Shown one piece after another: positions 1-64,000 of a stretch of 64,000 nucleotides of DNA. Numbering within the stretch: position 1 is the stretch's first letter; every line of letters begins with the position of its first letter. The DNA comes from Chloroflexota bacterium (GTDB lineage: Bacteria; Chloroflexota; Anaerolineae; UBA1429). Where the stretch lies: the NCBI GenBank assembly GCA_012729455.1, contig JAAYDC010000012.1, positions 78,758 through 142,757 of the forward strand, written 5' to 3'. The notes below the pieces were generated by a model. The model did no database searches. It was not told the DNA's origin and saw only the letters and a program-made list of their open reading frames with translations. The position numbers were made by a program, and so were the translations under genes.

Positions 1-1
1 C

Positions 2-589
2 ATGCGCACCCTCGAAGTGATGCGCCAGCCGCTGGAAGACAAGACCGTAACCATCTCGCGGGCGTCGGGCTCGCTGGCCTTTCCGGCCAACTTTATGCTG
101 ATCGCGGCGATGAACCCCTGCCCGTGCGGCTACCATGGCGACCCGACCCACGCCTGCACCTGTTCTCCCGGGCTGGTGTTGAGCTATCAAAAGCGGATCT
201 CGGGGCCGATGCTCGACCGCATCGACATTGTGGTGGATGTGCCGCGCGTCGAATACGACAAGCTTGCCAGCAACGTCCTCGGCGAAAGCTCTGCGCAGGT
301 ACGCCAGCGCGTCGAGGCCGCCCGGCTGCGCCAGCAGGTCCGTTTTGCCGGCACGGGCCTGATGGGCAACGCCGATATGGGTCCGGGCGAGGTGCGCCGC
401 TACTGCGAGCTGGACGAAGCCGGGCGCGGATTGGTCAAAATGGCCATGCGCCAGCTGGGGCTTTCGGCGCGCGCCTACCATCGCGTGTTGAAACTGGCGC
501 GTACCATCGCCGACCTGGCGGCCAGCGATGCAATCCAGGTGACCCATTTGGCCGAGGCGCTGCAATATCGCCAGCGCCAGGAAGAATAG
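2..589 (+). CDS. comM: YifB/ComM family Mg-chelatase-like AAA+ ATPase, C-terminal part (5' end lies outside the window)
   Basis: The ORF runs from the window edge. The translation TVTISRA...FMLIAAMNPCPCGY...YHRVLKLARTIADL matches the sensor and C-terminal region typical of ComM/YifB. Confidence 0.85.
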   Translation: MRTLEVMRQPLEDKTVTISRASGSLAFPANFMLIAAMNPCPCGYHGDPTHACTCSPGLVLSYQKRISGPMLDRIDIVVDVPRVEYDKLASNVLGESSAQVRQRVEAARLRQQVRFAGTGLMGNADMGPGEVRRYCELDEAGRGLVKMAMRQLGLSARAYHRVLKLARTIADLAASDAIQVTHLAEALQYRQRQEE

Positions 590-598
590 AGGTTCGGC

Positions 599-1561
599 AT
601 GGCCACCCATGTCATCAACCCGACCAGGTTTCATTACACCTATGGCGTACAGTCCGAAGGGATCCCCATCCGCAGCGGCGACACCATCGTTGCCAAAACA
701 CGCGATGCCTTTGGCATGGACGAGACCGGTGCGCCGATGCCCGAGGCCTATATGCAGCAGGTGGCGGGCGTACAGCTGCGCCACTCGAACCCGACGGTCG
801 GCCCTTTTATCATAGAGGGCGCCGAACCGGGCGATCTGCTGCGCATCGAGATCCGGTCCATAACACTGAACCGCAGCTGGGGGCGCAGCCGGCAGGGGCC
901 GAACTTTGGCTCGCTGACGGGCGAAGGCCCCGGCAAGCGGATGCTCTATAACCCGCCGGTTCCGGAGATCTGGTACGATTGGCAGCTGGACCTCGAGCGC
1001 CAGGTTGGCACCCTGCAGCTGCCTGGTAGCCATCTGCAGATGGCCGAGGTACCGCTGGCGCCCTTTATCGGCTCGATCGGGGTAGCGCCCGCCTATGGAC
1101 ATGTCGAAATGACCCTCACGGCGGGCGAATATGGCGGCAACATGGATTGCCCCGATGTGGCAGCCGGCACCGTGCTGGAACTGCCGGTATGGACCAGGGG
1201 CGCCTACCTCCAGTTTGGCGACATCCACGCCCTGCAGGGCGACGGCGAGCTCAACGGCACGGCCGTCGAGGTCACCGCTGAGGTGACCCTGAACATCGAG
1301 CTGGTAAAGGGGCGCGGGGCTGCCTGGCCACGCCTGATCAGCCCCGGCGACATCATGGTGCTGGCCAGCACCCGCCCGCTGGATGACTGCGTGCGCATCG
1401 GGCAGATTGAGCTGCTCGAGTGGCTGGTGACGGAATATGGCTTTGCGCGCGAAGAAGCCTGGCAGCTCAACGCCCAGGTTGGCAGTATGCGCATCGGCAA
1501 CATGGTGGATCCGACCTATACGGTGGTCTCGCGCTTTCCGCGCCGCTATCTGCCGCGCTAG
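599..1561 (+). CDS. acetamidase/formamidase family protein
   Basis: 320 aa with GPFIIEGAEPGDLL, EYGGNMDC and GDIHALQGDGELNG motifs characteristic of the FmdA/AmdA family. Confidence 0.85.
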   Translation: MATHVINPTRFHYTYGVQSEGIPIRSGDTIVAKTRDAFGMDETGAPMPEAYMQQVAGVQLRHSNPTVGPFIIEGAEPGDLLRIEIRSITLNRSWGRSRQGPNFGSLTGEGPGKRMLYNPPVPEIWYDWQLDLERQVGTLQLPGSHLQMAEVPLAPFIGSIGVAPAYGHVEMTLTAGEYGGNMDCPDVAAGTVLELPVWTRGAYLQFGDIHALQGDGELNGTAVEVTAEVTLNIELVKGRGAAWPRLISPGDIMVLASTRPLDDCVRIGQIELLEWLVTEYGFAREEAWQLNAQVGSMRIGNMVDPTYTVVSRFPRRYLPR

Positions 1562-1689
1562 AGATCGTGTCTGCCTGACACCTGGGGTGTTATCAATAAT
1601 GACACACTTTTACAACTCGGTTGCGATGCGCGCGTAGTGCACATAAAAGGGTTGCTGCGGCACCAACCGGGCTGATTCGAAAGGTTTGC

Positions 1690-3684
1690 ATGAGTCAAAA
1701 CCAGGCTTTTTTTAGCTTGCGCGATGCACTGCGCGTTTTACGCAGCGACTTGCCCGGGCTGCGTGCGGCGATCAACGGCTCCCCTGGCTCGGCAGAAAAA
1801 CCCGCCATGCAGCCCTGGTTCGACAAGCTTAAGCATGTGGTGCTGCCCTCGCTCGACTTTAACCTGCCAGTCCTGCTGGTAGCCATCTCTGGCGGCGGCA
1901 GTGCCGGCAAATCGACCCTCTTTAACATGCTGGCTGGCAACGTCTTTTCGCGAGTGGGCTTTAAGGCTGGCCTGACCAAGCGCGTGCTGCTGGCCGGTCA
2001 TCCGGAGGTACTATCGAGCGCAGGCGTGGCGCAGGCGCTCCTGTATCGCCTGCACGAAACCCCGCAGCCCTGGCATACCGCCGATGACCTGCTGACCCCC
2101 GGAGCGCCCCTATATGCGACCTCAGAGAGCGTGCCCAAGAACCTGCTCCTGCTGGATACGCCCGATTTTGATACCGGCGAAGAAGGCCGTCTGCTCAACC
2201 GCGAAAAGGCCGAGCCTGTGTTGCGCGCGGCGGACGTGATCCTATACGTCTTTACCAACACGATCTATAACAACATGTCCAACACCCAGTTCATGGCGGA
2301 TGTGGTGGGCGGCATCGGCGGCCGGCCGGTGATCCTGGTGTACCGCATCTCGCGTGCCGCCAGCAATGCCGAGGTGCTGGAGCATTGCCGCGTGGTGGCC
2401 AACAAGCTTTTTCATCGGCCGCCGACCACAGAAGGCTTCCCCGAACAGATTGTGGGCACCTATCGCATGCCCGAATCGGACGCGGTCGCCCTGGGGCGCG
2501 AGGCCCCGCAGGTGATCCCGCTGGCGCCCATGACCGCCGGGCGTGATCTGAACCGCCTGCTGGCCGATCTGGATATCTCCAAACTCAAGCGTCAGATCTT
2601 TGATGCCGACCTGCGCGCCATCCGTCAGGATGGTTTGGCCGAGTTAGCGCAGCTGCGTGCCGAGGCGCAACAGGCGGCGCTCTATCGCTCGGCGCTGCAA
2701 AAGGCGATCAGTGAACAAGCCCTGGCATCGCTCAAGACTTTTCCGCTCAACGAAGCCGTCAGCCTAGCGACGCGTCTTTTTATCGAAACCGGGCCCAATT
2801 ACATCAAGCTGCTGCGCGGCACCGGGCGCTTTTTTGGCGCTCCCTTCCGGCTGCTCGTCAAGCTGGGGCAGCGCCTCAACGAGCTGAGCAATCCACCGCC
2901 CAAGCCGGCCGTCAAGATGGATCCGGAGGCGGTCCTCAGCCAGGACCTGCAGCTATCTGCCAACACCCTGCGCAACCGCCTGATGGATGACCGCCTGATC
3001 TTGCGGTTGACGCGCCGCGATGAGCTCTACCACGCCGCCGAGCATGCCCGGCGTTCGTTGCCCGATGCTACTGCCCCGCTGATTGAACCTTCCGGCGAAG
3101 GCACCGTCAATGTGCATGTCAGCGTGCCGGATGCCGTCCAGCGCCAGGAAGGCGCCATGGTCGACCAGGATTGGGAGGCGATCACTGCCATGCTGCGCGG
3201 CACAGCCCACGACCTGGTGGGCCTGCCGACCGATATCGAAGACGAACTCAGGGCGCTGGTAATCGATTTCCGCAGCCGTATGCCTTGGCAGGAGCAGCTG
3301 CGCGAGACGTTTTTTGCCTCGCTTTCGGCTCTGCCGCCGATCCTCGGGATCAGCTATGCCTTGCTGACCGTCAACCCGGTGGCAGGCACGGGGCTGTGGA
3401 TCCAGCTGCAGGGTATCTTTGGCCTCAACGATCTGTGGGCACTGGTATCGATCCCGGTATCGGCCGGGCTGAGCAGCCAGGAGCGCAAACAGCTGGAGAT
3501 GACCATCACGCCTGTGTTTCAGCTGTGGCTGCAAAGGCGCATGGAGATGATCATTAACATATTCAGTCGGACAGTCTGCAAGCCTGTGCTGGACGTTCTC
3601 GACCGCATCCCGCAGCCCGACGACCCGCGTTTTGAGCGGCTTGAACAGGCATTCCACACCCTCGAGGCCAGGCATGAGAGCTAA
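1690..3684 (+). CDS. dynamin-like P-loop GTPase, paralog 1 (hydrophobic paddle-like segment near the C-terminus)
   Basis: P-loop VAISGGGSAGKSTLFNMLAG, then hydrophobic strand plus LLLLDTPDFDTG in Dynamin_N-like order. A long helical region follows. Start taken at ATG 1690 (GAAAGG 7 nt upstream) rather than ORF-track position 1621. Confidence 0.6.
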   Translation: MSQNQAFFSLRDALRVLRSDLPGLRAAINGSPGSAEKPAMQPWFDKLKHVVLPSLDFNLPVLLVAISGGGSAGKSTLFNMLAGNVFSRVGFKAGLTKRVLLAGHPEVLSSAGVAQALLYRLHETPQPWHTADDLLTPGAPLYATSESVPKNLLLLDTPDFDTGEEGRLLNREKAEPVLRAADVILYVFTNTIYNNMSNTQFMADVVGGIGGRPVILVYRISRAASNAEVLEHCRVVANKLFHRPPTTEGFPEQIVGTYRMPESDAVALGREAPQVIPLAPMTAGRDLNRLLADLDISKLKRQIFDADLRAIRQDGLAELAQLRAEAQQAALYRSALQKAISEQALASLKTFPLNEAVSLATRLFIETGPNYIKLLRGTGRFFGAPFRLLVKLGQRLNELSNPPPKPAVKMDPEAVLSQDLQLSANTLRNRLMDDRLILRLTRRDELYHAAEHARRSLPDATAPLIEPSGEGTVNVHVSVPDAVQRQEGAMVDQDWEAITAMLRGTAHDLVGLPTDIEDELRALVIDFRSRMPWQEQLRETFFASLSALPPILGISYALLTVNPVAGTGLWIQLQGIFGLNDLWALVSIPVSAGLSSQERKQLEMTITPVFQLWLQRRMEMIINIFSRTVCKPVLDVLDRIPQPDDPRFERLEQAFHTLEARHES

Positions 3685-5398
3685 CAGTTTATATAACCAA
3701 ACGGCAGATTCGCTGATGCTGCGCGGGATTAACCACCTGGCAGAGACCAGCGCTGACCTGAATGAGTTGCAGTGTGCTCTCAAAGAGGCGCGCGCCTGGA
3801 AGCCGGCCGCTGGGCTGTTGGCTGAGGTCGCCTGGGCGCAGGATAAAGTCGCCCAACTGGGCGCCTCGTGGGGCCACAAACTGATCGTGGCGCTGGTGGG
3901 ACCATCGGGGGCTGGCAAATCGACGTTGCTGAACGCCCTGGCGGGCAAGGAACTCTCCGCCAGCGGTATTGAGCGCCCGACCACCCGCCAAATTGTGGTG
4001 TATGTGCGTGCCATCGAGGATGCCGACGATCTGGTGCAGCACTGCGGCAGTGCTCAGGTGCAGGTGGTAACGGATTACGAAGCCGCCGGCCTGGAGCACC
4101 TCGTGCTGGTCGACAGCCCGGATACCAATACCATCCCCGAAAACCAGGCGCTTCTGCGCTGTGTGCTTGAGCGCGCCGACCTGCTGATCACCATGTTCCC
4201 GGCGCTTAACCCCAAGCTGGGGGATAATGTTTCCTTTCTGCGTCCGTATGTAGCCATGCTGCCATCGGACGCGATCATCCCGGTGCTGAACTGGGTCGAC
4301 CGTGTGCCGCGCGGCGAGCTGGAAGAGGTGATCGTGCCCGATTTCAAACGCTGGATCGCCCAGGAGTGGGGCTTACAGACGCCTCCTTTCCTCGTCTCGG
4401 CCAAGAGCAGCGTGCCCGGTGTGCGCTTTATGCACGATGAACAGCCGCTGCACAACATCAACCAGATCGACGAGCTGCGCAGTTTTATCTTTGGCTCGCT
4501 TGACCGTGCCGAACAGCTCAGCGATCGGCGCCTCGAACGCGCCAACCATATCCTGCAGCTGGTGAGGAGCGATATCCACCGCGCGCTGGCTGAGCAGGCT
4601 CCGCAACGCGCCGCTGCACGCCAGCTGCTCAACGAAATCGGCAGCGAGGCTACCCGTTCGCTCACCCAGGCACCGCTCAGTGCCAGTCTGACGGCTCAGA
4701 TGAACTCGAACCTCTACACCGACCTTGGTCAGTGCTGGTGGGGTCCGGTCGGCTGGCTGATCGTGGTCTGGTCGCTGATCCTCAAGCTCGCCGGCGCCGT
4801 GAGCCAGCTGTTTCGGCGCAACCGCCTGACCTTGCCGCTGCGTGCTACCCAGACCGAGCAGGACTCGCTGATCGCAGCCTCGCGCGAGCTGGCCGGCTGG
4901 GCATCGCGCATCGAACAGCTGCATGCCGACCGCTGGCCGCCAGCGATCAGTGCCCTGCGCGCGGCCGGCTTTAACAACGAGCTCTTGAAACCCGATGTGT
5001 GGGATACCTGGGTCAGCCGACGCAGCCAACAGCTCACCGAGCAGTGGGGGATGGCCTACCGCGAGTGCATTGAGCGTGCCGCCGAACAGCTTTCGTTCTG
5101 GCTGGTGCAGCTGGTGTTTAACCTGCCGGTGGTGGCGGTATTGGGGTGGCTGGCTTACCAGACGGTGAACGGCTTTATCCAGCAGCAGTATTTCACGCTG
5201 GATTATTTCCGTCACTCGGGCATTACGGCCCTGCTGGTGTGGCTGGGCAGCTTTATCCTGCTGCAGATCGTCGTCACGATCGTAGTCCGCGGGGCTATGA
5301 AAAAGGCGTTGATGTGGGTCATCCGCAAGGAATCTCGCTCAGAGGCACCTCTGCTGGAGCAGTTCCGTGCGCTGGATACACTCGAGGCGCTCTGCTGA
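3674..5398 (+). CDS. dynamin-like P-loop GTPase, paralog 2, with C-terminal transmembrane segments
   Basis: P-loop LVGPSGAGKSTLLNALAG, LVLVDSPDTNT, and LNWVDRV as a possible NKxD remnant. Three hydrophobic helices lie in the last ~190 aa. ATG 3674 overlaps the upstream stop (3682-3684) by 11 nt. Confidence 0.6.
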   Translation: MRANSLYNQTADSLMLRGINHLAETSADLNELQCALKEARAWKPAAGLLAEVAWAQDKVAQLGASWGHKLIVALVGPSGAGKSTLLNALAGKELSASGIERPTTRQIVVYVRAIEDADDLVQHCGSAQVQVVTDYEAAGLEHLVLVDSPDTNTIPENQALLRCVLERADLLITMFPALNPKLGDNVSFLRPYVAMLPSDAIIPVLNWVDRVPRGELEEVIVPDFKRWIAQEWGLQTPPFLVSAKSSVPGVRFMHDEQPLHNINQIDELRSFIFGSLDRAEQLSDRRLERANHILQLVRSDIHRALAEQAPQRAAARQLLNEIGSEATRSLTQAPLSASLTAQMNSNLYTDLGQCWWGPVGWLIVVWSLILKLAGAVSQLFRRNRLTLPLRATQTEQDSLIAASRELAGWASRIEQLHADRWPPAISALRAAGFNNELLKPDVWDTWVSRRSQQLTEQWGMAYRECIERAAEQLSFWLVQLVFNLPVVAVLGWLAYQTVNGFIQQQYFTLDYFRHSGITALLVWLGSFILLQIVVTIVVRGAMKKALMWVIRKESRSEAPLLEQFRALDTLEALC

Positions 5399-5446
5399 GA
5401 TAACAAGAACCCCTGTCTTGCGCAGACAGAGGCTTGTAATATCCAG

Positions 5447-5519
5447 AGCCACCCAAGAGAATTGAACTCTTAACCTGGCGCTTACGAAGCGTCTGCTCTG
5501 CCGATTGAGCTAGGGTGGC
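5447..5519 (-). tRNA. tRNA-Thr (anticodon CGU)
   Basis: Hand-folded cloverleaf on the minus strand. Acceptor GCCACCC/GGGTGGC, D stem GCTC/GAGC, anticodon loop TTCGTAA, T arm AAGAG-TTCAATT-CTCTT. One A-C mismatch in the anticodon stem. No encoded CCA. Confidence 0.9.
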
Positions 5520-5559
5520 GTGAGGGTCTAGTATAAACTGGCGCTGGCAGAGCGTCAAA

Positions 5560-6651
5560 TCAGGCTGATTTTATGCGGATCGGACTAGAGAATATCCAAC
5601 CGCGCTCATGCAGCAAATAAGGCTTGTATACTTCAACGCGGTAGACGCCCGGCTCGCTGGTGGTATACACCAGGCGCATACTGCGCTCCTGCGCCACCAC
5701 CAGGCCATCACGCAGCAGGCGGATGTTGGCGCGCTGCGGGATCGTCACCTCAAAGCGCACCGGCCAGCCGTTGCCCTCCGCCTCCAAAGATACGCTTTCG
5801 CCAATGGTATAGGTAGCCTCGTTATACACGGCATTAAAGTCAAACCCCCGCGCCGACGCCAGTCCATCGTAGGCGACAAAGGAGCGTCCTTTAGCCAAGG
5901 CATCATAAACCAGGCCGGCATCATGGGCCAAGTCGCCGTTCCACTGTTGTTCCACCAGGATGTGGGTGTTCACCATCCGGAAGAGGTGTTCATAGCTGAA
6001 CACCTGGCGCTTGAACAGCCCGCGTTTGTAAGTGATAGCGTGCGCATCCGACCCGCCGATGGCCCACACATCGCGATGCATAAGAGCCTGATCCCAGGCG
6101 GATAGTGTCGAGGCGAATGGACCGCGGATAGCCAGACTGGGGAAGAACACGTACAGGAGCATCCGTCCGACCGTATCCAAGTGCGACTTGAACTCGGACA
6201 TATAGTTCCAGATCTCGATACCGCTGTAGCCCTGCACCGACCACTGATCCCAATTGAAGGATCTTTCACGCGCAGCTTTGCTGGCCAGGTCGATGGGGTG
6301 CGCAATATAGCTCTGACCGCCGTATTCGGCGACAGTATCGATCAAGTGTTGCGGATCGCCGGCATGGCCAAGCAGGTCCTCTTGGGCGCCTATCACCAGT
6401 AGGTGGTTGCCGTGGCTGGATTCCAGCGCGCGCAACTCTTGCCCCACCAATAACAGCACACCACCCTTCCACCCCTGATGGGCGGGCAGATAGACGTCGT
6501 GATCCGTCACGATGATGAAATCGAGCCCGGCTTTGGTAGCCGCTTGAGCCACCGCGTCGTGACTGGCGGAACCATCCGAGGCCAGAGTGTGAATATGCAG
6601 GTTGCCCACCCGCTCGCAGTATGGCACGCAGCTGTAGGGCGCTTTATCCAT
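5560..6651 (-). CDS. PHP-domain metallohydrolase (CehA/McbA-like)
   Basis: LHIHTLASDGS...DFIIVTDHD...YIAHP motifs. Start chosen at ATG 6651 (MDKAPY...), overlapping the trmI stop by 8 nt. Confidence 0.75.
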   Translation of the reverse strand: MDKAPYSCVPYCERVGNLHIHTLASDGSASHDAVAQAATKAGLDFIIVTDHDVYLPAHQGWKGGVLLLVGQELRALESSHGNHLLVIGAQEDLLGHAGDPQHLIDTVAEYGGQSYIAHPIDLASKAARERSFNWDQWSVQGYSGIEIWNYMSEFKSHLDTVGRMLLYVFFPSLAIRGPFASTLSAWDQALMHRDVWAIGGSDAHAITYKRGLFKRQVFSYEHLFRMVNTHILVEQQWNGDLAHDAGLVYDALAKGRSFVAYDGLASARGFDFNAVYNEATYTIGESVSLEAEGNGWPVRFEVTIPQRANIRLLRDGLVVAQERSMRLVYTTSEPGVYRVEVYKPYLLHERGWIFSSPIRIKSA

Positions 6652-7504
6652 CACCGTCGCGCTCCTCATCCGGCAGCCCGGGCGGTAGGTCGTCATAGAC
6701 CTCGTCATGTCCGGAATTATCGCGCGGCGGCAGTTCACCGGCGATCTTGCGCGCAAAGATCAGATAACCCGTATGCCCGATCATGCGGTCCTCCGGTCGC
6801 AGACGCGCCGGCACCGGCTTGTAGCGACGCTCCATGATCTCGATCACTTCCAGGTTGGTAAAGGGATAACGGTTCAGCTCGTTGAGCAGCCAGGAGACCT
6901 GATTGGCAGTGGGAACGATCGACCCGAAAAAGCCGCCATCCGCGAGTGCTTCGCACACCTGCGTCATATACAGCCACGGCTCACGTACATCCAAAAAGAG
7001 CGCGTCGGCGTCGGATTCGGTAAAGCCGGCCGTGATATCATGGTGCAGGAGGGTAGCGCGCTCGGCCACGCCAGCCGCCTCGAGGTTGTAGCGTGCGATC
7101 TGCAGCATGTCTTCGCGCGCCTCGTAGGAATAGATCATGCCATCGGCGCGGATAGTAGCCGCCATAGCGGTCGTCAGGGCGCCGCTGCCGGTGCCAGCTT
7201 CGATCACCTTAAGAGCGCGCGCCACATTCAGGCGCAGGAGGATCTGGCCGATCTCTTTGGGAAAGATGATCTGCGAATTGCGTTTGATGTGCAGCAAGAG
7301 GTCGTGCATCGAAGGCGGCAGCACCATAAAAGGCTGTCCCATGCGCGAGGTAACCTCGCGCCCGAGGGGAGCATCGAGGATATCGTCATGCGCAACCACC
7401 CCACGATGGGTGTGAAACATATCTCCGCGCTTCAGGCGGACCAGGTATTCCTTGTGATCGCGTGAGATCAGCAGCACGCGATCATTTTCTTGTGCAAGCT
7501 TCAA
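6644..7504 (-). CDS. trmI: tRNA (adenine-N1)-methyltransferase TrmI/Gcd14 family
   Basis: N-terminal LLISRDHKEYLVRLKRG...HTHRG fold followed by the SAM motif VIEAGTGSGALT. Confidence 0.85.
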   Translation of the reverse strand: MKLAQENDRVLLISRDHKEYLVRLKRGDMFHTHRGVVAHDDILDAPLGREVTSRMGQPFMVLPPSMHDLLLHIKRNSQIIFPKEIGQILLRLNVARALKVIEAGTGSGALTTAMAATIRADGMIYSYEAREDMLQIARYNLEAAGVAERATLLHHDITAGFTESDADALFLDVREPWLYMTQVCEALADGGFFGSIVPTANQVSWLLNELNRYPFTNLEVIEIMERRYKPVPARLRPEDRMIGHTGYLIFARKIAGELPPRDNSGHDEVYDDLPPGLPDEERDGDG

Positions 7505-7578
7505 CAGTTACTCCGAGTTTCAGCACGTGTCATCATTATACGGAGCCGCCCTTGCTCGGCAAGAATGAACCGGTTTCG

Positions 7579-7606
7579 TTGCGTAAATCGCTAGCATTAG
7601 TACAAT
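7579..7606 (+). promoter_or_regulatory. candidate sigma70-type promoter for the ABC exporter operon
   Basis: TTGCGT, 16-nt spacer, TACAAT, about 27 nt upstream of ATG 7633. Confidence 0.35.
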
Positions 7607-7632
7607 TGCTTTCATATAGTTAGCAGGTATGC

Positions 7633-9423
7633 ATGCAAGAATTCGAAGTCCAGGACCGCGTTCGCTACAATCGCTCTTCCCCCACCCGGTGGTTGATTTC
7701 GCATTTCGCGCGCTATCCACTGCTGCCCATTGCCATGGTGTTATGTGCCATTGGCGAAAACGTGGCAATGGGTTATTCGCGCATCATCATAGGCCGGGCC
7801 TTTAGCTGGATTGGAGAATCCGCGCCGCAGCTTTCCAGCCTGATTACCCTGGTATTGCTGAAAGCCGTTGCGCGCTTTGGCCAGGCCGCCTTTCAGCTGG
7901 GGCGTAACATGTCCACCCAGTTCCTGGGTGAACAGGTCGAGCGCGACTGCCGTGACGAGTTGTACGTCTCGCTCCTGGGTAAGAGCCTGACCTATCACCG
8001 TCAGCAACGCGTAGGCGACATGATGGCGCGCGCCACCAACGACGTCCGCCAGATCAACATCATGGCCAATCCAGGCCTTAACATGATTTTCGCCTCGATC
8101 ATGAACGTGGTTGTATCGCTTGTGATGATTGCCTCGCTGCGCCTCGAGCTGCTGTTGGTGCCGGGCATCTTTGCCATCGTCCTGGCGGCGCTCTTGCGCG
8201 GATATCTGCGCCAACTGCATCCAGTCACCGATGCCATGCGCCAGCAGTTCGGCGCCATGAACGCCGGCCTCGAAGAGACGCTTTCGGGCATTGAGGTGGT
8301 CAAGGCCAACTCCCAGGAAGAACAGGAACAGGCCAAGTTTACCAGCAACGCCCTCAACTTTCGCAACCTGTTCGTCAAACAGGGCGATATCCAGGCGCGC
8401 TACCTGCCCTTTTTGGCCTACAGCATTACCTATGGGTTAGCCTTTCTGCACGCCGTGCTGATCTATATACGCGGTGATAGCTTTGGCATCGGCGATATCA
8501 TCTCCTATATGGGGCTGATCTTTATGCTGCGCTCTCCCACCTTCTTTTCACTCTTTTCGTTCCTGCTGGTGCAGATGGGCTACTCGAGCGCCCAGCGCAT
8601 TCTGAGCGTCTTGAATGCCAAGACCGAGCTGGCCGAAGTGCCGGATGCCTACAACGCCACCATCAGCGGCGAGGTCGCCTTTGAAAATGTGCGCTTCAGA
8701 TACCCCACCACCGGCGATGTGCTGACCAACATCAGCTTTCACGTTAACGCCGGCGAGACGATAGCCATCGTTGGCCAGACGGGCTCGGGCAAGAGCACCC
8801 TCACTCAGCTGATCAACCGCGTCTACGATACCACCGAAGGCAGAGTGCTGGTGGATGGTGTGGACGTGCGCGATTGGAGCCTGGAAGGCTTGCGCTCGCA
8901 GATCGCCACCATCGAGCAAGACCTTTTTCTGTTTTCTCGCACCATCGCCGACAATATCACCTTTGGGGTAGGCCGGCATGCCACCCAGGAAGAGATCGAG
9001 TGCGTCTCGCGCGAAGCTCAGGCGCACGACTTTATCATGAGCTTTCCAGATGGCTACCAGACAGTGGTGGGCGAGCGCGGGGTAACGCTTTCGGGCGGAC
9101 AGCGCCAGCGCATCGCCATCGCGCGTGCCTTTCTCACCAACCCGCGCATCCTGGTGCTGGATGACTCTACCAGTGCTATCGACAGTCAGACCGAAGACGA
9201 GATCCAAAAGGCCATGTATCGTGTTCAACAAGGGCGCACGGTCTTTTTGATCACCCACCGCCTGTCGCAGATCCGTTGGGCCGACCGCATCATCGTGCTG
9301 CAGGATGGCCACATTGCCGACCAAGGCACCCACGACGAGCTGCTGGCGCGCAGCCTGCTGTATCGCCGGATATTTGATCCCTTTGCCGACCTGGCACAAG
9401 ACGCTTCCGAAGGAGCCTCCTGA
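7633..9423 (+). CDS. ABC exporter fused permease/ATPase, subunit with degenerate catalytic site
   Basis: Six-TM N-terminal half. Walker A GQTGSGKST, signature LSGGQRQR, Walker B ILVLDDS (Asp in place of the catalytic Glu), H-loop ITHRLS. Confidence 0.9.
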   Translation: MQEFEVQDRVRYNRSSPTRWLISHFARYPLLPIAMVLCAIGENVAMGYSRIIIGRAFSWIGESAPQLSSLITLVLLKAVARFGQAAFQLGRNMSTQFLGEQVERDCRDELYVSLLGKSLTYHRQQRVGDMMARATNDVRQINIMANPGLNMIFASIMNVVVSLVMIASLRLELLLVPGIFAIVLAALLRGYLRQLHPVTDAMRQQFGAMNAGLEETLSGIEVVKANSQEEQEQAKFTSNALNFRNLFVKQGDIQARYLPFLAYSITYGLAFLHAVLIYIRGDSFGIGDIISYMGLIFMLRSPTFFSLFSFLLVQMGYSSAQRILSVLNAKTELAEVPDAYNATISGEVAFENVRFRYPTTGDVLTNISFHVNAGETIAIVGQTGSGKSTLTQLINRVYDTTEGRVLVDGVDVRDWSLEGLRSQIATIEQDLFLFSRTIADNITFGVGRHATQEEIECVSREAQAHDFIMSFPDGYQTVVGERGVTLSGGQRQRIAIARAFLTNPRILVLDDSTSAIDSQTEDEIQKAMYRVQQGRTVFLITHRLSQIRWADRIIVLQDGHIADQGTHDELLARSLLYRRIFDPFADLAQDASEGAS

Positions 9424-11312
9424 TGGGTTTTATCATGGGCGGGCTCGACCGCGACAGCTATGACCGCACCTACTCCGACCGCGAGCTGCTGCGCCGCATC
9501 CTGGGCTATTTCAAGCCGCAGGCACGCCGCATGGGCGTGGTTACTGCTGTTATCCTGCTCTCGTCGGTATTTGAGGGGCTAATCCCGATTATCCTTTCCA
9601 AAGTCATCGACCGCCTCGAACTGCATGCTCAGCTGCGCGAGGTGATCCTCTTTTGCGTGGCAATCATCCTGCTGCAGTCCTCCAACTGGCTGCTCAACTT
9701 TATCCGGCAGCGCTATTCAGCGCGCGCCATTGGTGATGTGGTGTTGCGGTTGCGCAAAGACGTGTTTGCAGCCGTCAGCACGCACGACCTTTCGTTTTAC
9801 GACGACCAGCCCACCGGCAAGCTGGTGAGCCGCATCACCAGCGACACTCAAGATTTTGCCATGACGATGGACCTGACGATGAACCTCGTCAGCCAGTTGG
9901 GCGGCATGATCATCGTGCTCGGGTTTGCCTTTTCGGTGAGTGTGCGCATGTCGCTCCTGATGCTGGGGATGAGCCCGATCATCATCCTGATCTCGCTCGG
10001 TTTCCGGCGTATCGCCCGCCAGGTTACCCTCAACGCGCGGCGCATCATGGCCAAGGTGAATGCCAATATCCAAGAATCAGTGAGCGGAATCGCTGTCGCC
10101 AAGGGATTTCGCCAGGAAGCCACCATGTATGCGGATTTCGACGAGCTCAACCGCCAGGCATATCGCGTAAACCTAAAACGCGGACTGGTGATGGCTACCA
10201 TCTTCCCGCTGATCGTCGGCACCTTTGGCATCGTGGCTGCCATCATGCTGTATTCCGGCGGCAGTGCGGCCCTGCGCGGATTGACAGAGCCAGCCGCTAT
10301 CGCCACCGGCGCGGCCCTTTCGGTGGGCGGATGGTACCTCTTTATGCAGGCGATGGGCATGTTCTGGTTCCCGATGACCAACATCGCCTCGTTCTGGAGC
10401 CAGTTCCAGGACGGCCTCTCGGCGGCTGAGCGCGTCTTTGCACTCATCGATGCCAACCCGCACGTGATACAGACCGATTCACAGCCCGTGCCCAGGCTGC
10501 AGGGCAAGCTCGAATTCCGCCATGTGCACCTGTCGTATACCGGCAACGAAGTTGTGCTGCCCGACTTTAACTTGCTTGTGGAAGCACGCGAATCGGTGGC
10601 ACTGGTGGGGCACACCGGCGCCGGCAAGACGAGCATCGCTCGCCTGATAGCGCGCTTTTACGAGTTCCAGGACGGCCAGATCCTGGCCGACGACCGCGAC
10701 ATCCGCACGTTTGACCTGCACCAATACCGCCGTCAGCTGGGGATTGTCCCGCAGAACCCGTTCCTGTTTTTGGGCACCGTGCTGGAAAATATCCGCTACG
10801 GCAAGCCCGAAGCCAGCGTCGAGGATGTTGAGCGCGCCGCAGCCCAGGTAGCTGGCGGCGACTGGGTGCATGCCTTACCCAACGGCATCAACACCGATGT
10901 GGGCGAACGCGGGGCCCGCCTGTCGATGGGGCAGCGCCAGCTGGTGGCGCTGGCACGCGTGATCCTGCACGATCCTTCGATCTTTATCCTCGACGAGGCT
11001 ACCGCCAGCGTCGACCCGCTCACCGAGGTGCAGATCCAGCGCGGGCTGCTCGAGGTCATGCGCAACCGCACCTCGATCGTGATCGCCCACCGCCTCTTTA
11101 CCGTGCGGCACGCTCAGCGCATCATTGTGCTTTCTCAGGGCCAGATAATCGAAGAGGGCAACCACGAGTCACTGCTCGAGCGCCGCGGCCATTATGCCGA
11201 ACTGTACGACACTTATTTCCGCCATCAATCGCTCGAATACATCGATTCCTCCCATAACCTGGATCGCCCCGACCAACCAGCATCAGCAAAGGAGCAGGAT
11301 GAGTTCAAGTAA
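9423..11312 (+). CDS. ABC exporter fused permease/ATPase, consensus-site subunit
   Basis: Start shares TGATG with the upstream stop. Walker A GHTGAGKTS, Walker B IFILDEATAS, deviant signature LSMGQRQL, H-loop IAHRLF. Confidence 0.9.
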   Translation: MGFIMGGLDRDSYDRTYSDRELLRRILGYFKPQARRMGVVTAVILLSSVFEGLIPIILSKVIDRLELHAQLREVILFCVAIILLQSSNWLLNFIRQRYSARAIGDVVLRLRKDVFAAVSTHDLSFYDDQPTGKLVSRITSDTQDFAMTMDLTMNLVSQLGGMIIVLGFAFSVSVRMSLLMLGMSPIIILISLGFRRIARQVTLNARRIMAKVNANIQESVSGIAVAKGFRQEATMYADFDELNRQAYRVNLKRGLVMATIFPLIVGTFGIVAAIMLYSGGSAALRGLTEPAAIATGAALSVGGWYLFMQAMGMFWFPMTNIASFWSQFQDGLSAAERVFALIDANPHVIQTDSQPVPRLQGKLEFRHVHLSYTGNEVVLPDFNLLVEARESVALVGHTGAGKTSIARLIARFYEFQDGQILADDRDIRTFDLHQYRRQLGIVPQNPFLFLGTVLENIRYGKPEASVEDVERAAAQVAGGDWVHALPNGINTDVGERGARLSMGQRQLVALARVILHDPSIFILDEATASVDPLTEVQIQRGLLEVMRNRTSIVIAHRLFTVRHAQRIIVLSQGQIIEEGNHESLLERRGHYAELYDTYFRHQSLEYIDSSHNLDRPDQPASAKEQDEFK

Positions 11313-13230
11313 ATTCGTGATCCGCACCCTGGGGGATGCCCCCGCCATCCAATTCGCCGCCAGTGAGCTGCAGCGCTACATCAGCCAGATGACGGGTAAC
11401 CAGGTGCAGCCGGTTATCCAGCCGGCCAAGGAATACGCGCCGGACTCGGATAGCCTGTGGCTGGTCTCGGCCGGATGCGCCTCGCAGGCGCTAGCAGAGC
11501 GCCTGCCCAAAGTGCCCGATAGCCGATGGGATGACGCCTATGTGGCCGAGGTCACCAACGGCAAGGGCACTATCCTTGGCAACAACCCGCGCAGCGTGCT
11601 GATCGGCGCCTATGCCCTGCTGACGGCGGCCGGCTGCCGCTGGGTGCGCCCCGGCAAAGACGGTGAAGTAATCCCTTCAGCCGGCATCGAGCAGCTGACG
11701 CTGAACAAGACATCGGCGGCTTCTTACCGTCACCGCGGTATCTGCATCGAGGGCGCCATAAGCTACGAAAACGTGGCCGATATCATCGACTTTGCGCCCA
11801 AGGTTGGCTACAATGCCTACTTTACCCAGTTCCGCGAATCCTATACCTTTTTCGAGCGCTGGTATCACCACACAGACAACCCCAACCGCAAGCCCGAGGA
11901 GTTCTCTGTCGAGATGGCGCGCGACTTTTTACGGCGCGCTCAGGCTGAGATGCAAAAGCGTGGCATGATATACCACGCCGTCGGCCACGGCTGGACCTGT
12001 GAACCTTTTGGCATCGCCGGGCTGGGCTGGGAATCCAAGGATTACGACATCAGCGACGAGGTGCGTTCTCACCTGGCTGAGGTCAATGGCGTGCGCGATA
12101 TCTGGCACGGGGTGCCGCTCAACACCAACCTGTGCTATTCGAACCCTGTGGTGCGCCAAAAGGTCGTCGAGAACATTGCCGAGTACTGCGCTGCCAACCC
12201 GCAGGTGGATGTGGTGCATTTCTGGTTGGCGGATGATTCAAACAACCAGTGCGAATGCGCCAATTGCCGTCATACACGGCCGTCCGATTTTTATGTGATG
12301 ATGCTCAACGAACTCGACGCGCTGATAACCGAGCGCGGCATTCCGACACGAGTGGTGTTTTTGATTTATGTCGACCTGTTGTGGCCGCCCAAGCAGCAAG
12401 AGCTCGTTAACCAGGAGCGCTTTATCCTGATGTTTGCGCCGATCACGCGCTCCTATACCACGCCATTCAGCGTCGAGGGCGAACTGCCTGAATTGCCTCC
12501 CTTTGAGCTCAACCGCCTTAAATTCCCCAAAAACGTGACGGAGAACGTGGCCTTTTTAAAGGCCTGGCAGGAGCATTTTTCGGGTGACAGCTTTGACTTT
12601 GATTACCACCTCATGTGGGATCACTTCAACGACCCGTCCTATGTCTCGACGGCCGCCATCCTGGGCGAAGACGCGCGCCGGCTGGAGGCTATCGGCCTGA
12701 ACGGCTACATGAGCTGCCAGCTGCAGCGCATCTTTTTCCCGACAGGCCTGCCAATGGCGGTCCTGGGGAGCATCCTGTGGGATAAGACCGCCGACTATGA
12801 CACGATCGCCAACGACTACTATGCAGCGTCCTTTGGCCAGGGCTGGCAGGATACCAAACAATATCTCGAAACGCTCTCGCAGCTCTTTTGCCCGCCCTAT
12901 ATCCGCGGCGAGCGTCCGGTGATCGATGCCGAGGTGGCCGAGGGCCTGGCCAGGATCCGCAGCGTAGTGGAAGGCTTCAAGCCGACCATCGCCACGCAGC
13001 AACAGATCGCGGTTGGCAGCCAGAAAAAGTCGTGGGATTACCTGGCGACGCATGCCGATTGTTGCATCATGCTTGCGCAGGCGCTCCTGCAGCGCGCTCA
13101 GGGCAATCAGGAGGGCGCTAAAGCCACCTGGCAGGAACTGGTCAAGTTCGTGTGGGATCAGGAGCCCAACTTGCAGCCGGTGTTGGATACCTACCTGTTT
13201 GTAAGGACGATGGGCCGGCTCTTTGCCTGA
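11299..13230 (+). CDS. DUF4838-like protein (GH20-type N-terminal fold; putative glycan-active enzyme)
   Basis: Start at ATG 11299 (AGGAG upstream), overlapping the ABC gene end by 14 nt. The pattern KFVIR..AAxELQxYI, GNNPRSVLIGAYALL and RHRGICIEG resembles DUF4838 proteins. Assignment is from memory of the family. Confidence 0.55.
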   Translation: MSSSKFVIRTLGDAPAIQFAASELQRYISQMTGNQVQPVIQPAKEYAPDSDSLWLVSAGCASQALAERLPKVPDSRWDDAYVAEVTNGKGTILGNNPRSVLIGAYALLTAAGCRWVRPGKDGEVIPSAGIEQLTLNKTSAASYRHRGICIEGAISYENVADIIDFAPKVGYNAYFTQFRESYTFFERWYHHTDNPNRKPEEFSVEMARDFLRRAQAEMQKRGMIYHAVGHGWTCEPFGIAGLGWESKDYDISDEVRSHLAEVNGVRDIWHGVPLNTNLCYSNPVVRQKVVENIAEYCAANPQVDVVHFWLADDSNNQCECANCRHTRPSDFYVMMLNELDALITERGIPTRVVFLIYVDLLWPPKQQELVNQERFILMFAPITRSYTTPFSVEGELPELPPFELNRLKFPKNVTENVAFLKAWQEHFSGDSFDFDYHLMWDHFNDPSYVSTAAILGEDARRLEAIGLNGYMSCQLQRIFFPTGLPMAVLGSILWDKTADYDTIANDYYAASFGQGWQDTKQYLETLSQLFCPPYIRGERPVIDAEVAEGLARIRSVVEGFKPTIATQQQIAVGSQKKSWDYLATHADCCIMLAQALLQRAQGNQEGAKATWQELVKFVWDQEPNLQPVLDTYLFVRTMGRLFA

Positions 13231-13232
13231 GG

Positions 13233-13760
13233 CTAGCTGGCTAACTCTGTATAGCCATCCCGGGCGATCTCCTTGGTATAGATCACCTTGGCATCGCCCG
13301 GGGCATAAAAGTTGTTGATGCGCGCCGTCTTGCGATAGCCGCGGCGCAGGTAAAACTGGCAGGTAGGCCGGTATTGGTTGCTGCCCGACGTTTCGATGCA
13401 GATCAGGTGCCCACCCGCCTCGCGGATGTTTTCTTCGGCAAAATGCAACAAAAGCGACCCGTATCCCATCTTGTGGTGGTGATTCTCGACCGCCAGCCAA
13501 TAGATATCATAGGTGCCGCGCGTCCCGGGGGTTGCACCCCAGCAGATCCACCCCAGCACAGCATCGCCTTCTGCCAGCACAAACGATTGATAGGCGCTCG
13601 TGCCATGCGGATGCAGGGCATCATCGAACACCTCAAGGGCAACCAGGATTTCCTCCTCGCGAAAAAAGCCGGTACCCCTCAGCAAGGTCTCTACCAGAGG
13701 ACGATCATATTGGGTGGAACATCGAATCGTAGCCCCCAGAGGGGTCTCTGTTTCACGCAT
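13233..13760 (-). CDS. GNAT family N-acetyltransferase
   Basis: Acetyl-CoA motif region LAVENHHHKMGYGSLLLHFAEE plus FYLRRGY. ATG 13760 overlaps the upstream stop (ATGCGTGA). Confidence 0.8.
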   Translation of the reverse strand: MRETETPLGATIRCSTQYDRPLVETLLRGTGFFREEEILVALEVFDDALHPHGTSAYQSFVLAEGDAVLGWICWGATPGTRGTYDIYWLAVENHHHKMGYGSLLLHFAEENIREAGGHLICIETSGSNQYRPTCQFYLRRGYRKTARINNFYAPGDAKVIYTKEIARDGYTELAS

Positions 13761-14352
13761 TAATCGCCTCAGGCAGATCCAGCCTGGCACGGGCATTGCT
13801 CACGATCGTCTCGATAAACGCATCGTAACTGAGCCCATCCGCCGACAATGCGGCGGTAAAGCCGGCATCCGGTGAGATATCGGGGTTGGGGTTGATCTCT
13901 AACACGTAGGGTATCGTGCCCTCCAGCCTGAAATCGACGCGTGCGTAATCGCGGCAGCCGATAGCGTGCCAGGCTGCCAACGCTGTACGCCGGACCGCTG
14001 CGGCGGCAAAGAGAGCCTTGGCGCGCTGTTTATCCAACCCCAGCATCAGCGCCAGGGTGCCGTTGCCGGTGCAGCTGCGGCCAAAGGCGCGACATACAGC
14101 CGGCACCAGCGAGGCATCCTGAATGCCCGATGACAGGTACTCCACCAGGTTGATCACCACCCGCTCGTCGTAGCGCGGCAGCGCCGCTGCCAGCTCATCC
14201 AGGCAGGTGATGCTGAGGATGCGTGCGCGTATCCCCAGGCGATTCAGGCTGGAGCACACCGCTGCGACCTCCTCAAGGATGCCTACATCGCTCTCGCCGT
14301 CGCCAGCCAGCGGGGCATTATAGAGCACCAGAACGTCCGACACGGTCTGCAT
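13753..14352 (-). CDS. Ddl-like ATP-grasp homolog lacking the central ATP-grasp domain
   Basis: 199 aa. Its N-domain aligns to the adjacent 326-aa paralog up to GLDKQRAKALF. It then jumps directly to the C-terminal CRDYARVDFRL...YVLEINPNPDISP block, so about 125 aa are missing in frame. Confidence 0.65.
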   Translation of the reverse strand: MQTVSDVLVLYNAPLAGDGESDVGILEEVAAVCSSLNRLGIRARILSITCLDELAAALPRYDERVVINLVEYLSSGIQDASLVPAVCRAFGRSCTGNGTLALMLGLDKQRAKALFAAAAVRRTALAAWHAIGCRDYARVDFRLEGTIPYVLEINPNPDISPDAGFTAALSADGLSYDAFIETIVSNARARLDLPEAINA

Positions 14353-15332
14353 CAGGCACCGTCCTGACGCGCCAGAGCCGCCTGAATGACCCTGCCGATC
14401 AACTCGCGATAGGTGACGCCGGCACGATAGGCGATCATTGGCAGATCCGAATGAATCGGGTTCAGCCCGGGCAGCGGGTTAACCTCGAGAAAGTTGGGCG
14501 TGCCGCCAGTGTCCAGGCGGATATCGACCCGCGCGGCGTCGCGGCAGTCAAGTGCGTGGTAACTCGCCAGCGCCAGCTGCGAAACGGCTTGTGCCACCTC
14601 GGGCTCGCCCGGTACGCCATAGTGCACCAGCTTTTGCCAGTTTTCCTTGTTCTCATAGCTGTAGACCGCATCGTGCGAGGCCTGTACCAGCACTTCGAGC
14701 ATCCCCAGCACGTTCGCCTGCGCGCCGTTACCTGTGATGCCAACGGTGAACTCGCGCCCGGGCAGGTAGGTCTCTATCAACACGGGTTGGTTGAATTCCT
14801 GCAGCAGTGCCGCGACAGTGCGTCGCAGCTCGGTTGTATCTCCCACGCGTGATGCCGTGCTGATGCCCTTGCCGGTGCCCTCGGCCAGTGGTTTGGCAAA
14901 CAGCGGATAGGGCAAGGCGACGCTAGCGAGATCTTCGACACTGCGCGCCACGGCGAAATCGGCGGTCGGAAGGCCGTGGGAGCGTACCAACTGCTTGGTA
15001 ACGGCTTTATCCAGAGTAACCGCGCACACCAGCGGGTCCGAAAAGGTATAGGGGATGCCATACAGCTCGAGGATGGCCGGCACCTGCGCCTCGCGGCTAC
15101 GTCCCTGCAAGCCTTCGGCGATGTTGAACACCAAGTCCCAGCGTTCGCCGTGCTCCAGACTATTGATAAGGGCGCGAGCGTGACCGATGCGCACAGGCAG
15201 AGCGCCAAATGCCGCGATAGCGTCTTCGATAGCGCGAATGGTCAGATCCGAATCAAACTCGGCGGTATCGGCCTCTGAGTATCCCAGGGCGAGATAGTCG
15301 CTGCGCAGATCATAGGTCATGCCAATGCGCAT
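14352..15332 (-). CDS. D-alanine--D-alanine ligase family ATP-grasp ligase (substrates unknown)
   Basis: 326 aa with LDKAVTKQL, YPLFAKPLAEGTGKGI, VLIETYLPGREFTVGI and CRDAARVDIRLD...FLEVNPLPGL, typical of Ddl-type ATP-grasp enzymes. Confidence 0.8.
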   Translation of the reverse strand: MRIGMTYDLRSDYLALGYSEADTAEFDSDLTIRAIEDAIAAFGALPVRIGHARALINSLEHGERWDLVFNIAEGLQGRSREAQVPAILELYGIPYTFSDPLVCAVTLDKAVTKQLVRSHGLPTADFAVARSVEDLASVALPYPLFAKPLAEGTGKGISTASRVGDTTELRRTVAALLQEFNQPVLIETYLPGREFTVGITGNGAQANVLGMLEVLVQASHDAVYSYENKENWQKLVHYGVPGEPEVAQAVSQLALASYHALDCRDAARVDIRLDTGGTPNFLEVNPLPGLNPIHSDLPMIAYRAGVTYRELIGRVIQAALARQDGA

Positions 15333-15361
15333 GCTGGATGTACTCCGTGGGTGTGATGAGG

Positions 15362-16651
15362 CTAACTGCCGTGGCGCAGCTTGCGGCGCTGAATGCGGCT
15401 GCTATCGGCGGGATAGATGGCGCTGGCCTTGCCAGAGACGAGTTCCCACACGCCGGGCTGGGGCACCTCGCCGCCGCCCTCGCGACGATGCGTGGCCTGC
15501 CCCAGGTCGGGTTCAGGGTAGCTCACCAGCATGCCTTCACAGTTACGCAGCACCGTATGCGTCGGGCTCATCGAGACGATATAGTTGGGCATCAACGGGA
15601 TTTTGCCACCGCCGTGCGGAGCATCGACCACAAAAGTTGGGATCGCCAGGCCGCTCAGACGCCCGCGCAGGTACTCCATAATCTCGAGCCCGCGCGTGAG
15701 CGGGGTGCGGAAGTGCTCGACCCCGCGCACCAGATCGCACTGATAGAGGTAATAGGGGCGCACGCGTATAGCCACCAACTCGCGGCAAAGCGTTTCGATG
15801 ATCTCGGGCTGGTCATTGACGCCGCGCAGTAGTACCGACTGGTTGCCCAGCGGAAAGCCGGCATCTGCCAGCGCAGCGCAGGCAGCCCGCGATGCAGGGG
15901 TGATCTCGACGGGATGGTTAAAATGGGTGTTGATCCAGATCGGCTGGTAACGGCGCAGCATGGCAACCAGCTCGGGGGTGATGCGCATCGGCATAGTGAC
16001 GGGCACGCGTGTGCCGATGCGGATAATCTGTACACTCGGTATGCTGCGCACAGCAGATAGCACGCACTCGAGCTGGTGGTCGGAGAGGACCAGCGGGTCG
16101 CCACCCGAGAGGATCACGTCGCTGACATCGGGATGCTCCCTCAGGTAGGCCACTGCCTGCTCGAGATGGGCCTGGCTGATGGTCTCTTCTACCACGCCCA
16201 CCTCGCGCTTGCGCGTGCAATGCCGGCAGTACATGGCGCAGGCACTGCTGATGATAAACAGGGCGCGGTCAGGATAGCGGCGGATCAGCCCCGGCACGGG
16301 CATGTCGTCGTGCTCTTCGAGTGGATCATCCGAGACATAAGGCGAATTGACCAGCTCAAACAGCTGCGGCACGCTCATCTGGTAAATCGGGTCGGAGACA
16401 CCCGGGCTGCGCATTAGCCCGGCATAATAGGGCGTGATCGCCATCGGAAAGCGCTCAGCGGCACGCATGACATCGTCGGGATCCAGGGCGGGCATATAGC
16501 GGCGCAGGTCGTCGGCCGAGCGGATACGGTGCTGCATCTGCCAGATCCAGCTGTTCCATTCGGCATGCTGGCCGGGAGGCTCATCCTCCGCCGCAGAGGA
16601 AGGTTCCTTGCTATCCTGCTCAACGCTCAGAACAGTCTGTTCGTCAACCAT
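15362..16651 (-). CDS. kamA: lysine 2,3-aminomutase (KamA family radical SAM/PLP enzyme)
   Basis: WNSWIWQMQHRI N-terminal signature, radical SAM CAMYCRHCTRK, PLP-lysine block APHGGGKIP, C-terminal VLRNCEGMLVSYPEP. Collinear with clostridial KamA. Confidence 0.9.
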   Translation of the reverse strand: MVDEQTVLSVEQDSKEPSSAAEDEPPGQHAEWNSWIWQMQHRIRSADDLRRYMPALDPDDVMRAAERFPMAITPYYAGLMRSPGVSDPIYQMSVPQLFELVNSPYVSDDPLEEHDDMPVPGLIRRYPDRALFIISSACAMYCRHCTRKREVGVVEETISQAHLEQAVAYLREHPDVSDVILSGGDPLVLSDHQLECVLSAVRSIPSVQIIRIGTRVPVTMPMRITPELVAMLRRYQPIWINTHFNHPVEITPASRAACAALADAGFPLGNQSVLLRGVNDQPEIIETLCRELVAIRVRPYYLYQCDLVRGVEHFRTPLTRGLEIMEYLRGRLSGLAIPTFVVDAPHGGGKIPLMPNYIVSMSPTHTVLRNCEGMLVSYPEPDLGQATHRREGGGEVPQPGVWELVSGKASAIYPADSSRIQRRKLRHGS

Positions 16652-16929
16652 CAGTATGTGAGCCTCTCCCTGCCGGATGTGCTGGAGCGCGCTGCGACAG
16701 CACTCAAGTCCTGGTTACGTTTGGTGAAGGTCTATCGAGCTTGAGCGCTGCTCTTCGCCCAATCAGTCTGATGTGGCGCGCCCCGCGTAATGAGGTTACT
16801 ACCGGATCGGTTGCTCTGGCCACAACGAAGGGAAACCGCATGCGAATCGCACTTATGGCTCATATGATATACATGTACCCGGTGCTGTCAAGATTTTTAG
16901 GCTGTATGGAGCCAGCCGCCGGCTTGTGC

Positions 16930-16935
16930 TATACT
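16930..16935 (+). promoter_or_regulatory. candidate extended -10 element (TGcTATACT) for the 16988-21019 operon
   Basis: TATACT is preceded by TGC, about 50 nt upstream of GTG 16988. No convincing -35 element. Confidence 0.35.
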
Positions 16936-16987
16936 AGCTCAGTAGGCGGCAAACAGCCCCACCTGCCCGAAACGATCGAGGTCAAGC

Positions 16988-17611
16988 GTGCGCAGAACGA
17001 TTTATTATCTGGCGGCCAGCATCAGCGGGTTGCTGGTGGCAGCGAGTTATCTGGTGCGGGCCTTTTGGCTCGACCAGGCCTCTGCTATCCTGCAGGAAGG
17101 CGCATTGATCCTGTTGGGATTCGCCGGCATCGCGCTGGCCGCTCGGGCGGCAACTATGGTGCAGCGCCGCATCCAGCACAACCCTGCTGCCCGCTGGTAT
17201 GGCGGTCTGGCGATCGCTGCGTTCGCCGTCACCCTTGTGGTGGTGCTGGCAGATGGCAGCGGGACATATAGTGGCCTGATCGGCAACGCCATCCTGCTGC
17301 CCGGTCTAGGCGCCCTGGCTGCTGTGGCGTTCTTTTACCTGGTGCAGTGGGGCTTGCAGTTGATCGGCTTACGGCTGGCTTCGGCCGCGCTCCTGGCACT
17401 CGGTACCATCGCGGCTTTGCTGCTGGCCAACCCCCTATTGGCAGCCTACTGGCCAGCGGCAGAAACTGTGCGTATCTGGCTGATTGAGGTCCCGCTAGCC
17501 GCGGTGCTGCGCGCCGTGCTGCTGGGCATGGTGATCTGGGGTATCCCCCAAGGGGTGCGCAGCGCCATTGTGGCGCTCGCACCGCGTCCATCTGACCAGG
17601 AGCAGCCCTGA
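16988..17611 (+). CDS. polytopic membrane protein, unknown function
   Basis: 207 aa with about 6 hydrophobic helices. GTG start with GAGG upstream. Its stop shares TGATG with the next gene. Confidence 0.6.
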   Translation: MRRTIYYLAASISGLLVAASYLVRAFWLDQASAILQEGALILLGFAGIALAARAATMVQRRIQHNPAARWYGGLAIAAFAVTLVVVLADGSGTYSGLIGNAILLPGLGALAAVAFFYLVQWGLQLIGLRLASAALLALGTIAALLLANPLLAAYWPAAETVRIWLIEVPLAAVLRAVLLGMVIWGIPQGVRSAIVALAPRPSDQEQP

Positions 17612-18681
17612 TGGTGATCTGCCCCACCTGCAAAGCGCATAACGACAGCAAAGATCATCGCTGCAGCGTGTGCGGCGGCAACCTCGCGGGCGCCCGTTTG
17701 CGGGTCTGTCCCAACTGCGGCACCCCCAACCTGCTGTGCGACCTCTATTGCATCCAATGCCTGCAACTGCTGCCAGCTGCCGAACTCGAGACAGCTGCCT
17801 TTCTAAAGGATAGCAGTTCTGCTGACCTGACACCTGATCCGCTCGCCATGGTAACCCAGGGCTTGCCCGAAGCGCGCCTCGACTTTAGCCCCGCCCAAAC
17901 CCACGACCCCGAGGATAGCGCCCAACCCCTCCCGCCGATTCCAGCCGAATCGCGGTTGCCTGCCTTGCTGCAGCTGCCGTGCGGCTTGCGCTTGATACTG
18001 GTTCTGTTACTGCTGGGAGCCTGTCTGATGCCGATGGTCTGGCGCGACGATCCGCAGGCTTTGGCCGACCAAGCAGTGGCCGAGGTGCTAGAACCGATCG
18101 CACCGAACAGCACGGTACTGGTGGCGATCGAATACGGGCCGGCTTATGCTGGCGAGTTACAACCGATGGCCGAGGCATTGCTGGACGGTCTGACGGAGCG
18201 TGGTACAGTCAGTGTGCTGGTCACCAGCCATCCGCTGGGCATGGCTAACCTGGAGCGTCTGGCCGCCGGCCACGAGGGTGCGGTCAACCTGGGCTATGTG
18301 CTTGGCGGCGCGCTGGGATTGCGGCTGATGTACGGTCAACCTAGCGGGTGTATGCCGCCAGCCGCCTCGCGCGCCCCGCTCGGGCAGATGGTGGTAATCG
18401 CCCAGTCGCCGGTGGGCGTGCAGCGCTGGCTCGAACAGGTCCAGAGTACCCAGCGCATGCAGGTATTGGCGCTAGTGAGCGCGCAAGCCGAGTTGGCACT
18501 TGAACCGTACCGCGCCAGCAGCCAGCTCAGCCGGCTGTATAGCCCTGCCTCACTCGCGCTTCAAGAGCCTGTGCAAACCGCCCAGACAGGCTGGGGCGTT
18601 GGCCTGGGGATGCTCCTGGTTGTGATCGTAGCCGGAGCGGTGTCTATCTGCTTGCTGGCTCGCAGGCGCGGAGCGCTGTGA
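17611..18681 (+). CDS. double zinc-ribbon protein with two TM helices flanking an extracytoplasmic domain
   Basis: N-terminal CPTC-x13-CSVC and CPNC-x12-CIQC pairs, then an acidic/Pro-rich linker. TM helix LILVLLLLGACLM, a ~200-aa domain, and C-terminal TM LLVVIVAGAVSICLL. Confidence 0.65.
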   Translation: MVICPTCKAHNDSKDHRCSVCGGNLAGARLRVCPNCGTPNLLCDLYCIQCLQLLPAAELETAAFLKDSSSADLTPDPLAMVTQGLPEARLDFSPAQTHDPEDSAQPLPPIPAESRLPALLQLPCGLRLILVLLLLGACLMPMVWRDDPQALADQAVAEVLEPIAPNSTVLVAIEYGPAYAGELQPMAEALLDGLTERGTVSVLVTSHPLGMANLERLAAGHEGAVNLGYVLGGALGLRLMYGQPSGCMPPAASRAPLGQMVVIAQSPVGVQRWLEQVQSTQRMQVLALVSAQAELALEPYRASSQLSRLYSPASLALQEPVQTAQTGWGVGLGMLLVVIVAGAVSICLLARRRGAL

Positions 18682-19352
18682 TGCCAGCCAACACCTATCC
18701 GATCATCGGCCTTGTCCTGACGGTGGCGATCGGCTCGCGCCTGTTGGGGCGCAATGTGGTCTTTCGTGTCGCACTCAGCTTGCTGTTGGGCACCGCCGCC
18801 GGTTATGGCTTGGCAATGCTGCTGCGCGGGGCGCTCGTTCCGCGCATTCAATTGATCATCCAACAGCCAAGGCAGTATTGGCATCTGGGCGTCTTTATGC
18901 TGTTGGGGCTTGGTCTGGTGGTGCAGAGCCTGTGGCCCAAGGCCGCTGTGGACGAGCTGCCGCTGGGAATCCTGGCGGGGGTTGTATCCGCCGTGCTGCT
19001 GGCCGGCGCACTGGCGGGCAGCGGCATCCCGCAGCTGCGTGTTCTGGTGGGTCAGACGCTTCCCGGGATAACGACCTCTGCCTGGCCCGATATCCTGCGC
19101 GCTGGGTTGATGGTCATCGGCACGCTGGCGGTGCTGGCAGCCTTTCACCGCAGCGGCTCGTCTCCATCCGCCAGCCTGGGATGGCTCGCCAAAAGCTGGT
19201 CTTGGCTGGGCCGTACCCTCGGCCGGGGGTTGCTTCTGTTTTCCGGCGGCGCGCTCTACGCCGGTTTGCTGATGGCGCTCTACCGCATTCTGGTGAGCCG
19301 GGTGGATTACCTGCAACAAACCGTCACCAGCATACTGGAGGTGCTGCGATGA
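18678..19352 (+). CDS. polytopic membrane protein, unknown function
   Basis: 224 aa with about 6 hydrophobic helices. GTGATG start overlaps the upstream stop. Confidence 0.6.
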   Translation: MMPANTYPIIGLVLTVAIGSRLLGRNVVFRVALSLLLGTAAGYGLAMLLRGALVPRIQLIIQQPRQYWHLGVFMLLGLGLVVQSLWPKAAVDELPLGILAGVVSAVLLAGALAGSGIPQLRVLVGQTLPGITTSAWPDILRAGLMVIGTLAVLAAFHRSGSSPSASLGWLAKSWSWLGRTLGRGLLLFSGGALYAGLLMALYRILVSRVDYLQQTVTSILEVLR

Positions 19353-21019
19353 GCGACACCCCCGCGCTGCGTACACCGATCCTGGCGGCCGAGATTCATC
19401 GCGACATCACGCGCGTGCATTGGCTGGCCGATATCGAGGGCCGCTACCGCCTGGTAGCAAGCGGCAGCGCGCCAACCACGCTGGATGCCGACCGTGGCGT
19501 GGCAGACGGTTTGCAGCAGGCGCTGCGTAGAATCGAGGAAACCACCCTCTATACTATATTCAGCCCGTCTGGTCGCCCCACTATACCGATGGTGGGCAGT
19601 CCGCCAGCTCAGCTATACTGCTGCAGCGATGCGGCAGCACCCTTGCGCATCACCCTGCTGGCAGCCCAATCCAACGGCAGCCTGGCAAGCGATCAGCGCG
19701 CCTGTCAGCTGCCCTTTTGCGAGGCTCCCAGCATTTATCGCGTCCCCGCTGCCAGCCAGGATGACGACGGACTGGAAGAAACCCTCCTGGCGGGGCCGAT
19801 GGCCGACGTGGTCATCTTTGGCGAGGGGCTGGGCGGCGCCCTGGAACGCCTGGCACGCCGCCTGCTGGCGTTGTATACCAACTTTGCGCGCGATCAGCGC
19901 CCGATTGTGCTATGTGCCGCCGCCCAGCCCGCGCGGCGCAGCCTGCACACGATCCTGGGGGCCGATTTTGACCTGCGACCCATCAACCCGACCGTCCCGA
20001 GCCGCGATGCGATTGATGTAGGCGACTTGCAGCGCGCCCTTGTACGCATTTATGAACAGACCTGCCTGCTCAACCTGCCCGGCTATGAGTATCTTGCCGA
20101 TTGGTGTGCTCAGGCGCCTATCAGCAGCCATCGGGCACTCACTCAAGCCGCCCCCTTTTTACCGGATGCAGCGGGCAAAGCCAATGCATTAATTGTCGAC
20201 CTGCAGGCGGCCACTAGCGCTGTGCTGGAAGTCCCCTCAGGAGCAGCCATCGGCCTGCGCGGCGGTTACCACACCACCCAGGCGTCTGGCCCTGAACTGA
20301 CCCGCTGGCTGCCGTTGGGTTACCCGGCAGACGAGAGCGTATGCGAACGCCTGTACCCCGGCGAAAGCCCTGTGCTGGACGCCGAGACCGAAGCCTGGGC
20401 AACCACAGCCGGCGCACAGCAAGCCCTCTACCAGCTGGGGCAGGCGCTGCGCGAGGATCCTGCCGGGCTTGCATCGCCAGCCAGGAGCGACTATATCGCC
20501 CTGCATGGCGAGCTGCTCGCACAGCCTCAGGGTTGCGCTGCCGCATGGGCTGCCATCCTGAACGGCCTGCAAAGCACTGGCGCAACCCGCGTGGTATTTG
20601 ATGTGCACCACCTGTGGGCAGCCCTGAGCGCCGCTGCCGGCCCAGCAGAGACCGCCGTGAGTGAGGTGCTTGCCCAGCCGGCCATGTCGCAGATGGGATT
20701 GTGTCTGGCGCCCGGAACAAAGGCGCGCGGCAACCGCACCGCTCTGGCGGTGCGCATTACCGACGCTGCCAGCATCGTCACCCAGCACAGCGTGCCGCCC
20801 GCAACCCTAGTGCGCCTGGCTGCGCCGGATGGTCTGATCCGCGCCGAAACCCGCGCGGGCTGGCGCTCTTATCCGAACCAGTCTATACTCGAGTTCCAGG
20901 CTGCTATCGGCCAGCTCGGCCTGGTGCTCGATACACGTCCCCGTCCACTCGAGATTGAACAGGCTGGCCGCTTTTGGCGCATGCGCACGCGGGAGGATTG
21001 GCAAGCCCTCGTTGACTGA
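19349..21019 (+). CDS. large soluble protein of unknown function (possible degenerate GlmL/MutL-like ASKHA fold)
   Basis: Start taken at ATG 19349 (ATGA overlap with the upstream stop). The ORF-track start at 18878 would lie out of frame over the membrane gene. The N-terminus ILAAEIHRDITRVHWLADIEG..LVASGSAPTT...GVADGLQQAL resembles the first strands of GlmL-type proteins. Confidence 0.55.
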   Translation: MSDTPALRTPILAAEIHRDITRVHWLADIEGRYRLVASGSAPTTLDADRGVADGLQQALRRIEETTLYTIFSPSGRPTIPMVGSPPAQLYCCSDAAAPLRITLLAAQSNGSLASDQRACQLPFCEAPSIYRVPAASQDDDGLEETLLAGPMADVVIFGEGLGGALERLARRLLALYTNFARDQRPIVLCAAAQPARRSLHTILGADFDLRPINPTVPSRDAIDVGDLQRALVRIYEQTCLLNLPGYEYLADWCAQAPISSHRALTQAAPFLPDAAGKANALIVDLQAATSAVLEVPSGAAIGLRGGYHTTQASGPELTRWLPLGYPADESVCERLYPGESPVLDAETEAWATTAGAQQALYQLGQALREDPAGLASPARSDYIALHGELLAQPQGCAAAWAAILNGLQSTGATRVVFDVHHLWAALSAAAGPAETAVSEVLAQPAMSQMGLCLAPGTKARGNRTALAVRITDAASIVTQHSVPPATLVRLAAPDGLIRAETRAGWRSYPNQSILEFQAAIGQLGLVLDTRPRPLEIEQAGRFWRMRTREDWQALVD

Positions 21020-21051
21020 GCAACCGCCAACCATCACAAGGAGCAGACAAC

Positions 21052-21885
21052 ATGACCAAGTTCAAGATCGGACACACCGGCATTACCTGGGGATTCAGCA
21101 ACGACATCACCGAACAGGCCATCAAGGATACTGCCGAGCTGGGCTATAACGCTTACGAGACCTTTGGCTCGGTGGTGCAGGATTTCGAGCGTGAACCGGG
21201 CGGATTCACCGCTCTATTAAAGAAATATGACATTCCTCTTTCGGCTGCCTACTGCTACAGCACCTTTTTCGACCCAGCCGACGCCAAAGAAGATATCGAA
21301 CGCGTACTGGGTTGGATCCGTGCCTCGGCCAAGGTCGGGGCAGAGGCGATCGTGCTGCAGGGCGGCAAGCGCGGTCAGCTGCCCTACCCTTATTTCAAGG
21401 AAATGGGCGAGATATTCAACCTCTTTGGCCGCACCGCCAAGGAACTGGGCATGACGACCTCGATCCATCCGCATACCGGCACGATAATCGAGACCGACGA
21501 AGAGATCGACGCGATCCTGGCAGCGGTCGACCCTGACCTGGTTGGTTTTGCTCCCGATACCGGGCAGATCACAGCCGCCGGGTCGGATTGTGTGCGGGTG
21601 CTGCGTGCCTACAAGGACCGCATCAAGCATGTGCACCTAAAGGATTGGGGCGGAGGCAAAGAGACCGGGTATGCCGGCTACGAACGCATCGGTTATGGCG
21701 TGATCGACATGGCGGGTGTGTTCGAGGTGCTGGAAGAGATCAACTATTCCGGGTGGGTGATGGTCGAGCTGGACGGCACCCCGAAAGCCACGCGCCCGCC
21801 GCGCCAGGCCGCTGCAGATAGCCAAGCCTATCTGGAAAAGTTGCTGGGCGATCGTGCGGCGTGGGTCAAGCGCAACCTGAGGTAA
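21052..21885 (+). CDS. sugar phosphate isomerase/epimerase (xylose isomerase-like TIM barrel)
   Basis: 277 aa with GYNAYE, the ...HPH.G... metal motif, HVHLKD and MVELD. Confidence 0.85.
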   Translation: MTKFKIGHTGITWGFSNDITEQAIKDTAELGYNAYETFGSVVQDFEREPGGFTALLKKYDIPLSAAYCYSTFFDPADAKEDIERVLGWIRASAKVGAEAIVLQGGKRGQLPYPYFKEMGEIFNLFGRTAKELGMTTSIHPHTGTIIETDEEIDAILAAVDPDLVGFAPDTGQITAAGSDCVRVLRAYKDRIKHVHLKDWGGGKETGYAGYERIGYGVIDMAGVFEVLEEINYSGWVMVELDGTPKATRPPRQAAADSQAYLEKLLGDRAAWVKRNLR

Positions 21886-21890
21886 CGAAT

Positions 21891-22529
21891 ATGTCAACCA
21901 GTGCATTGCGGGATGTGCCCGTGCTGCTGATGTTGGGTGGGCCGGAATATCACAACACGCCCGAGCATCGCCAGACGCTGATCGAACTGCTGGACTCGGT
22001 GTGTACGCTGGTGGCCCGCGAGGACCTCGACGTGCTTACCCCCAGTGACCTCGCGCCCTTTCGCGTAATCGTCAACTATACAACATTTATGGAGCCAACC
22101 GCTGCCCAGGCTGGCGCCCTCAATAGCGCCGTTTTTCGCGGTACCGGGTTTGTGGGCATCCATGGCGCTACCGCCACCTTTTGGAACTCGCCCGAATACC
22201 TGCGCATGCTGGGCGGCACCTTTATCGTGCACGATGAATTCAAGCGGTTTGGGGTGAACTTTACTTCGGTGCGCTGTGTCGAGGAACACCCCATTACGGC
22301 GGGCATCGAGGATTTCGAGATCGAAGACGAGCTCTATATTGTCGAAGGCGACCAGACCCAGTGGTACATCATCGCGCGCGGTGAGGGGCACCCGCTGCTG
22401 TATACCAAAACCTATGGCAGCGGCCGCGTTCATTACAACGCCCTCGGGCACGACCTGCGCGCTCTGCAGCATCCCAGCTTTCAGCAACTGGTGCTGAACG
22501 CGGTGGCCTGGGCGGCACATCTCGTCTGA
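21891..22529 (+). CDS. ThuA domain-containing protein
   Basis: GFVGIHGATATF, HPITAGIEDFEIEDELY and YNALGHD motifs. Start at ATG 21891, just after the upstream stop. Confidence 0.8.
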   Translation: MSTSALRDVPVLLMLGGPEYHNTPEHRQTLIELLDSVCTLVAREDLDVLTPSDLAPFRVIVNYTTFMEPTAAQAGALNSAVFRGTGFVGIHGATATFWNSPEYLRMLGGTFIVHDEFKRFGVNFTSVRCVEEHPITAGIEDFEIEDELYIVEGDQTQWYIIARGEGHPLLYTKTYGSGRVHYNALGHDLRALQHPSFQQLVLNAVAWAAHLV

Positions 22530-22656
22530 GGCACTTTCAGCCGTGCCTGCGCGCAGGTATAATGACGGCACTTGATACTTTACGTTTCGCACAGTTCACG
22601 ACCAGGAGCCTCTGCCGGCTGGAGAGGCTCCGCAACCACTCAAACCAGGAGGCGAC

Positions 22657-23715
22657 ATGAGCAAGCTTGGAATCGGTATCCTCTCTTTTGCACATGGGCA
22701 CGTGCGCTCGTATGCCAGTTTGATCAAAACCTATGATGATGCAGAGCTGATCTCGTGCTGGGATGACGACGAGGCGCGCGGCCAAGCCGCTGCCGCCGAG
22801 TATGAGATTCCCTATTCACCGCATCTCGAGGATGTGATCAACGACCCGGCGATCAACTGTGTGATGATCGCCAGCGAGACCAACAAGCACGCCGATCTGA
22901 CAGTCGCTGCTCTCGAAGCCGGTAAAAACGTCCTCCTGCAAAAGCCGATGGCGATCACCCTGGCGGATTGCGACCGCATCATCGACGCTGTTGAGCGCAC
23001 CGGTCGGTGGTTTTCGATGGCCTTTCAGATGCGCACCGACCCGCAAAACATAAAGATGAAAGAGATGATCCTGGATGGCTCAATCGGGCGCGTTGGGCTG
23101 ATCCGCCGGCGCCATTGCATCCCGGTGCTCTTTAACAAGGGCTTTGTCGAGGGCCCCAGCAAGTGGCACATCTCGCGCGAGGCCAACCGCGGCATGTTTT
23201 TTGACGATGCCTCCCATCCCTTTGACTGGCTGACGTGGATTTTTGGTACTCGCCCCGCCTCGGTGATTGCCGAGGTCGACAACGTGCTCACCAATGTAGC
23301 CCCCGACGACACCGGCGTGGCAGTATTCCGTTACCCCAGCGGAATGTTTGCCTATGTGGTCAACTCCAGCGTCACCTGGGCGGGCGAAAACACCACCGAA
23401 ATCTATGGCGACAAGGGCGTGATCGTGCAGAATTATGGCGACGCCGTCTCGTGCGGACTGCAGCCGCCCAACCCCGTCGGCATCAAGCTTTATCAGGCGG
23501 ATAAAGCAGCCCTGGGGTGGCAGGATGTCGGCATCCCCACTCCGGCCGGACACGGTGAGCGCATCGCGGGCGTCACGCGCCCCTTTATCAACGCCCTCAA
23601 AGCCGGCGTGCCGATGTGCACCGCCCAAGAAGGCCGTATCTCGATCGAGATGGTGCTGGCGGCCTATCGTTCGGCTGAGACCGGCCAGAGGATCAAGTTC
23701 CCGTTCAGCGAATAA
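22657..23715 (+). CDS. Gfo/Idh/MocA family oxidoreductase
   Basis: N-terminal Rossmann segment GIGILSFAHGH, then NVLLQKPMA. AGGAGG RBS upstream. Confidence 0.9.
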   Translation: MSKLGIGILSFAHGHVRSYASLIKTYDDAELISCWDDDEARGQAAAAEYEIPYSPHLEDVINDPAINCVMIASETNKHADLTVAALEAGKNVLLQKPMAITLADCDRIIDAVERTGRWFSMAFQMRTDPQNIKMKEMILDGSIGRVGLIRRRHCIPVLFNKGFVEGPSKWHISREANRGMFFDDASHPFDWLTWIFGTRPASVIAEVDNVLTNVAPDDTGVAVFRYPSGMFAYVVNSSVTWAGENTTEIYGDKGVIVQNYGDAVSCGLQPPNPVGIKLYQADKAALGWQDVGIPTPAGHGERIAGVTRPFINALKAGVPMCTAQEGRISIEMVLAAYRSAETGQRIKFPFSE

Positions 23716-23740
23716 CCGCATTACTTGATAGGGGCGTCTG

Positions 23741-26700
23741 TTGATACCGTTTACGCATCTGCACGTTCACAGCGAGTTCTCGCTGCTTGACGGCCTGGCG
23801 CATCTGCCAGAGCTGTGCAGGCAAGCCAAGCAGTTGGGCATGAACTCGCTAGCCCTCACCGACCATGGCCAGATGTATGGCATGGTCAAGTTCAAGCGCG
23901 CCGCCGCCGATGCTGACATCAAGCCGATCTTTGGCTGCGAGGTCTATCAGGCGCCGAGGCGCATGGTGGATAAAGAGCCGGGTATGGATAGCCGTGCCTA
24001 TCACCTGGTGCTGCTGGCACAAAACACGGCTGGTTACCGCAATCTGCTCAAGCTGGTGACGCTGGCCAACAAGGATGGCTTTTACTATCGGCCGCGCATC
24101 GACCGCGAGCTGCTGGCTGAGCACGCCGATGGCCTGATCTGCCTGAGCGCCTGCCTGTCGGGGCAGGTAGCAGCGCTGATCAACGAAAAGCGCGACGACG
24201 AGGCGCGCGAGGCGGTAGGCTGGTTCCGCGAGCTGTTTGGGCGCGACCGCTACTACCTCGAGCTGCAGCGCCATACCGGACTGCCCGAGCTGGATGCCGT
24301 CAACGAGCAGCTCGTGCGCCTGGCGCGCGAGTTCGACTTGCGCCTGGTCGCCACCAACGACGTACATTATATCTCCCGCGAGGATGCCAAGTCGCACGAC
24401 TTGCTGCTGGCCATGCAGACCGATACGGTGATGAGCGACCCTAAACGCATGCGCATGGGCAGCGACGACTTTTACCTGATGTCGCCTGACGAGATAGCAG
24501 CGCTCTTCCCCGAGCAGCTCGAGGCGCTTGAAAATACAGCCATGATCGCCGAGATGTGCGATGCCGAGATCATCTCAGAGGGTTACCATCTGCCGCGCTT
24601 TGAAGTGCCGGCTCCTTACACCGCCGAAACTTACCTGCGCGATCTGTGCGAACAGGGCATCAAACGCCGCTACCCGGCGCTGACTCCCGAGATCAGCCAG
24701 CGCCTCGATTACGAGCTCGGCATCATCCACAAGATGGGGTTTGACGACTATTTCCTGATTACCTGGGATGTCGTTAACTGGGCCAAGAATATCGCCAAAA
24801 TGCTGGTAGGGCCGGGCCGCGGATCAGTGGGCGCCAGCATCGTGGCGTACCTGCTGGGGATCACCGAGCTCGAACCGCTCGGGCTGGATCTGCCTTTTGA
24901 GCGCTTCCTCAACCCGAGCCGCAAGAACATGCCGGATATCGATCTCGACTACCCGGAAGACCGGCGCGGAGAAGTGATCGCCTACCTCACTCAGCGTTAC
25001 GGCGAAGAGCGCACCGCCCAGATCGCCGCCTTTGATACCATGGCCGCCAAAGGCGCTGTGCGCGATGTGGGGCGCGCCCTGGAGATCGCCCCTGGGGTGG
25101 TCGACATGGTTACCAAGCTGCTCTCCGGCGACCCCAAAAAGCGCATCGAGGACGAGCTGGAAGAGAATGCCGACCTGCGCTCGGCCTATGAAACCCAGGA
25201 CGATGTCAGGCGCCTGATCGACGAAGCCAGACCCTTGCAGGGCCTGGCACGCCATCTCACCACGCACGCCGCCGGCATCCTGATTGCCGATGAACCGCTG
25301 GTGACCTATGCCCCCATGCAGCGCGCCCCGCATTCAAACGGGGTGCTCTCGCAGTTTTGCATGGAAGATGTCGAGGCCAGCGGCCTGCTCAAACTTGACA
25401 TCTTGGGTCTTTCGACCCTCACCATGATCGACCGCACCTTTCGCTGGATCGAAAAGACGCGTGGCAAAACCTATACTCTCGCAGATGTTCCGCTTGATGA
25501 CCCGGAATCGTACGCCCTGTTATGTTCGGGAGAGGTGACCGGCCTGTTCCAGGTGGAAAGCGAGGGCATGCGCCGCACCCTGCGCGACATGCAGCCCAGC
25601 GAGCACAAGGATATCACCGCGGCGCTGGCGCTCTATCGCCCTGGGCCTATGCAATACATCCCCAACTATATCAACCGCAAGTTTGGGCGTGAGCCGGTGG
25701 AATACCGCCATCCCAAGCTCGAACCGAGCCTTTCCGAGACGTACGGCATCATCGTCTACCAGGAACAGGTCATCCGCCTGGTATCAGACCTGGCCAAGTT
25801 CACCGCCGCCGAGGCAGATATCCTGCGGCGCGCCATCGGCAAGAAAAAGCAAAAGGATATCGACGAACAAAAGGCCAAATTCGTCGCCGGTGCGGTTGCC
25901 AACGGCATCGCCGAACAGACCGCTAATGACATCTTTAGCGACATCGAAAAGTTTGCCAACTATGGCTTTAACAAACCGCATGGTGCCGCCTATGCCATGA
26001 TCACGCTGCAGACGGCTTATTTAAAGGCGCACTATCCGGCCGAGTTCCTGGCGGCGATCATGTCGGTCGAGCGCGACAACCTGACCAAGGTCGCCGGAGT
26101 GATCAACGAATGCCGCCGGCTGAACATCGACGTGCGTCCACCGGATGTGAACCGCTCGGAAGCCGACTTTATCCTCGAGCCGGCCGACCAGGAACCCTCC
26201 TATGCCGGCGAGTTGCCCCTCCTGGGCATCGACGGTTATGCGGTGCGCTATGGCCTGGCAGCCATCAAGAACTGCGGAATGGGGCCGGCCAATGCCATTG
26301 TGCAGGCGCGCGGCGACCAGCCCTTTTCCGATGTGGCCGATTTCGCGCGGCGTGTCGACCTGCGCCTGGTCAACAAACGCTCGCTCGAGAGCCTGATCAA
26401 AGCCGGCGCGCTGGATAGCCTGGGCAGCCGCGGATCGCTTTTGGCCGGCATCGATAGCATCATGGCTGAAAGTCAGCGCTGCCAGCGTGAAAAAGAGTGC
26501 GGCCAGCGCAGCCTGTTCGACCTGGATGACTCCGTGGCCTGTGAGGGTATCACCTTTACCCTGCCGACCGAATACCCCGAGTACAGACACAAGCAGCAGC
26601 TCAGCGAAGAGCGCGTGCTGCTGGGCACCTATCTTTCGGGGCATCCGTTGAATGCACTGCGCCGTCAGCCCGACCAGTCCTATACCCTGGCAAACACCCT

Positions 26701-27238
26701 CGATGACTCTACAGTGGGGCAAAAGGTGTCCCTGGCCGGTGTGATCACCGACAGCCATGTGCACATCACCAAAAAGGGCGACAAGATGGCCTTTGGCACC
26801 TTTGAGGACCTCTCGGGGGCGCTGGACCTGGTCATATTCCCCAGGGCTTATGATGCTGCCAAAGAACTGCTGGAGGATACCGATAAGCTGCTGGTGATCG
26901 AGGGCAAAGCCGATTTTCGCGCCGAAAAACCCCAGGTGATGGTCGATTCGATCAGCGAGTACCTCACCGAAGCGCCCGAGAATGGCCGGCGCGCCAAACT
27001 GATCGACCTTCGCATCGAATTAGGCACCAACAACGGCTCGGGCGAAAGACAGCTGGAGAATGTGCTCAACCTGCTGGCGATCAACAAGGGCGAGGTGCCC
27101 TACCAGTTCTCACTTCTAATGCCGGAAGGGTCGGTTAAGGTGGCGTTTCCGCAAGCCGGCACACAGGTCGATTCGCAGCTCGAACGTCAGTGTATCAACC
27201 TGCTGGGGGCCGATGCCGTGACTATCGAGTGGGACTAA
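23741..27238 (+). CDS. dnaE: DNA polymerase III alpha subunit
   Basis: 1165 aa. PHP motif HLHVHSEFSLLDG, polymerase core (GRGSVGASIVAYLLGIT, PDIDLD), OB-fold C-terminus. TTG start. Confidence 0.95.
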   Translation: MIPFTHLHVHSEFSLLDGLAHLPELCRQAKQLGMNSLALTDHGQMYGMVKFKRAAADADIKPIFGCEVYQAPRRMVDKEPGMDSRAYHLVLLAQNTAGYRNLLKLVTLANKDGFYYRPRIDRELLAEHADGLICLSACLSGQVAALINEKRDDEAREAVGWFRELFGRDRYYLELQRHTGLPELDAVNEQLVRLAREFDLRLVATNDVHYISREDAKSHDLLLAMQTDTVMSDPKRMRMGSDDFYLMSPDEIAALFPEQLEALENTAMIAEMCDAEIISEGYHLPRFEVPAPYTAETYLRDLCEQGIKRRYPALTPEISQRLDYELGIIHKMGFDDYFLITWDVVNWAKNIAKMLVGPGRGSVGASIVAYLLGITELEPLGLDLPFERFLNPSRKNMPDIDLDYPEDRRGEVIAYLTQRYGEERTAQIAAFDTMAAKGAVRDVGRALEIAPGVVDMVTKLLSGDPKKRIEDELEENADLRSAYETQDDVRRLIDEARPLQGLARHLTTHAAGILIADEPLVTYAPMQRAPHSNGVLSQFCMEDVEASGLLKLDILGLSTLTMIDRTFRWIEKTRGKTYTLADVPLDDPESYALLCSGEVTGLFQVESEGMRRTLRDMQPSEHKDITAALALYRPGPMQYIPNYINRKFGREPVEYRHPKLEPSLSETYGIIVYQEQVIRLVSDLAKFTAAEADILRRAIGKKKQKDIDEQKAKFVAGAVANGIAEQTANDIFSDIEKFANYGFNKPHGAAYAMITLQTAYLKAHYPAEFLAAIMSVERDNLTKVAGVINECRRLNIDVRPPDVNRSEADFILEPADQEPSYAGELPLLGIDGYAVRYGLAAIKNCGMGPANAIVQARGDQPFSDVADFARRVDLRLVNKRSLESLIKAGALDSLGSRGSLLAGIDSIMAESQRCQREKECGQRSLFDLDDSVACEGITFTLPTEYPEYRHKQQLSEERVLLGTYLSGHPLNALRRQPDQSYTLANTLDDSTVGQKVSLAGVITDSHVHITKKGDKMAFGTFEDLSGALDLVIFPRAYDAAKELLEDTDKLLVIEGKADFRAEKPQVMVDSISEYLTEAPENGRRAKLIDLRIELGTNNGSGERQLENVLNLLAINKGEVPYQFSLLMPEGSVKVAFPQAGTQVDSQLERQCINLLGADAVTIEWD

Positions 27239-27883
27239 CTAGAGCTGGCGGATCACCCCGATCACGCGCCCCTGGATCTCTAGCTTGGAGGGGTGCACAA
27301 AGATCGGCTCGAGGGTCGGGTTAGCGGGCTGCAGGCACACCAGGGTGCGGTTGCGTTCCCAGTAAAGGTGCTTGAGCGTCATGGCCTTTTCTTCCACCAG
27401 CCAAGCCGCCACCATGTCGCCATTTTGCGCCTGCTGCTGGTGGCGCAGGATCACCAGGTCGCCATCGGCAATCAGGGCATCGATCATCGAGGTACCGCGC
27501 ACTTGCAGGGCATAAACGCCCTCGGCATCTCCCACCAGCTCTTTGGGGACTGCCACCTGCTCGCCTTCGCCCTGCGCAAAGTCACCATCGGCGATCGGCA
27601 GCGGATCGCCCGCCGCGATATAACCCATCATCGGGATCAGGCTCTGCTCGGAGGTTGACTCCTCCTCGACCAGGCGCACTCCGCGCGACACCTCGCGCGT
27701 GCGTGTGAGGTAACCTTTGCGCTGCAGGATGTTCAGGTTATAGCTCACTACCGAAGTCGACGAGATGCCGACATCGCTGCCGATCTGCCGGATCGAGGGC
27801 GGATAACCATATTCGCCGGTGAACTCGCGGATAAAGGCGAGGATGCGTTCCTGGCGGTCGGAAAGGTCGGGATAAGCTGCCAT
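27239..27883 (-). CDS. lexA: LexA repressor
   Basis: wHTH N-terminus (RQERILAFI..GYPPSIRQIG), AAG cleavage site, Ser (VRGTSM) and Lys (MTLKHL) of the S24 dyad. Its stop abuts the dnaE stop with no intervening base. Confidence 0.95.
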   Translation of the reverse strand: MAAYPDLSDRQERILAFIREFTGEYGYPPSIRQIGSDVGISSTSVVSYNLNILQRKGYLTRTREVSRGVRLVEEESTSEQSLIPMMGYIAAGDPLPIADGDFAQGEGEQVAVPKELVGDAEGVYALQVRGTSMIDALIADGDLVILRHQQQAQNGDMVAAWLVEEKAMTLKHLYWERNRTLVCLQPANPTLEPIFVHPSKLEIQGRVIGVIRQL

Positions 27884-27908
27884 ATCTATCCTGCTGCGAT
27901 GATAGCTC

Positions 27909-27937
27909 AGTATAGCTGAACAAATGTTCTATGTCAA
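27909..27937 (-). promoter_or_regulatory. lexA promoter (TTGACA, 17 nt, TATACT on the minus strand)
   Basis: Reverse complement reads TTGACAtaGAACATTTGTTCagcTATACT. Perfect -35, 17-nt spacer, good -10, about 25 nt upstream of the lexA ATG. Confidence 0.65.
27918..27929 (-). promoter_or_regulatory. SOS (Cheo-type) LexA box GAACAAATGTTC
   Basis: Perfect GAAC-N4-GTTC palindrome lying entirely inside the spacer of the lexA promoter. Confidence 0.75.
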
Positions 27938-28011
27938 GTGGCATCTGTTTTTGACTTGCGCCCTGCGAAAGCCTTAACCGGAGGGATTCATTCGTTGCCG
28001 GGGATCATACC

Positions 28012-28199
28012 ATGCAAAGCTGCACCCCGAGGGTTCCAGATGTCAGCTGCAACCGCTGCATTATGCGCATCATGAATGCCCTGACCGATGCCGAGGCCAG
28101 GACGTCAACGTCGATAATGACGCCAAGACGGCGACATCCAGACTGGAGAACCGGATCCTGCTCGAGCGCATCAAGGCGTTATTGGCAGATATCGTGTAA
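28012..28199 (+). pseudogene. possible frameshifted small HMA-like (CxxC) metallochaperone gene
   Basis: Frame 1 gives MQSCTPRVPDVSCNRCIMRIMNALTDAE, then becomes Arg/Ser-rich. A -1 shift near 28095 gives GQDVNVDNDAKTATSRLENRILLERIKALLADIV*. Together these look like a beta-alpha-beta-beta-alpha-beta HMA fold. Speculative. Confidence 0.25.
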
Positions 28200-28287
28200 C
28201 CTGCCGCCTGAACATGTGTGATTTGCGGCGAATTGGCCTCGGGCGCATACTGTTATGCTAGTTCGCACCTTGTTGATGGAGCAATCT

Positions 28288-28878
28288 ATGCGCGTGTTTG
28301 CCCTGCGCGGCATCCTGCTGATCGTTCTGACTGCGCTGGTGCTTGGCGGTTGCCAGGCGCAGACTATTGTGACGGATACCCCTATTCCTGCTGCCAGCTC
28401 GCCAGCACCCACCGCGGTGGCGGCAGCCAGGCCAACCCCCGAGCTCGGCGCCCAGTTCGCCAGAATGGGCGAGCCGGCCATCGACTTTGCGCTGGATTCG
28501 CTGGATGAGACCCCCGTTTTCCTTTCTGATTTCAAGGGCAAAACCGTGATCGTGACCTTTTGGGCCACCTGGTGTCCGCCGTGCCAGGAAGAGATCCCCG
28601 GGCTGGTGACGCTCTATCCCGATCTGCAGGCCCGCAATGCCGAGCTGCTCTCGGTAAACGTGCTGGAAGCCCCCGACAAGGTGCGTGCCTATGTCCAGGA
28701 TATGGGGATCAACTACCCCGTCTTGCTGGATACGCGCGGATTGGTGGCCATGACATATGGGGTGCGCGGCATCCCTGCCAGCCTGTTTATCGACAAGCAG
28801 GGTGTGCTGCGTCACATCCAGGTCGGTGCCCTTTCGCGCGAGGTCATCGATTATTACCTGGCCGAGATGGAGCGTTAA
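28288..28878 (+). CDS. TlpA/ResA-family thiol-disulfide oxidoreductase, probable lipoprotein
   Basis: Signal peptide MRVFALRGILLIVLTALVLGGC with a lipobox. Thioredoxin motif FWATWCPPCQEE. GGAG lies 6 nt before ATG 28288, and alternative in-frame starts exist at 28255 and 28276. Confidence 0.85.
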   Translation: MRVFALRGILLIVLTALVLGGCQAQTIVTDTPIPAASSPAPTAVAAARPTPELGAQFARMGEPAIDFALDSLDETPVFLSDFKGKTVIVTFWATWCPPCQEEIPGLVTLYPDLQARNAELLSVNVLEAPDKVRAYVQDMGINYPVLLDTRGLVAMTYGVRGIPASLFIDKQGVLRHIQVGALSREVIDYYLAEMER

Positions 28879-29546
28879 TGTGTGCCTCTGAACCCCCGCG
28901 TCCCGCAAAGGCGGGGCGGATCGATCGGTGGATCCAGGCCCTCGACGATGGCATATCGCGCGGCCTGTACTGGTTTAGCCATCACTGGCTGGCCGTTATC
29001 ACCGTGCTGATCGGTCTGATGGTTGGTCTGCCGCTCCTGGCGCCTGCCCTGATGGCCGCCGGACTTGAGCCGCTTGGTCGCGCCCTGCATGCCCTCTACT
29101 ATCCCAGTTGCCATCAGATGCCGCAGCGCTCGTTTTTCCTGTTCGGCCCGCAACTTACCTATTCGCTGGATCAGCTCGCAGAGCTCATCGGCGGGACAGT
29201 GCCGGCGCGCTTTGTTGGCATCGAGGAGACTGGCTACAAGATGGCCATTTGCGAACGCTGCACTGGGGTTTACAGCGGTATGCTGTTGAGCGCGATCGGC
29301 TTTGGCCTGTATCGACACACCAGGCCAATCTCCTTCTGGGTGCTGGTCCCCATGCTGGCCTGGATGGTGGTGGACGGTACTGCCCAGTTGCTGGGGCTGT
29401 ATACCACTGGATGGGAAGTGCGCTTCCTGAACGGAGCCCTTTTTGGCGCAGCCGCGATCCTGGCCACCTTTCCCTACCTGGAGGCGGGCATGCGCGACAT
29501 TGTCTACCACTCTACTGTATCGCTCGAACCGCCGGCAAGCTCATGA
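28878..29546 (+). CDS. DUF2085 family membrane protein
   Basis: Start at ATG 28878 (TAATG overlap). Conserved CHQMPQRSF and CERCTGVYSG motifs with 4-5 TM helices. Confidence 0.75.
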   Translation: MCASEPPRPAKAGRIDRWIQALDDGISRGLYWFSHHWLAVITVLIGLMVGLPLLAPALMAAGLEPLGRALHALYYPSCHQMPQRSFFLFGPQLTYSLDQLAELIGGTVPARFVGIEETGYKMAICERCTGVYSGMLLSAIGFGLYRHTRPISFWVLVPMLAWMVVDGTAQLLGLYTTGWEVRFLNGALFGAAAILATFPYLEAGMRDIVYHSTVSLEPPASS

Positions 29547-30304
29547 ACACGCCCAATGTAAGCATCTTTACTGCGCTGATCGCCGGGTTATTAGCTTTCT
29601 TTTCGCCATGCGTCTTGCCTCTGGTACCCGCTTATCTGGGCTACATGGCTGGCACCACCGTCTCGGGGTTGGCCAGCACCAGCCGCTGGCGCATTGCCTT
29701 GCACGCGCTGGTCTTTACGCTCGGTTTTGGTCTGGTGTTTACCCTGCTGGGGGCTGCGGCGGGCCTGCTGGGCAGTGCCCTGGGGCGCTACTTGCCCGCT
29801 GTAGTGCGCATTGGCGGCGTGTTCCTGATCATCTTGGGGCTAGACCTGCTGGGGCTGGTGCGCATCCCCTTTTTACAGATGGAAAGACGCCTGGAAGTAC
29901 GCCCCAAGCGCAGCGGCTACTGGGCCTCGTTTCTGGTGGGCATGGTCTTTGCTGCTGGTTGGACGCCCTGCATCGGGCCGGTGCTGGCTAGCATCCTGGT
30001 TCTAGCAGCCAACAGCCAGACAGTATGGCAGGGCAGCCTGCTGCTGGCGGTGTTTTCGCTGGGGCTGGGAGTGCCCTTTATCGCCGTAGGGGCGCTCTTT
30101 CATGTGTTGCTGCCCCTGATGCGCCGCATGGGCAAATGGGTGCGCATCTTTAACTATGTGGGCGGCGGGTTGCTGATCGTGATGGGATTTCTGCTGCTGA
30201 CGGGGCTTTTCTCCCAGATCAGCTTTTATATGGACCAATTCGCAGCAGGTCCGGTTTTGGCGTTCGGCTTCTCCAGCACTATAATGGCCTCGTACGGGGC
30301 GTAG
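29543..30304 (+). CDS. ccdA: cytochrome c biogenesis protein CcdA (DsbD-family thiol-disulfide transporter)
   Basis: ATGA overlap with the upstream gene. Motifs FSPCVLPLVPAYL and WTPCIGPVLASIL. Confidence 0.85.
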   Translation: MNTPNVSIFTALIAGLLAFFSPCVLPLVPAYLGYMAGTTVSGLASTSRWRIALHALVFTLGFGLVFTLLGAAAGLLGSALGRYLPAVVRIGGVFLIILGLDLLGLVRIPFLQMERRLEVRPKRSGYWASFLVGMVFAAGWTPCIGPVLASILVLAANSQTVWQGSLLLAVFSLGLGVPFIAVGALFHVLLPLMRRMGKWVRIFNYVGGGLLIVMGFLLLTGLFSQISFYMDQFAAGPVLAFGFSSTIMASYGA

Positions 30305-30368
30305 CGCAGTCCGGTAGCGCGCACGGTTCGGGACCGTGAGGTCGGAGGTTCAAGTCCTCTCGCCCCGA
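30295..30368 (+). tRNA. tRNA-Pro (anticodon CGG)
   Basis: Hand-folded. Acceptor CGGGGCG/CGCCCCG, D stem GCGC/GCGC, anticodon stem CACGG/CCGTG with loop TTCGGGA, T arm GGAGG-TTCAAGT-CCTCT, discriminator A. No encoded CCA. Its 5' end overlaps the last 10 nt of ccdA. Confidence 0.9.
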
Positions 30369-30421
30369 CTCTAGCCATGCTGCTGAGAACGGCGTAGACC
30401 GCTCCAAAGCAGGAGAATAGC

Positions 30422-31750
30422 ATGCCCATCAGGATCCACGTTGAGCGCGTAAGCAAGTTTTTTGCGCTTCACAAGGATAGACCCCGCTCGTTTCAAGACG
30501 CTGTTCTGGCCCTTTTCCGGAGCAAGAAGCACCGCGAAGATGAGTCGTTCTGGGCGTTGCGCTACATCAACTTTACGGTTGAATCGGGCGAAATGCTGGG
30601 CATCATCGGGTCAAACGGTTCCGGCAAGAGCACCCTCTTTAAACTGCTTTCGCGCATTATCAATCCCTCCAGCGGCAAAGTCACCGTCAGCGGACGCGTC
30701 TCAGCACTGCTCGAACTCGGCGCCGGCTTTCAACCCGAGCTATCTGGCCGCGAAAATATCTTTTTGTACGGCTCGGTACTGGGGATCTCGCGCGAAGAGA
30801 TGAACGCGCGCCTGCCCGAGATCATCAGCTTTGCCGAGCTGGAACGTTTTATCGACGTGCCGGTCAAGTTCTATTCGTCGGGCATGTATGTGCGCCTGGC
30901 CTTTGCCGTAGCGATCAACGTGCAAGCCGAGATATTGCTGATTGACGAAGTGCTGGCCGTAGGCGACCGCGCCTTTCAGGATAAATGCCTCGACCGCATT
31001 GCCTCCCTGCACCACCAGGGCGTCACCATTCTGCTGATCAGCCACGACCTGGATTCGATCCGCCGGCTGTGCTCGCGTGTGATATGGCTGAACAAGGGCG
31101 AAGTGCGCATGGACGGCCCTGCCAACCAGGTGGTGAACGAATATCTCGCCTTTGTGTATGCCACCGAAGAGGCCAAGGCATTGAATAAAAAGGCTGTCAA
31201 CCAGAGCCAGGATAGCGCCGCAGGGCTGCTTGCAGAGGCCGACGACGCCGAGCTGCCAGTTGATGCGGGACTGGTCGATTCCCATCATGCCACCAAACGC
31301 TGGGGCAGCCGCGAGGCCGAGATCACCGATGTGGTGCTCCTGGATGAGCAGGGCAACGAGCGCCTGACGGTGACCACCGGTGAGCCGCTCACCATCGTGA
31401 TCCGTTATCAGGCGCATCAGACGATCGAAAACCCGGTTTTTGGCGTGCTGATCGTACGAAACGACGGCATCTTAATGAGCGGATCTAACACCAGCATGGC
31501 CCACTATCAGCTGGATACAATCAGCGGTGCGGGCGAGGTACATTACCACATCGCCAAACTACCCCTCCTGGAGGGGCGCTTTTCGATCACCGCGGCGATC
31601 CACAACCAGGACGAGACCAAAGTGTACGATTATCACCAATCCAGTTACCCCTTTAGCGTCCACCTCGGCGATGTGCGCGAACGTTATGGCATGCTCTATA
31701 TGACGGATGCGCATTGGTCACACTGCGGGAGCGATGTGCATGCTCAGTAG
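30422..31750 (+). CDS. wzt: polysaccharide ABC exporter ATP-binding protein (Wzt/TagH type) with C-terminal beta-sandwich extension
   Basis: Walker A GSNGSGKST, signature YSSGMYVRL, Walker B LLIDEVLAVGD. An extra ~190-aa C-terminal domain (EITDVVLLDEQG...PLTIVIRY...FSITAAIH) resembles the Wzt C-terminal glycan-binding domain. Confidence 0.85.
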   Translation: MPIRIHVERVSKFFALHKDRPRSFQDAVLALFRSKKHREDESFWALRYINFTVESGEMLGIIGSNGSGKSTLFKLLSRIINPSSGKVTVSGRVSALLELGAGFQPELSGRENIFLYGSVLGISREEMNARLPEIISFAELERFIDVPVKFYSSGMYVRLAFAVAINVQAEILLIDEVLAVGDRAFQDKCLDRIASLHHQGVTILLISHDLDSIRRLCSRVIWLNKGEVRMDGPANQVVNEYLAFVYATEEAKALNKKAVNQSQDSAAGLLAEADDAELPVDAGLVDSHHATKRWGSREAEITDVVLLDEQGNERLTVTTGEPLTIVIRYQAHQTIENPVFGVLIVRNDGILMSGSNTSMAHYQLDTISGAGEVHYHIAKLPLLEGRFSITAAIHNQDETKVYDYHQSSYPFSVHLGDVRERYGMLYMTDAHWSHCGSDVHAQ

Positions 31751-32567
31751 CCTACGCGAGCTCTATCAGTATCGGGGCTTGCTCGCCAACCTGGTGATCC
31801 GCGATTTAAAGGTGCGCTACAAAGGCTCGGTACTGGGCTTTGTGTGGTCGCTCCTGAACCCGCTACTGCTGATGCTGGTCTTTACCACTGTGTTCACGGT
31901 GATGGTCCCCAACCTCGCTGTGCCGAAATACCCCGTCTTTGTGCTTTCGGCGCTGCTGCCGTGGAACTTTTTCAGTTCTTCGGTCGCCAGCAGTATCACC
32001 AGCATCGTGGGCAACAGCCATCTCGTCAAAAAGGTCTATTTTCCGCGCGAAGTGCTGCCGATTTCGGTGGTAATCTCGAGCTTTGTAAACCTTATGCTGG
32101 CCTTTCCGGTCCTGATCCTGTTCATCGTGTTTTCACACATCCCGCTGACGATCAACCTGCTCTATCTGCCGATCATCATGTTAGCACAGGTGGCCTTTAC
32201 CATCGGGATCGCCCTGATTGTCTCGGCGCTCAATGTCTTTTTCCGCGATACGGGCATCATCATGGAAGTGGTGCTGCAGGCCTGGTTCTTTATGACGCCC
32301 GTGGTTTACCCTTTAGAGATGCTGCCCGAGTGGCGCTTGCTGTGGGGCATAATGGTGCCGGTGCGGCGCATCACTTATATCCTCAACCCCATGGCCTCGA
32401 TCATTGCCTCCTACCGTTCGGTTTTATACGGCAACTCTTACGGCGCAGCCCCGCTGGCTCCCGCGCCCGACTTTTTGGCGCGCACGGTCGTCACGTCACT
32501 GTTGGTGTTGGTCGTGGGGTATTGGTTCTTTCGGCGACAGAACCACAGGTTCGGCGAAGAGCTCTAG
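31740..32567 (+). CDS. wzm: ABC-2 type polysaccharide exporter permease (Wzm/TagG type)
   Basis: YRGLLANLVIRDLKVRYKGSVLGFVWSLLNP signature and 6 TM helices. Start at ATG 31740 (or 31734), overlapping the wzt end. Confidence 0.85.
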   Translation: MLSSLRELYQYRGLLANLVIRDLKVRYKGSVLGFVWSLLNPLLLMLVFTTVFTVMVPNLAVPKYPVFVLSALLPWNFFSSSVASSITSIVGNSHLVKKVYFPREVLPISVVISSFVNLMLAFPVLILFIVFSHIPLTINLLYLPIIMLAQVAFTIGIALIVSALNVFFRDTGIIMEVVLQAWFFMTPVVYPLEMLPEWRLLWGIMVPVRRITYILNPMASIIASYRSVLYGNSYGAAPLAPAPDFLARTVVTSLLVLVVGYWFFRRQNHRFGEEL

Positions 32568-33664
32568 CCCTGGGCGCGTAACAGCGCCTGATAGAGCGTT
32601 TGCGCCGTTCGGGCATAGGTGAACTGGCGGGCATGCGCGAGCCCACGCGCCACCATCACTTCGGCCAGGCCGGGCTCCTGCACCACACGGAAAATCGCAT
32701 TAGCCAGATCGGCCGAATCCTGCGGGTCGATCAGTAATGCTGCGTTGCCGGCTGCCTCGGGCAGGCTGGTAGTGTCGGAGGCTATCACCGGCACCCCGGA
32801 TGCCATCGCCTCCAGCACAGGCAAGCCAAAGCCCTCATAGAGCGAGGGATACACAAAGGCCTTGGCTGCTTGGTAAAAGGCCGGCAGATCGGCCTGATCG
32901 ACATAGCCGGGCATGATCACCCCCGACTCGGCAGCCTGCTGCACCAGAGCGTCGGCGTACCAGCGCTTGGGGCCGATCCACAGCATGGCCGGCACCTCAC
33001 CCCAGCTGAGCTTTAGGCGGCGATAAGCCTGCAGCAGGAGGTCGAGGTTCTTGCGCGGGTGGATATTGCCGATCGCCAGCAGATAGCCCGTGCCCACGCC
33101 ATAGGCACCCAGACGCGTGCGGATTTCGTCCGAAGATAAGCATTGAAAATAGCGCTCATCCACCCCTGGATAGGTCACCACTCCCTTGGCAGACGCCGCC
33201 GGGTAGTAGCGCGCAACCTCGCTCGCGGTATAGTGCGAATCAAACGCCACCACCTGCGCCTGGCGGATCGCCTGGCTCGTTAATAGGTGCATATAGCTGC
33301 TGATGCTGCGCGGAAAGTACTCGGGGTGGGCACGGAATGAGACGTCGTGCACGATCACAGCCCCGCGGCATGGCAGACCAAGCGGCAGAAAATAGGTCGA
33401 GAAATACCAATCGGGGCGGAGCCGGCGCAGGAGGCGCTCCTGCTGCCACAGGTGATAGGCGATTCGCCGATAGGGGCCGGCGTCGATCACTTCACCTTTG
33501 TAGCTGATATCTGCCAGAGCCTGGCGGCCTGGTGGCGAGGTGATCACGCTCAGGCGCACGGGCAGCCCAGCTGCACCAAAGCCCTGCAAGAGGCCCAGGA
33601 TAAAGCTCTCGTTACCGCCGCGCTGGCGGCCGAGATCTGAGCCGTTAATTGCCAGGTGCATCAT
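32564..33664 (-). CDS. glycosyltransferase family 4 (GT-B)
   Basis: 366 aa. C-terminal EGFGLPVLEAMASGVPVIASD EX7E-type motif. Confidence 0.85.
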   Translation of the reverse strand: MMHLAINGSDLGRQRGGNESFILGLLQGFGAAGLPVRLSVITSPPGRQALADISYKGEVIDAGPYRRIAYHLWQQERLLRRLRPDWYFSTYFLPLGLPCRGAVIVHDVSFRAHPEYFPRSISSYMHLLTSQAIRQAQVVAFDSHYTASEVARYYPAASAKGVVTYPGVDERYFQCLSSDEIRTRLGAYGVGTGYLLAIGNIHPRKNLDLLLQAYRRLKLSWGEVPAMLWIGPKRWYADALVQQAAESGVIMPGYVDQADLPAFYQAAKAFVYPSLYEGFGLPVLEAMASGVPVIASDTTSLPEAAGNAALLIDPQDSADLANAIFRVVQEPGLAEVMVARGLAHARQFTYARTAQTLYQALLRAQG

Positions 33665-34940
33665 GCTTCAACCCGCGTCGAACGGTGCGTTGGTAGGCTT
33701 CCAGCAGGATCGGATAGCGCTGCGGCCAGGTGTATTGGGCTACTGTGCCCTGGCCATGCGCCCCCATGCGCTGTGCCAGCTCGGGCTGGCTCAGCAGACG
33801 ATTGATGGAGTGGGCGAGGGCGTCGATATTCCCAAAGTGCACCAGCAAGCCATTATATTCGTGGGTGACGACATCCTGCACACCCCAGGCGCGCGCGCCG
33901 ATGACCGGCTTGCCATAGTGCCAGGCCTCGAGGTACACCGTGCCGAACGACTCGGTGCGCGAGGGCATCACCAGCAGGTCGCCGGCGGCCAGCAGGTCGG
34001 CCTTTTCCTGCGCAGATATGATCCCCAGGGCATGCACATTCTGGCGTTCGGACCGGGGCAGGTGCTGCAGGGCGCGCTGCATATCCGGCATGGTGGCGCC
34101 AGCCAGCACCAGATGATAACTGCGCCCCTGCTGCCACAGTTTGCGCATCGCTTTGAGGGTATACAGCGAGCCCTTGTCGAAACAGGCAGTCCCGATTGAA
34201 AAGGCGAATGGTTGCGTGAGGCGGTGCTGGGCGCGAAAGCGCTGTGCATCGCCGCCGGACAGCTCCGCCGGATCAATGGCTGAACCCACCACCGCAGCAC
34301 GTTCGGCAGGTAAGCCATGCGCCTCGTAGAAAGCACTTTCGGTGGGCGTCATAGCCAGCAGGAGGTCGCTGTTGCTCACTAACTCGATCTGGTGGCGCAT
34401 GGTGTAAAAGCTGGAGAGCGAGTCGTTGCCAGGCACGGCCGAGATGCCCAGGTGTGTCAGAGGAAAGGCCGCAAAGGGCACTCTGCGCCGTCCAGCAAAA
34501 GCCGCCGCCGAATGCATCAGCGATTCAAAGGCAATGTTCATGCCCATCACCAGATCGACGGGCTGCTCGTCCTGAGCGAGCCAGCGCTGCAGATCGGGGA
34601 CCCACGGCGTGTAGCGGCTCAGCGAGGCGAGGTAACGGGTGGGGAGCCAATTCAAGCGCGACATGATCCATAGCAGCCGGCGCATGGCCGAATAGCTCAG
34701 CGGCGAGCCGGGCAGGTGGCGGATCGGAAAGCGCCGCACCTGGATGCCATCTATCACGTCGTCGGCGCCCTCCAGGGCACTGCCGCGACAGTTCCAGATC
34801 AGATCTGCACCGCGCGCGTTGGTGGTCAGGATAGTAACCTGGTGGCCATCCGCCACCAGATGACGCGAGAGCTGGCCAAGAAGCTCCTCGGCCCCCCCTA
34901 CGGCGGGCCAAAAGCGCGGAGTTACCTGCAGGATACGCAC
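33645..34940 (-). CDS. glycosyltransferase family 4 (GT-B)
   Basis: N-terminal RILQVTPRFWPAVGGAE and C-terminal ESFGTVYLEAWHYGKPVIG motifs. GTG start. Confidence 0.85.
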   Translation of the reverse strand: MRILQVTPRFWPAVGGAEELLGQLSRHLVADGHQVTILTTNARGADLIWNCRGSALEGADDVIDGIQVRRFPIRHLPGSPLSYSAMRRLLWIMSRLNWLPTRYLASLSRYTPWVPDLQRWLAQDEQPVDLVMGMNIAFESLMHSAAAFAGRRRVPFAAFPLTHLGISAVPGNDSLSSFYTMRHQIELVSNSDLLLAMTPTESAFYEAHGLPAERAAVVGSAIDPAELSGGDAQRFRAQHRLTQPFAFSIGTACFDKGSLYTLKAMRKLWQQGRSYHLVLAGATMPDMQRALQHLPRSERQNVHALGIISAQEKADLLAAGDLLVMPSRTESFGTVYLEAWHYGKPVIGARAWGVQDVVTHEYNGLLVHFGNIDALAHSINRLLSQPELAQRMGAHGQGTVAQYTWPQRYPILLEAYQRTVRRGLKHDAPGN

Positions 34941-35005
34941 ATCGAGCCTTGTTGCTTGTACATGACCCGCATTATAGCACGGATCGCTCTGTCGGGGACG
35001 ACCGC

Positions 35006-36409
35006 TTAACCCTCGCCGCGAGGCTGCGCCAGGCGCGCCATTGCTGCGATGGGCTTGAGCACATGGTGCAGCACCTCGGTATCGTCGGCGCGCACACCCA
35101 TGGCTGCCAGGGCCTGGCCAGCCATGGCGACGACGTCATTTCCACTCTTGCGGCCGGCGGTGCGCTCTCGCTGGCGCAGTTGGGCGCGCTCCGCCAGCTG
35201 CTCTTTTTGGGCAGCTATGTACTCTACAAAATCCGCCAGGCGCGCAGCGCCATGCCGCGGATCGTGCTGCCGCGCAATGTACACGCGGCTGGCGGCCGAC
35301 ATGCTGGCGCGTTGCATTGGATCAACCGCCAAACGATACATGGCGCGGTAGAGCGCCTCGCCCTCATCGCTCGCTTCGGGGACGATGCGTATCACCGCAT
35401 CGGACGGTAGATCGGCTTGCGGCGCAATGTCCGAGATAATCGTCGGCACGCCCAGCCCCAGCAGGCGGATCGGTGTGTAGGGGATGCCGCCTACATGCGG
35501 GTAGCGCAGCTGCACGGCTGCATCGACAGCGTACATGTATTCGCTAAAGGCGGCTGGCTCGAGCCAGCCCGTACGCACCACATCATCCAGCAGATTGCGC
35601 TCGTTGAGCCGCGCGGTCAGGTCAGGATCCAGCGCACTGCCTACCAGCACATAGGCACAGTTGATCTCACGGCGCAGGCGCTGGTAGGCTTCCAGGGTGA
35701 GCTCCAGGCGTTTTTGCGAGTTAAATAGGCCAAAGGTGCCAAAGATGACAGTCTCCGGCGAGCCGATCTGGCGACGCAGGGCTTGAACGCGCGCCTCATC
35801 CGGCAGTTCGCCGGGCAGGTAAAAGGGAAGCGGTAACGTCTCGATCGGCAAACCCGGAGCAAGGCTGGCGACCGCCTCGGCCAAGCCGGCGTTGAACACA
35901 GCGGCGGCCAGGCTACGATCCAGTACGCGCTCTACCAGGGGGTAACGGCTCGCCAGACGCTCGAAATCGCCAGCCAGCACGCCGGCGATGATCGCCTCAG
36001 CTGTCTCGGCGCCATAACTGTAAACCAGTTCGTCGCGATAAGCAGCCTGGTTGCCGGCACCCCAGGTAAGCACAAAGATCGAATGGTGCAGCACCAGGTC
36101 GTGCAGCAATAGCACACCGGCGCGCTCCTGCATGGCGTCCAGCATATAGCCGTGGAGGCGCGGCTCGTCGCCCAGGTTGTAAAGCGCCAGGTCGAACTGA
36201 TCCGCGAGCGTCCGATACTGCGTATAAGGCAGCACGCGGATGCGCAACCCAGCCTCAGGGCGGAAAATGGCTGCCGTGGGCTTGTATGCGCCCGAGGTGA
36301 CCACGGTCAGCTCAAAGCGGCGCGCCAGCTCGGGCAGATAACCCTCGATGACATCCGCCAGGGCGGTGCGTTCGGGGGTAAGCGGTGTCAGCAGGGCAAT
36401 GCGTAACAC
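35006..36409 (-). CDS. glycosyltransferase (GT-B like) with ~90-aa C-terminal helical tail
   Basis: MLRIALLTPL... N-terminus and a GT-B-like C-domain (GGIPYTPIRLLGLGVPTIISD). GTG start 3 nt after the upstream stop. Confidence 0.7.
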   Translation of the reverse strand: MLRIALLTPLTPERTALADVIEGYLPELARRFELTVVTSGAYKPTAAIFRPEAGLRIRVLPYTQYRTLADQFDLALYNLGDEPRLHGYMLDAMQERAGVLLLHDLVLHHSIFVLTWGAGNQAAYRDELVYSYGAETAEAIIAGVLAGDFERLASRYPLVERVLDRSLAAAVFNAGLAEAVASLAPGLPIETLPLPFYLPGELPDEARVQALRRQIGSPETVIFGTFGLFNSQKRLELTLEAYQRLRREINCAYVLVGSALDPDLTARLNERNLLDDVVRTGWLEPAAFSEYMYAVDAAVQLRYPHVGGIPYTPIRLLGLGVPTIISDIAPQADLPSDAVIRIVPEASDEGEALYRAMYRLAVDPMQRASMSAASRVYIARQHDPRHGAARLADFVEYIAAQKEQLAERAQLRQRERTAGRKSGNDVVAMAGQALAAMGVRADDTEVLHHVLKPIAAMARLAQPRGEG

Positions 36410-36412
36410 GCG

Positions 36413-37462
36413 TTAGACTTCCAGCAAACGGCGGATGGTGGCGTCCCAGGTGATGCCTTGAACCAGCTCCGCGCCAGCCGCACCCATGCGCTCGGCCAGG
36501 GCGCGGTCTTCATAGAGCTCATCGATGTTACGCGCCAGAGCTGCAGCGTCGTTGGGGGGTGAGAGCAAGCCGGTGCTGCGGTCGCGCGTAAACTCGAGCA
36601 CCCCGCCGCTATCGGTAGTGGTGAGCACACTCTTGCCGGCCTTCATAGCCTCCAGGGTGGCAAAGCCATAGTCCTCATCCAGCGGGGCGTAATAAGCTGC
36701 CAAAGCGCCGGCGTACAGGCGCAAAAGCTCGTCGTTAGGCACAAAGCCGCGAAACTCGATGCGGGATTCTACCCCCAACTTGCGCGCCAGCTGCTGCAGC
36801 TGGGGCAGATCGGGACCGCGCCCCACGATCACGCAGCGCGCCGGCGTTTTGACTTGCGCCATGGCACGCACCAGGTGATCGACGCGTTTGAGCAGGTTGA
36901 GGCGGCTGACGGAGAGGATATAGTCTCCGGCAGAATTCTGGTAAAACTGCCCGTCCAGGGGCGGCGGCGGATAAAGGACCTCGGAATCCAGCCCGTTAAA
37001 GTGCTTGAGCCGCTGGCCGACATTGGCCGAGATGGAAAAGAGATGGCGCGATTCCGCCAATGTGGTCGAGTCGACGCGCATGATCGTCTCGCGCAACTGG
37101 GTATCAGCCGGGTCGGCGCTGAAATCGCTATAGGCGGTGCCGTAGAGGTCATAGATCTGGCGGAACTGGTGGATCAACCAGGTGATTTTGTAGGGATGCT
37201 CGACCACATAGGAAGGGAATTTGGTCGCGATCACGCGGTCGATTGGTTTGCCGTCGCCAGAGGTGCTGCGCAGGTTAATCAAGCGCCACGCCAGGTAGCT
37301 GCGCGTGACTTCGGCGCGCGGCACCCATGCCAGCGGCAGACGCACTAACTCGACCTGATGCCCGCGTTGTCTGAGCTGATCGACCAGCGTCTCAGAGAGG
37401 ACCTCGGTGCCGCCAGTCTCAAAGGGTTCCTGCGAGGTGCAAACCGCGATGCGCAGGCTCAT
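36413..37462 (-). CDS. glycosyltransferase family 4 (GT-B)
   Basis: Start at ATG 37462 (MSLRIAVCTSQEPFETGGTE), ATGA overlap with the methyltransferase stop. C-terminal EDYGFATLEAMKAGKSVLTT motif. Confidence 0.85.
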   Translation of the reverse strand: MSLRIAVCTSQEPFETGGTEVLSETLVDQLRQRGHQVELVRLPLAWVPRAEVTRSYLAWRLINLRSTSGDGKPIDRVIATKFPSYVVEHPYKITWLIHQFRQIYDLYGTAYSDFSADPADTQLRETIMRVDSTTLAESRHLFSISANVGQRLKHFNGLDSEVLYPPPPLDGQFYQNSAGDYILSVSRLNLLKRVDHLVRAMAQVKTPARCVIVGRGPDLPQLQQLARKLGVESRIEFRGFVPNDELLRLYAGALAAYYAPLDEDYGFATLEAMKAGKSVLTTTDSGGVLEFTRDRSTGLLSPPNDAAALARNIDELYEDRALAERMGAAGAELVQGITWDATIRRLLEV

Positions 37463-38637
37463 GCCTCGTCCTCGGGTTTGCGGGCGATGGCGGCATAATC
37501 CTGGCTGCCATATAGAAACTGGTTCAGGCGTTGAAAGTTGGCGTCCAGTTGGGCGTTGGCAGCATCGGGGAGCCCCATTTCGGCGGGGAGCCATTCCAAA
37601 CGCACTCCCTCTTCGACGGGATGCAGATAACGCAGAGATACCTTCCAGAAGCCGGCTGCCTCAAGCATGGTCTTGGTCAGCTGCGGATGCATCGCCTGTG
37701 TATGGGTTGGGTCGAGCAGGTAATAATGATGGACAGCCCACATGCACAACGGGTTGAGCGTCTCGGTGATCAGGTACCCACCCGGCCGCAGCTTGGCGGC
37801 TGCCAGGCGCATCAGCCGGTCGAGTGCTGGCAGGGGAATGTGCTCGATCACCTGCACGGCAACGATCGCCGCCAGCGAGGCATCCGTCAGGGACGCAAGG
37901 TGTGCAAATCCTTCCTCCGCGCGCAGGTCCAAGCCCTTTTCCAGGCCAACCTGCAGGGAATCGCGGTCGGTATCGACGCCATAACATGTCAGCCCCATGG
38001 CGCCGATGTGCCCGACCAGCTCGCCGCGGCCGCAGCCAAAGTCGAGGATCGGGTCGCTGCGGCCCAGTGCCTGCTGCTGGGCTGCGATCTCTTCCCAGAT
38101 ATCATCGTAATCGCCCAGGACCTGGGCGATCTGGAATTCGTTGCGGTACTGCGCGCCGGTGATAAAGGTGTCCCACTCGGGCACCGCGGATGCGGGAACA
38201 GCCGGCGCAGCGGGAGCGCTGACGGCGGCAGCGGTGCGCATCTCGAGGCGCTGAATACGCAGGCGCCGGCCTTCCATTACGGCGGCGTGGCCCTCGTCCG
38301 TCTTGTGCAGCACTTGAGCCTCGTCGGCCAGGGCCGTCAGCATCGCTACGATCGAAGCATTAAAGTTGTTTTGCTGCTCAACGAGCGGATTGATGTACCA
38401 GCGCAACAACCTCCGCACCACCTTTTGGCCGATGGTGCGCAGCTTGGGCCACAGTCCCTTGGGCATCTCGGGCCATCCCAACGGTAGGTGCGGGTTCACC
38501 CATTGAGTCTGACGCACCCGATTCAGGGCACGGCTGATGGGGGATGCCTCGGCTGCCGACTGATCGGGCTGGTGCTGCCTGATCTGGGCTTGGAGGTTGG
38601 CCAGGATGGTTTCATCGTCAGGCTCTGGTTGGCCCAT
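37459..38637 (-). CDS. class I SAM-dependent methyltransferase with ~170-aa N-terminal helical extension
   Basis: SAM motif ILDFGCGRGELVGHI...GVDTD. The N-terminus has the RRLLRWYINPLVEQQNNFN element common in O-antigen cluster proteins. First gene of the five-gene GT operon. Confidence 0.8.
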   Translation of the reverse strand: MGQPEPDDETILANLQAQIRQHQPDQSAAEASPISRALNRVRQTQWVNPHLPLGWPEMPKGLWPKLRTIGQKVVRRLLRWYINPLVEQQNNFNASIVAMLTALADEAQVLHKTDEGHAAVMEGRRLRIQRLEMRTAAAVSAPAAPAVPASAVPEWDTFITGAQYRNEFQIAQVLGDYDDIWEEIAAQQQALGRSDPILDFGCGRGELVGHIGAMGLTCYGVDTDRDSLQVGLEKGLDLRAEEGFAHLASLTDASLAAIVAVQVIEHIPLPALDRLMRLAAAKLRPGGYLITETLNPLCMWAVHHYYLLDPTHTQAMHPQLTKTMLEAAGFWKVSLRYLHPVEEGVRLEWLPAEMGLPDAANAQLDANFQRLNQFLYGSQDYAAIARKPEDEA

Positions 38638-38705
38638 GCTTACCTTGCTCCAATATCATGCCAGCTAGTATAGATTGTCACCCACCCTTGGCAAATGGTT
38701 GGCGC

Positions 38706-38734
38706 TTTACCGCACCTGGCCGGGCATCTATAAT
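38706..38734 (+). promoter_or_regulatory. candidate sigma70-type promoter for the URO-D-like/GT-C operon
   Basis: TTTACC, 17 nt, TATAAT, about 28 nt upstream of ATG 38762 (GGAGGAG RBS). Confidence 0.45.
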
Positions 38735-38761
38735 GCGCACATCCCGCCGGAGGAGAAACCC

Positions 38762-39766
38762 ATGGCCACCACTCCCCGCCAACGCGTCCTGGATGCCGTC
38801 AATCATCGTCAGCCGGACGTTTGCCCTTGGCAGATCGACCTGACCATCGACGCGCACGACCATGTGGCAGCGGCGCTGCAGGATCCGGATTTTACCTCCA
38901 AAATCGGTAACCACCTTGCGGGCTGCGAAGACGGCTACTTTACCGAGGTTGAGCCAGGCTTTTGGCAGGACCAGTTCGGCATCGTCTGGAACCGCACCAT
39001 CGATAAAGATATCGGCAACGTGCAAACCCTGCTGCTGCCCGAGGCCAGCCTGGCGCATTACCGCTTTCCGCAGCCCGACATGGCGCGCAACGCCGCCATG
39101 TACGAGCGCGTGCTGGCGGACAACCCTGACAAGTTCACCATGGCGGGAGTGGGGTTTTCGATGTACGAGCGCGCCTGGACGCTGCGCGGCATGGAGAACC
39201 TGCTGAGCGACATGATCCTTGAGCCGCACTTTGTCGATGCGCTCATGGATCGCATCCTGGAATACAACCTGCAGGTGATCGACCACCTGCTCGAGTATCC
39301 CTTTGATTGTGTGCGCTTTGGCGACGACTGGGGCGATCAACGCGGGGTGATGATGGGCGCCAAACTGTGGCGGCGCTTTATCAAGCCGCGTATGGCGGCC
39401 ATGTACACGCGCGTCAAGCAAAGCGGACGCTATGTGATGCAGCACTCGTGCGGGGCCGTCCAGGAGCTCTTCCCCGACCTGATCGAGATCGGGCTGGATA
39501 TTTTCAACACCTTTCAGCCCGAAGTGATGGATGTTGATGTCTGTAAACGCGAATATGGCCACCACCTGACCTTTTATGGTGGCATCAGCACCCAGCAGGT
39601 GCTGCCACACTACACGCCAGACCCACTGCGCCGCCACATCCGCGACATGATCGCGCGCATCGGCCGCGATGGCGGCTATATTGTGGCGCCCACGCACGCC
39701 ATCCCGCGCGATGTGCCGGTCGAGAACATCCTGGCGTTTATCGAGACCGTCACCCAGCAAGCGTGA
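38762..39766 (+). CDS. uroporphyrinogen decarboxylase (URO-D) family protein, non-HemE type
   Basis: 334 aa. The layout and motifs (RQPDVCPWQIDLT, GDDWGDQRG, ISTQQVLP, YIVAPTHAIP) resemble URO-D/MtaA-fold proteins. Confidence 0.7.
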   Translation: MATTPRQRVLDAVNHRQPDVCPWQIDLTIDAHDHVAAALQDPDFTSKIGNHLAGCEDGYFTEVEPGFWQDQFGIVWNRTIDKDIGNVQTLLLPEASLAHYRFPQPDMARNAAMYERVLADNPDKFTMAGVGFSMYERAWTLRGMENLLSDMILEPHFVDALMDRILEYNLQVIDHLLEYPFDCVRFGDDWGDQRGVMMGAKLWRRFIKPRMAAMYTRVKQSGRYVMQHSCGAVQELFPDLIEIGLDIFNTFQPEVMDVDVCKREYGHHLTFYGGISTQQVLPHYTPDPLRRHIRDMIARIGRDGGYIVAPTHAIPRDVPVENILAFIETVTQQA

Positions 39767-41019
39767 CAAATCCGCGAGCAAATGCACCGGCAGCGCCCCG
39801 CCAGCTGCATGCCTGGCATGTACTGGTGCTGACCGGCGCGCTCATCTTTCACGTATCGCTCCTGGTATCATGGCGCACCGGGCTGTGGAACCGCTACACC
39901 TTTGATTCGGTTGCCACACACGGCCGTAAGGGCTGGGATTTCTATGCTCTCTACCAGGCTGGCTACAACGCCAGGCACGGCATCTCGGTATACTCGAGCG
40001 ACGAAATCGTCACGCCGGTACACACCCCCTACCGTTACGGGCCGCTGCCCGCCCTCACACTCGGCGCGTTGTTGAGCCTGCTGCCGCCAGTGAGCGCCCT
40101 GTGGGTTTGGGCGGTGACCATCGAGCTGGTGTTGGTCGCCTGCTGCATCTACAGCTGGCGGCTTGCTCCCGACCTGGATACCAAAGTGATCTGCAGCGCT
40201 ATGTGGCTGTGCTATACCCCCTACTACCTCGAGCTTTATCTGGGGCAGTTCACCCTGGTGCTGGCAGCCGGCGTGTTGATGCTGATGAACTGGTTCGCTC
40301 ACCAGCGGCCGCTGGCGAGCGACCTGCTATGGTCGGCCACACTCCTGTGGAAGCCTATGACCGTGCTGCTGGCGCCGGTATGGGCTGCCCGGCGGCGCTG
40401 GCGCGGCATCGCCCTAGCAGCTATGCTCACGGCGCTCACCACGCTGCCCTACCTGCTGGCGTACCCAGATGTCTGGGGGCACCTGGCGTCCAACCTCGAG
40501 CTGCGCCTAGGCAGCCAGTTGGGCAACCTGGGAGTATTGCAGCTCTGGCAGGCACTCTTCCTGTGGCTCTCGCCGGATAGTTCAGAGGGCACAGTGCGCA
40601 CCGTATTAATGGTCTGGTCCGTGCTGGTGGTGCTCATCAGCCTTGTTTGTTCAACATGTTCACCGAATACAAGCTCCTGGAAGAACATCTCTCTATGGTT
40701 GATTGTATTTTATTTGGTGTCCCCGGACGTCTGGGAGCATCACTATGTGCTCCTTGTACCGGTGTTTATTTACTGGCACATCCACTCGCGCTCCAAATGG
40801 GTCTTGATATTGTACGCCGCCATCGCCCTCTGGACCCCCTACCGCCTGATCGACCCGCAAGGCCTGGCTGCCTACGATATGAGCATGCGCTGGCTGCCGC
40901 TCGAGCCGTTATGGCTGAACGCCCTCTATCACGCCTGTAAAGCCGTGCCGGTGCTGATTATATGGGGCACGCTGCTACATCAGCGCGGGTGGTGCGCAGA
41001 GACTCGAATTCTTGACTGA
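39763..41019 (+). CDS. polytopic GT-C type glycosyltransferase (DUF2029/GT87-like)
   Basis: GTG start in a GTGA overlap with the upstream stop. About 10-11 TM helices, and an early loop with GWDFYALYQAG typical of DUF2029 mannosyltransferase-like proteins. Confidence 0.65.
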   Translation: MTNPRANAPAAPRQLHAWHVLVLTGALIFHVSLLVSWRTGLWNRYTFDSVATHGRKGWDFYALYQAGYNARHGISVYSSDEIVTPVHTPYRYGPLPALTLGALLSLLPPVSALWVWAVTIELVLVACCIYSWRLAPDLDTKVICSAMWLCYTPYYLELYLGQFTLVLAAGVLMLMNWFAHQRPLASDLLWSATLLWKPMTVLLAPVWAARRRWRGIALAAMLTALTTLPYLLAYPDVWGHLASNLELRLGSQLGNLGVLQLWQALFLWLSPDSSEGTVRTVLMVWSVLVVLISLVCSTCSPNTSSWKNISLWLIVFYLVSPDVWEHHYVLLVPVFIYWHIHSRSKWVLILYAAIALWTPYRLIDPQGLAAYDMSMRWLPLEPLWLNALYHACKAVPVLIIWGTLLHQRGWCAETRILD

Positions 41020-41067
41020 ATTATACAACAATGCTACACTTAGCCACCCTGTTTGGGAGGTTTCGGT

Positions 41068-42228
41068 ATGTCCGAAGGTTACAGATACTTGGATAATGGC
41101 GCCGCCACACGTCTGGACGAACGCGTGCTGGAGGCGATGACCCCCTTCCTGTTTGAGACCTATACCGTGGCCACCTCGCAGTTTAGCTATTCGCTGGGGA
41201 TCGCCGCGCGTGAAGCCCTTGAGCGGGCCCGCAGCGACATTGCCGCCTCGCTCGGTGCCGCATCGGAGGAGATCATCTTTACATCTGGCTCGACCGAATC
41301 GAGCAATATGGCCATCAAAGGGGTGCCCCACGCGCTGGCCAACAAGGGCAAGCACATCGTCACCACCCGGCTCGAAGACTTTCCGGTGCTCAACAGCGTC
41401 AAAGCCCTCGAACGCGATGGCTATACCGTCACCTGGCTGGATACCGATTCTGACGGCCGCCTGGATCCGGCAGCCCTGGAAGGCGCGATCAGGCCCGATA
41501 CGGTGCTAGTCTCGATTCAGGCCGCCAACCAGGAAATCGGCACCCTGCAGGATCTGGCAGCTCTCGCCGCAATCTGCAAGGCCAGAGGCGTGGTACTGCA
41601 CAGCGATGCCACCCATACCTATCCGCGCTTGCCGCTGGATGTGAGCAGCCTGAGTGTTGACCTGCTGACGCTCAGCACCGAGCTGGTGCACGGGCCCAAA
41701 GGGGTTGGCGCGCTGTATCTGCGCAAAGGCACCCCGCTGCACAAATGGATGGATGGCGGTTTTCAGGAGTTTAACCTGCGCGCCGGGAGTGAAAACATTG
41801 CCGGCGCCGTCGGCATGGCACGTGCTGTCGAGCTGGTCACCCCCGAAGAGACGGCCGGCATCCAGGCTATGCGCGATGCCGCACTTGAGCAGCTGCTGGC
41901 GATTCCGCAGTCAATCCTCAACGGGCATGCCACCTGGCGCACGCCGCAAAACGTCAACGTCTCATTCCGCTTTGTAGAGGGAGAGGCGATTACCCTGCAC
42001 ATGGATTTGCGCGGTTATGCCCTCAGCACAGGCTCGGCCTGCTTTAGCCGCGCCTTGGAGGCCAGCCACGTGATCCTGGGCATCGGGGGAGACCACGAAC
42101 GTGCCCACGGCTCGGTGCGCCTCACCTTTGGGCGCTACAACACACTTGATGATGCCACCGGTGCCGCCAATGCACTGGCGGAAGTGATCGAGAGACTGCG
42201 GGCGATCAGCCCGTTAGGAAAGGATTAG
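41068..42228 (+). CDS. IscS/NifS-like class V fold protein lacking the PLP-binding lysine
   Basis: Collinear with E. coli IscS (IIFTSGSTESSNMAIKG, HSDATH, HGPKGVGALYL, STGSAC). The SGHK motif reads STEL and the TEH motif reads LED. GGAGG RBS before ATG 41068. Confidence 0.85.
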   Translation: MSEGYRYLDNGAATRLDERVLEAMTPFLFETYTVATSQFSYSLGIAAREALERARSDIAASLGAASEEIIFTSGSTESSNMAIKGVPHALANKGKHIVTTRLEDFPVLNSVKALERDGYTVTWLDTDSDGRLDPAALEGAIRPDTVLVSIQAANQEIGTLQDLAALAAICKARGVVLHSDATHTYPRLPLDVSSLSVDLLTLSTELVHGPKGVGALYLRKGTPLHKWMDGGFQEFNLRAGSENIAGAVGMARAVELVTPEETAGIQAMRDAALEQLLAIPQSILNGHATWRTPQNVNVSFRFVEGEAITLHMDLRGYALSTGSACFSRALEASHVILGIGGDHERAHGSVRLTFGRYNTLDDATGAANALAEVIERLRAISPLGKD

Positions 42229-42232
42229 CAAG

Positions 42233-42871
42233 ATGCCTTTACCATACAGCGAACTCGTGATGGAGCATTTTCAGAACCCGCAAAACATCGGGCGCATCGA
42301 TAACCCCGATGCCAAAGCGATCGAAGGCTCGCCAGCCTGCGGAGACATGGTAGCCGTCTACCTACGCGTCGATGAAGAAACCAAGACGATCACGGATATC
42401 AAGTTCGAGTCGTACGGGTGTGCTTCCAATATCGCCACTGGCTCAATCATCACCGAGCTGGCCAAGGGCAAATCGCTGGATGAAGCCAAGGCGATCACCT
42501 GGGAACAGGCCTCCGACGCCCTGGGCGGGCTGCCTCCCATCAAGACGCACTGCTCAGTGCTGGCCGTCGAAGGGCTGCGCGCCGCAATCCAGAATTACGA
42601 AGAAAAGCACGGCCTGGTTCGCGAGCAGGAAGCCACTACCGAAGAGGTGGTCCGCAAGCGCCTGTGCCATGTGATGAACCCATCCGTGGGACTGGATATT
42701 ATCCGCACCAAGCTGGTCAAAGAGATCTCTGTCAACGACGGCGACGTGCTCGTGGTGCTGGATTTGGAGCCAACCCACCAGTTCGCCAACAATATCCGCG
42801 AAGAAATTACCGAAAAGTTGGCCAATCGGCAGGATGTGCGCTCGGTCGAGGTGTGCTTTGACAAGCAATAG
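42233..42871 (+). CDS. IscU/NifU-type Fe-S scaffold fused to a C-terminal DUF59-like domain
   Basis: IscU ligands are present (PACGDM, YGCASNIA, THCSVLA). Residues ~135-210 (VVRKRLCHVMNPSVGLDIIRTKLVKEISV..VLVVLDL) look like a DUF59/MIP18 fold. Confidence 0.85.
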   Translation: MPLPYSELVMEHFQNPQNIGRIDNPDAKAIEGSPACGDMVAVYLRVDEETKTITDIKFESYGCASNIATGSIITELAKGKSLDEAKAITWEQASDALGGLPPIKTHCSVLAVEGLRAAIQNYEEKHGLVREQEATTEEVVRKRLCHVMNPSVGLDIIRTKLVKEISVNDGDVLVVLDLEPTHQFANNIREEITEKLANRQDVRSVEVCFDKQ

Positions 42872-42877
42872 GGCGGT

Positions 42878-43051
42878 ATGAAGCGCCTGACACGCCGCCA
42901 GTTTGACCTGCGGGTGGCCAAGCCAGCCGATTTCTCCCTGAAAGAGCTGCTTGTGTGGCCGCGTGTCGACTTTGATGGAGAACTCGCGCTTACCGACAGC
43001 GAGGTGCTGGATGAAAATTTTGGTTTCATCAGTCAACCTCGTGTATACTGA
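42878..43051 (+). CDS. possible small ORF (57 aa), unknown
   Basis: ATG 7 nt after the iscU-DUF59 stop. MKRLTRRQFDLRVAKPADFSLKELLVWPRVDFDGELALTDSEVLDENFGFISQPRVY. GC3-rich in the first two thirds. Below the ORF-track cutoff, with no recognised family. Confidence 0.25.
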   Translation: MKRLTRRQFDLRVAKPADFSLKELLVWPRVDFDGELALTDSEVLDENFGFISQPRVY

Positions 43052-43104
43052 GATTGGTGTTGTATTGGTTGTAACCTATTTGATCGATAACAAAGGAGTA
43101 TAGT

Positions 43105-43500
43105 ATGACCTCTATCGGAGAAAAGCTGCAGCACGCAGACTGGAAGTCGGAAAAACACGTGCCGGCGATCGAATGCCCGGACACGGTCAAAGCCGGCGAA
43201 CTCTTTACTGTCAACGTCAGCGTCGGTAAAGATATCCCGCACCCCAACACGGTCGAGCATCACATCAGCTGGATCAGCGTCTATTTTCTGCCGGATGAAG
43301 CCAAGAACCCGTACGAGGTTGGGACGTTTACCTTTGCGGGCCACGGCCAGTCTGCCGCAGGTCCCAACCAGGGTCCCGTCCATTGCGAGCCGAATGTCAC
43401 CGCCAGACTCAAGCTTACCCAAAGCGGCACCCTCTATGTATTGGAGCTGTGCAACATTCACGGTCTGTGGGAAAACAGCCAACGCATTACCGTTAGCTAA
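43105..43500 (+). CDS. sor: superoxide reductase (1Fe-SOR/neelaredoxin type)
   Basis: EKHVP, HPNTVEHHISWI and CNIHGLWE iron-ligand motifs. AAGGAG RBS. Confidence 0.9.
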   Translation: MTSIGEKLQHADWKSEKHVPAIECPDTVKAGELFTVNVSVGKDIPHPNTVEHHISWISVYFLPDEAKNPYEVGTFTFAGHGQSAAGPNQGPVHCEPNVTARLKLTQSGTLYVLELCNIHGLWENSQRITVS

Positions 43501-43530
43501 ACATCATTATTATCAGTTAGGAGAATTCAA

Positions 43531-44079
43531 ATGCGCGACATGACCAAAGCCAACGTATTGAGTGCCTACTCGGGCGAAAGCCAAGCCCACATGCGCTATG
43601 CGATCTGGTCGGATAAAGCCGCCAAGGACGGGTTTGCCAACGTCGCCAGGCTTTTCCGGGCAGTTTCCCATTCCGAGAAAATCCATGCCAAGCGGCACTT
43701 CATGGCCGTCGCTGACTCATTTGGTGCAGCGGATAACTTGGCCGGAGCCGGCTTCGGTTACGGAGAGACGCTACAGAACCTCGAGGTAGCGGTTGGCGGC
43801 GAAGAGTTCGAGATCGCCGAAATGTACCCGGTTTATAAAGCAGTGGCCGATCTTCAGGCCGAAAAGTTTGCCTCGGTTGGGTTCTTCCGCGCCCTGGAAG
43901 CGGAAAAAGTGCATGCTGCCATGTTCCACCGTGCGATCGAAGCTGCCAAGGCCGGCAAGGATGTGGAACTGGGCCCGATTCACGTTTGCCCAGACTGTGG
44001 TTTTACCATGGAAGGGGATGCCCCCGATCGCTGCCCGGTTTGCGGCGAACCCAAGGCGAATTTCGTCACCTACGCCTGA
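43531..44079 (+). CDS. rbr: rubrerythrin
   Basis: Di-iron ExxH motifs (ESQAHMRY, EKIHAKRH, EEFEIAEMY, EKVHAAMF) plus C-terminal rubredoxin CPDCG...CPVCG. Confidence 0.9.
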   Translation: MRDMTKANVLSAYSGESQAHMRYAIWSDKAAKDGFANVARLFRAVSHSEKIHAKRHFMAVADSFGAADNLAGAGFGYGETLQNLEVAVGGEEFEIAEMYPVYKAVADLQAEKFASVGFFRALEAEKVHAAMFHRAIEAAKAGKDVELGPIHVCPDCGFTMEGDAPDRCPVCGEPKANFVTYA

Positions 44080-44088
44080 GATGCCCAT

Positions 44089-44127
44089 CAAGACGGCCGG
44101 TTGGTTGACCGGCCGTCTTGTTTGTTG
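44089..44127 (+). terminator. intrinsic terminator after rubrerythrin
   Basis: Perfect 12-bp stem CAAGACGGCCGG / CCGGCCGTCTTG, 8-nt loop, followed by TTTGTTG. Confidence 0.75.
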
Positions 44128-44153
44128 ACAAAAAGCGCTGCTTAATTTATGCT
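44125..44153 (+). promoter_or_regulatory. candidate sigma70-type promoter (TTGACA, 17 nt, TATGCT)
   Basis: Perfect -35 with a 17-nt spacer. It lies between two terminator hairpins, 82 nt upstream of the aminotransferase ATG. Confidence 0.45.
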
Positions 44154-44180
44154 AGGCTTGGGTGTTGTCATCCGACACCG

Positions 44181-44212
44181 CGCAACGAGGCCGGTTCTCG
44201 TTGCGTTTTTTT
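44181..44212 (+). terminator. intrinsic terminator-like hairpin in the aminotransferase leader (possible attenuator)
   Basis: Perfect 9-bp stem CGCAACGAG / CTCGTTGCG, 7-nt loop, then 7 consecutive T. It ends 22 nt before ATG 44235. Confidence 0.7.
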
Positions 44213-44234
44213 ATACCCAAGAACGGAGGGCAGC

Positions 44235-45419
44235 ATGAAACCCTTATCGCGTACAGCAACCAGCTTTGATCGGTCACCGATCCGTGCCATGCTGGACACC
44301 GCCGCTGCTTATCCCAAGGCCATTCACCTGGAGCTCGGTCAGCCCGATTTCGGCACCCCGCCGCACGTTGTGGAGGCTGCTGTCTCGGCTGCGCGCAATG
44401 CCTACACCGGCTACACCGCCAACGCCGGCATGCTGGCGCTGCGCGAATCGATCGTTCGCAAGCTGCGCCGCATCAACAAGCTCGACGTCGGACCCGAAAA
44501 TATCATCGTGACGGTTGGCGCCATGCAGGCTGTTTATGCCTCGATGGCGGTGCTGCTCGATCCTGGCGACGAGATCCTGATCCCTGACCCCGGCTATGGC
44601 AACTTTGTGATGGCCGCATCCTTACTCAATGCCACCAGTGTGCGCTATCTGACGATCCCCGAGCGCGATTTCGTGCCCGATTTTGAGGCTCTCGAATCCT
44701 TGGTGACGCCACGCACGCGCGTAATGCTGGTCAACAGCCCTTCCAACCCGACCGGCGCGGTTTACGACGAGGCAACTCTGAAAGCCTGCCTCGATTTTTG
44801 CCGGCGCCACGACATCTATATGCTTTCGGACGAGACCTATGACGAGCTGGTCTTTGAGGGTCAGCATTACAGCCCGGCCCAGTGGGATACCGAAGGGCGC
44901 GTGATCAGCGTCTTTACGGTATCAAAAACCTTTGCCATGACGGGATGGCGGGTGGGGTATGCGGTTGCAAGCCCCTCGATCATTACCGTGATGAGCAAGG
45001 TCCAGGAGCCGATCGTCTCGTGTGTCAACACGGTGGCGCAGTATGCTGCCATCGAAGCGCTGGAAGGCGATCAGGCCTGTGTCGATGACATGCGCGAGCA
45101 CTACCGCAAGCGCCGCGATCTGGCGGTGCAGGTGGCACGCGAAAACGACCTGGAAGTATCGTACCCGCACGGGGCCTTTTATATGCTGATCGATATCTCC
45201 AGCCAGCCACTTGGCTCGCTGCCCTTTGCACAGGGTCTCTTAAAAGCCGAGGAAGTAGCGGTCGGCCCGGGCAGCGCCTTTGGGCAACTGTGCGACCGCT
45301 ACATCCGCATCTCGCTGTGTGCCAGCGAAACTGACCTGCGCGAGGGGATCATGCGCATCGGCAGGTACCTCAAACGCGTCAGCAAACCTGAGGCAGTGGC
45401 CGTTAATCAGGCCGGGTAG
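44235..45419 (+). CDS. class I/II pyridoxal-phosphate-dependent aminotransferase (aspartate aminotransferase-like)
   Basis: SPIRAML, NPTGAVY and the PLP-lysine block SVSKTFAMTGWRVGY. GGAGGG RBS before ATG 44235. Confidence 0.9.
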   Translation: MKPLSRTATSFDRSPIRAMLDTAAAYPKAIHLELGQPDFGTPPHVVEAAVSAARNAYTGYTANAGMLALRESIVRKLRRINKLDVGPENIIVTVGAMQAVYASMAVLLDPGDEILIPDPGYGNFVMAASLLNATSVRYLTIPERDFVPDFEALESLVTPRTRVMLVNSPSNPTGAVYDEATLKACLDFCRRHDIYMLSDETYDELVFEGQHYSPAQWDTEGRVISVFTVSKTFAMTGWRVGYAVASPSIITVMSKVQEPIVSCVNTVAQYAAIEALEGDQACVDDMREHYRKRRDLAVQVARENDLEVSYPHGAFYMLIDISSQPLGSLPFAQGLLKAEEVAVGPGSAFGQLCDRYIRISLCASETDLREGIMRIGRYLKRVSKPEAVAVNQAG

Positions 45420-46438
45420 CTCTCGAGCGGACCCCAGCCAGCCTCGATAAACTGCGAGAGGGTGCGCTGGGTCAGACCAAAGGAGAGAAAATCTGCCACG
45501 GCAATGCCATCGGGGGCATACGCGCGCACAAAATCCGGAATCTGGCTCAGACGCGCAAGCACATCCTCTGCCACCGGCACCTCGATGCGCTCCTCATGCG
45601 CCAGGTTGGCGTCCAGGATCATCTTTTGCACCTTGGGGTGGATCGACATCACCAGCCGTCCGCCGGCCAGCTCCTGCATCTGGTTGACGCCGCGCAAGGC
45701 CGCCGGCAGCAGCGTGGCACGGTAGCTGCGCTCTTTAAAGAGCTTGCCAGCGCGCTTGACGACCGCAATACCTGCCTGCTCGACATCGCCCGGCTCGAGC
45801 CGCACCTGGCGATCAGCCGCGATTTCGCGCAAATAGTCATCCAATCTCCCGACCATTACCACCGCAAAGCACTGCCCCGGCCGGATGCCGGCCTTTTCGG
45901 CCCGCGCCCTGCCCTTTTCGTATCGCTCTGCGACCGCCAGCACCTGCGACACAGTAAAGCTGATCGTACCCGTCACCGTGATGCCTTCCGCTGCGCAGTC
46001 CTCCAGCACATCCAGACCAGCCGCCGTGACCGGCAACTTGACGGCGATATTGGGGGCGATGGCATGAAAGCGGCGCGCCATGGTCAGCATCGGCTCGCTT
46101 TCGCCGGCGCGCGAAGGGTTCACCTGAGCGCAGACATAGCCATCCACGCCATCCGAAGCGCGATATACCGGTTCCAGACGTGCCGCCGTCTCGCGCACCA
46201 CCAGCGTTACCAGGCGCTGGGCGCGTTCCTCGGGAGCGATATCACTCATGAGGAGCTTGGCGCTCTGCCAATGGGCTGGGTCATCCTTGAGGGCGCGTGC
46301 TGTCAGCACCGGATTGGTGGTAACCCCGCAGATGCCCATCTCCTGGGCGCGCGTTACCTCGGCTGGAGTCGCGGAATCGTTCCACCATTTGGTGATGGTG
46401 TTGTTTACAAGCCAGTCAAAATAGGTTGCAGCTGTCAT
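45407..46438 (-). CDS. tal: transaldolase family protein
   Basis: Start at ATG 46438 (MTAATYFDWL...). GVTTNPVL and the Schiff-base lysine block NIAVKLPVT are present. The longer ORF-track start (46963) would overlap the mannosidase gene. Confidence 0.85.
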   Translation of the reverse strand: MTAATYFDWLVNNTITKWWNDSATPAEVTRAQEMGICGVTTNPVLTARALKDDPAHWQSAKLLMSDIAPEERAQRLVTLVVRETAARLEPVYRASDGVDGYVCAQVNPSRAGESEPMLTMARRFHAIAPNIAVKLPVTAAGLDVLEDCAAEGITVTGTISFTVSQVLAVAERYEKGRARAEKAGIRPGQCFAVVMVGRLDDYLREIAADRQVRLEPGDVEQAGIAVVKRAGKLFKERSYRATLLPAALRGVNQMQELAGGRLVMSIHPKVQKMILDANLAHEERIEVPVAEDVLARLSQIPDFVRAYAPDGIAVADFLSFGLTQRTLSQFIEAGWGPLESYPA

Positions 46439-46558
46439 GGCGTCCCTCACGAGCGTTTGAGTATATTTTAGCGCGCCGACGGCGCACTGCAAGCGCGCTT
46501 CTGTCGGCCGCCAAAGCATGCTATAATCGATCACAGCAAGCACTCTATGAGGTGAACT

Positions 46559-49018
46559 ATGCCGACTTATTCCGCCGAACACCCCCTGACGATCCACATG
46601 ATCGGCAATGCCCATATCGACCCGGTCTGGCTGTGGCCCATGTCCGAGGGCCAAGACGAGGTCCTCGGCTCGTACCGCACCGCCATCATGCTGCTGCGCG
46701 AGTTTGACAGCTATGTCTTTTCGAGCGGCGGAGCCGTCACCTATAAATGGGTAGAAGAGCGCGACCCAGCCCTGTTTGCCGAGATCCAGCAGGCGGTCGC
46801 CGACGGCCGCTGGGCGCTGGTGAACGGCTGGTGGCTGCAGCCGGATTGCAACATCCCGGGGGGAGAGTCGTTTGCGCGTCACGCTCTCTACGGCCAACGC
46901 TATCTGCAGCGGGCCTTTGGCAAGCGCGCCGTAGTTGGCTACAACGTCGATTCGTTCGGCCACGCTGCCACCCTGCCGCAGCTCTTAAAGCTGGCTGGGC
47001 TGGACTACTATGTGTTCTTCCGGCCGGGACCGCACGAAAAAGAGCTCCCTGGCGGACCCTTTTGGTGGGTAGCGCCGGGCGGGCAGCGTGTGCTGGCCTG
47101 CCGTCCGCCGCTGCACTACCCCAGCGGACCCGAGGCGATCATGCTCGAGCGCGTGCGTGAGGCTGCCAAGTTGGCGCCCCAGGGACAGGACCGCATCATG
47201 TGCTTTTATGGGGTCGGCAACCATGGCGGCGGACCCACCCGTCAACAAGTGCTCCAGATCATGGAGATCAACGCCCAAGACCCCAGCCTGAAGCCGGTCT
47301 TTTCCAGCCCGGACACTTACTTTACAGCCATGCATGCCCTCGGCGAGGATTGGCCGGTGGTTGAGGATGAGCTGCAGCATCATGCGCGCGGCTGCTATAG
47401 CGTCCTTTCGCGCGTCAAGGCCGAAAACCGCGAGCTGGAGCATCAATTGATGGCCGCTGAGCGCCTGGCAGCTTTTACTGGCAGCAGCAGCGTGCAGGCG
47501 GCTCTCGAGGATGCCTGGCAGGGGGTGCTTTTTAACCAGTTCCACGACATCATGGCGGGCACCTCGATCCGCACTGCCTACGAAGACGTCTGGCAGCTGT
47601 ATGCACATGCCCGCGATATCAGCCTCCGCCTGGGGAGTGCCGCACGCCAGGCGCTCGCCCGTGAGTTGCGGATAGAAGAGCGCGGCCAAGCCTTGGTGGT
47701 CTGGAACAGCCTGCCGTGGGCGCGCAGCACGGCGGTGCAGTTCGAGGTGCGCATGGGCGGATGGGGCCGCAGTTGGCGAGACGTGCCGGGCACCCCGCGC
47801 ATCACGGATGCCAAGGGCAATGAGCTGCCGAGCCAGCTCCTGAGCATCGAGTTTGACCTCAACGCCTACATCGCACATATCGAGGCGCTCGTCGACGTAC
47901 CGGCTCTGGGCGCTGTGCCGATCTATGCCGAGGTTCCGGTGGTGCAGGCCGCCGCACACAGCCCCGAAGCGCAACCGGGCAATACACTCGTCAACGACGC
48001 CTGGCAGCTGACGCTGGATGCCGAGACCGGCGCCATCTGCAGCCTGGTCGAGCGCGCCAGCGGTGCCGAGCTTCTAGGCGGCCCGGCCGGTGTGGCGTTA
48101 GTGGTCGATGACCCCAGCGACACCTGGAGTCACGACATCGCGTCGTTTCGCAATGTGATAGGGCAGTTCAAGGCCCAGTCGGCTCCAGTAGTGGTGCACG
48201 ACGGCCCGACGCGCCGCACATTGCGGGTTATCAGCAGCTGGGGCAGCTCGACGATCACCTCGCAATGCACCGTACGCCCTGGCCAGACGGCCATCGAGCT
48301 GGAGATGGAGATCGACTGGCACGAAGAGTTAAAGATGCTCAAACTGGCCTTCCCGCTGGGGGTGCAGGACGCAAGTGTTACCGCTTCTGCCCCGTATGGC
48401 ATGATCACGCGCCAGCCTAACGGCGAAGAAGAGCCCTGCCAAGCCTGGGTAGATCTCTCCGGCATGCTTGAGGGCGGACAGGGCGGCTTGTGCTGCATCA
48501 CCGACAGCAAGTACGGCTACGATGCTCTGGATAGCGAGCTGCGCCTTTCGATCTTGCGCAGCCCGATCTATGCTTTCCACGATCCGCGCAAGGTTGTGGA
48601 GGGGGTCGACTATCACTTTATCGACCAGGGCAAGCAAGTGGTGCGCCTGCTGCTGATTCCGCATCGCGGCGATTGGCGAGATGCCAATCCCGACCGCGCC
48701 AGCTATGCCATGCTGGAACCTCTCACGGCTGAGCCGATCAGGCAGAGCCAGGGCGGCACAGATCAGGTCTCGTACCTGGCAGTGCAGCCGGAGAATCTGG
48801 TGGTCTCGGTGGTCAAGCGCAGTGAAGAGAGAGGCGAACTGCTGGTGCGCGGTTATGAGACGGCCGGCACGGCCTGTGAAGCCCTGCTGCATTCGCCCGC
48901 GCTGGGGCGCAGATGGCGGGCCTCCATCGGCGCGCACGAGATCTTTACCTTGCGGCTGGCTGATACCGGCGGTGAGACAGAAAAACTGAACCTGCTAGAA
49001 GAGCCGCTGCCCGCATGA
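46559..49018 (+). CDS. GH38 alpha-mannosidase
   Basis: IGNAHIDPVWLWP, NGWWLQPDCNIPGGES, VDSFGH and QFHDI motifs. 819 aa. Confidence 0.9.
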   Translation: MPTYSAEHPLTIHMIGNAHIDPVWLWPMSEGQDEVLGSYRTAIMLLREFDSYVFSSGGAVTYKWVEERDPALFAEIQQAVADGRWALVNGWWLQPDCNIPGGESFARHALYGQRYLQRAFGKRAVVGYNVDSFGHAATLPQLLKLAGLDYYVFFRPGPHEKELPGGPFWWVAPGGQRVLACRPPLHYPSGPEAIMLERVREAAKLAPQGQDRIMCFYGVGNHGGGPTRQQVLQIMEINAQDPSLKPVFSSPDTYFTAMHALGEDWPVVEDELQHHARGCYSVLSRVKAENRELEHQLMAAERLAAFTGSSSVQAALEDAWQGVLFNQFHDIMAGTSIRTAYEDVWQLYAHARDISLRLGSAARQALARELRIEERGQALVVWNSLPWARSTAVQFEVRMGGWGRSWRDVPGTPRITDAKGNELPSQLLSIEFDLNAYIAHIEALVDVPALGAVPIYAEVPVVQAAAHSPEAQPGNTLVNDAWQLTLDAETGAICSLVERASGAELLGGPAGVALVVDDPSDTWSHDIASFRNVIGQFKAQSAPVVVHDGPTRRTLRVISSWGSSTITSQCTVRPGQTAIELEMEIDWHEELKMLKLAFPLGVQDASVTASAPYGMITRQPNGEEEPCQAWVDLSGMLEGGQGGLCCITDSKYGYDALDSELRLSILRSPIYAFHDPRKVVEGVDYHFIDQGKQVVRLLLIPHRGDWRDANPDRASYAMLEPLTAEPIRQSQGGTDQVSYLAVQPENLVVSVVKRSEERGELLVRGYETAGTACEALLHSPALGRRWRASIGAHEIFTLRLADTGGETEKLNLLEEPLPA

Positions 49019-49026
49019 ACAGCAAC

Positions 49027-49053
49027 TGCAACCTTCATACGGTAAAAAGCGTC
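49027..49053 (+). promoter_or_regulatory. candidate ECF-type promoter (TGCAAC, 17 nt, CGTC)
   Basis: An AAC...CGT architecture typical of ECF sigma-dependent promoters. It sits 34 nt upstream of the membrane-protein/sigma/anti-sigma operon. Confidence 0.4.
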
Positions 49054-49086
49054 TTATACTATGGAAGCCTCTCGCAAGGAGGAGAG

Positions 49087-49509
49087 ATGAATCTTTCACT
49101 CCTCTCGCTTTTCGCTGTAATCTGGCTCCTTCTGGTGACGGTGCTCTTGTTCCTGACACTGCACCGCTACTTGGCTTTCAAGGAGCGTGTCGCACTCGCC
49201 CAGTTGGGCTATACCAGCGAGTCACTCGAGCAGGATATCCCTCGGCGAAGCGGAAAACGGGGCGTGTTGTGGGGAGGCATTCTGACCGCGATGAGCGGAC
49301 TGGCGCTCTTGCTGGGGCTATCAACCCTGGGGATGGGCGTCTGGCTACTCGGGGGATTGGTACCCCTGTTTATCGGCATTGGTCTGGTGCTCATCTATTT
49401 TCTGCTGGGGAATGCACCCGAAGTACCTGCTCCTGAGCTCACGGCAGAAACAAATGACCAGCCGCCAGAGGATGTGCCGGTAGATGAGCACCATACTGCA
49501 GCGCTTTAG
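49087..49509 (+). CDS. small membrane protein (3 TM) with acidic tail
   Basis: AGGAGG RBS before ATG 49087. MNLSLLSLFAVIWLLLVTVLLF... followed by two more helices. Confidence 0.55.
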   Translation: MNLSLLSLFAVIWLLLVTVLLFLTLHRYLAFKERVALAQLGYTSESLEQDIPRRSGKRGVLWGGILTAMSGLALLLGLSTLGMGVWLLGGLVPLFIGIGLVLIYFLLGNAPEVPAPELTAETNDQPPEDVPVDEHHTAAL

Positions 49510-49541
49510 GCAGTCCACCTGGGGCGGAAAGCAGTGTCGCA

Positions 49542-50096
49542 GTGGTTGATGTCGACCAGGCGCTGATCGCACGCTGCCAAAGAGGCGATGCAGCGGCTTT
49601 TGCTGACCTGGTCGCAATCACGCAGAACTCGGTCTTTAATATGGCGTATCGTATTCTGAGCAATCGCGAAGATGCTCAGGATGCCGCCCAAGAGGTGTAT
49701 GTGCGCGTATGGCAGGGGTTGCCAGGGTATCGTAGCGACAGCAAGTTCAGCACCTGGCTTTATCGGGTCACAGTCAACACCTGCCTGAACCGCAAACGCC
49801 AGCTGCGTCGTGAGCTGCTCACCGTGGAGGATGACGCTATCCTTGAGACTGTGCCCGAGCCGTCTGCCGACCCGCTGCACGAGACGCTGCGCAACGAGTG
49901 GTCGAACCGCATCTGGAAGGCTGTGGATGCGCTGAGTGACAAATACCGACTGGTGATTACGTTGTTTTATCAAGAAGAACTTTCATATGCCGAAATCGCT
50001 GGGTTACTGACCTTGCCAATCGGCACCGTCAAGGCGCATCTTAACCGTGCACGCCTGGCACTGGCCAAATCGCTGAGTGCCAATGGAGCTCTATGA
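49542..50096 (+). CDS. ECF-type RNA polymerase sigma factor (sigma-70 family, regions 2 and 4)
   Basis: DAQDAAQEVYVRVW, FSTWLYRVTVNTCLN and SYAEIAGLLTLPIGTVKAHLNRAR. GTG start. Confidence 0.9.
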   Translation: MVDVDQALIARCQRGDAAAFADLVAITQNSVFNMAYRILSNREDAQDAAQEVYVRVWQGLPGYRSDSKFSTWLYRVTVNTCLNRKRQLRRELLTVEDDAILETVPEPSADPLHETLRNEWSNRIWKAVDALSDKYRLVITLFYQEELSYAEIAGLLTLPIGTVKAHLNRARLALAKSLSANGAL

Positions 50097-50686
50097 AGAA
50101 CAAGCTGCATCCAACCGATGACCTGGCCCAGTTTATCGCCGATGGCGAGCCTTCCACGATTGCCTATCAGGCGCTGCGTTCGCACCTGGCGAGCTGCCCC
50201 TCTTGCCAGGTCCTGGCAGAGCATCTGCGCATGACCGAGGATGCTTTACACAGCATGCCGTTGGTGGGGGTAAGCCCGGCACTGCGCCCCAACGTCGCTA
50301 TGATCATCAAGCGCGAACAGGCCAGCATCCCTGAATGGAAGCCCTTCCCCAAGATGGTCTGGATCCCTACCGCTGCTCTGCTGGCAGTTACGGTCGCCGC
50401 GCTGGTGCTGGCGCCCGCCGGCGGAGCCACACCGGTGCCCATCTCGCTGCATGGCTCTGAAGTCACCTCAGTCAACGACTTGATCAGCGAGTTAATGTCG
50501 GTCAACTTGAACCTTAACAGCGAAACACTGCTGACGATCGGCAGTGCCGTGGCTTCGATCCTGGGCGGCGCCGGGCTCCTGTGGTCGCTTTCGTCGCTGA
50601 ATGCCGACGACCGTGACCGCCTGCATGATATGAACGCGCGTTTAAGCCAGGGCGCCAGCCACTGGCTGCATCCCAAGCGCGACTGA
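50093..50686 (+). CDS. anti-sigma factor (zf-HC2 type) with one TM helix
   Basis: ATGA overlap with the sigma gene. HLASCPSCQVLAEHL zinc motif, and TM VWIPTAALLAVTVAALVLA. Confidence 0.75.
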   Translation: MKNKLHPTDDLAQFIADGEPSTIAYQALRSHLASCPSCQVLAEHLRMTEDALHSMPLVGVSPALRPNVAMIIKREQASIPEWKPFPKMVWIPTAALLAVTVAALVLAPAGGATPVPISLHGSEVTSVNDLISELMSVNLNLNSETLLTIGSAVASILGGAGLLWSLSSLNADDRDRLHDMNARLSQGASHWLHPKRD

Positions 50687-50696
50687 TCCAGCTGAT

Positions 50697-50724
50697 TTGC
50701 CACTGGCCCTCTCTTGACCATAAT
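50697..50724 (+). promoter_or_regulatory. candidate sigma70-type promoter for the aconitase-icd operon
   Basis: TTGCCA, 16 nt, CATAAT, 65 nt upstream of ATG 50790. Confidence 0.35.
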
Positions 50725-50789
50725 AAGTGGACGCTTCTCTCTCCGCCCTCGACGCAGAGGCTGCGCAGGCGACCACCGAAAGGATCAAG

Positions 50790-52718
50790 ATGGGTGATAA
50801 CCTCACAACCAAAATGCTCCGTGCGCATCTCGTGGATGGCGAACTCGTGGCTGGCAGCGAAATCGGCATCCGCATCGACCAGACCCTCACACAGGACGCC
50901 ACCGGTACGATGGCCTATCTGCAGTTCGAGGCCCTCGGGCGTGACCGTGTCGCCACCGAGCTTTCTGTCAGCTATGTCGACCACAACATGCTGCAGAGCG
51001 ACAATAAAAACCCCGACGATCACCGCTTTTTACAGTCGGTAGCGGCGCGCTATGGCATCTACTATTCGCGGCCCGGCAACGGCATCTGCCATCAGGTGCA
51101 TCTGGAGCGTTTTAGTGTACCCGGCAAAACCCTGTTGGGGTCTGATAGCCACACCCCTACCAGCGGCGGCCTCGGGATGCTCGCGATCGGCGCCGGCGGG
51201 CTGGACGTGGCCATCGCTATGGGCGGCGCGCCCTTTTACCTCAATATGCCGCGCATTTTGCGGGTGTGGCTGACGGGGCAACTGCCGGAGTGGTCATCCG
51301 CCAAGGATGTAATCCTCGAGCTGCTGCGGCGCCTGAGCGTCAAGGGCGGAGTGGGCAAGGTGATCGAGTATTGCGGGCCGGGTGTGAAATCGCTGAGCAT
51401 CCCGCAGCGTGCCACTATCACCAATATGGGCGCCGAGCTGGGCGCCACCACCTCGATATTTCCCAGTGATGAGGTAACGCGCACCTATCTGGCAGCTCAG
51501 CAGCGTGCTGAGGTCTGGCAGGCGCTGGTCGCCGACGAGGACGCGACCTATGACGAATCGGTCGAGATCGACCTCGGCGTGCTTGAGCCGTTGATTGCCC
51601 AGCCGCACAGCCCTGACGCCGTGACGGCGGTGCGCAACGTGGCTGGTACCAGTGTGCAGCAGGTCTGCATCGGCAGCTGCACCAACTCGTCGGTGGCGGA
51701 TATGGAGACTGTGGCAGCCATGCTCAAGGGCAAGTCGGTGCATCCGCAGGTCTCGCTCACGATCAACCCGGGCAGCAAGCAGGTGTTCGAGATGATTGCG
51801 CGCAGCGGTGCCCTGAGCGACCTTATCGCCGCCGGTGCGCGCATCCTGGAGGCCGGCTGCGGGCCGTGCATCGGTATGGGCCAGGCGCCCGCCAGCGGAT
51901 CTATCTCGGTGCGTTCGTTCAACCGCAACTTTCCAGGGCGCTCTGGCACGGCGGATGCCAGCATCTACCTGGCGAGCGCCGAGGTGTGCGCCGCGACTGC
52001 CATCACGGGCGTGATCACCGATCCGCGCGACTTGGGCAACAAGCTGGCCATCAAAGTGCCCGAGGCCTACCTGGTTGATGACAACATGATCATCCCGCCT
52101 GTCGCGGATGGCGCCGCCACCGAGATCGTGCGCGGTTCCAACATCAAGCCCCTGCCAGTGCGCGGCAGGCTGGATGAGCCTATTACTGGCGAGGTGCTGC
52201 TGGTAACAGGCGATAACGTCTCGACCGATGATATCATGATGGCGGGCGCGCAGGTACTGCCGCTGCGCTCCAACATCCCGGCGATGAGCGCCTTTGCCTT
52301 TGTGTGCCTGGATCCTACCCTGCCCGAGCGTGCCAAAGCCGCCGGCGGGGGTATCATCGTGGGCGGCGAAAACTATGGTCAAGGCTCCAGCCGCGAGCAT
52401 GCCGCGCTGGTGCCGATGTATTTGGGCATCCGTGCAGTGATCGCCAAGAGCTTTGCGCGCATCCACCTCGCCAACCTGCTAAACTTTGGCATCCTGCCAC
52501 TCACTTTGGCCAACCCGGAGGATATCGCCCTGTGCGGCAAAGGCGACGAGATGGAGGTTGCCAACATCGCCGAGAGCTTGCAGGCGGGCATCCCCCTGAC
52601 GGTACGTAACCAGAGCACCGGCAAGTCGTTCGAGGCTAACTGCCGCTTGACCGCGCGCCAGGTGCGCATCCTGCTGGCGGGAGGTCTGTTGAACCTGGTC
52701 AAGGGAACAACGTCCTAG
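50790..52718 (+). CDS. acn: aconitate hydratase (short, ~640-aa Aquifex/Thermus-like type)
   Basis: [18 protein letters not shown], Fe-S ligands IGSCTNS and GCGPCIGMG, swivel domain [14 protein letters not shown]. Start at ATG 50790. Confidence 0.9.
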
Positions 52719-52725
52719 AGGAGTC

Positions 52726-53748
52726 GTGATGAGTTACACAGTTACTCTGATCCCTGGAGATGGCATCGGCCCCGAGGTCAGCTCAGCCATGCAGCGCGTG
52801 ATCGACGCCACGGGCGTCAAGATCGAGTGGGAGGTCCAACTGGCCGGCGAAGCCGTCATCGAGCGCTATGGCACACCGCTGCCCGAGCATGTGCTCGAAT
52901 CGATACGCCGCAACAAGGTGGGCATCAAGGGGCCCATCACCACGCCAGTAGGCAAGGGCTTTCGCAGCGTGAATGTGGCTTTGCGCAAGGCGCTCGACCT
53001 GTACGCCAACCTGCGCCCAGCCGTATCGTTCGAGGGTGTACCGGCACCGTATCAAGGCGTCGATCTGGTGGTGGTGCGCGAAAACACCGAGGGGCTCTAT
53101 TCCAGCATCGAGCACGAGGTGATCGCCGGCGAGGCGGCTGAGGCGATCCGCATCATCACGCGGCGCGCCAGCGAACGCATCGTGCGCTTTGCCTTTGACT
53201 ATGCCGTCAAGCACGGACGAAAGCAGGTCACGGCGGTGCACAAGGGCAACATCTTAAAGGTCACCGACGGGCTGTACCTGAACACTGCCAAACAGGTAGC
53301 GGCAGAATACCCGCAGATCGCTTTTAACGACCGCATTATCGATAACTGCTGCATGCAGCTGGTACAGCGTCCGCACGAATACGATGTGCTGGTGCTGACG
53401 AATATGTTTGGCGACATCGTCTCGGATCTGTGCGCCGGGCTGGTGGGCGGACTGGGAGTGACCCCGGGCGCCAACATCGGCGTGGATACCGCGGTGTTCG
53501 AGCCGGTGCATGGCTCGGCACCAAAGTACACCGGACAGAACAAGGTCAATCCGGTGGCGACGATTCGCAGCGGTGTGATGATGCTCGAGTACCTCGGCGA
53601 AACCGAGGCGGCCGCGCGCGTCGAGAGCGCTGTACGCAAAGTGATCCGCGAGGGCAAGTCCGTGACTTACGACCTGAAAGCGCACCGTGACGACCCCACG
53701 GCGGTCGGCACCCAGGAAATGGCCGACGCGATCATCGCCGCGTTGTAA
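52726..53748 (+). CDS. icd: NAD-dependent isocitrate (or homoisocitrate) dehydrogenase, beta-decarboxylating dehydrogenase family
   Basis: [24 protein letters not shown] and [10 protein letters not shown] motifs. 340 aa. GTGATG start (52726 or 52729). Confidence 0.85.
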
Positions 53749-53762
53749 TGCTCTATGCTTAC

Positions 53763-53794
53763 GGGGCCTGCCGTTGAGCAGGCCCCGCTTTGTT
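53763..53794 (+). terminator. intrinsic terminator after icd
   Basis: 9-bp GC-rich stem GGGGCCTGC / GCAGGCCCC, 6-nt loop, followed by GCTTTGTT. Confidence 0.6.
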
Positions 53795-53815
53795 ATAACG
53801 CAACAATAAACATAC

Positions 53816-53844
53816 TTGACATATGCTTATCAATGTTGTATGAT
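53816..53844 (+). promoter_or_regulatory. hrcA operon promoter P1 (TTGACA, 17 nt, TATGAT)
   Basis: Perfect -35, 17-nt spacer, 5/6 -10 (TATGAT vs TATAAT), in an AT-rich intergenic region. Confidence 0.65.
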
Positions 53845-53845
53845 A

Positions 53846-53872
53846 TTAGCAGTCCGGTTGATAGAGTGCTAA
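53846..53872 (+). promoter_or_regulatory. CIRCE operator 1 (TTAGCAGTC-N9-GAGTGCTAA)
   Basis: One mismatch to the TTAGCACTC-N9-GAGTGCTAA consensus. It starts 2 nt after the P1 -10. Confidence 0.85.
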
Positions 53873-53887
53873 AATCCTGATAAATGC

Positions 53888-53916
53888 TTGACAGATATCA
53901 GCTTACCTGCTAGAAT
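53888..53916 (+). promoter_or_regulatory. hrcA operon promoter P2 (TTGACA, 17 nt, TAGAAT)
   Basis: Perfect -35, 17-nt spacer, 5/6 -10 (TAGAAT vs TATAAT), 72 nt downstream of P1. Confidence 0.6.
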
Positions 53917-53941
53917 AGCACTCTGTAGTTTGGACTGCTAA
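53915..53941 (+). promoter_or_regulatory. CIRCE operator 2 (ATAGCACTC-N9-GACTGCTAA)
   Basis: Two mismatches to the CIRCE consensus. It overlaps the last 2 nt of the P2 -10 and ends 10 nt before the hrcA ATG. Confidence 0.75.
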
Positions 53942-53951
53942 GAATCGAACC

Positions 53952-55025
53952 ATGACCGAGTTGAATCAGGTCGATAATAATGCGCTCTCTGCCCGACAGC
54001 GCGAAATATTAAAGATCGTCATCGAGGCCTATACCGAGGCTGCTGTACCGGTGGGCTCAAACACCATCCGTCACTATGGGCACCTGGATGTGAGCACCGC
54101 GACGATCCGTAACGAGCTGGTGGTACTCGAAGAGCTGGGGTATCTGACCCAGCCGCACACCTCGGCAGGTCGCGTGCCCAGCGTCAAGGGCTATCGCTAT
54201 TTTGTCGAGTGCCTGATGGATCAGATCGAGTTGCCGCTGGCTGAGCAGCGCATGATTCGTCACCAGTTTCACCAACTACAGCTCAACCTGGACCAGTGGA
54301 TGCGCCTGACGGCTGCGATCCTGGCGCACAACACCCAAGCCGCCTCGGTGATTACGCCGCCTTATGGAAAGCTGATCCGCTTCCGGCATCTGGAGCTGAT
54401 CTCGATCAACGACAACCTGGTGCTGTTGGTGGCCGTCTTGCAGGATGGCAGCATTCACCAGGAGATGCTCATTCCGGCCGAGCCGTTGGTTCAGGAACTC
54501 CTCAGCCAGTACGCCAACCGGCTGAACGTCCTGCTGGCCGGCAAGACCGCCGGCGATGTGCGCGTCACCACACCGGATGAAGGCACTTGGGAGCCCTTTG
54601 AGAGCACCGTGGTGCAGTGCCTGGCCGACCTGATGAGCACCAGCGAGGCTAACCGCCCCACCTCGTTTTATACCGAGGGACTCGAGAACATGTTGCTGGA
54701 GCCCGAGTTCACCGCCTCGGAAAAGTTCCGCCAGGTGATCCTGATGCTGCAGCAGCACAGCCTGCTCGAACTAATTTTGCCGAGGGTGGTGGACGCCAAC
54801 GGCATCCAGATCATCATCGGCAACGAGTCGGATACCACACAGCTGGATGATGTCAGCCTGGTGCTTTCACCTTATGGGGTGCACGGGCGTGCCCTGGGCA
54901 TGCTGGGGGTGATTGGTCCAATGCGCATGGCTTATGGCCGCGCCATCGGCACGGTGCGCTATATGGCGCAACTGCTGAACTCTCTTCTCAATGACGTATA
55001 CGGCGGCGAATCGCTCGCGCCGTAA
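53952..55025 (+). CDS. hrcA: heat-inducible transcription repressor HrcA
   Basis: LSARQREILKIVIEAY...VGSNTI...STATIRNELVVLEELGYL wHTH and the full-length HrcA layout. Confidence 0.95.
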   Translation: MTELNQVDNNALSARQREILKIVIEAYTEAAVPVGSNTIRHYGHLDVSTATIRNELVVLEELGYLTQPHTSAGRVPSVKGYRYFVECLMDQIELPLAEQRMIRHQFHQLQLNLDQWMRLTAAILAHNTQAASVITPPYGKLIRFRHLELISINDNLVLLVAVLQDGSIHQEMLIPAEPLVQELLSQYANRLNVLLAGKTAGDVRVTTPDEGTWEPFESTVVQCLADLMSTSEANRPTSFYTEGLENMLLEPEFTASEKFRQVILMLQQHSLLELILPRVVDANGIQIIIGNESDTTQLDDVSLVLSPYGVHGRALGMLGVIGPMRMAYGRAIGTVRYMAQLLNSLLNDVYGGESLAP

Positions 55026-55045
55026 GAAAAACAAGGAGACGTACT

Positions 55046-55552
55046 ATGCAGCAAGGCTTTCCGCAGCCTGAAGACGAGATCGAAGAAGCCGCACAGGCTC
55101 ACGAGGAAAACTGGCAGGCTAAAGCTGAGGAATTCAAAGACAAGTGGATGCGCACCGCCGCCGACTATGATAATTATGTAAAGCGTCAGCAGCGCGACCG
55201 CGCCAAGAACGAGATGGATATGCGCATCCAGGTGCTGCGCGAGCTGCTGCCGCCGATGGACGACCTGGACCGCGCCCTGGCTCACACACCGGCCGACCTG
55301 GAGGATAATGCCTGGGTCCAAGGTGTGATTCTGATCGAAAAAAAGTTCAAAGCTGTCCTGGAGCATTTTCGGGTCAAACCAATCCAGGCGGTTGGGCAGC
55401 CCTTTGACCCGAATTATCACGAGGCACTCATGACCGAACCCAGCGATCGCCCTGAGGGCGAAGTGCTGGAGGAGTTTAAAAAAGGCTATATGCTCGACGA
55501 CCAGGTCGTACGGGTTGCCTCGGTAAAGACCTCATCTGGCCCTGCTGAATAA
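55046..55552 (+). CDS. grpE: nucleotide exchange factor GrpE
   Basis: RTAADYDNYVKRQQRD, and the C-terminal FDPNYHEAL...GYMLDDQVVRVASV. Confidence 0.95.
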   Translation: MQQGFPQPEDEIEEAAQAHEENWQAKAEEFKDKWMRTAADYDNYVKRQQRDRAKNEMDMRIQVLRELLPPMDDLDRALAHTPADLEDNAWVQGVILIEKKFKAVLEHFRVKPIQAVGQPFDPNYHEALMTEPSDRPEGEVLEEFKKGYMLDDQVVRVASVKTSSGPAE

Positions 55553-55588
55553 AACAGTTTACAATTTGAAACCCGATAAGGAGTAACT

Positions 55589-57481
55589 ATGAGCAAAATT
55601 ATTGGAATCGACCTGGGGACGACCAACTCGGTTGTCTCGGTCATGGAGGGCGGTGAGCCCAAAGTGATCCCTACCGCAGAGGGCGGGAACCTCTGCCCCA
55701 GCGTGGTTGCCGTCAACCCCAAGACGCATGAGCGTCTGGTGGGGCAACTGGCGCGCCGCCAGGCGATCACCAACCCGGAAAATACCATCTTTTCGATCAA
55801 GCGCCTGATGGGCCGCAAGTTCAGTGACGCCGAAGTGCAAAAAGCCTTAAAGGTGCTGCCCTACAAGATTATCGAGCGCCAGAACGGTGATGCCTGGGTG
55901 CTGATGGATGGCAAAGAATATTCGCCCCCCGAGATCTCGGCCATGATCTTGGCCAAGCTCAAGAGCGATGCTGAGGCCTACCTGGGCGAGAAAGTGACGC
56001 AGGCCGTCATCACCGTGCCGGCATACTTTAACGACGCCCAACGCCAGGCCACCAAGGATGCCGGGCGCATTGCCGGCCTGGACGTGCTGCGCATCATCAA
56101 CGAGCCGACGGCTTCGGCCTTGGCTTATGGTATGGACAAGAAAAAGGATGAAAAGATCGCTGTCTATGACCTGGGCGGCGGCACCTTTGATATCTCGATC
56201 CTCGACATCGGCGACGGCGTCTTTGAGGTCAAGTCAACCAACGGCGATACCTTCCTGGGCGGCGATGACCTCGACGAGCGCATCATCGACTGGATCATTG
56301 ACGAGTACCGCAAAGACCAGGGCATCGACCTGCACAACGACCGCATGGCCCTGCAGCGCTTAAAGGAAGCGGCCGAAAAGACCAAGATCGAGCTCTCGAC
56401 CACGCAGCAGAGCGAAATCAACCTCCCCTTTATCACGGCAGATGCCTCCGGCCCTAAGCACCTGAACATGACGCTGACACGTTCCAAGCTCGAGCAGCTT
56501 GTTTCGGACCTGATCGATCGCTCAATGGCACCCGTCAAGCAGGCGCTCTCGGATGCCGGCTTTAGTGCCTCGGATATCAACGAAGTGCTGCTGGTGGGCG
56601 GCCAGACGCGTATGCCGCTGGTGCAAAAGCGTGTCGAAGAGTTCTTTAAAAAGGCCCCCAACAAGGGCATCAACCCCGATGAAGTGGTGGCAGTAGGTGC
56701 CGCCATTCAAGCCGGTGTCTTGGGAGGACAGGTCGACGACGTGCTGTTGCTCGACGTGACCCCGCTGACGCTGGGCATCGAGACACTGGGCGGCGTTGCC
56801 ACCCCGCTGATCGAGCGCAACACCACGATTCCGACGCGCAAGAGCCAGATCTTTTCGACCGCCTCGGACATGCAGACCCAGGTGCAGATCAATGTGGTTC
56901 AAGGCGAGCGCCCGATGGCCAACGACAACAAGCAGTTGGGCACCTTTAGCCTGGATGGCATCCCAGCCGCACCGCGCGGTGTGCCGCAGATCGAGGTGAC
57001 TTTTGATATCGACGCCGACGGCATCCTGCATGTATCGGCCAAGGACAAAGCCACCGGCCGTGAGCAGCAGATCACCATCACCGCCTCTTCTGGCCTGAAC
57101 AAGGAAGAGATCGACAGGATGGTAAAATCGGCCGAAGAGCACGCTGCTGACGACAAGCGCCGCCGTGATGAAGCCGAAGCACGCAACGAAACCGATTCGC
57201 TGGCCTACAGCGCCGAAAAAACGCTGAAAGACCTTGGCGACAAGGTGCCTGCCGACGTGCGCAGTGATGTCGAGGCCAAGATCGCCGCAGCTCGCGAAGC
57301 CGTCAAGGGCAGCGACACCGAAGAGATGCGCCGCCGCGGCCAGGAGCTTTCTGCCGTGCTGCAGCAGGTGGCAGCCGCTGCCTACCAGCAGCCGGGCGAT
57401 CAGACTCCGCCTCCGGGCAATGATGCTCAGCAGCCGGGCGATGACGAGCAGACTGTCGAAGGAGATTTTCGCGAAGTCTAG
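55589..57481 (+). CDS. dnaK: molecular chaperone DnaK (Hsp70)
   Basis: [25 protein letters not shown] and [11 protein letters not shown] signatures. 630 aa. Confidence 0.98.
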
Positions 57482-57495
57482 AACCCGTTAACCAG

Positions 57496-57524
57496 ATAGG
57501 GACGTTCTGGTTGAACGTCCCTAT
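57496..57524 (+). terminator. hairpin between dnaK and dnaJ (partial terminator or processing/stability element)
   Basis: Perfect 11-bp stem ATAGGGACGTT / AACGTCCCTAT, 7-nt loop, weak T tail (TTGT). Confidence 0.45.
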
Positions 57525-57575
57525 TTGTCGTATCTGCCGCTCAGCGTGGCGCGAGCACACACAAAGAGAAACCGT

Positions 57576-58694
57576 ATGACCGATAACAAGCGCGATTATT
57601 ACGAAATCCTGGAGATCCCCCGCGGTGCATCGGAGGATGAAATTCGCTCAGCCTACCGCAAGCTGGCCAGGCGCTACCACCCCGATGTGAGCAAGGAAGA
57701 CGACGCTGAGGCGCGCATCAAAGAGATCAACGAAGCCTACCAGGTACTGAGCGACCCCGAAAAGCGCAGCCTCTACGACCGCTTTGGCCACCAGGCCTTT
57801 AACCAGGGCAGCGGCGGTTTCCAGGGCTTTGATATGGGCGGCTTTGGCAGTATTTTTGAAGACTTTTTTGGGTTTTCCACCCGCAGCGGGCGCCCCGGCC
57901 CTACCCGCGGCACCGACCTGCGTTATGACCTCGAGATCAGCTTTGAGGAGGCCGTCTTTGGATTAAAGCACGACCTCACCATCAACCGTATGGAGACCTG
58001 TACGGTCTGCCGCGGCAGCGGCGCCGAACCGGGCACCTCGCCGGTGCGCTGCAGCGAGTGCAACGGCAGCGGCCAGGTGCGCCGCCAGCAGCAGTCGATC
58101 TTTGGCGCCTTTGTCAACGTATCAACCTGTCCGCACTGTGGTGGGCGCGGCGAGACGATCAGCACGCCCTGCAGCACCTGCCACGGCACCACGCGTGTCA
58201 AGCAGGAGCGCAGCATTCAGGTCGATATCCCCGCCGGCGTCGACGACCAGACACGCATCCGCCTGACGGGTGAAGGTGAGCCGGGTGCCAACGGCGGCCC
58301 GCCGGGCAACCTGTATGTGGTGCTGCACGTCAAACCGCACGCCTTTTTCACGCGTCGCGAAGACGACATCCTGTTGAACATGAACATCAACATCGCCCAG
58401 GCTGCTCTGGGCGCCGAGATCGAGGTGCCGACCCTGGAGGGCACCGAAAAGATCAAAGTGCCAGCCGGCACCCAGACGGGAACGGTCTTCAAGTTATATG
58501 GCAAGGGCGTGCCGCATCTGCATCGGCGCGACCGCGGCAATCAAGTGGTGATCGTAAATATCCAAACGCCTACCAACCTGAGCGGCCGACAAAAAGAGCT
58601 GCTGCAGGAGCTGGGCACAAGCCTGGGCACCGAGACGGTCGCCAGTGAAGAAAAGGGCTTTCTGGAACGCATCCGCGAAGCATTGGGGCTGTAA
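57576..58694 (+). CDS. dnaJ: molecular chaperone DnaJ
   Basis: J domain DYYEILEIPRGASEDEIRSAYRKLARRYHPD, a G/F region, and four CxxCxGxG zinc motifs. Start at ATG 57576. Confidence 0.95.
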   Translation: MTDNKRDYYEILEIPRGASEDEIRSAYRKLARRYHPDVSKEDDAEARIKEINEAYQVLSDPEKRSLYDRFGHQAFNQGSGGFQGFDMGGFGSIFEDFFGFSTRSGRPGPTRGTDLRYDLEISFEEAVFGLKHDLTINRMETCTVCRGSGAEPGTSPVRCSECNGSGQVRRQQQSIFGAFVNVSTCPHCGGRGETISTPCSTCHGTTRVKQERSIQVDIPAGVDDQTRIRLTGEGEPGANGGPPGNLYVVLHVKPHAFFTRREDDILLNMNINIAQAALGAEIEVPTLEGTEKIKVPAGTQTGTVFKLYGKGVPHLHRRDRGNQVVIVNIQTPTNLSGRQKELLQELGTSLGTETVASEEKGFLERIREALGL

Positions 58695-58696
58695 GG

Positions 58697-59587
58697 ATGA
58701 CAAACGACAAGCGTTGGATTGAACTGAGTGTCGAAACCGAAAAGACGGCTATTGACGACCTGATCAACCTATTTAGCCGCTACTGCAGCGGCGGCACGGT
58801 GGTTGAGGAGCGCCCGGCGGCGCGTGCACTGGTCAAGGGATTTATCCCCGAATGGGAGCAGGAGACCGCCCAGAAGCTGGAGATCGCCCTGCTGCTTTTA
58901 GGGCAGGCCGCTGACGTGGGCAAACCGAACGTAAGGGTGATGGCGCCGGAGGACTGGTCGGAATCGTGGAAAGCTTACTTTGAGCCACAGCACATCGGCA
59001 AACGTACTGTGATCGTGCCCACCTGGCGCAATTACACCCCCAAAGAGGGCGAAATGGTGATTCTGCTCGACCCGGGGATGGCCTTTGGCACTGGGCTGCA
59101 CGCCACTACCAGGCTATGCCTGGCAGCCATCGAAGAGCACGCCTGTGCGGGGCTGCGCGCCATCGACGTCGGCACGGGGTCGGGGATCCTCTCGATCGCC
59201 CTGGCCAAGCAGGGCGTCGGCCCGATCGTCGCACTGGATATCGACCCGGTGGCCGTGCATGTCGCCAAGGATAACCTGGCTCTCAACCAAGTGACGGGTG
59301 TCAATGTGCAAGTCGGCACCCTCGCTGGACCCGATACCCCTGCGGACGTGCCCATGCACACCTGCAACGGCTATGACCTGATGGTGATCAACATCTTTGC
59401 GGATGTGATCATCGCACTCGCCCCTGCCATCGCCGCGGCATTAAAGCTGGGCGGCACAGTGATCGCCTCGGGGATTATCTCGGCAAAAAGCGACTCCGTC
59501 GCAGAGGCCCTGCAAGAGGTGGGCTTTGACGCCCCCGAACGCCGCGATGAAGACGACTGGGTAGCGCTGGTTGCCCGTAAATGCTGA
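58697..59587 (+). CDS. prmA: ribosomal protein L11 methyltransferase
   Basis: WKAYFEP, DPGMAFGTGLHATT and DVGTGSGILSI motifs. Confidence 0.9.
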   Translation: MTNDKRWIELSVETEKTAIDDLINLFSRYCSGGTVVEERPAARALVKGFIPEWEQETAQKLEIALLLLGQAADVGKPNVRVMAPEDWSESWKAYFEPQHIGKRTVIVPTWRNYTPKEGEMVILLDPGMAFGTGLHATTRLCLAAIEEHACAGLRAIDVGTGSGILSIALAKQGVGPIVALDIDPVAVHVAKDNLALNQVTGVNVQVGTLAGPDTPADVPMHTCNGYDLMVINIFADVIIALAPAIAAALKLGGTVIASGIISAKSDSVAEALQEVGFDAPERRDEDDWVALVARKC

Positions 59588-59588
59588 G

Positions 59589-60293
59589 ATGCAGCGCTTT
59601 TTTATCGAACAACACCTCGCCGTCGACTCCGAGCTGGATTTGTCCGAGGGCATCAGCCGGCAGTTGAGCCAGGTGCTGCGCGCCAGGGTCGGCGAACATA
59701 TAGTGCTGCTGGATGACAGCGGCAGCGAGTACGAGTCCGAACTGCTGCAGCTGTCGGGCCGGCACGCGCGCGTGCGGGTGCTCTCGGCCAACGCGGTCGA
59801 GCGCCGCGCGCCCGTTCGCCTGACGCTCTGCCAGGCATTGGTACGTCCCAGCAAACTGGAGTGGGTACTGCAAAAGGGCACCGAGCTCGGTGTAGACGGC
59901 TTTATCCCGCTAGTGACAGAACGCTCGCTGCGTAAAAACGAAAAACAAAAGCGCTGGCGCACGATCATCCGCGAGGCCGCTGAGCAATCTGGGCGCACCC
60001 GTTTACCGCAACTACATGCGCCTGTCGCTCTGAAAGACCTGCTCTTCCCTGAGACAGCCCTGGTACTAATCGCCGACCCCGAGAGCCCCCTCACCCTCAA
60101 GCAAAGCCTGCCCGAGGTTCGGCCGTCCGAGGTCTACCTGCTGATAGGGCCGGAAGGCGGCTTTACTAGCGCCGAAGTATTTGCCGCCGAGCAGCGCAGC
60201 GCGCGCAGGGTCTCCCTGGGGCCGCTGACCTTGCGCACCGAGACGGCCGGCCTGGCGGCAGCCAGTGCCCTGTTCTTCCATTACGGGAGTTAA
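59589..60293 (+). CDS. rsmE: 16S rRNA (uracil1498-N3)-methyltransferase
   Basis: MQRFFIE start, PSKLEWVLQKGTELGV, EQSGR and LIGPEGGFT, typical of RsmE. Start is 2 nt after the prmA stop. Confidence 0.9.
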   Translation: MQRFFIEQHLAVDSELDLSEGISRQLSQVLRARVGEHIVLLDDSGSEYESELLQLSGRHARVRVLSANAVERRAPVRLTLCQALVRPSKLEWVLQKGTELGVDGFIPLVTERSLRKNEKQKRWRTIIREAAEQSGRTRLPQLHAPVALKDLLFPETALVLIADPESPLTLKQSLPEVRPSEVYLLIGPEGGFTSAEVFAAEQRSARRVSLGPLTLRTETAGLAAASALFFHYGS

Positions 60294-60315
60294 ATCAGGC
60301 GGGTTATGTCAGGGG

Positions 60316-60681
60316 TTATTGCATGATAATCTGCACCTGAGGCCGATTGATCATCGACAGCACCAGGGCAGAGAGAACAATTGAGATCAGGCAGGTCACC
60401 AGCAGCTCTATATTCCACGGGGCAGTTTCGTTGAGACGCACGTTGGGCAGCAGCACCAAGAGGTGCACGATGATGCTCAGCCCCTGTACAAAGATGCTTG
60501 CGACCATCGCCAAGCGCTTGCGGCGCACCAGGCTCCAGCCCAGCAGGATAAAGAGAGCAATGGCCACTCCCCACACCGCCGGCGAGATCGACCCCAGCAA
60601 GGATGGCGGCATCAGCAATGCCGCGATAGCCTGCACCACGGCAATCACGATCAGGCTCCAGGTTGTCTTATCTTGCTGCAT
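60316..60681 (-). CDS. small membrane protein (4 TM), unknown
   Basis: Start at ATG 60681 (MQQDKTTWSLIVIAVV...). Four hydrophobic helices. Confidence 0.5.
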   Translation of the reverse strand: MQQDKTTWSLIVIAVVQAIAALLMPPSLLGSISPAVWGVAIALFILLGWSLVRRKRLAMVASIFVQGLSIIVHLLVLLPNVRLNETAPWNIELLVTCLISIVLSALVLSMINRPQVQIIMQ

Positions 60682-60756
60682 CGAATCTATCCCGCTTCTT
60701 GATTTGCCGATTTTAGCCGTACGCCCCGGTGCTGTCAAACCTCCCTTGGGCGGATT

Positions 60757-61434
60757 TCAGCTGAAAAAGCTGGTCTCGAGCATCAGACACAGCTGGTGGT
60801 AAAGCATCAGGTGTGTCTCCTGCACGCGATAGGTATCGCTCTCGGGCACCGCTATGCACACATCCACCCGCTCGGACATGGGGTTGGGGGCGCGCCCTGT
60901 CAGCGCAATGGTCTTGAGGCCGATGGCCGCCGCTACGCTCAGTGCCAGATGGATGTTGCGCGCCTTGCCCGAAGTACTGATGCCCAGCAGCACGTCGCCC
61001 GGCTTGGCCAGCGCCAGCAACTCCTGGGCACAGGCCACCCCTGCCAGGGGTAGATCGTTGGCAACTGCCGAAAGCAAGGTCGGGTTGATGCCCAGCACAT
61101 GCGCGCGCAGCCCAGCCTGCAGGCTTCCCAGCAGCGCCTCGCCATCCGGCTGGCGGCGCAGCGCCTGCTGAAGGGGTCCTGGCAAAGGACGATGAATGGC
61201 AAAGGACTTAAGCATTTCGCCGGAAATATGCAGGGCATCCGACATGCTACCGCCATTGCCCACCAGATAGAGGGTGCCGCCCTGCGCGAGCGACTCGCGG
61301 ATGAGCGTATAGGCAGCCGCCAACTCAGGAGCGGCAGCTACTAGAAATGGGATCTCGCACAATGCGCGGTAGAGGCGCCCAACGGCTGGTTCGGTAGAAT
61401 CGAGAACCTGCTGCCACTCCTGGATCGATTTCAT
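60757..61434 (-). CDS. SIS domain protein (GmhA/DiaA-like sugar-phosphate isomerase fold)
   Basis: LYLVGNGGSMSDALHISGEM and GISTSGKARNI motifs. Confidence 0.75.
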   Translation of the reverse strand: MKSIQEWQQVLDSTEPAVGRLYRALCEIPFLVAAAPELAAAYTLIRESLAQGGTLYLVGNGGSMSDALHISGEMLKSFAIHRPLPGPLQQALRRQPDGEALLGSLQAGLRAHVLGINPTLLSAVANDLPLAGVACAQELLALAKPGDVLLGISTSGKARNIHLALSVAAAIGLKTIALTGRAPNPMSERVDVCIAVPESDTYRVQETHLMLYHQLCLMLETSFFS

Positions 61435-61436
61435 GC

Positions 61437-63932
61437 TTACGCGTCCACTCCTTGTTCGAGCGATTCAGCCTCGGCATCAACTCTGGCTGTCTGCTCGATA
61501 AACTGCATGCCGTCGCCGTCTTTGTTCACGTCAATCACCAGATGCGTCTGCGGCGGTAGATCACCCGTCAGCAGGCGCTGCGAAAGCGGATTTTCGATAT
61601 AACGCTGCAGCGCACGACGCAGCGGGCGCGCCCCAAAGGCGGTGTCAAAGCCTTTGCGTGCCAACCAGTCGGCGGCCGCCACGCTCAGCTCGATGCTGAC
61701 GCCCTGCTCGCTCAGGCGCTTGGCGATCTCTTGTATCTGCAAATCCACGATCTGCAGCATCTCAGCGTGCGTCAGATTATGAAAGATGATCACCTCATCG
61801 ACACGGTTGATAAACTCGGGCCGGAAGGTGCGCTTTAGGTTTTCGCTGATCTCATCGCTCAGGATGCTCTCCTTTTTTTCCTCGGTCGCCACCTGAAAGC
61901 CCAGCGAGGCAGCCTGCCGGCTGGCATAGCGCGTGCCGATGTTGCTCGTCATGATGATGACCGTGTTACGGAAATCGACCGTGCGCCCCTGGCCATCCGT
62001 CAGACGGCCCTCTTCGAGGATCTGCAGGAGCGTATTCCACACATCCGGGTGGGCCTTTTCGATCTCGTCGAACAGGATCACCTGATACGGCCGGCGGCGC
62101 ACCGCTTCGGTCAGCTGGCCGCCCTCTTCGTAACCCACATAGCCGGGAGGCGACCCCACCAAGCGCGAGGCTGTATGGCGCTCGCTGTATTCCGACATGT
62201 CGATCGCTAGCAGAGCGTCTCTATCGTCAAACATAAAGCCAGCCAAAGCCTTGGCAAGCTCGGTCTTGCCCACTCCCGACGACCCTAAAAAGATAAAGCT
62301 GCCGATTGGGCGAGTTGGATCCTTGAGACCGGAGCGTGCCCGCCGGATGGCATCCGAGACGGCCACAATGGCCTCTTCCTGGCCGATGACGTGCTCGCGC
62401 AGGGCCTCTTCCATGTGCACCAGGCGCGAGGTTTCGGCCTCCTGCATGCGCGTGACGGGCACGCCCGTCCACATCGCCACGATCTGGGCGATGTCATCGC
62501 TATCGACCTGCTCGTCGATGCCCTGCGAGGCTTTCCAGGCGTCGCGGCGCTCATTAAAGTCGTCTTCTTTTTGCAGCCTCTGACTCTTGATGGCAGCCGC
62601 CTTTTCATAGTCGCGCTCCTGGCCCGCCAGCTCTTCTTCCTGGGTTAGCTGCAGCACCTCTTTACGCAGCTCCTTTAGTTCTGGCGGCAGGCTAAAGATG
62701 CGCAGCCGCAGGCGCGAGGAGGCTTCGTCGATTAGGTCGATGGCCTTGTCAGGCAGACGGCGGTCTTTGACATAGCGGTCCGAGAGGCGCGCGGCCGAGA
62801 CCAGGGCATCGTCGGTGATGTGTACCTTGTGATGGTCCTCATAGCGGCTGCGCAAGCCATGGAGCATCTCGACGGTCTCATCGATGCTGGGCTCGTCGAC
62901 AAACACGGGCGCAAAACGACGCTCGAGTGCAGCATCTTTTTCGATGTGCTGGCGATACTCGTCCAGCGTGGTCGCCCCGATACAGCGCAGCGCACCGCGT
63001 GCCAGGGCCGGTTTGAGCATATTGGAGGCGTCGATCGCCCCCTGCGCAGCGCCGGCGCCCACCACGGTGTGCAACTCGTCGATAAAGAGGATCACCACCC
63101 CATCGGCCTGCTGAATCTCGTTGAGCGAGGCTTTCAGACGCTCTTCAAACTCACCGCGAAAGCGTGAGCCGGCCACCATGGCGCCGAGGTCGAGCGAAAG
63201 CACGCGCTTGCCCATCAGCGGCTCGGGCACATCGCCCTCGACGATCTTTTGCGCCAGACCTTCGACAATGGCCGTCTTGCCCACCCCTGCTTCGCCAATC
63301 AGCACCGGGTTGTTCTTGGAGCGTCGCGACAGCACCTGCAGGACGCGCAGGATCTCCTGGTCGCGCCCGACCACCGGGTCGAGCTTGCCCTCGCGCGCCA
63401 GAGCCGTCAGGTCGCGGCTGTACTTTTCGAGGGTGCGCAGCTTGGGCATGTTGCGCGCGCCAGCCTGTCTATCCGCCGTTTGCGGCGCAGCGCTCTGTTG
63501 TATCAAGTTGCCGGCGGTAAGGCCGACTTCTGCCATCAGGCGGCTGAACTCGGTGCCTTCTTCCTGAGCAAGCGCCATCAGCAGGTGGTCGACGCGGATC
63601 GTCTCCGCGTCGTCTTTGGTGGCGGCGGCGTTGGCCCGGTCCATGATCTGCTTGACCCTTGGGGTGATAAACACCTGGGCGGCCTGCATGACGGGCGTAC
63701 CAGCCGCCAGGCGCGGGCTATTTTTGAGGAGCTGATCGAGCTTTTCGCGCAGCTCCAGGGTGTTGACATTCAGGTTCTCGAGGATGTCGGTGACTTCACC
63801 CGAGGCCGTCTCGAGGATCGCCAGCATGATGTGCTCGCTATCCAGCTGGGTATGGTGATAGCGCTGCATGATCTCGATCGAGCGCGCGGCGACTTCCTGC
63901 GAGCCCTCGCTAAAACGTTCAAAACTCAGCAC
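61437..63932 (-). CDS. clpC: ATP-dependent Clp protease ATP-binding subunit ClpC
   Basis: Clp_N repeats, Walker A GEAGVGKT and GSSGVGKT, and a short UVR-like linker ([15 protein letters not shown]) rather than the long ClpB M-domain. Start moved to GTG 63932, which has AAGGAG 6 nt upstream (ORF-track TTG at 63953). Confidence 0.9.
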
Positions 63933-64000
63933 TTTAGTCTCCTTTATGGTCAACCCCCACCGGGCAGGGAATTACCCCTGCCCATGTGGGATGATACATC

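Follow-up and report, generated by a model that had tools for sequence, protein, structure and literature searches.

A widespread operon combining a lysine 2,3-aminomutase, Ddl-type ATP-grasp ligases and a GNAT acetyltransferase, and its possible beta-lysine amide product

In lysine 2,3-aminomutase (LAM), residue K337 binds PLP, R134 binds the carboxylate, and D293 and D330 bind the epsilon-ammonium group of lysine; in glutamate 2,3-aminomutase both D293 and D330 are replaced. In pyrrolysine biosynthesis, the radical-SAM enzyme PylB rearranges lysine, and the Ddl-like ATP-grasp enzyme PylC joins a second amine via an acyl phosphate. The protein Ngg carries a GNAT domain and an ATP-grasp ligase domain on one polypeptide, which yields an N-acetylated dipeptide, and Ngg and AsnO reportedly make the osmolyte N-acetylglutaminylglutamine amide. 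RimK and the EF-P beta-lysylation system carry out comparable modification with other ligases, and acetylpolyamine amidohydrolases act on small molecules.

The window analysed here, a stretch of 64,000 nucleotides from a Chloroflexota contig, contains four tightly packed genes on its (-) strand. They encode KamA, a lysine 2,3-aminomutase with radical SAM and PLP motifs (429 aa, positions 15362..16651), AG1, a full-length Ddl-family ATP-grasp ligase (326 aa, 14352..15332), AG2-del, the remnant of a second ligase with an in-frame internal deletion (199 aa, 13753..14352), and a GNAT N-acetyltransferase (175 aa, 13233..13760). KamA and AG1 are separated by a 29-nt gap, AG1 and AG2-del overlap by 1 nt, and AG2-del and GNAT overlap by 8 nt. 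A sequence-only reading had described this packing, the radical SAM and PLP-lysine motifs of the aminomutase and the full-length ligase; the ORF coordinates, the motifs with all lysine-specific residues, and the Pfam match of AG1 agree with it. A candidate sigma-70-type promoter (TTGACA-16 nt-TATCAT, 16864..16891, (-) strand), identified by consensus only, lies about 210 nt before the ATG of KamA. It agrees with the consensus at 11 of 12 positions, and no other such match occurs in 4.2 kb, although shuffled sequence yields 1.4 by chance. The operon leader has no Rfam match, and its fold is not unusual (z = -0.08).

The window has one copy of an operon, KamA-AG1-AG2-GNAT, that is widespread and so far uncharacterised. 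Among 82 related loci, which span at least 12 phylum-level lineages, KamA lies upstream of AG1 in 67 of the 75 testable loci and full-length AG2 downstream of it in 65 of 75, and GNAT adjoins in 56 of 68. A comparison of neighbourhoods had been set beforehand as a check, and it found KamA, AG1, AG2 and GNAT conserved together in these lineages. The same gene order in other phyla indicates that the arrangement is more than chance, and the co-variation of KamA type with AG2 type across loci indicates that the operon acts as a unit. Relatives of AG1 occur in at least 568 species, and more than 500, mostly anaerobic bacteria, have the operon. Judged by record titles, many carriers stem from metagenomes of freshwater, groundwater, peat and sulfidic springs, which argues against a high-salt osmolyte role specifically. 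In the ORF clustering of the 82 loci, the only other recurring neighbours were regulators (TetR in 11 loci, sigma-54 activators in about 7). Apart from these, the clustering gave no further gene that is widely shared, and hence no exporter, NRPS or precursor peptide that is conserved. In about 10% of loci KamA is not adjacent, and beta-lysine may therefore be optional; the flanks of such loci are unrelated housekeeping genes, with no alternative amino-acid-modifying enzyme. These genes fall under no curated family, defence model or riboswitch, and the open-access text searched contains no paper that links the cluster with a known product. The sequence-only reading, which knew of no characterised pathway with this composition, holds for the database families and the open-access literature text.

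KamA exceeds the Pfam gathering scores for LAM_C (96.5 bits) and Radical_SAM (47.3 bits) and contains the motifs SSACAMYCRHCTRKR and DAPHGGGK. Its top KamA-family model is TIGR03820 (lys_2_3_AblA) with 508.1 bits, just short of the cutoff of 525.4, and it passes the KamA family model TIGR00238 (324 vs 199). The comparison with the LAM of Clostridium subterminale (2A5H, E = 2e-131) equates C138, C142 and C145 of the radical-SAM CxxxCxxC motif for the 4Fe-4S cluster with C125, C129 and C132, and R147, D306, D343 and K350 with R134, D293, D330 and K337. The equivalents of R134, D293, D330 and the PLP lysine are conserved in all aligned KamA proteins of the cluster (n = 61-63). In the 2A5H alignment the zinc site is absent from KamA, with Gln at the Cys268 position and no C-terminal CxCxxC, and none of the aligned cluster KamAs has Cys at the Cys268 position. 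Judged by its residues, KamA is specific for lysine, since none of the lysine-specific residues of the solved enzyme is lacking.

AG1 matches Pfam Dala_Dala_lig_C over profile positions 1-204 (109.3 bits, above the gathering score). The residues equivalent to K97, K144, E180, E187, K215, R255, D257, E270 and N272 of DdlB are invariant or nearly so in the AG1 family (n = 83), and the same is true of this ATP/Mg set in full-length AG2 orthologs (n = 68). The E15 position is ambiguous in the AG1 alignment because of a one-column shift beside the invariant E25 of AG1. On the evidence of the ATP/Mg set, AG1 is a catalytically complete Ddl-family ligase. Its assignment as a true D-alanine--D-alanine ligase (EC 6.3.2.4) was rejected, since it scores far below the Ddl cutoffs (NF002378, 161.7 vs 243; TIGR01205, 141.4 vs 245.65) and the D-Ala-binding residues are replaced. 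At the DdlB S150, Y216 and L282 sites, AG1 has Thr, a variable residue and an invariant Asp (D296), respectively, and AG2 orthologs have A, W and G.

The second ligase is 324-390 aa long in other loci when it stands alone and 509-569 aa when fused to GNAT; such AG2-GNAT fusions occur in 16 of 68 related loci, among them L002, the closest relative of the window locus. In the window, AG2-del and GNAT are separate genes. Residues 1-118 of AG2-del align to residues 1-123 of the L002 ortholog and residues 119-199 to its residues from 263 onward, with 139 residues gone, corresponding to DdlB 108-235. The lost stretch contains the lysine that binds ATP, the glutamates for adenine and ribose, and the omega loop. 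Of the DdlB set, the equivalents of K144, E180, E187 and K215 are missing; K97, R255, D257, E270 and N272 are kept. The Dala_Dala_lig_C match covers only profile positions 135-203 (38.9 bits, above the gathering score), and the score on the curated Ddl models, 51.9, is below cutoff. Without its ATP-binding core AG2-del cannot ligate. The protein was found on 14 contigs, and an identical deletion is seen in six or more independent metagenomes; in six loci read from these contigs, from different samples, the DNA is 99.95-100% identical. The short ligase had been taken for a deleted paralog of AG1. With about 27% identity to AG1 it is no recent copy of that gene, and it proved instead to be an ortholog of the separate conserved second ligase with an internal deletion. 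The pathway is therefore present in the window genome in crippled form.

The acetyltransferase exceeds the gathering scores of Acetyltransf_7 (36.6 vs 27) and Acetyltransf_1 (35.4 vs 20.7), and its start is an internal ATG on which independent gene callers agree on identical contigs. The sequence-only reading was right that it is a GNAT, but its likeness to AblB was not borne out. The AblB model TIGR03827 (GNAT_ablB) matches neither the window protein, for which only rimI, PRK03624 and PRK10146 appeared at E <= 0.01, below cutoff, nor its Thiovibrio ortholog. An AblB-like beta-lysine N-acetyltransferase was therefore rejected; the best solved relative is 2R7H (E = 9e-33), an unstudied PDB entry, and the intact L089 operon, of Oleidesulfovibrio type, encodes a protein 99% identical to it; the Thiovibrio operon L001 is likewise intact. 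In about 19 loci, roughly a quarter, a fifth gene encodes a deacetylase of about 582 aa with an N-terminal GNAT-like domain and a C-terminal domain resembling acetylpolyamine amidohydrolases (E = 9e-72 to 1e-63, e.g. PDB 6PHR and 3Q9B). This gene is absent from the window. With GNAT and deacetylase together, acetylation could serve as protection or regulation without being retained in the final product.

It seems somewhat better than an even chance that the operon, as its most likely product, yields a small cytoplasmic beta-lysine amide conjugate, with the second ligase lost in the window strain. KamA, with the required residues present, would convert L-lysine to beta-lysine, and AG1 would use the acyl-phosphate mechanism of Ddl enzymes to couple beta-lysine with another amino compound; its invariant Asp at the L282 position would suit an incoming nucleophile that bears a second ammonium group. 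AG2 would then attach a further residue, and GNAT, often fused to AG2, would acetylate a free amine; the fusion in 16 loci implies that these steps are consecutive. Where present, the deacetylase would undo the acetylation for turnover or homeostasis. The product would resemble a compatible solute or polyamine. The strain's product is probably one unit shorter than that of the intact operon, and AG2-del may persist as a partner without catalysis or may reflect no more than a recent loss. A more specific proposal is tentative, its chances a little short of even: that anaerobes of a dozen phyla commonly make an undescribed N-acetylated di- or tripeptide-like beta-lysine amide, a compatible solute or polyamine-like cation of a new class with an acetylation-deacetylation cycle of its own, and that the window strain is a natural knock-out of ligase 2 with a shortened variant.

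Two other readings keep both ligases at work but change the product. AG1 and AG2 might attach or extend beta-lysine on a protein, peptidoglycan or another polymer, as ATP-grasp enzymes of related folds, RimK and LysX, can act on protein termini; an exporter is lacking, and AG1, with 51-64% identity between phyla, is unusually conserved, as would be expected if it had a conserved partner. However, the 82 loci contain no conserved acceptor-gene candidate nearby, Ddl and VanA, which both ligases resemble most closely in sequence and fold, act on small molecules, and the deacetylase likewise resembles small-molecule enzymes, so that modification of a macromolecule is considered quite unlikely. EF-P beta-lysylation in these phyla is, moreover, ascribed to EpmA, a LysRS paralog and not an ATP-grasp enzyme (PMC12856214). 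Just as improbable is a beta-lysine oligomer or short cationic isopeptide that one ligase would initiate and the other elongate, GNAT and deacetylase tuning its charge in the manner of polyamines. The presence of two distinct, catalytically complete ligases, the invariant acidic residue in the AG1 acceptor pocket and the pairing of an acetyltransferase with an acetylpolyamine-amidohydrolase-like enzyme are consistent with it, but the AG2-GNAT fusion suggests defined end-capping, not open-ended polymerisation. Besides, the known isopeptide polymers of beta-lysine and of lysine are made by NRPS-like synthetases.

The deletion raises the question of whether the locus is decaying in the window organism, so that AG2-del and the lost fusion would mark early pseudogenisation and the ancestral product would be gone. 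The deleted residues are essential for ATP binding, the deletion is unique among about 720 homologues, and the window locus is split in a clade that is mostly fused (13 of 19 loci, L002 among them). Nevertheless, KamA, AG1 and GNAT are intact with all family-invariant residues, and the deletion is in frame and preserves both tight gene junctions. A relative-rate test revealed no excess of substitutions in AG2-del (ratio of window-unique to L002-unique changes 1.03, vs 0.94-1.26 for the other three genes), and its AF2 model is predicted to fold confidently (pLDDT 89.7, pTM 0.86) and superposes on the N- and C-terminal domains of Ddl. Decay thus appears unlikely, and, being limited to the window strain, it would not contradict the explanation given for the family. 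It is very improbable that the operon is a plain N-epsilon-acetyl-beta-lysine pathway (AblA and AblB) with the ATP-grasp genes as mere neighbours. The top model of KamA is indeed AblA and a GNAT is present, but the ligases are the tightest-linked members, lying between KamA and GNAT in dozens of lineages, AG2 is fused to GNAT in 16 loci, and the window GNAT does not match TIGR03827. Lysine fermentation, which in clostridia begins with KamA, is hardly credible here, as the window neighbourhood has no genes for beta-lysine 5,6-aminomutase, 3,5-diaminohexanoate dehydrogenase or the cleavage enzyme, and no such fermentation family is common to the 82 loci.

If the preferred reading of a beta-lysine conjugate is true, more than 500 species, including sulfate reducers, planctomycetes, anaerobic Bacteroidota, Lentisphaerae and Chloroflexi, make one unrecognised beta-lysine metabolite. 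The current labels "D-alanine--D-alanine ligase" and "RimI-like acetyltransferase" are misleading for the genes of the operon, and its Ddl-like genes should not be read as cell-wall enzymes. One component from a cultivated bacterium of the Desulfovibrio group has already been solved as PDB 2R7H, with its function unknown. The window strain is a natural experiment, with the second ligase gutted and the rest of the operon intact.

Several known systems share single parts with the operon. The C-terminal domain of the fifth gene in relatives' operons is like the acetylpolyamine amidohydrolases 6PHR and 3Q9B, but the protein carries an extra N-terminal GNAT-like domain. As in the EpmB/EpmA system, a KamA-family aminomutase would supply beta-lysine for an amide linkage, whereas the EpmB model scores only 248 on KamA against a cutoff of 369. 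Ddl and VanA share with the ligases the fold and the complete ATP/Mg catalytic set and are their best sequence and structure matches, but AG1 falls short of the Ddl cutoff (161.7 vs 243), S150, Y216 and L282 are replaced, and a cell-wall gene context is absent.

The closer parallels concern the pathway. The AblA/AblB pair also unites a lysine 2,3-aminomutase and an acetyltransferase in one operon, and the AblA model is the best-scoring one for the window KamA, in which all lysine-binding residues are retained. This KamA differs in staying just below the AblA equivalog cutoff and in lacking the zinc site; the window GNAT belongs to another, shorter family without a TIGR03827 match, and the operon has two conserved Ddl-type ligases between both genes. 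The AG2-GNAT fusions appear to parallel Ngg by domain make-up, but the operon has no amidotransferase partner, its input would be beta-lysine, not glutamine, and the window has the two parts as separate genes, with the ligase half crippled. A radical-SAM rearrangement of lysine followed by Ddl-like ATP-grasp ligation would recall PylB/PylC, although KamA is no methylornithine synthase but a PLP-dependent aminomutase, and no PylD-like gene is present; PylC is missing from the PDB sequence matches of the ligases at E <= 1e-5. On the best reading of these analogies, the pathway would be most like AblA/AblB, Ngg and PylB/PylC.

The minus-strand cluster at positions 13233-16651 of the window consists of four ORFs. 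The lysine 2,3-aminomutase KamA (15362-16651, 429 aa; Pfam LAM_C and Radical_SAM above gathering scores) is followed by AG1, a full-length Ddl-family ATP-grasp ligase (14352-15332, 326 aa; Dala_Dala_lig_C over its full length, above the gathering score), AG2-del, an internally deleted second ligase (13753-14352, 199 aa; above the same score at profile positions 135-203 only), and a GNAT acetyltransferase (13233-13760, 175 aa; Pfam GNAT families above gathering scores). KamA and AG1 are 29 nt apart, AG1 and AG2-del overlap by 1 nt, and AG2-del and GNAT by 8 nt; the ORF coordinates confirm the arrangement described in the sequence-only reading. The GNAT gene starts at an internal ATG, which was also picked by independent gene callers on identical contigs.

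In a pattern scan that covered a single genome of each species, at least 568 stretches were found to encode a relative of AG1. The best 80 of them are distributed over at least 12 phylum-level lineages and come mostly from MAGs of anoxic freshwater, groundwater, peat, sediment and reactors. Neighbourhoods were counted in 82 loci, namely these 80 and two added by protein look-up. KamA lies directly upstream of AG1 in 67 of the 75 loci with enough flanking sequence, and a second ligase, AG2, directly downstream in 65 of 75; GNAT comes next in 56 of 68 loci. In 16 of the 68, AG2 and GNAT are joined in a single ORF (509-569 aa); most of these loci belong to the window's own clade, among them its closest relative, the Chloroflexi MAG L002. 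KamA, AG1, AG2 and GNAT constitute a conserved operon, and the earlier suggestion that Ddl-like genes accompany KamA and GNAT holds across lineages. At loci where KamA is not adjacent, a substitute enzyme was sought and rejected, the upstream genes being unrelated housekeeping genes (NadA, NadB, FliM, YchF and the like).

About 19 loci contain an additional protein, a putative deacetylase of ~582 aa (L001 of Thiovibrio, 10575-12323; L091 of Desulfovibrio mangrovi, 8629-10386), with a weakly GNAT-like N-terminus and a C-terminal domain matching acetylpolyamine amidohydrolases (PDB 6PHR, E = 9e-72). Clustering of all ORFs in the 82 loci revealed no other widely shared neighbour, the recurrent extras being just TetR-family proteins (11 loci) and sigma-54 activators (~7 loci). 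The regulators upstream of KamA vary by lineage: sigma-54 enhancer-binding proteins occur in Desulfovibrio-group genomes (L089 2874-4310; L091 2857-4293), and TetR-family repressors in 11 loci of the window-type clade (for example, L003 4862-5503).

The intergenic region of the window contains neither a sigma-54 activator nor a TetR gene. A candidate promoter, a sigma-70-like pair of hexamers (TTGACA, 16 nt, TATCAT), is located on the minus strand at 16891-16864, and the start of KamA follows ~210 nt downstream of it. A riboswitch or other leader RNA upstream of KamA was considered and rejected: a permissive Rfam search of 13000-17300 gave just sub-threshold chance matches within coding sequence, neither the entire window nor ten related loci, when scanned at the gathering threshold, gave a match upstream of KamA, nhmmer found no match to the leader in any of the loci, and its folding energy is ordinary (z = -0.08). 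Apart from tRNA-Thr (CGT; 5446-5519, minus strand) and tRNA-Pro (CGG; 30295-30369, plus strand), no rRNA or other Rfam family exceeded the threshold in the 64 kb.

Several plus-strand genes surround the cluster. The gene at 11194-13230, whose product combines DUF4838 with a glycoside-hydrolase-67 N-terminal-like domain, is convergent with the GNAT gene, the stop codons being 2 nt apart, and is syntenic in L002. Further on, two successive ABC exporter-type genes (7633-11312; ABC_membrane and ABC_tran, 596 and 629 aa, with a stop/start overlap at 9423) look like a heterodimeric exporter pair. Divergent from KamA is a four-gene block (16988-21019) encoding a 207-aa membrane protein, a 356-aa double-zinc-ribbon protein (PF12773), a 224-aa membrane protein and a ~556-aa PF13941 'MutL' (glutamate-mutase-accessory-like) protein; the block also adjoins the operon in L002 and is absent from this place in other phyla.

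KamA aligns end to end with the aminomutase of Clostridium subterminale (PDB 2A5H, E = 2e-131) and retains the three cysteines of the 4Fe-4S cluster as well as, in the numbering of that enzyme, R134 and the PLP-binding K337. Also retained are D293 and D330, the aspartate pair that binds the epsilon-ammonium group of lysine. The same residues are retained in all 61-63 aligned aminomutases adjoining AG1 in other genomes. The clostridial enzyme has a structural zinc site, which is missing in the window KamA and in every cluster member. The best-scoring model is AblA, with 508.1 bits against a curated cutoff of 525.4 and thus slightly under it, and the scores are well under the cutoffs of the glutamate, arginine and EF-P (EpmB) subfamily models. 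As judged from these residues and scores, KamA is predicted to be a lysine-specific aminomutase.

The two ligases share just ~25-30% identity and are different, ancient ligases; AG1 is strikingly conserved, with 51-64% identity across Chloroflexi, Desulfobacterota, Planctomycetota and Bacteroidota. When 83 AG1 and 68 AG2 sequences were aligned to DdlB, the D-alanine--D-alanine ligase of E. coli (sequence verified as identical to 1IOV/2DLN), the ATP and Mg residues K97, K144, E180, E187, K215, R255, D257, E270 and N272 are all kept in both families. The D-alanine-site residues S150, Y216 and L282 are replaced: at these positions AG1 has Thr, a variable residue and an invariant Asp, and AG2 has Ala, Trp and Gly, respectively. 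Since the ATP and Mg residues are kept, the D-alanine-site residues are replaced, and both families score far under the curated Ddl cutoffs, AG1 and AG2 are apparently active Ddl-fold ligases for substrates other than D-alanine. The invariant Asp in the acceptor pocket of AG1 would suit a substrate with an extra ammonium group.

The window GNAT matches PDB 2R7H, a "putative D-alanine N-acetyltransferase" (E = 9e-33), which we take to originate from Desulfovibrio alaskensis G20. The nearest named relatives belong to Oleidesulfovibrio and Desulfovibrio species. The cluster at L089 comprises a sigma-54 activator, KamA, AG1, AG2 and a GNAT 99% identical to 2R7H, and D. mangrovi has a cluster of this type together with the deacetylase. 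The solved structure belongs to this operon type; no functional paper on it was found in the open-access literature.

The second ligase of the window had been described as a domain-deleted paralog of AG1. It aligns to the AG2 of L002 (residues 1-118 and 119-199 to 1-123 and 263 onward) and is better described as a conserved second ligase with a lineage-specific deletion. The 139 missing residues correspond to DdlB 108-235, that is, the whole central ATP-grasp domain and omega loop with K144, E180, E187 and K215. The connection of AG2 to GNAT is also broken in the window, inside the linker region. The same deletion was found in none of ~720 homologues; four short AG2 matches (P0204, P0209, P0210 and P0224) were rejected as carriers, as they lack N-terminal residues and have no central deletion. 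The AG2 of a Pirellulales MAG (L074, 8073-9074), to which KamA is not adjacent, is interrupted by an in-frame stop, and its central domain is scrambled; it may represent another degenerate AG2 or else a mistake of assembly.

The deletion is real, because an identical protein is encoded on 14 contigs, and six loci from them (L083-L088; metagenomes from ENA, JGI and Logan), representing independent samples and assemblies, are 99.95-100% identical in DNA to window positions 13000-17000. An assembly artefact or population variation is rejected, the six assemblies having the same DNA without polymorphism, and this identity indicates an essentially clonal, widely sampled lineage. Best hits place the organism in the Chloroflexi, as an Anaerolineae-like bacterium. 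Local pseudogenisation in the window's strain is the alternative that bears directly on this gene. In a three-way relative-rate comparison that set the window and L002 against 13 outgroups, changes specific to the window were 1.03 times as many as those specific to L002 in AG2-del, and 1.26, 0.94 and 1.21 times as many in KamA, AG1 and GNAT, so the sequence bears no sign of long neutral decay. AlphaFold2 predicted a compact fold (pLDDT 89.7, pTM 0.86, a confidence that comes partly from full-length homologues in the alignment), which can be overlaid on Ddl structures in their N- and C-terminal domains (TM ~0.7). Because this ratio of changes is near those of the other genes and the fold is confidently predicted, the deletion would be a recent one, or else a non-catalytic role would keep the remnant in place.

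The observed gene content, conserved order and fusions, catalytic residues and deletion underlie the following scheme. KamA would supply beta-lysine, AG1 and then AG2 would each catalyse the formation of one amide bond via an acyl phosphate, GNAT would acetylate a free amine, and the amidohydrolase, if present, might take the acetyl group off again. The product would stay intracellular as a compatible-solute-like or polyamine-like metabolite, and in the window genome the pathway would halt one ligation short. The earlier proposal that the genes would make a beta-lysine-derived product is strengthened by the gene neighbourhoods. Alternatively, the operon might modify a macromolecule, the product might be a beta-lysine oligomer or plain acetyl-beta-lysine, or KamA might serve lysine fermentation. 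A strictly halophilic osmolyte role is unlikely, because many carriers live in non-saline habitats. Anti-phage defence was rejected, as PADLOC gave no matches.

No NCBIfam model exceeded its cutoff for AG1, AG2, GNAT or the deacetylase, the cluster is unclaimed by NCBIfam, PADLOC or Rfam models, and no mention of it was found in open-access papers on beta-lysine, ATP-grasp, Ddl and GNAT, 2R7H or anammox. The proposed pathway is a directly testable lead, best pursued with an intact ortholog, and the window's strain represents a natural ligase-2 mutant.

Three known systems resemble parts of the operon, and none has its composition. AblA/AblB shares the first enzyme and includes an acetyltransferase, but it lacks ligases and its GNAT is from a different family. 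Ngg, a GNAT and ATP-grasp fusion making an N-acetyl dipeptide osmolyte, resembles, by description, the AG2-GNAT fusions in joining these two activities. In PylB/PylC, a radical-SAM enzyme that rearranges lysine is paired with a Ddl-like ligase, similarly, by description, to the pairing of KamA with AG1 and AG2. It is likely that the operon is a variant of the known beta-lysine and N-acetyl-peptide solute pathways.

Follow-up and report, generated by a model that had tools for sequence, protein, structure and literature searches.

The role of an IscS/NifS-like protein that lacks the Schiff-base lysine is the question raised by one gene in a 64,000-nt stretch of an Anaerolineae (Chloroflexota) genome, hereafter the window. 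The sulfur supply of minimal ISC-type systems in strict anaerobes and the function of lysine-less IscS proteins have become questions through the Archaeoglobus fulgidus structures and through work on the MIS and SMS systems, MIS reportedly being the minimal ISC system of Garcia et al. 2022. We analyzed the gene, its neighbors (Table 1), the remainder of the host genome and related loci.

The start codon was placed at ATG 41068 rather than at TTG 41053, because GGGAGG lies 7 nt upstream of the ATG and family members measure 386–387 aa. The product matched Aminotran_5 (PF00266, E 1e-65) and thus contains a fold-type I aminotransferase class V domain, and its best solved structure was A. fulgidus IscS2 (4eb5/4hvk, E 5e-92). 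Scores against the NCBIfam desulfurase equivalogs all remained under their cut-offs, with NifS as best match (393.8 bits, cut-off 530.75) and IscS at 341 against 643. An AF2 model (pTM 0.80) resembled IscS/NFS1/A. fulgidus IscS with TM values of about 0.8 (IscS/NFS1 0.82), with low confidence in three active-site loops (residues 30–42, 228–240 and 316–346). Together with the alignment to E. coli IscS (reference taken from NC_000913), these matches agree with the first-pass annotation, which had recognized an E. coli IscS-like IscS/NifS homolog. As judged from these sequence comparisons, the open reading frame encodes a class-I IscS/NifS-fold protein without the Schiff-base lysine. Members of this lysine-less family are publicly annotated as ‘cysteine desulfurase’, a name that their sequence contradicts.

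Table 1. Features of the locus, with coordinates in the window.
Feature	Position	Strand	Basis or remark
Promoter-like site upstream of the lysine-less IscS gene: TTGACT, 17 nt, TACACT, with TG	41012..41040	+	Consensus scan; weak, 3 sites vs 1.7 expected
Gene for the lysine-less, PLP-site-remodelled class-I IscS/NifS-fold protein	41068..42228	+	386 aa
TVATS, at GNPSS loop position	41164-41178	+	Codon reading
L-E-D-F, Asp at PLP-stacking His (E. coli H104)	41371..41382	+	Codon reading
HSDATH	41599-41616	+	Codon reading
S203 T204 E205 L206, in place of S-G-H-K Schiff-base motif	41674..41685	+	AGC ACC GAG CTG, in frame
GPKG	41692-41703	+	Codon reading
S-T-G-S-A-C mobile-loop motif with persulfide/ligand cysteine C325	42025..42042	+	Codon reading
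IscU scaffold fused to Cys-less DUF59 domain	42233..42871	+	212 aa; NifU_N 1.5e-40 and FeS_assembly_P 5e-11
FGR	42127-42135	+	Codon reading
Spacer, 233 nt, deletion scar	42872..43104	.	Relatives carry TusA, DsrE2-like and 1.7-3.4 kb more there
1Fe superoxide reductase (SOR, desulfoferrodoxin family)	43105..43500	+	PF01880, 1.7e-33
Rubrerythrin (Rbr)	43531..44079	+	PF02915 and PF21349
Intrinsic-terminator-like hairpin, 14-bp stem, end of putative unit	44089..44120	+	Prediction

Relative to E. coli IscS, the window protein carries Leu at K206, Glu at H205, Asp at H104, His at Q183, Gln at N155 and Ser at T243, and keeps D180, T76, R354 (R351 in the window) and C328 (C325). The first-pass annotation had read SGHK as STEL without a frameshift, TEHK as LEDF, HVDATQ as HSDATH and the N-terminal GNPxSxxH motif as lost. 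Codon reading reproduced each of these changes, including the CTG codon of Leu206 at 41683–41685, and added the N155 replacement, which was absent from the earlier list. The proposed check of the column assignments by profile alignment gave the same picture: HMMER set L206 opposite D199 of A. fulgidus IscS (Lys in the D199K mutant 4r5f), with the lysine position lost. For the GNP loop, we relied on this HMMER alignment and on an alignment to the genome’s own canonical paralog; MAFFT had set the E. coli loop three columns off, and an apparent ‘W45 to Y41’ equivalence was set aside because of that shift.

The replacements are a family trait. Lysine is absent in all 120 closest homologs of the window protein and in 80/80 species-representative orthologs, which share the same replacements; in an alignment of 81 family members, the lysine column holds T (50), L (28), M (1), V (1) and R (1) and no K. 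The H104 column is Asp throughout (81/81), and T243, Ser in the window, is V or L in most members. A pseudogene or frameshift artifact was rejected on the intact frame and on the recurrence of the same replacements in every relative. By alignment, other residues stand in place of the Schiff-base lysine and of four more PLP contacts. With the lysine and the PLP ring and phosphate ligands gone, cysteine desulfuration is not expected, and the earlier argument that no internal aldimine can form is supported. We consider it very improbable that the protein is still a PLP or PMP enzyme, using another lysine or a non-covalent cofactor for desulfuration or a different activity: the retained D180, T76 and R354, a nearly invariant K226, His at position 205 in 76/81 members and the binding of PMP by lysine-less A. 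fulgidus IscS would all suit such an enzyme, but H104, N155, Q183 and T243 are replaced, S203 is variable across the family (Ser is kept in the window), the window itself has Glu at H205, and the lysine column varies as expected after loss of function. Instead of drifting, D104, Q155, H183 and the AVATSQF loop are fixed in the family, so the former PLP pocket may have been turned to a new ligand or activity, which a catalytically dead partner protein would not explain.

The features expected to face IscU were retained. The cysteine loop, GPKG and FGR had been listed as intact and were found so by codon reading; STGSACFS is present in 121/121 close homologs. Across the family alignment, the mobile-loop cysteine (C328), R354 and D180 are invariant (81/81), as is the predicted IscU-docking surface, with E309, G310, E311, E347, L380, R381, S384, P385 and L386 present in all 81 members. 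Arginines of the CyaY/IscX/ThiI footprint (R220, R223, R225, R237 and R340) are unconserved in the lysine-less family. The IscU footprint on IscS was taken from Shi 2010 (PMC2854127). Canonical IscS, NifS and NFS1 share with the window protein the fold, dimer-type architecture, mobile Cys loop, R354 and C-terminal IscU-binding helix and differ from it in possessing the Schiff-base lysine and the PLP ring and phosphate ligands.

A matching scaffold gene begins 4 nt past the stop codon. The IscU part of this fusion contains LPPIK and the Cys, Asp, Cys and His-Cys ligands, which are conserved. IscU adjoins the lysine-less IscS in 77 of the 80 related loci surveyed, each representing one species, and the full DUF59 fusion was recovered in 72. 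These genes usually belong to a four-gene cassette of TusA, a DsrE2-like protein, the lysine-less IscS and IscU-DUF59, with TusA (invariant CPVP Cys) adjacent in 70/80 loci and the DsrE2-like gene (invariant Cys) in 65/80. In three sampled genomes from the same family as the host (G031, G074 and G115), the order is lysine-less IscS, IscU-DUF59, TusA, DsrE2 and then SOR, and the G115 stretch also reaches Rbr downstream of SOR. At the corresponding position, the window has only the 233-nt spacer, in which tblastn detected no TusA or DsrE2 remnant; orthologs of the two genes were likewise not found elsewhere in the host genome. On this comparison, TusA and DsrE2 have been lost from the window locus by deletion, which has brought SOR and rubrerythrin next to the IscS–IscU-DUF59 pair. 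A small TusA gene within the spacer was considered, including a 57-codon ORF at 42878–43051, and rejected, as the translations contain no CPxP and gave no tblastn match. Separately, the host genome contains a distant fused TusA/DsrE2 copy on contig C12 (28% and 38% identity) and a YeeE/YeeD-type pair on contig C10.

Loss of the two carriers raises the possibility that the window gene is a decaying copy left without function. Neither the window locus nor that of the closest relative (L023) has TusA/DsrE2; the two proteins sit on the longest end branches (0.47 and 0.35 vs a median of 0.12) and share Glu at H205, but the frame is intact, the Shine-Dalgarno sequence is good, and the window protein departs from 133 near-invariant columns at only three, conservatively, as does IscU-DUF59 at 3/74. 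Since the lysine is missing from all 81 members and the replacement residues are fixed, we dismiss decay as extremely unlikely. The column statistics instead show the lysine-less IscS to be under strong purifying selection.

Holders of the family are anaerobic Chloroflexota, Syntrophales, Actinomycetota, Clostridia and methanogens. The shared replacements extend across 80 species genomes, which represent four or more bacterial phyla and several orders of methanogens, and a genome scan returned at least 536 stretches encoding confirmed relatives. Among these holders is Methanosarcina acetivorans, whose IscS1 (MA0808) is 61% identical to the window protein over its full length (E 1e-172), the query being the printed sequence machine-read from a PDF, in which a few letters may be wrong. 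Both proteins carry the signatures AVATS, EDFP, NQEIG, SAHT, DGGFQEFNLRAG, STGSACFSR and IGGDHERAHGS, and by sequence the window protein is an ortholog of IscS1. Deere et al. 2020 (PMC7585200) reported that M. acetivorans IscS1 has neither the catalytic lysine nor the residues that bind PLP. Its isc1 cluster comprises IscS1 (MA0808), IscU1 (MA0807), MA0809 (DrsE superfamily) and MA0810 (SirA/TusA-like), and IscS1 expressed alone was insoluble and formed inclusion bodies (PMC7585200). Prior knowledge of the IscS1 family thus amounts to a sequence observation, already in print (PMC7585200). The IscU proteins are enlarged in both organisms, with 24.2 kDa for MA0807 and a C-terminal extension in the window. 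Unlike isc1, the window locus has no TusA/SirA-like or DsrE/DrsE-like neighbors; its host is a bacterium, and H205 is Glu.

The better-studied comparison, and the experimental precedent for an inactive IscS whose cysteine coordinates a cluster on IscU, is A. fulgidus IscS: it has D199, shows no desulfurase activity and binds PMP, and one of its cysteines is a ligand of the IscU-bound [2Fe-2S] cluster (PMC8918507, PMC7585200); the first-pass annotation had stated correctly that this protein is lysine-less, inactive and complexed with IscU. The A. fulgidus IscS2–IscU structures (4EB5, 4EB7 and 4HVK; variant 4R5F) display the same fold as the window protein (TM about 0.8), and in both proteins the lysine was lost naturally, the Cys loop and IscU-docking residues were kept and an IscU partner is present. 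H104, N155, S203 and the GNPSS loop are all present in A. fulgidus IscS, which binds PMP or PLP, whereas the window family has H104, N155, Q183, T243 and GNPSS replaced. In addition, the window IscU is fused to DUF59, a fusion not described for A. fulgidus IscU in the literature covered on that IscS–IscU system. A FastTree phylogeny of 146 sequences, in which deeper branching order is poorly supported, placed A. fulgidus IscS in a four-row clade (support 99) and the window protein in a separate 16-row clade (support 99), and membership of the A. fulgidus clade was therefore rejected. The earlier proposal of a bacterial counterpart of A. fulgidus IscS accordingly holds for the missing lysine and the pairing with IscU and fails for the lineage: the protein belongs to a separate clade with 61% identity to IscS1, and because its family spans bacteria and archaea, it does not extend a purely archaeal oddity.

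As the first-pass annotation had suggested checking, we searched for a second, canonical desulfurase and located a cysE-iscS-iscU operon on another contig of the host genome. This genome, 99.2% complete, contains no SufB/D, no SufC over cut-off and no SMS system, leaving two IscS–IscU pairs only. The window cluster consists of an IscS-like plus IscU-like pair with no HscAB, Fdx or IscA neighbors, as in MIS-type systems, and the two-gene IscS–IscU layout is common to MIS-type pairs, the host’s canonical iscS-iscU and the window pair. In a sample of the class, 20/20 ortholog holders also have a canonical IscS-like paralog (about 41–47% identity), and a strong SufB/D match occurs in no genome holding the lysine-less IscS. 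Given this lack of SufB/D matches among holders in the sampled class, the family, which is large, strongly conserved and crosses domain boundaries, probably contributes substantially to Fe–S biogenesis in anaerobic consortia. The host genome offers a useful natural variant, with two IscS–IscU pairs, no SUF or SMS and a lysine-less pair that is constrained yet carrier-less.

Our favored interpretation, which we hold to be probable with considerable room for doubt, is that the window protein is a catalytically dead member of the IscS1 family and the obligate partner of IscU-DUF59 in a second minimal ISC-type assembly unit. The lysine-less IscS would dimerize and dock IscU-DUF59 as in the E. coli and A. 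fulgidus (IscS–IscU)2 complexes, and Cys325 would either carry an externally delivered persulfide or provide the fourth ligand to the [2Fe-2S] cluster while it is being formed, as A. fulgidus IscS does; the DUF59 domain might then help transfer clusters to targets. The frequent adjacency of TusA and DsrE2-like genes indicates a persulfide relay, and in most genomes sulfur would probably arrive via these co-encoded carriers. In the window, where both are deleted, the relay part of the model is inapplicable in cis, and in the host the sulfur would have to come from free sulfide, from a different TusA-like protein or from the canonical CysE–IscS system.

Free sulfide corresponds to the first-pass annotation’s view that direct use of sulfide was implied, which the survey did not bear out, as the adjacent TusA and DsrE2-like genes speak for a relay of persulfide and the canonical operon can provide it. 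Sulfide use by the pair is possible. That IscS–IscU-DUF59 builds clusters from free sulfide and Fe2+ without any persulfide donor, the lysine-less IscS merely templating or ligating, seems rather unlikely to us: adjacent carriers would be needless if free sulfide were enough, an invariant mobile-loop Cys and R354 exceed the needs of a passive template, and the host’s canonical IscS could donate persulfide. These points weigh against the absence of PLP chemistry, the lack of TusA/DsrE2 at the locus and of orthologs in the genome, the restriction to anaerobes without canonical SUF and the precedent of sulfide-dependent Fe–S assembly, shown for SMS and proposed for A. fulgidus IscS. A pseudoenzyme regulator that competes or heterodimerizes with canonical IscS or sequesters IscU, adjusting the flow of sulfur, for instance during oxidative stress, is in our judgment improbable. 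Although the canonical paralog in every sampled holder, the retained docking surface and the adjoining stress genes would accommodate such a role, the lysine-less IscS has its own scaffold gene in nearly all related loci and its own sulfur carriers, which makes the cassette look like a self-contained assembly unit; the cassette also moves between phyla and domains, and heterodimers with many unrelated host IscS proteins are unlikely.

A bolder extension of the dead-partner interpretation, put forward tentatively and with less than even confidence, makes IscS1-type proteins the hub of a cysteine-independent Fe–S route in anaerobes, the loop Cys accepting sulfane sulfur from TusA/DsrE2 or sulfide and the remodeled pocket (invariant D104, Q155, D180, H183 and AVATSQF loop) binding a new ligand such as iron. 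If so, the window would represent a natural TusA/DsrE2-less variant and would show that IscS and IscU-DUF59 suffice as a core, linked to SOR and rubrerythrin so that clusters are rebuilt once oxygen has been encountered.

That SOR and rubrerythrin directly follow the pair suggests that the unit serves to build or restore clusters during oxidative stress. No terminator-like site was predicted between the lysine-less IscS gene and 44089, and on this absence SOR and Rbr are probably co-transcribed with the pair. The gene upstream of the lysine-less IscS encodes a glycosyltransferase. SOR or Rbr is found no more than 5 kb from the lysine-less IscS in 10/80 related loci, and all three genomes of the host’s family have SOR or Rbr downstream of the cassette.

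The window's lysine-less IscS/NifS homologue has the class-V aminotransferase fold (PF00266, E 1e-65), with NifS and IscS as its best curated models. All scored under their cut-offs, NifS at 393.8 bits versus 530.75, a value that the canonical IscS paralogue of the same genome (522 bits) likewise did not reach. The nearest solved structure was that of Archaeoglobus fulgidus (Af) IscS2 (E 5e-92); in this alignment the window's own L206 matches D199, the position changed to lysine in entry 4r5f. The predicted fold model had low confidence in the active-site loops. A GGGAGG box lies 7 nt 5' of the ATG.

Features of the lysine-less IscS locus and of the canonical operon in the same genome (C12, another contig; L numbers, fetched loci)
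Feature	Location	Strand	Details
Promoter-like site	window 41012-41040		upstream of lysine-less IscS
Lysine-less IscS ORF	window 41068-42228	+	386 aa
STEL codons	window 41674-41685		AGC ACC GAG CTG, in frame
IscU-DUF59	window 42233-42871	+	IscU scaffold fused to DUF59
Superoxide reductase (SOR)	window 43105-43500	+	
Rubrerythrin (Rbr)	window 43531-44079	+	
Canonical cysE-iscS-iscU operon	C12:52481-54752 (L001/L012)		iscS 400 aa; iscU 130 aa

We aligned the protein with E. coli IscS (from NC_000913; its numbering is used below), Af IscS, the canonical paralogue and 81 family members. Codons and alignment bore out every residue change listed in the first-pass annotation, which had read the Schiff-base lysine and other cofactor ligands as replaced, and added the exchange of N155 for Q and a change at T243. 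At residue level, the alignment established that PLP chemistry is gone from the predicted protein. Among the 81 members, position 206 was never lysine (T in 50, L in 28 and M, V and R in one each), position 203 was S, T or A, and position 243 varied, mostly V or L; such variability in the Schiff-base and phosphate-side columns is what loss of function would predict. The ring-side columns were fixed to new residues (D at H104 and Q at N155 in 81/81, H at Q183 in 79/81), as was the loop replacing GNPSS, which reads A/TVATS in every member, so the former PLP pocket is still constrained. D180, R354 and C328 were each unchanged in all 81 members and T76 in 77; H205, glutamate in the window, was kept in 76.

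Sequence comparison identified the protein as a member of a conserved family and not a decaying copy, with decay rejected because the replacements are common to all relatives and deviations at near-invariant columns are few. The lysine was absent, and EDF and STGSACFS were present, in all 120 of the closest database homologues, which share 67-72% identity and are labelled 'cysteine desulfurase' from Anaerolineae or Chloroflexota. In a scan of species-representative genomes, at least 536 stretches proved to encode a relative, and the best 80 (61-69% identity) all shared the same replacements. The window protein differed at 3 of 133 near-invariant family columns, all conservatively, and its partner IscU-DUF59 at 3 of 74.

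From the 150 nearest 50%-identity cluster representatives, 146 were counted, and 28 (about one in five) lacked the Schiff-base lysine. On a tree of these 146 sequences (FastTree only), the lysine state needs five to eight independent changes, and lysine loss thus appears recurrent in the IscS/NifS-like enzyme family. The window protein belonged to a well-supported 16-sequence clade in which 15 members are lysine-less, and Af IscS to a separate four-member clade. The 80 orthologue loci derived from Anaerolineae, Dehalococcoidia, Syntrophales, Thermoleophilia/Gaiellales and Clostridia and, among archaea, from Methanolobus psychrotolerans (isolate), Methanosarcinaceae, Methanofastidiosum and Methanomassiliicoccaceae. 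Family-internal branches were very short relative to outgroups. Archaeal sequences were intermixed with non-Anaerolineae bacterial ones, a pattern that fits horizontal spread.

Neighbour proteins searched by tblastn in the 80 loci, where several gaps coincide with contig ends, revealed a four-gene cassette ordered TusA, DsrE2-like (PF13686), lysine-less IscS and IscU-DUF59 in most lineages, and lysine-less IscS, IscU-DUF59, TusA and DsrE2-like in Anaerolineae. IscU adjoined the lysine-less IscS in 77 loci (the complete DUF59 fusion was recovered in 72), TusA with an invariant CPVP cysteine was present in 70, and the DsrE2-like gene, whose product has one invariant cysteine, in 65. Cassette IscU conserves its ligands, and its DUF59 domain lacks the usual cysteine. 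Extra genes in some Anaerolineae cassettes encode CysK, a second IscU, a CysE-DUF59 fusion and ferritin. Three such loci (L015 3369-8825, L016 and L019) carry ferredoxin, CysK, IscU, CysE-DUF59, lysine-less IscS, ferritin, IscU-DUF59 and TusA; a serine acetyltransferase joined to DUF59 is unusual. In Dehalococcoidia, a canonical cysK-cysE-iscS-iscU operon adjoins the cassette. Of the 80 loci, 10 had SOR or rubrerythrin no farther than 5 kb away, which a rough estimate puts well above chance placement of such low-copy genes. Redox-defence genes after relatives' cassettes (L018 9446-12105, L015 8866-10045), namely DJ-1/PfpI, glutaredoxin, ferredoxin-thioredoxin-reductase-like, AhpC and hemerythrin, echo the window's SOR and rubrerythrin. 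Upstream of lysine-less IscS, the pair of a URO-D-family gene and a GT87 glycosyltransferase (window 38762-41019) is syntenic in at least one other Anaerolineae MAG (L018 1064-3404).

All three sampled same-family genomes show lysine-less IscS, IscU-DUF59, TusA, DsrE2, 1.7-3.4 kb and then SOR, followed by Rbr in the single stretch reaching that far. In the window, IscU-DUF59 is followed by a 233-nt spacer and then SOR and Rbr. Neither a TusA or DsrE2 remnant in this spacer nor an orthologue of either elsewhere in the genome was found, which, with the same-family order, indicates a deletion variant. A 57-codon ORF in the spacer (42878-43051) resembles neither TusA nor DsrE2 and is unsupported as a gene; the surrounding spacer looks like a deletion scar. 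On contig C10 (L021 307-1698), a YeeE/YedE-like membrane protein precedes a TusA-like protein of 67 aa bearing CPQP; the two resemble a thiosulfate-uptake pair and might offer another source of sulfur carriers. TusA-like and DsrE-like domains also occur within one 846-aa open frame (C12:78078-78788); this multidomain sulfur-transfer fusion shares only 28% and 38% identity with the cassette's own proteins.

Lysine-less IscS-IscU pairing is already known from Af IscS, through structures and assays, and this exact family was noted in Methanosarcina acetivorans. According to Deere et al. 2020 (PMC7585200), IscS1 of that archaeon (MA0808) carries STGSACFS, is devoid of the lysine and the PLP-binding residues, and proved insoluble when expressed by itself; it is clustered with IscU1 (MA0807, 24.2 kDa), MA0809 of the 'DrsE superfamily' and the 'SirA-like' MA0810. 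Against the IscS1 sequence in Fig. S2 of that paper, identity is 71% for the Methanolobus orthologue and 61% for the window protein (E 1e-172), which identifies the latter by sequence as a bacterial orthologue of IscS1. The searchable literature gave no description of the family's bacterial members, depth of PLP-site remodelling, cassette or the window's deletion variant.

The residues that make up the IscU footprint on E. coli IscS (E309-E311, E347, C-terminal LRxxSPL) are invariant in the family, as are the cysteine loop and R354, and the arginines for CyaY/IscX/ThiI have disappeared. E49 and D52, which are acidic TusA-docking residues, and R55 are also retained, a poorly discriminating feature given that most of them persist in canonical paralogues too. 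The lysine-less IscS would dock IscU-DUF59 in the manner of Af IscS, and Cys325 (window numbering) would relay persulfide from TusA/DsrE2 or another donor, or else ligate the nascent cluster. In the window's genome, the donor would have to be canonical IscS, another carrier or sulfide. Direct use of sulfide, proposed in the first-pass annotation, is a possible route but probably not the general rule, since two persulfide carriers near-universally adjoin the pair.

A second, canonical desulfurase elsewhere in the genome, which that annotation had left to be checked, is encoded on contig C12 and carries SGHK, GNPSS and EHH; contig C16 encodes a class-II-like desulfurase-family protein. The assembly (2.64 Mb, 99.2% complete) yielded no SufB/D core match, present in 14/14 control genomes, nor did any SufC score exceed the cut-off. 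Two IscS-IscU pairs, one canonical and one lysine-less, seem to be the genome's only basis for Fe-S assembly. In the class sample, 20 of 120 genomes hold an orthologue (at least 64% identity), all 20 together with a paralogue at about 41-47% identity. Strong SufB/D matches occurred in none of these holders (13 with a single weak SUFBD-core match, 7 with none) versus strong pairs in 59 of 100 non-holders, figures that are counts and not a test because related genomes are not independent. The 13 weak matches lie in open frames of roughly 320-490 aa, possibly SMS-type SmsB.
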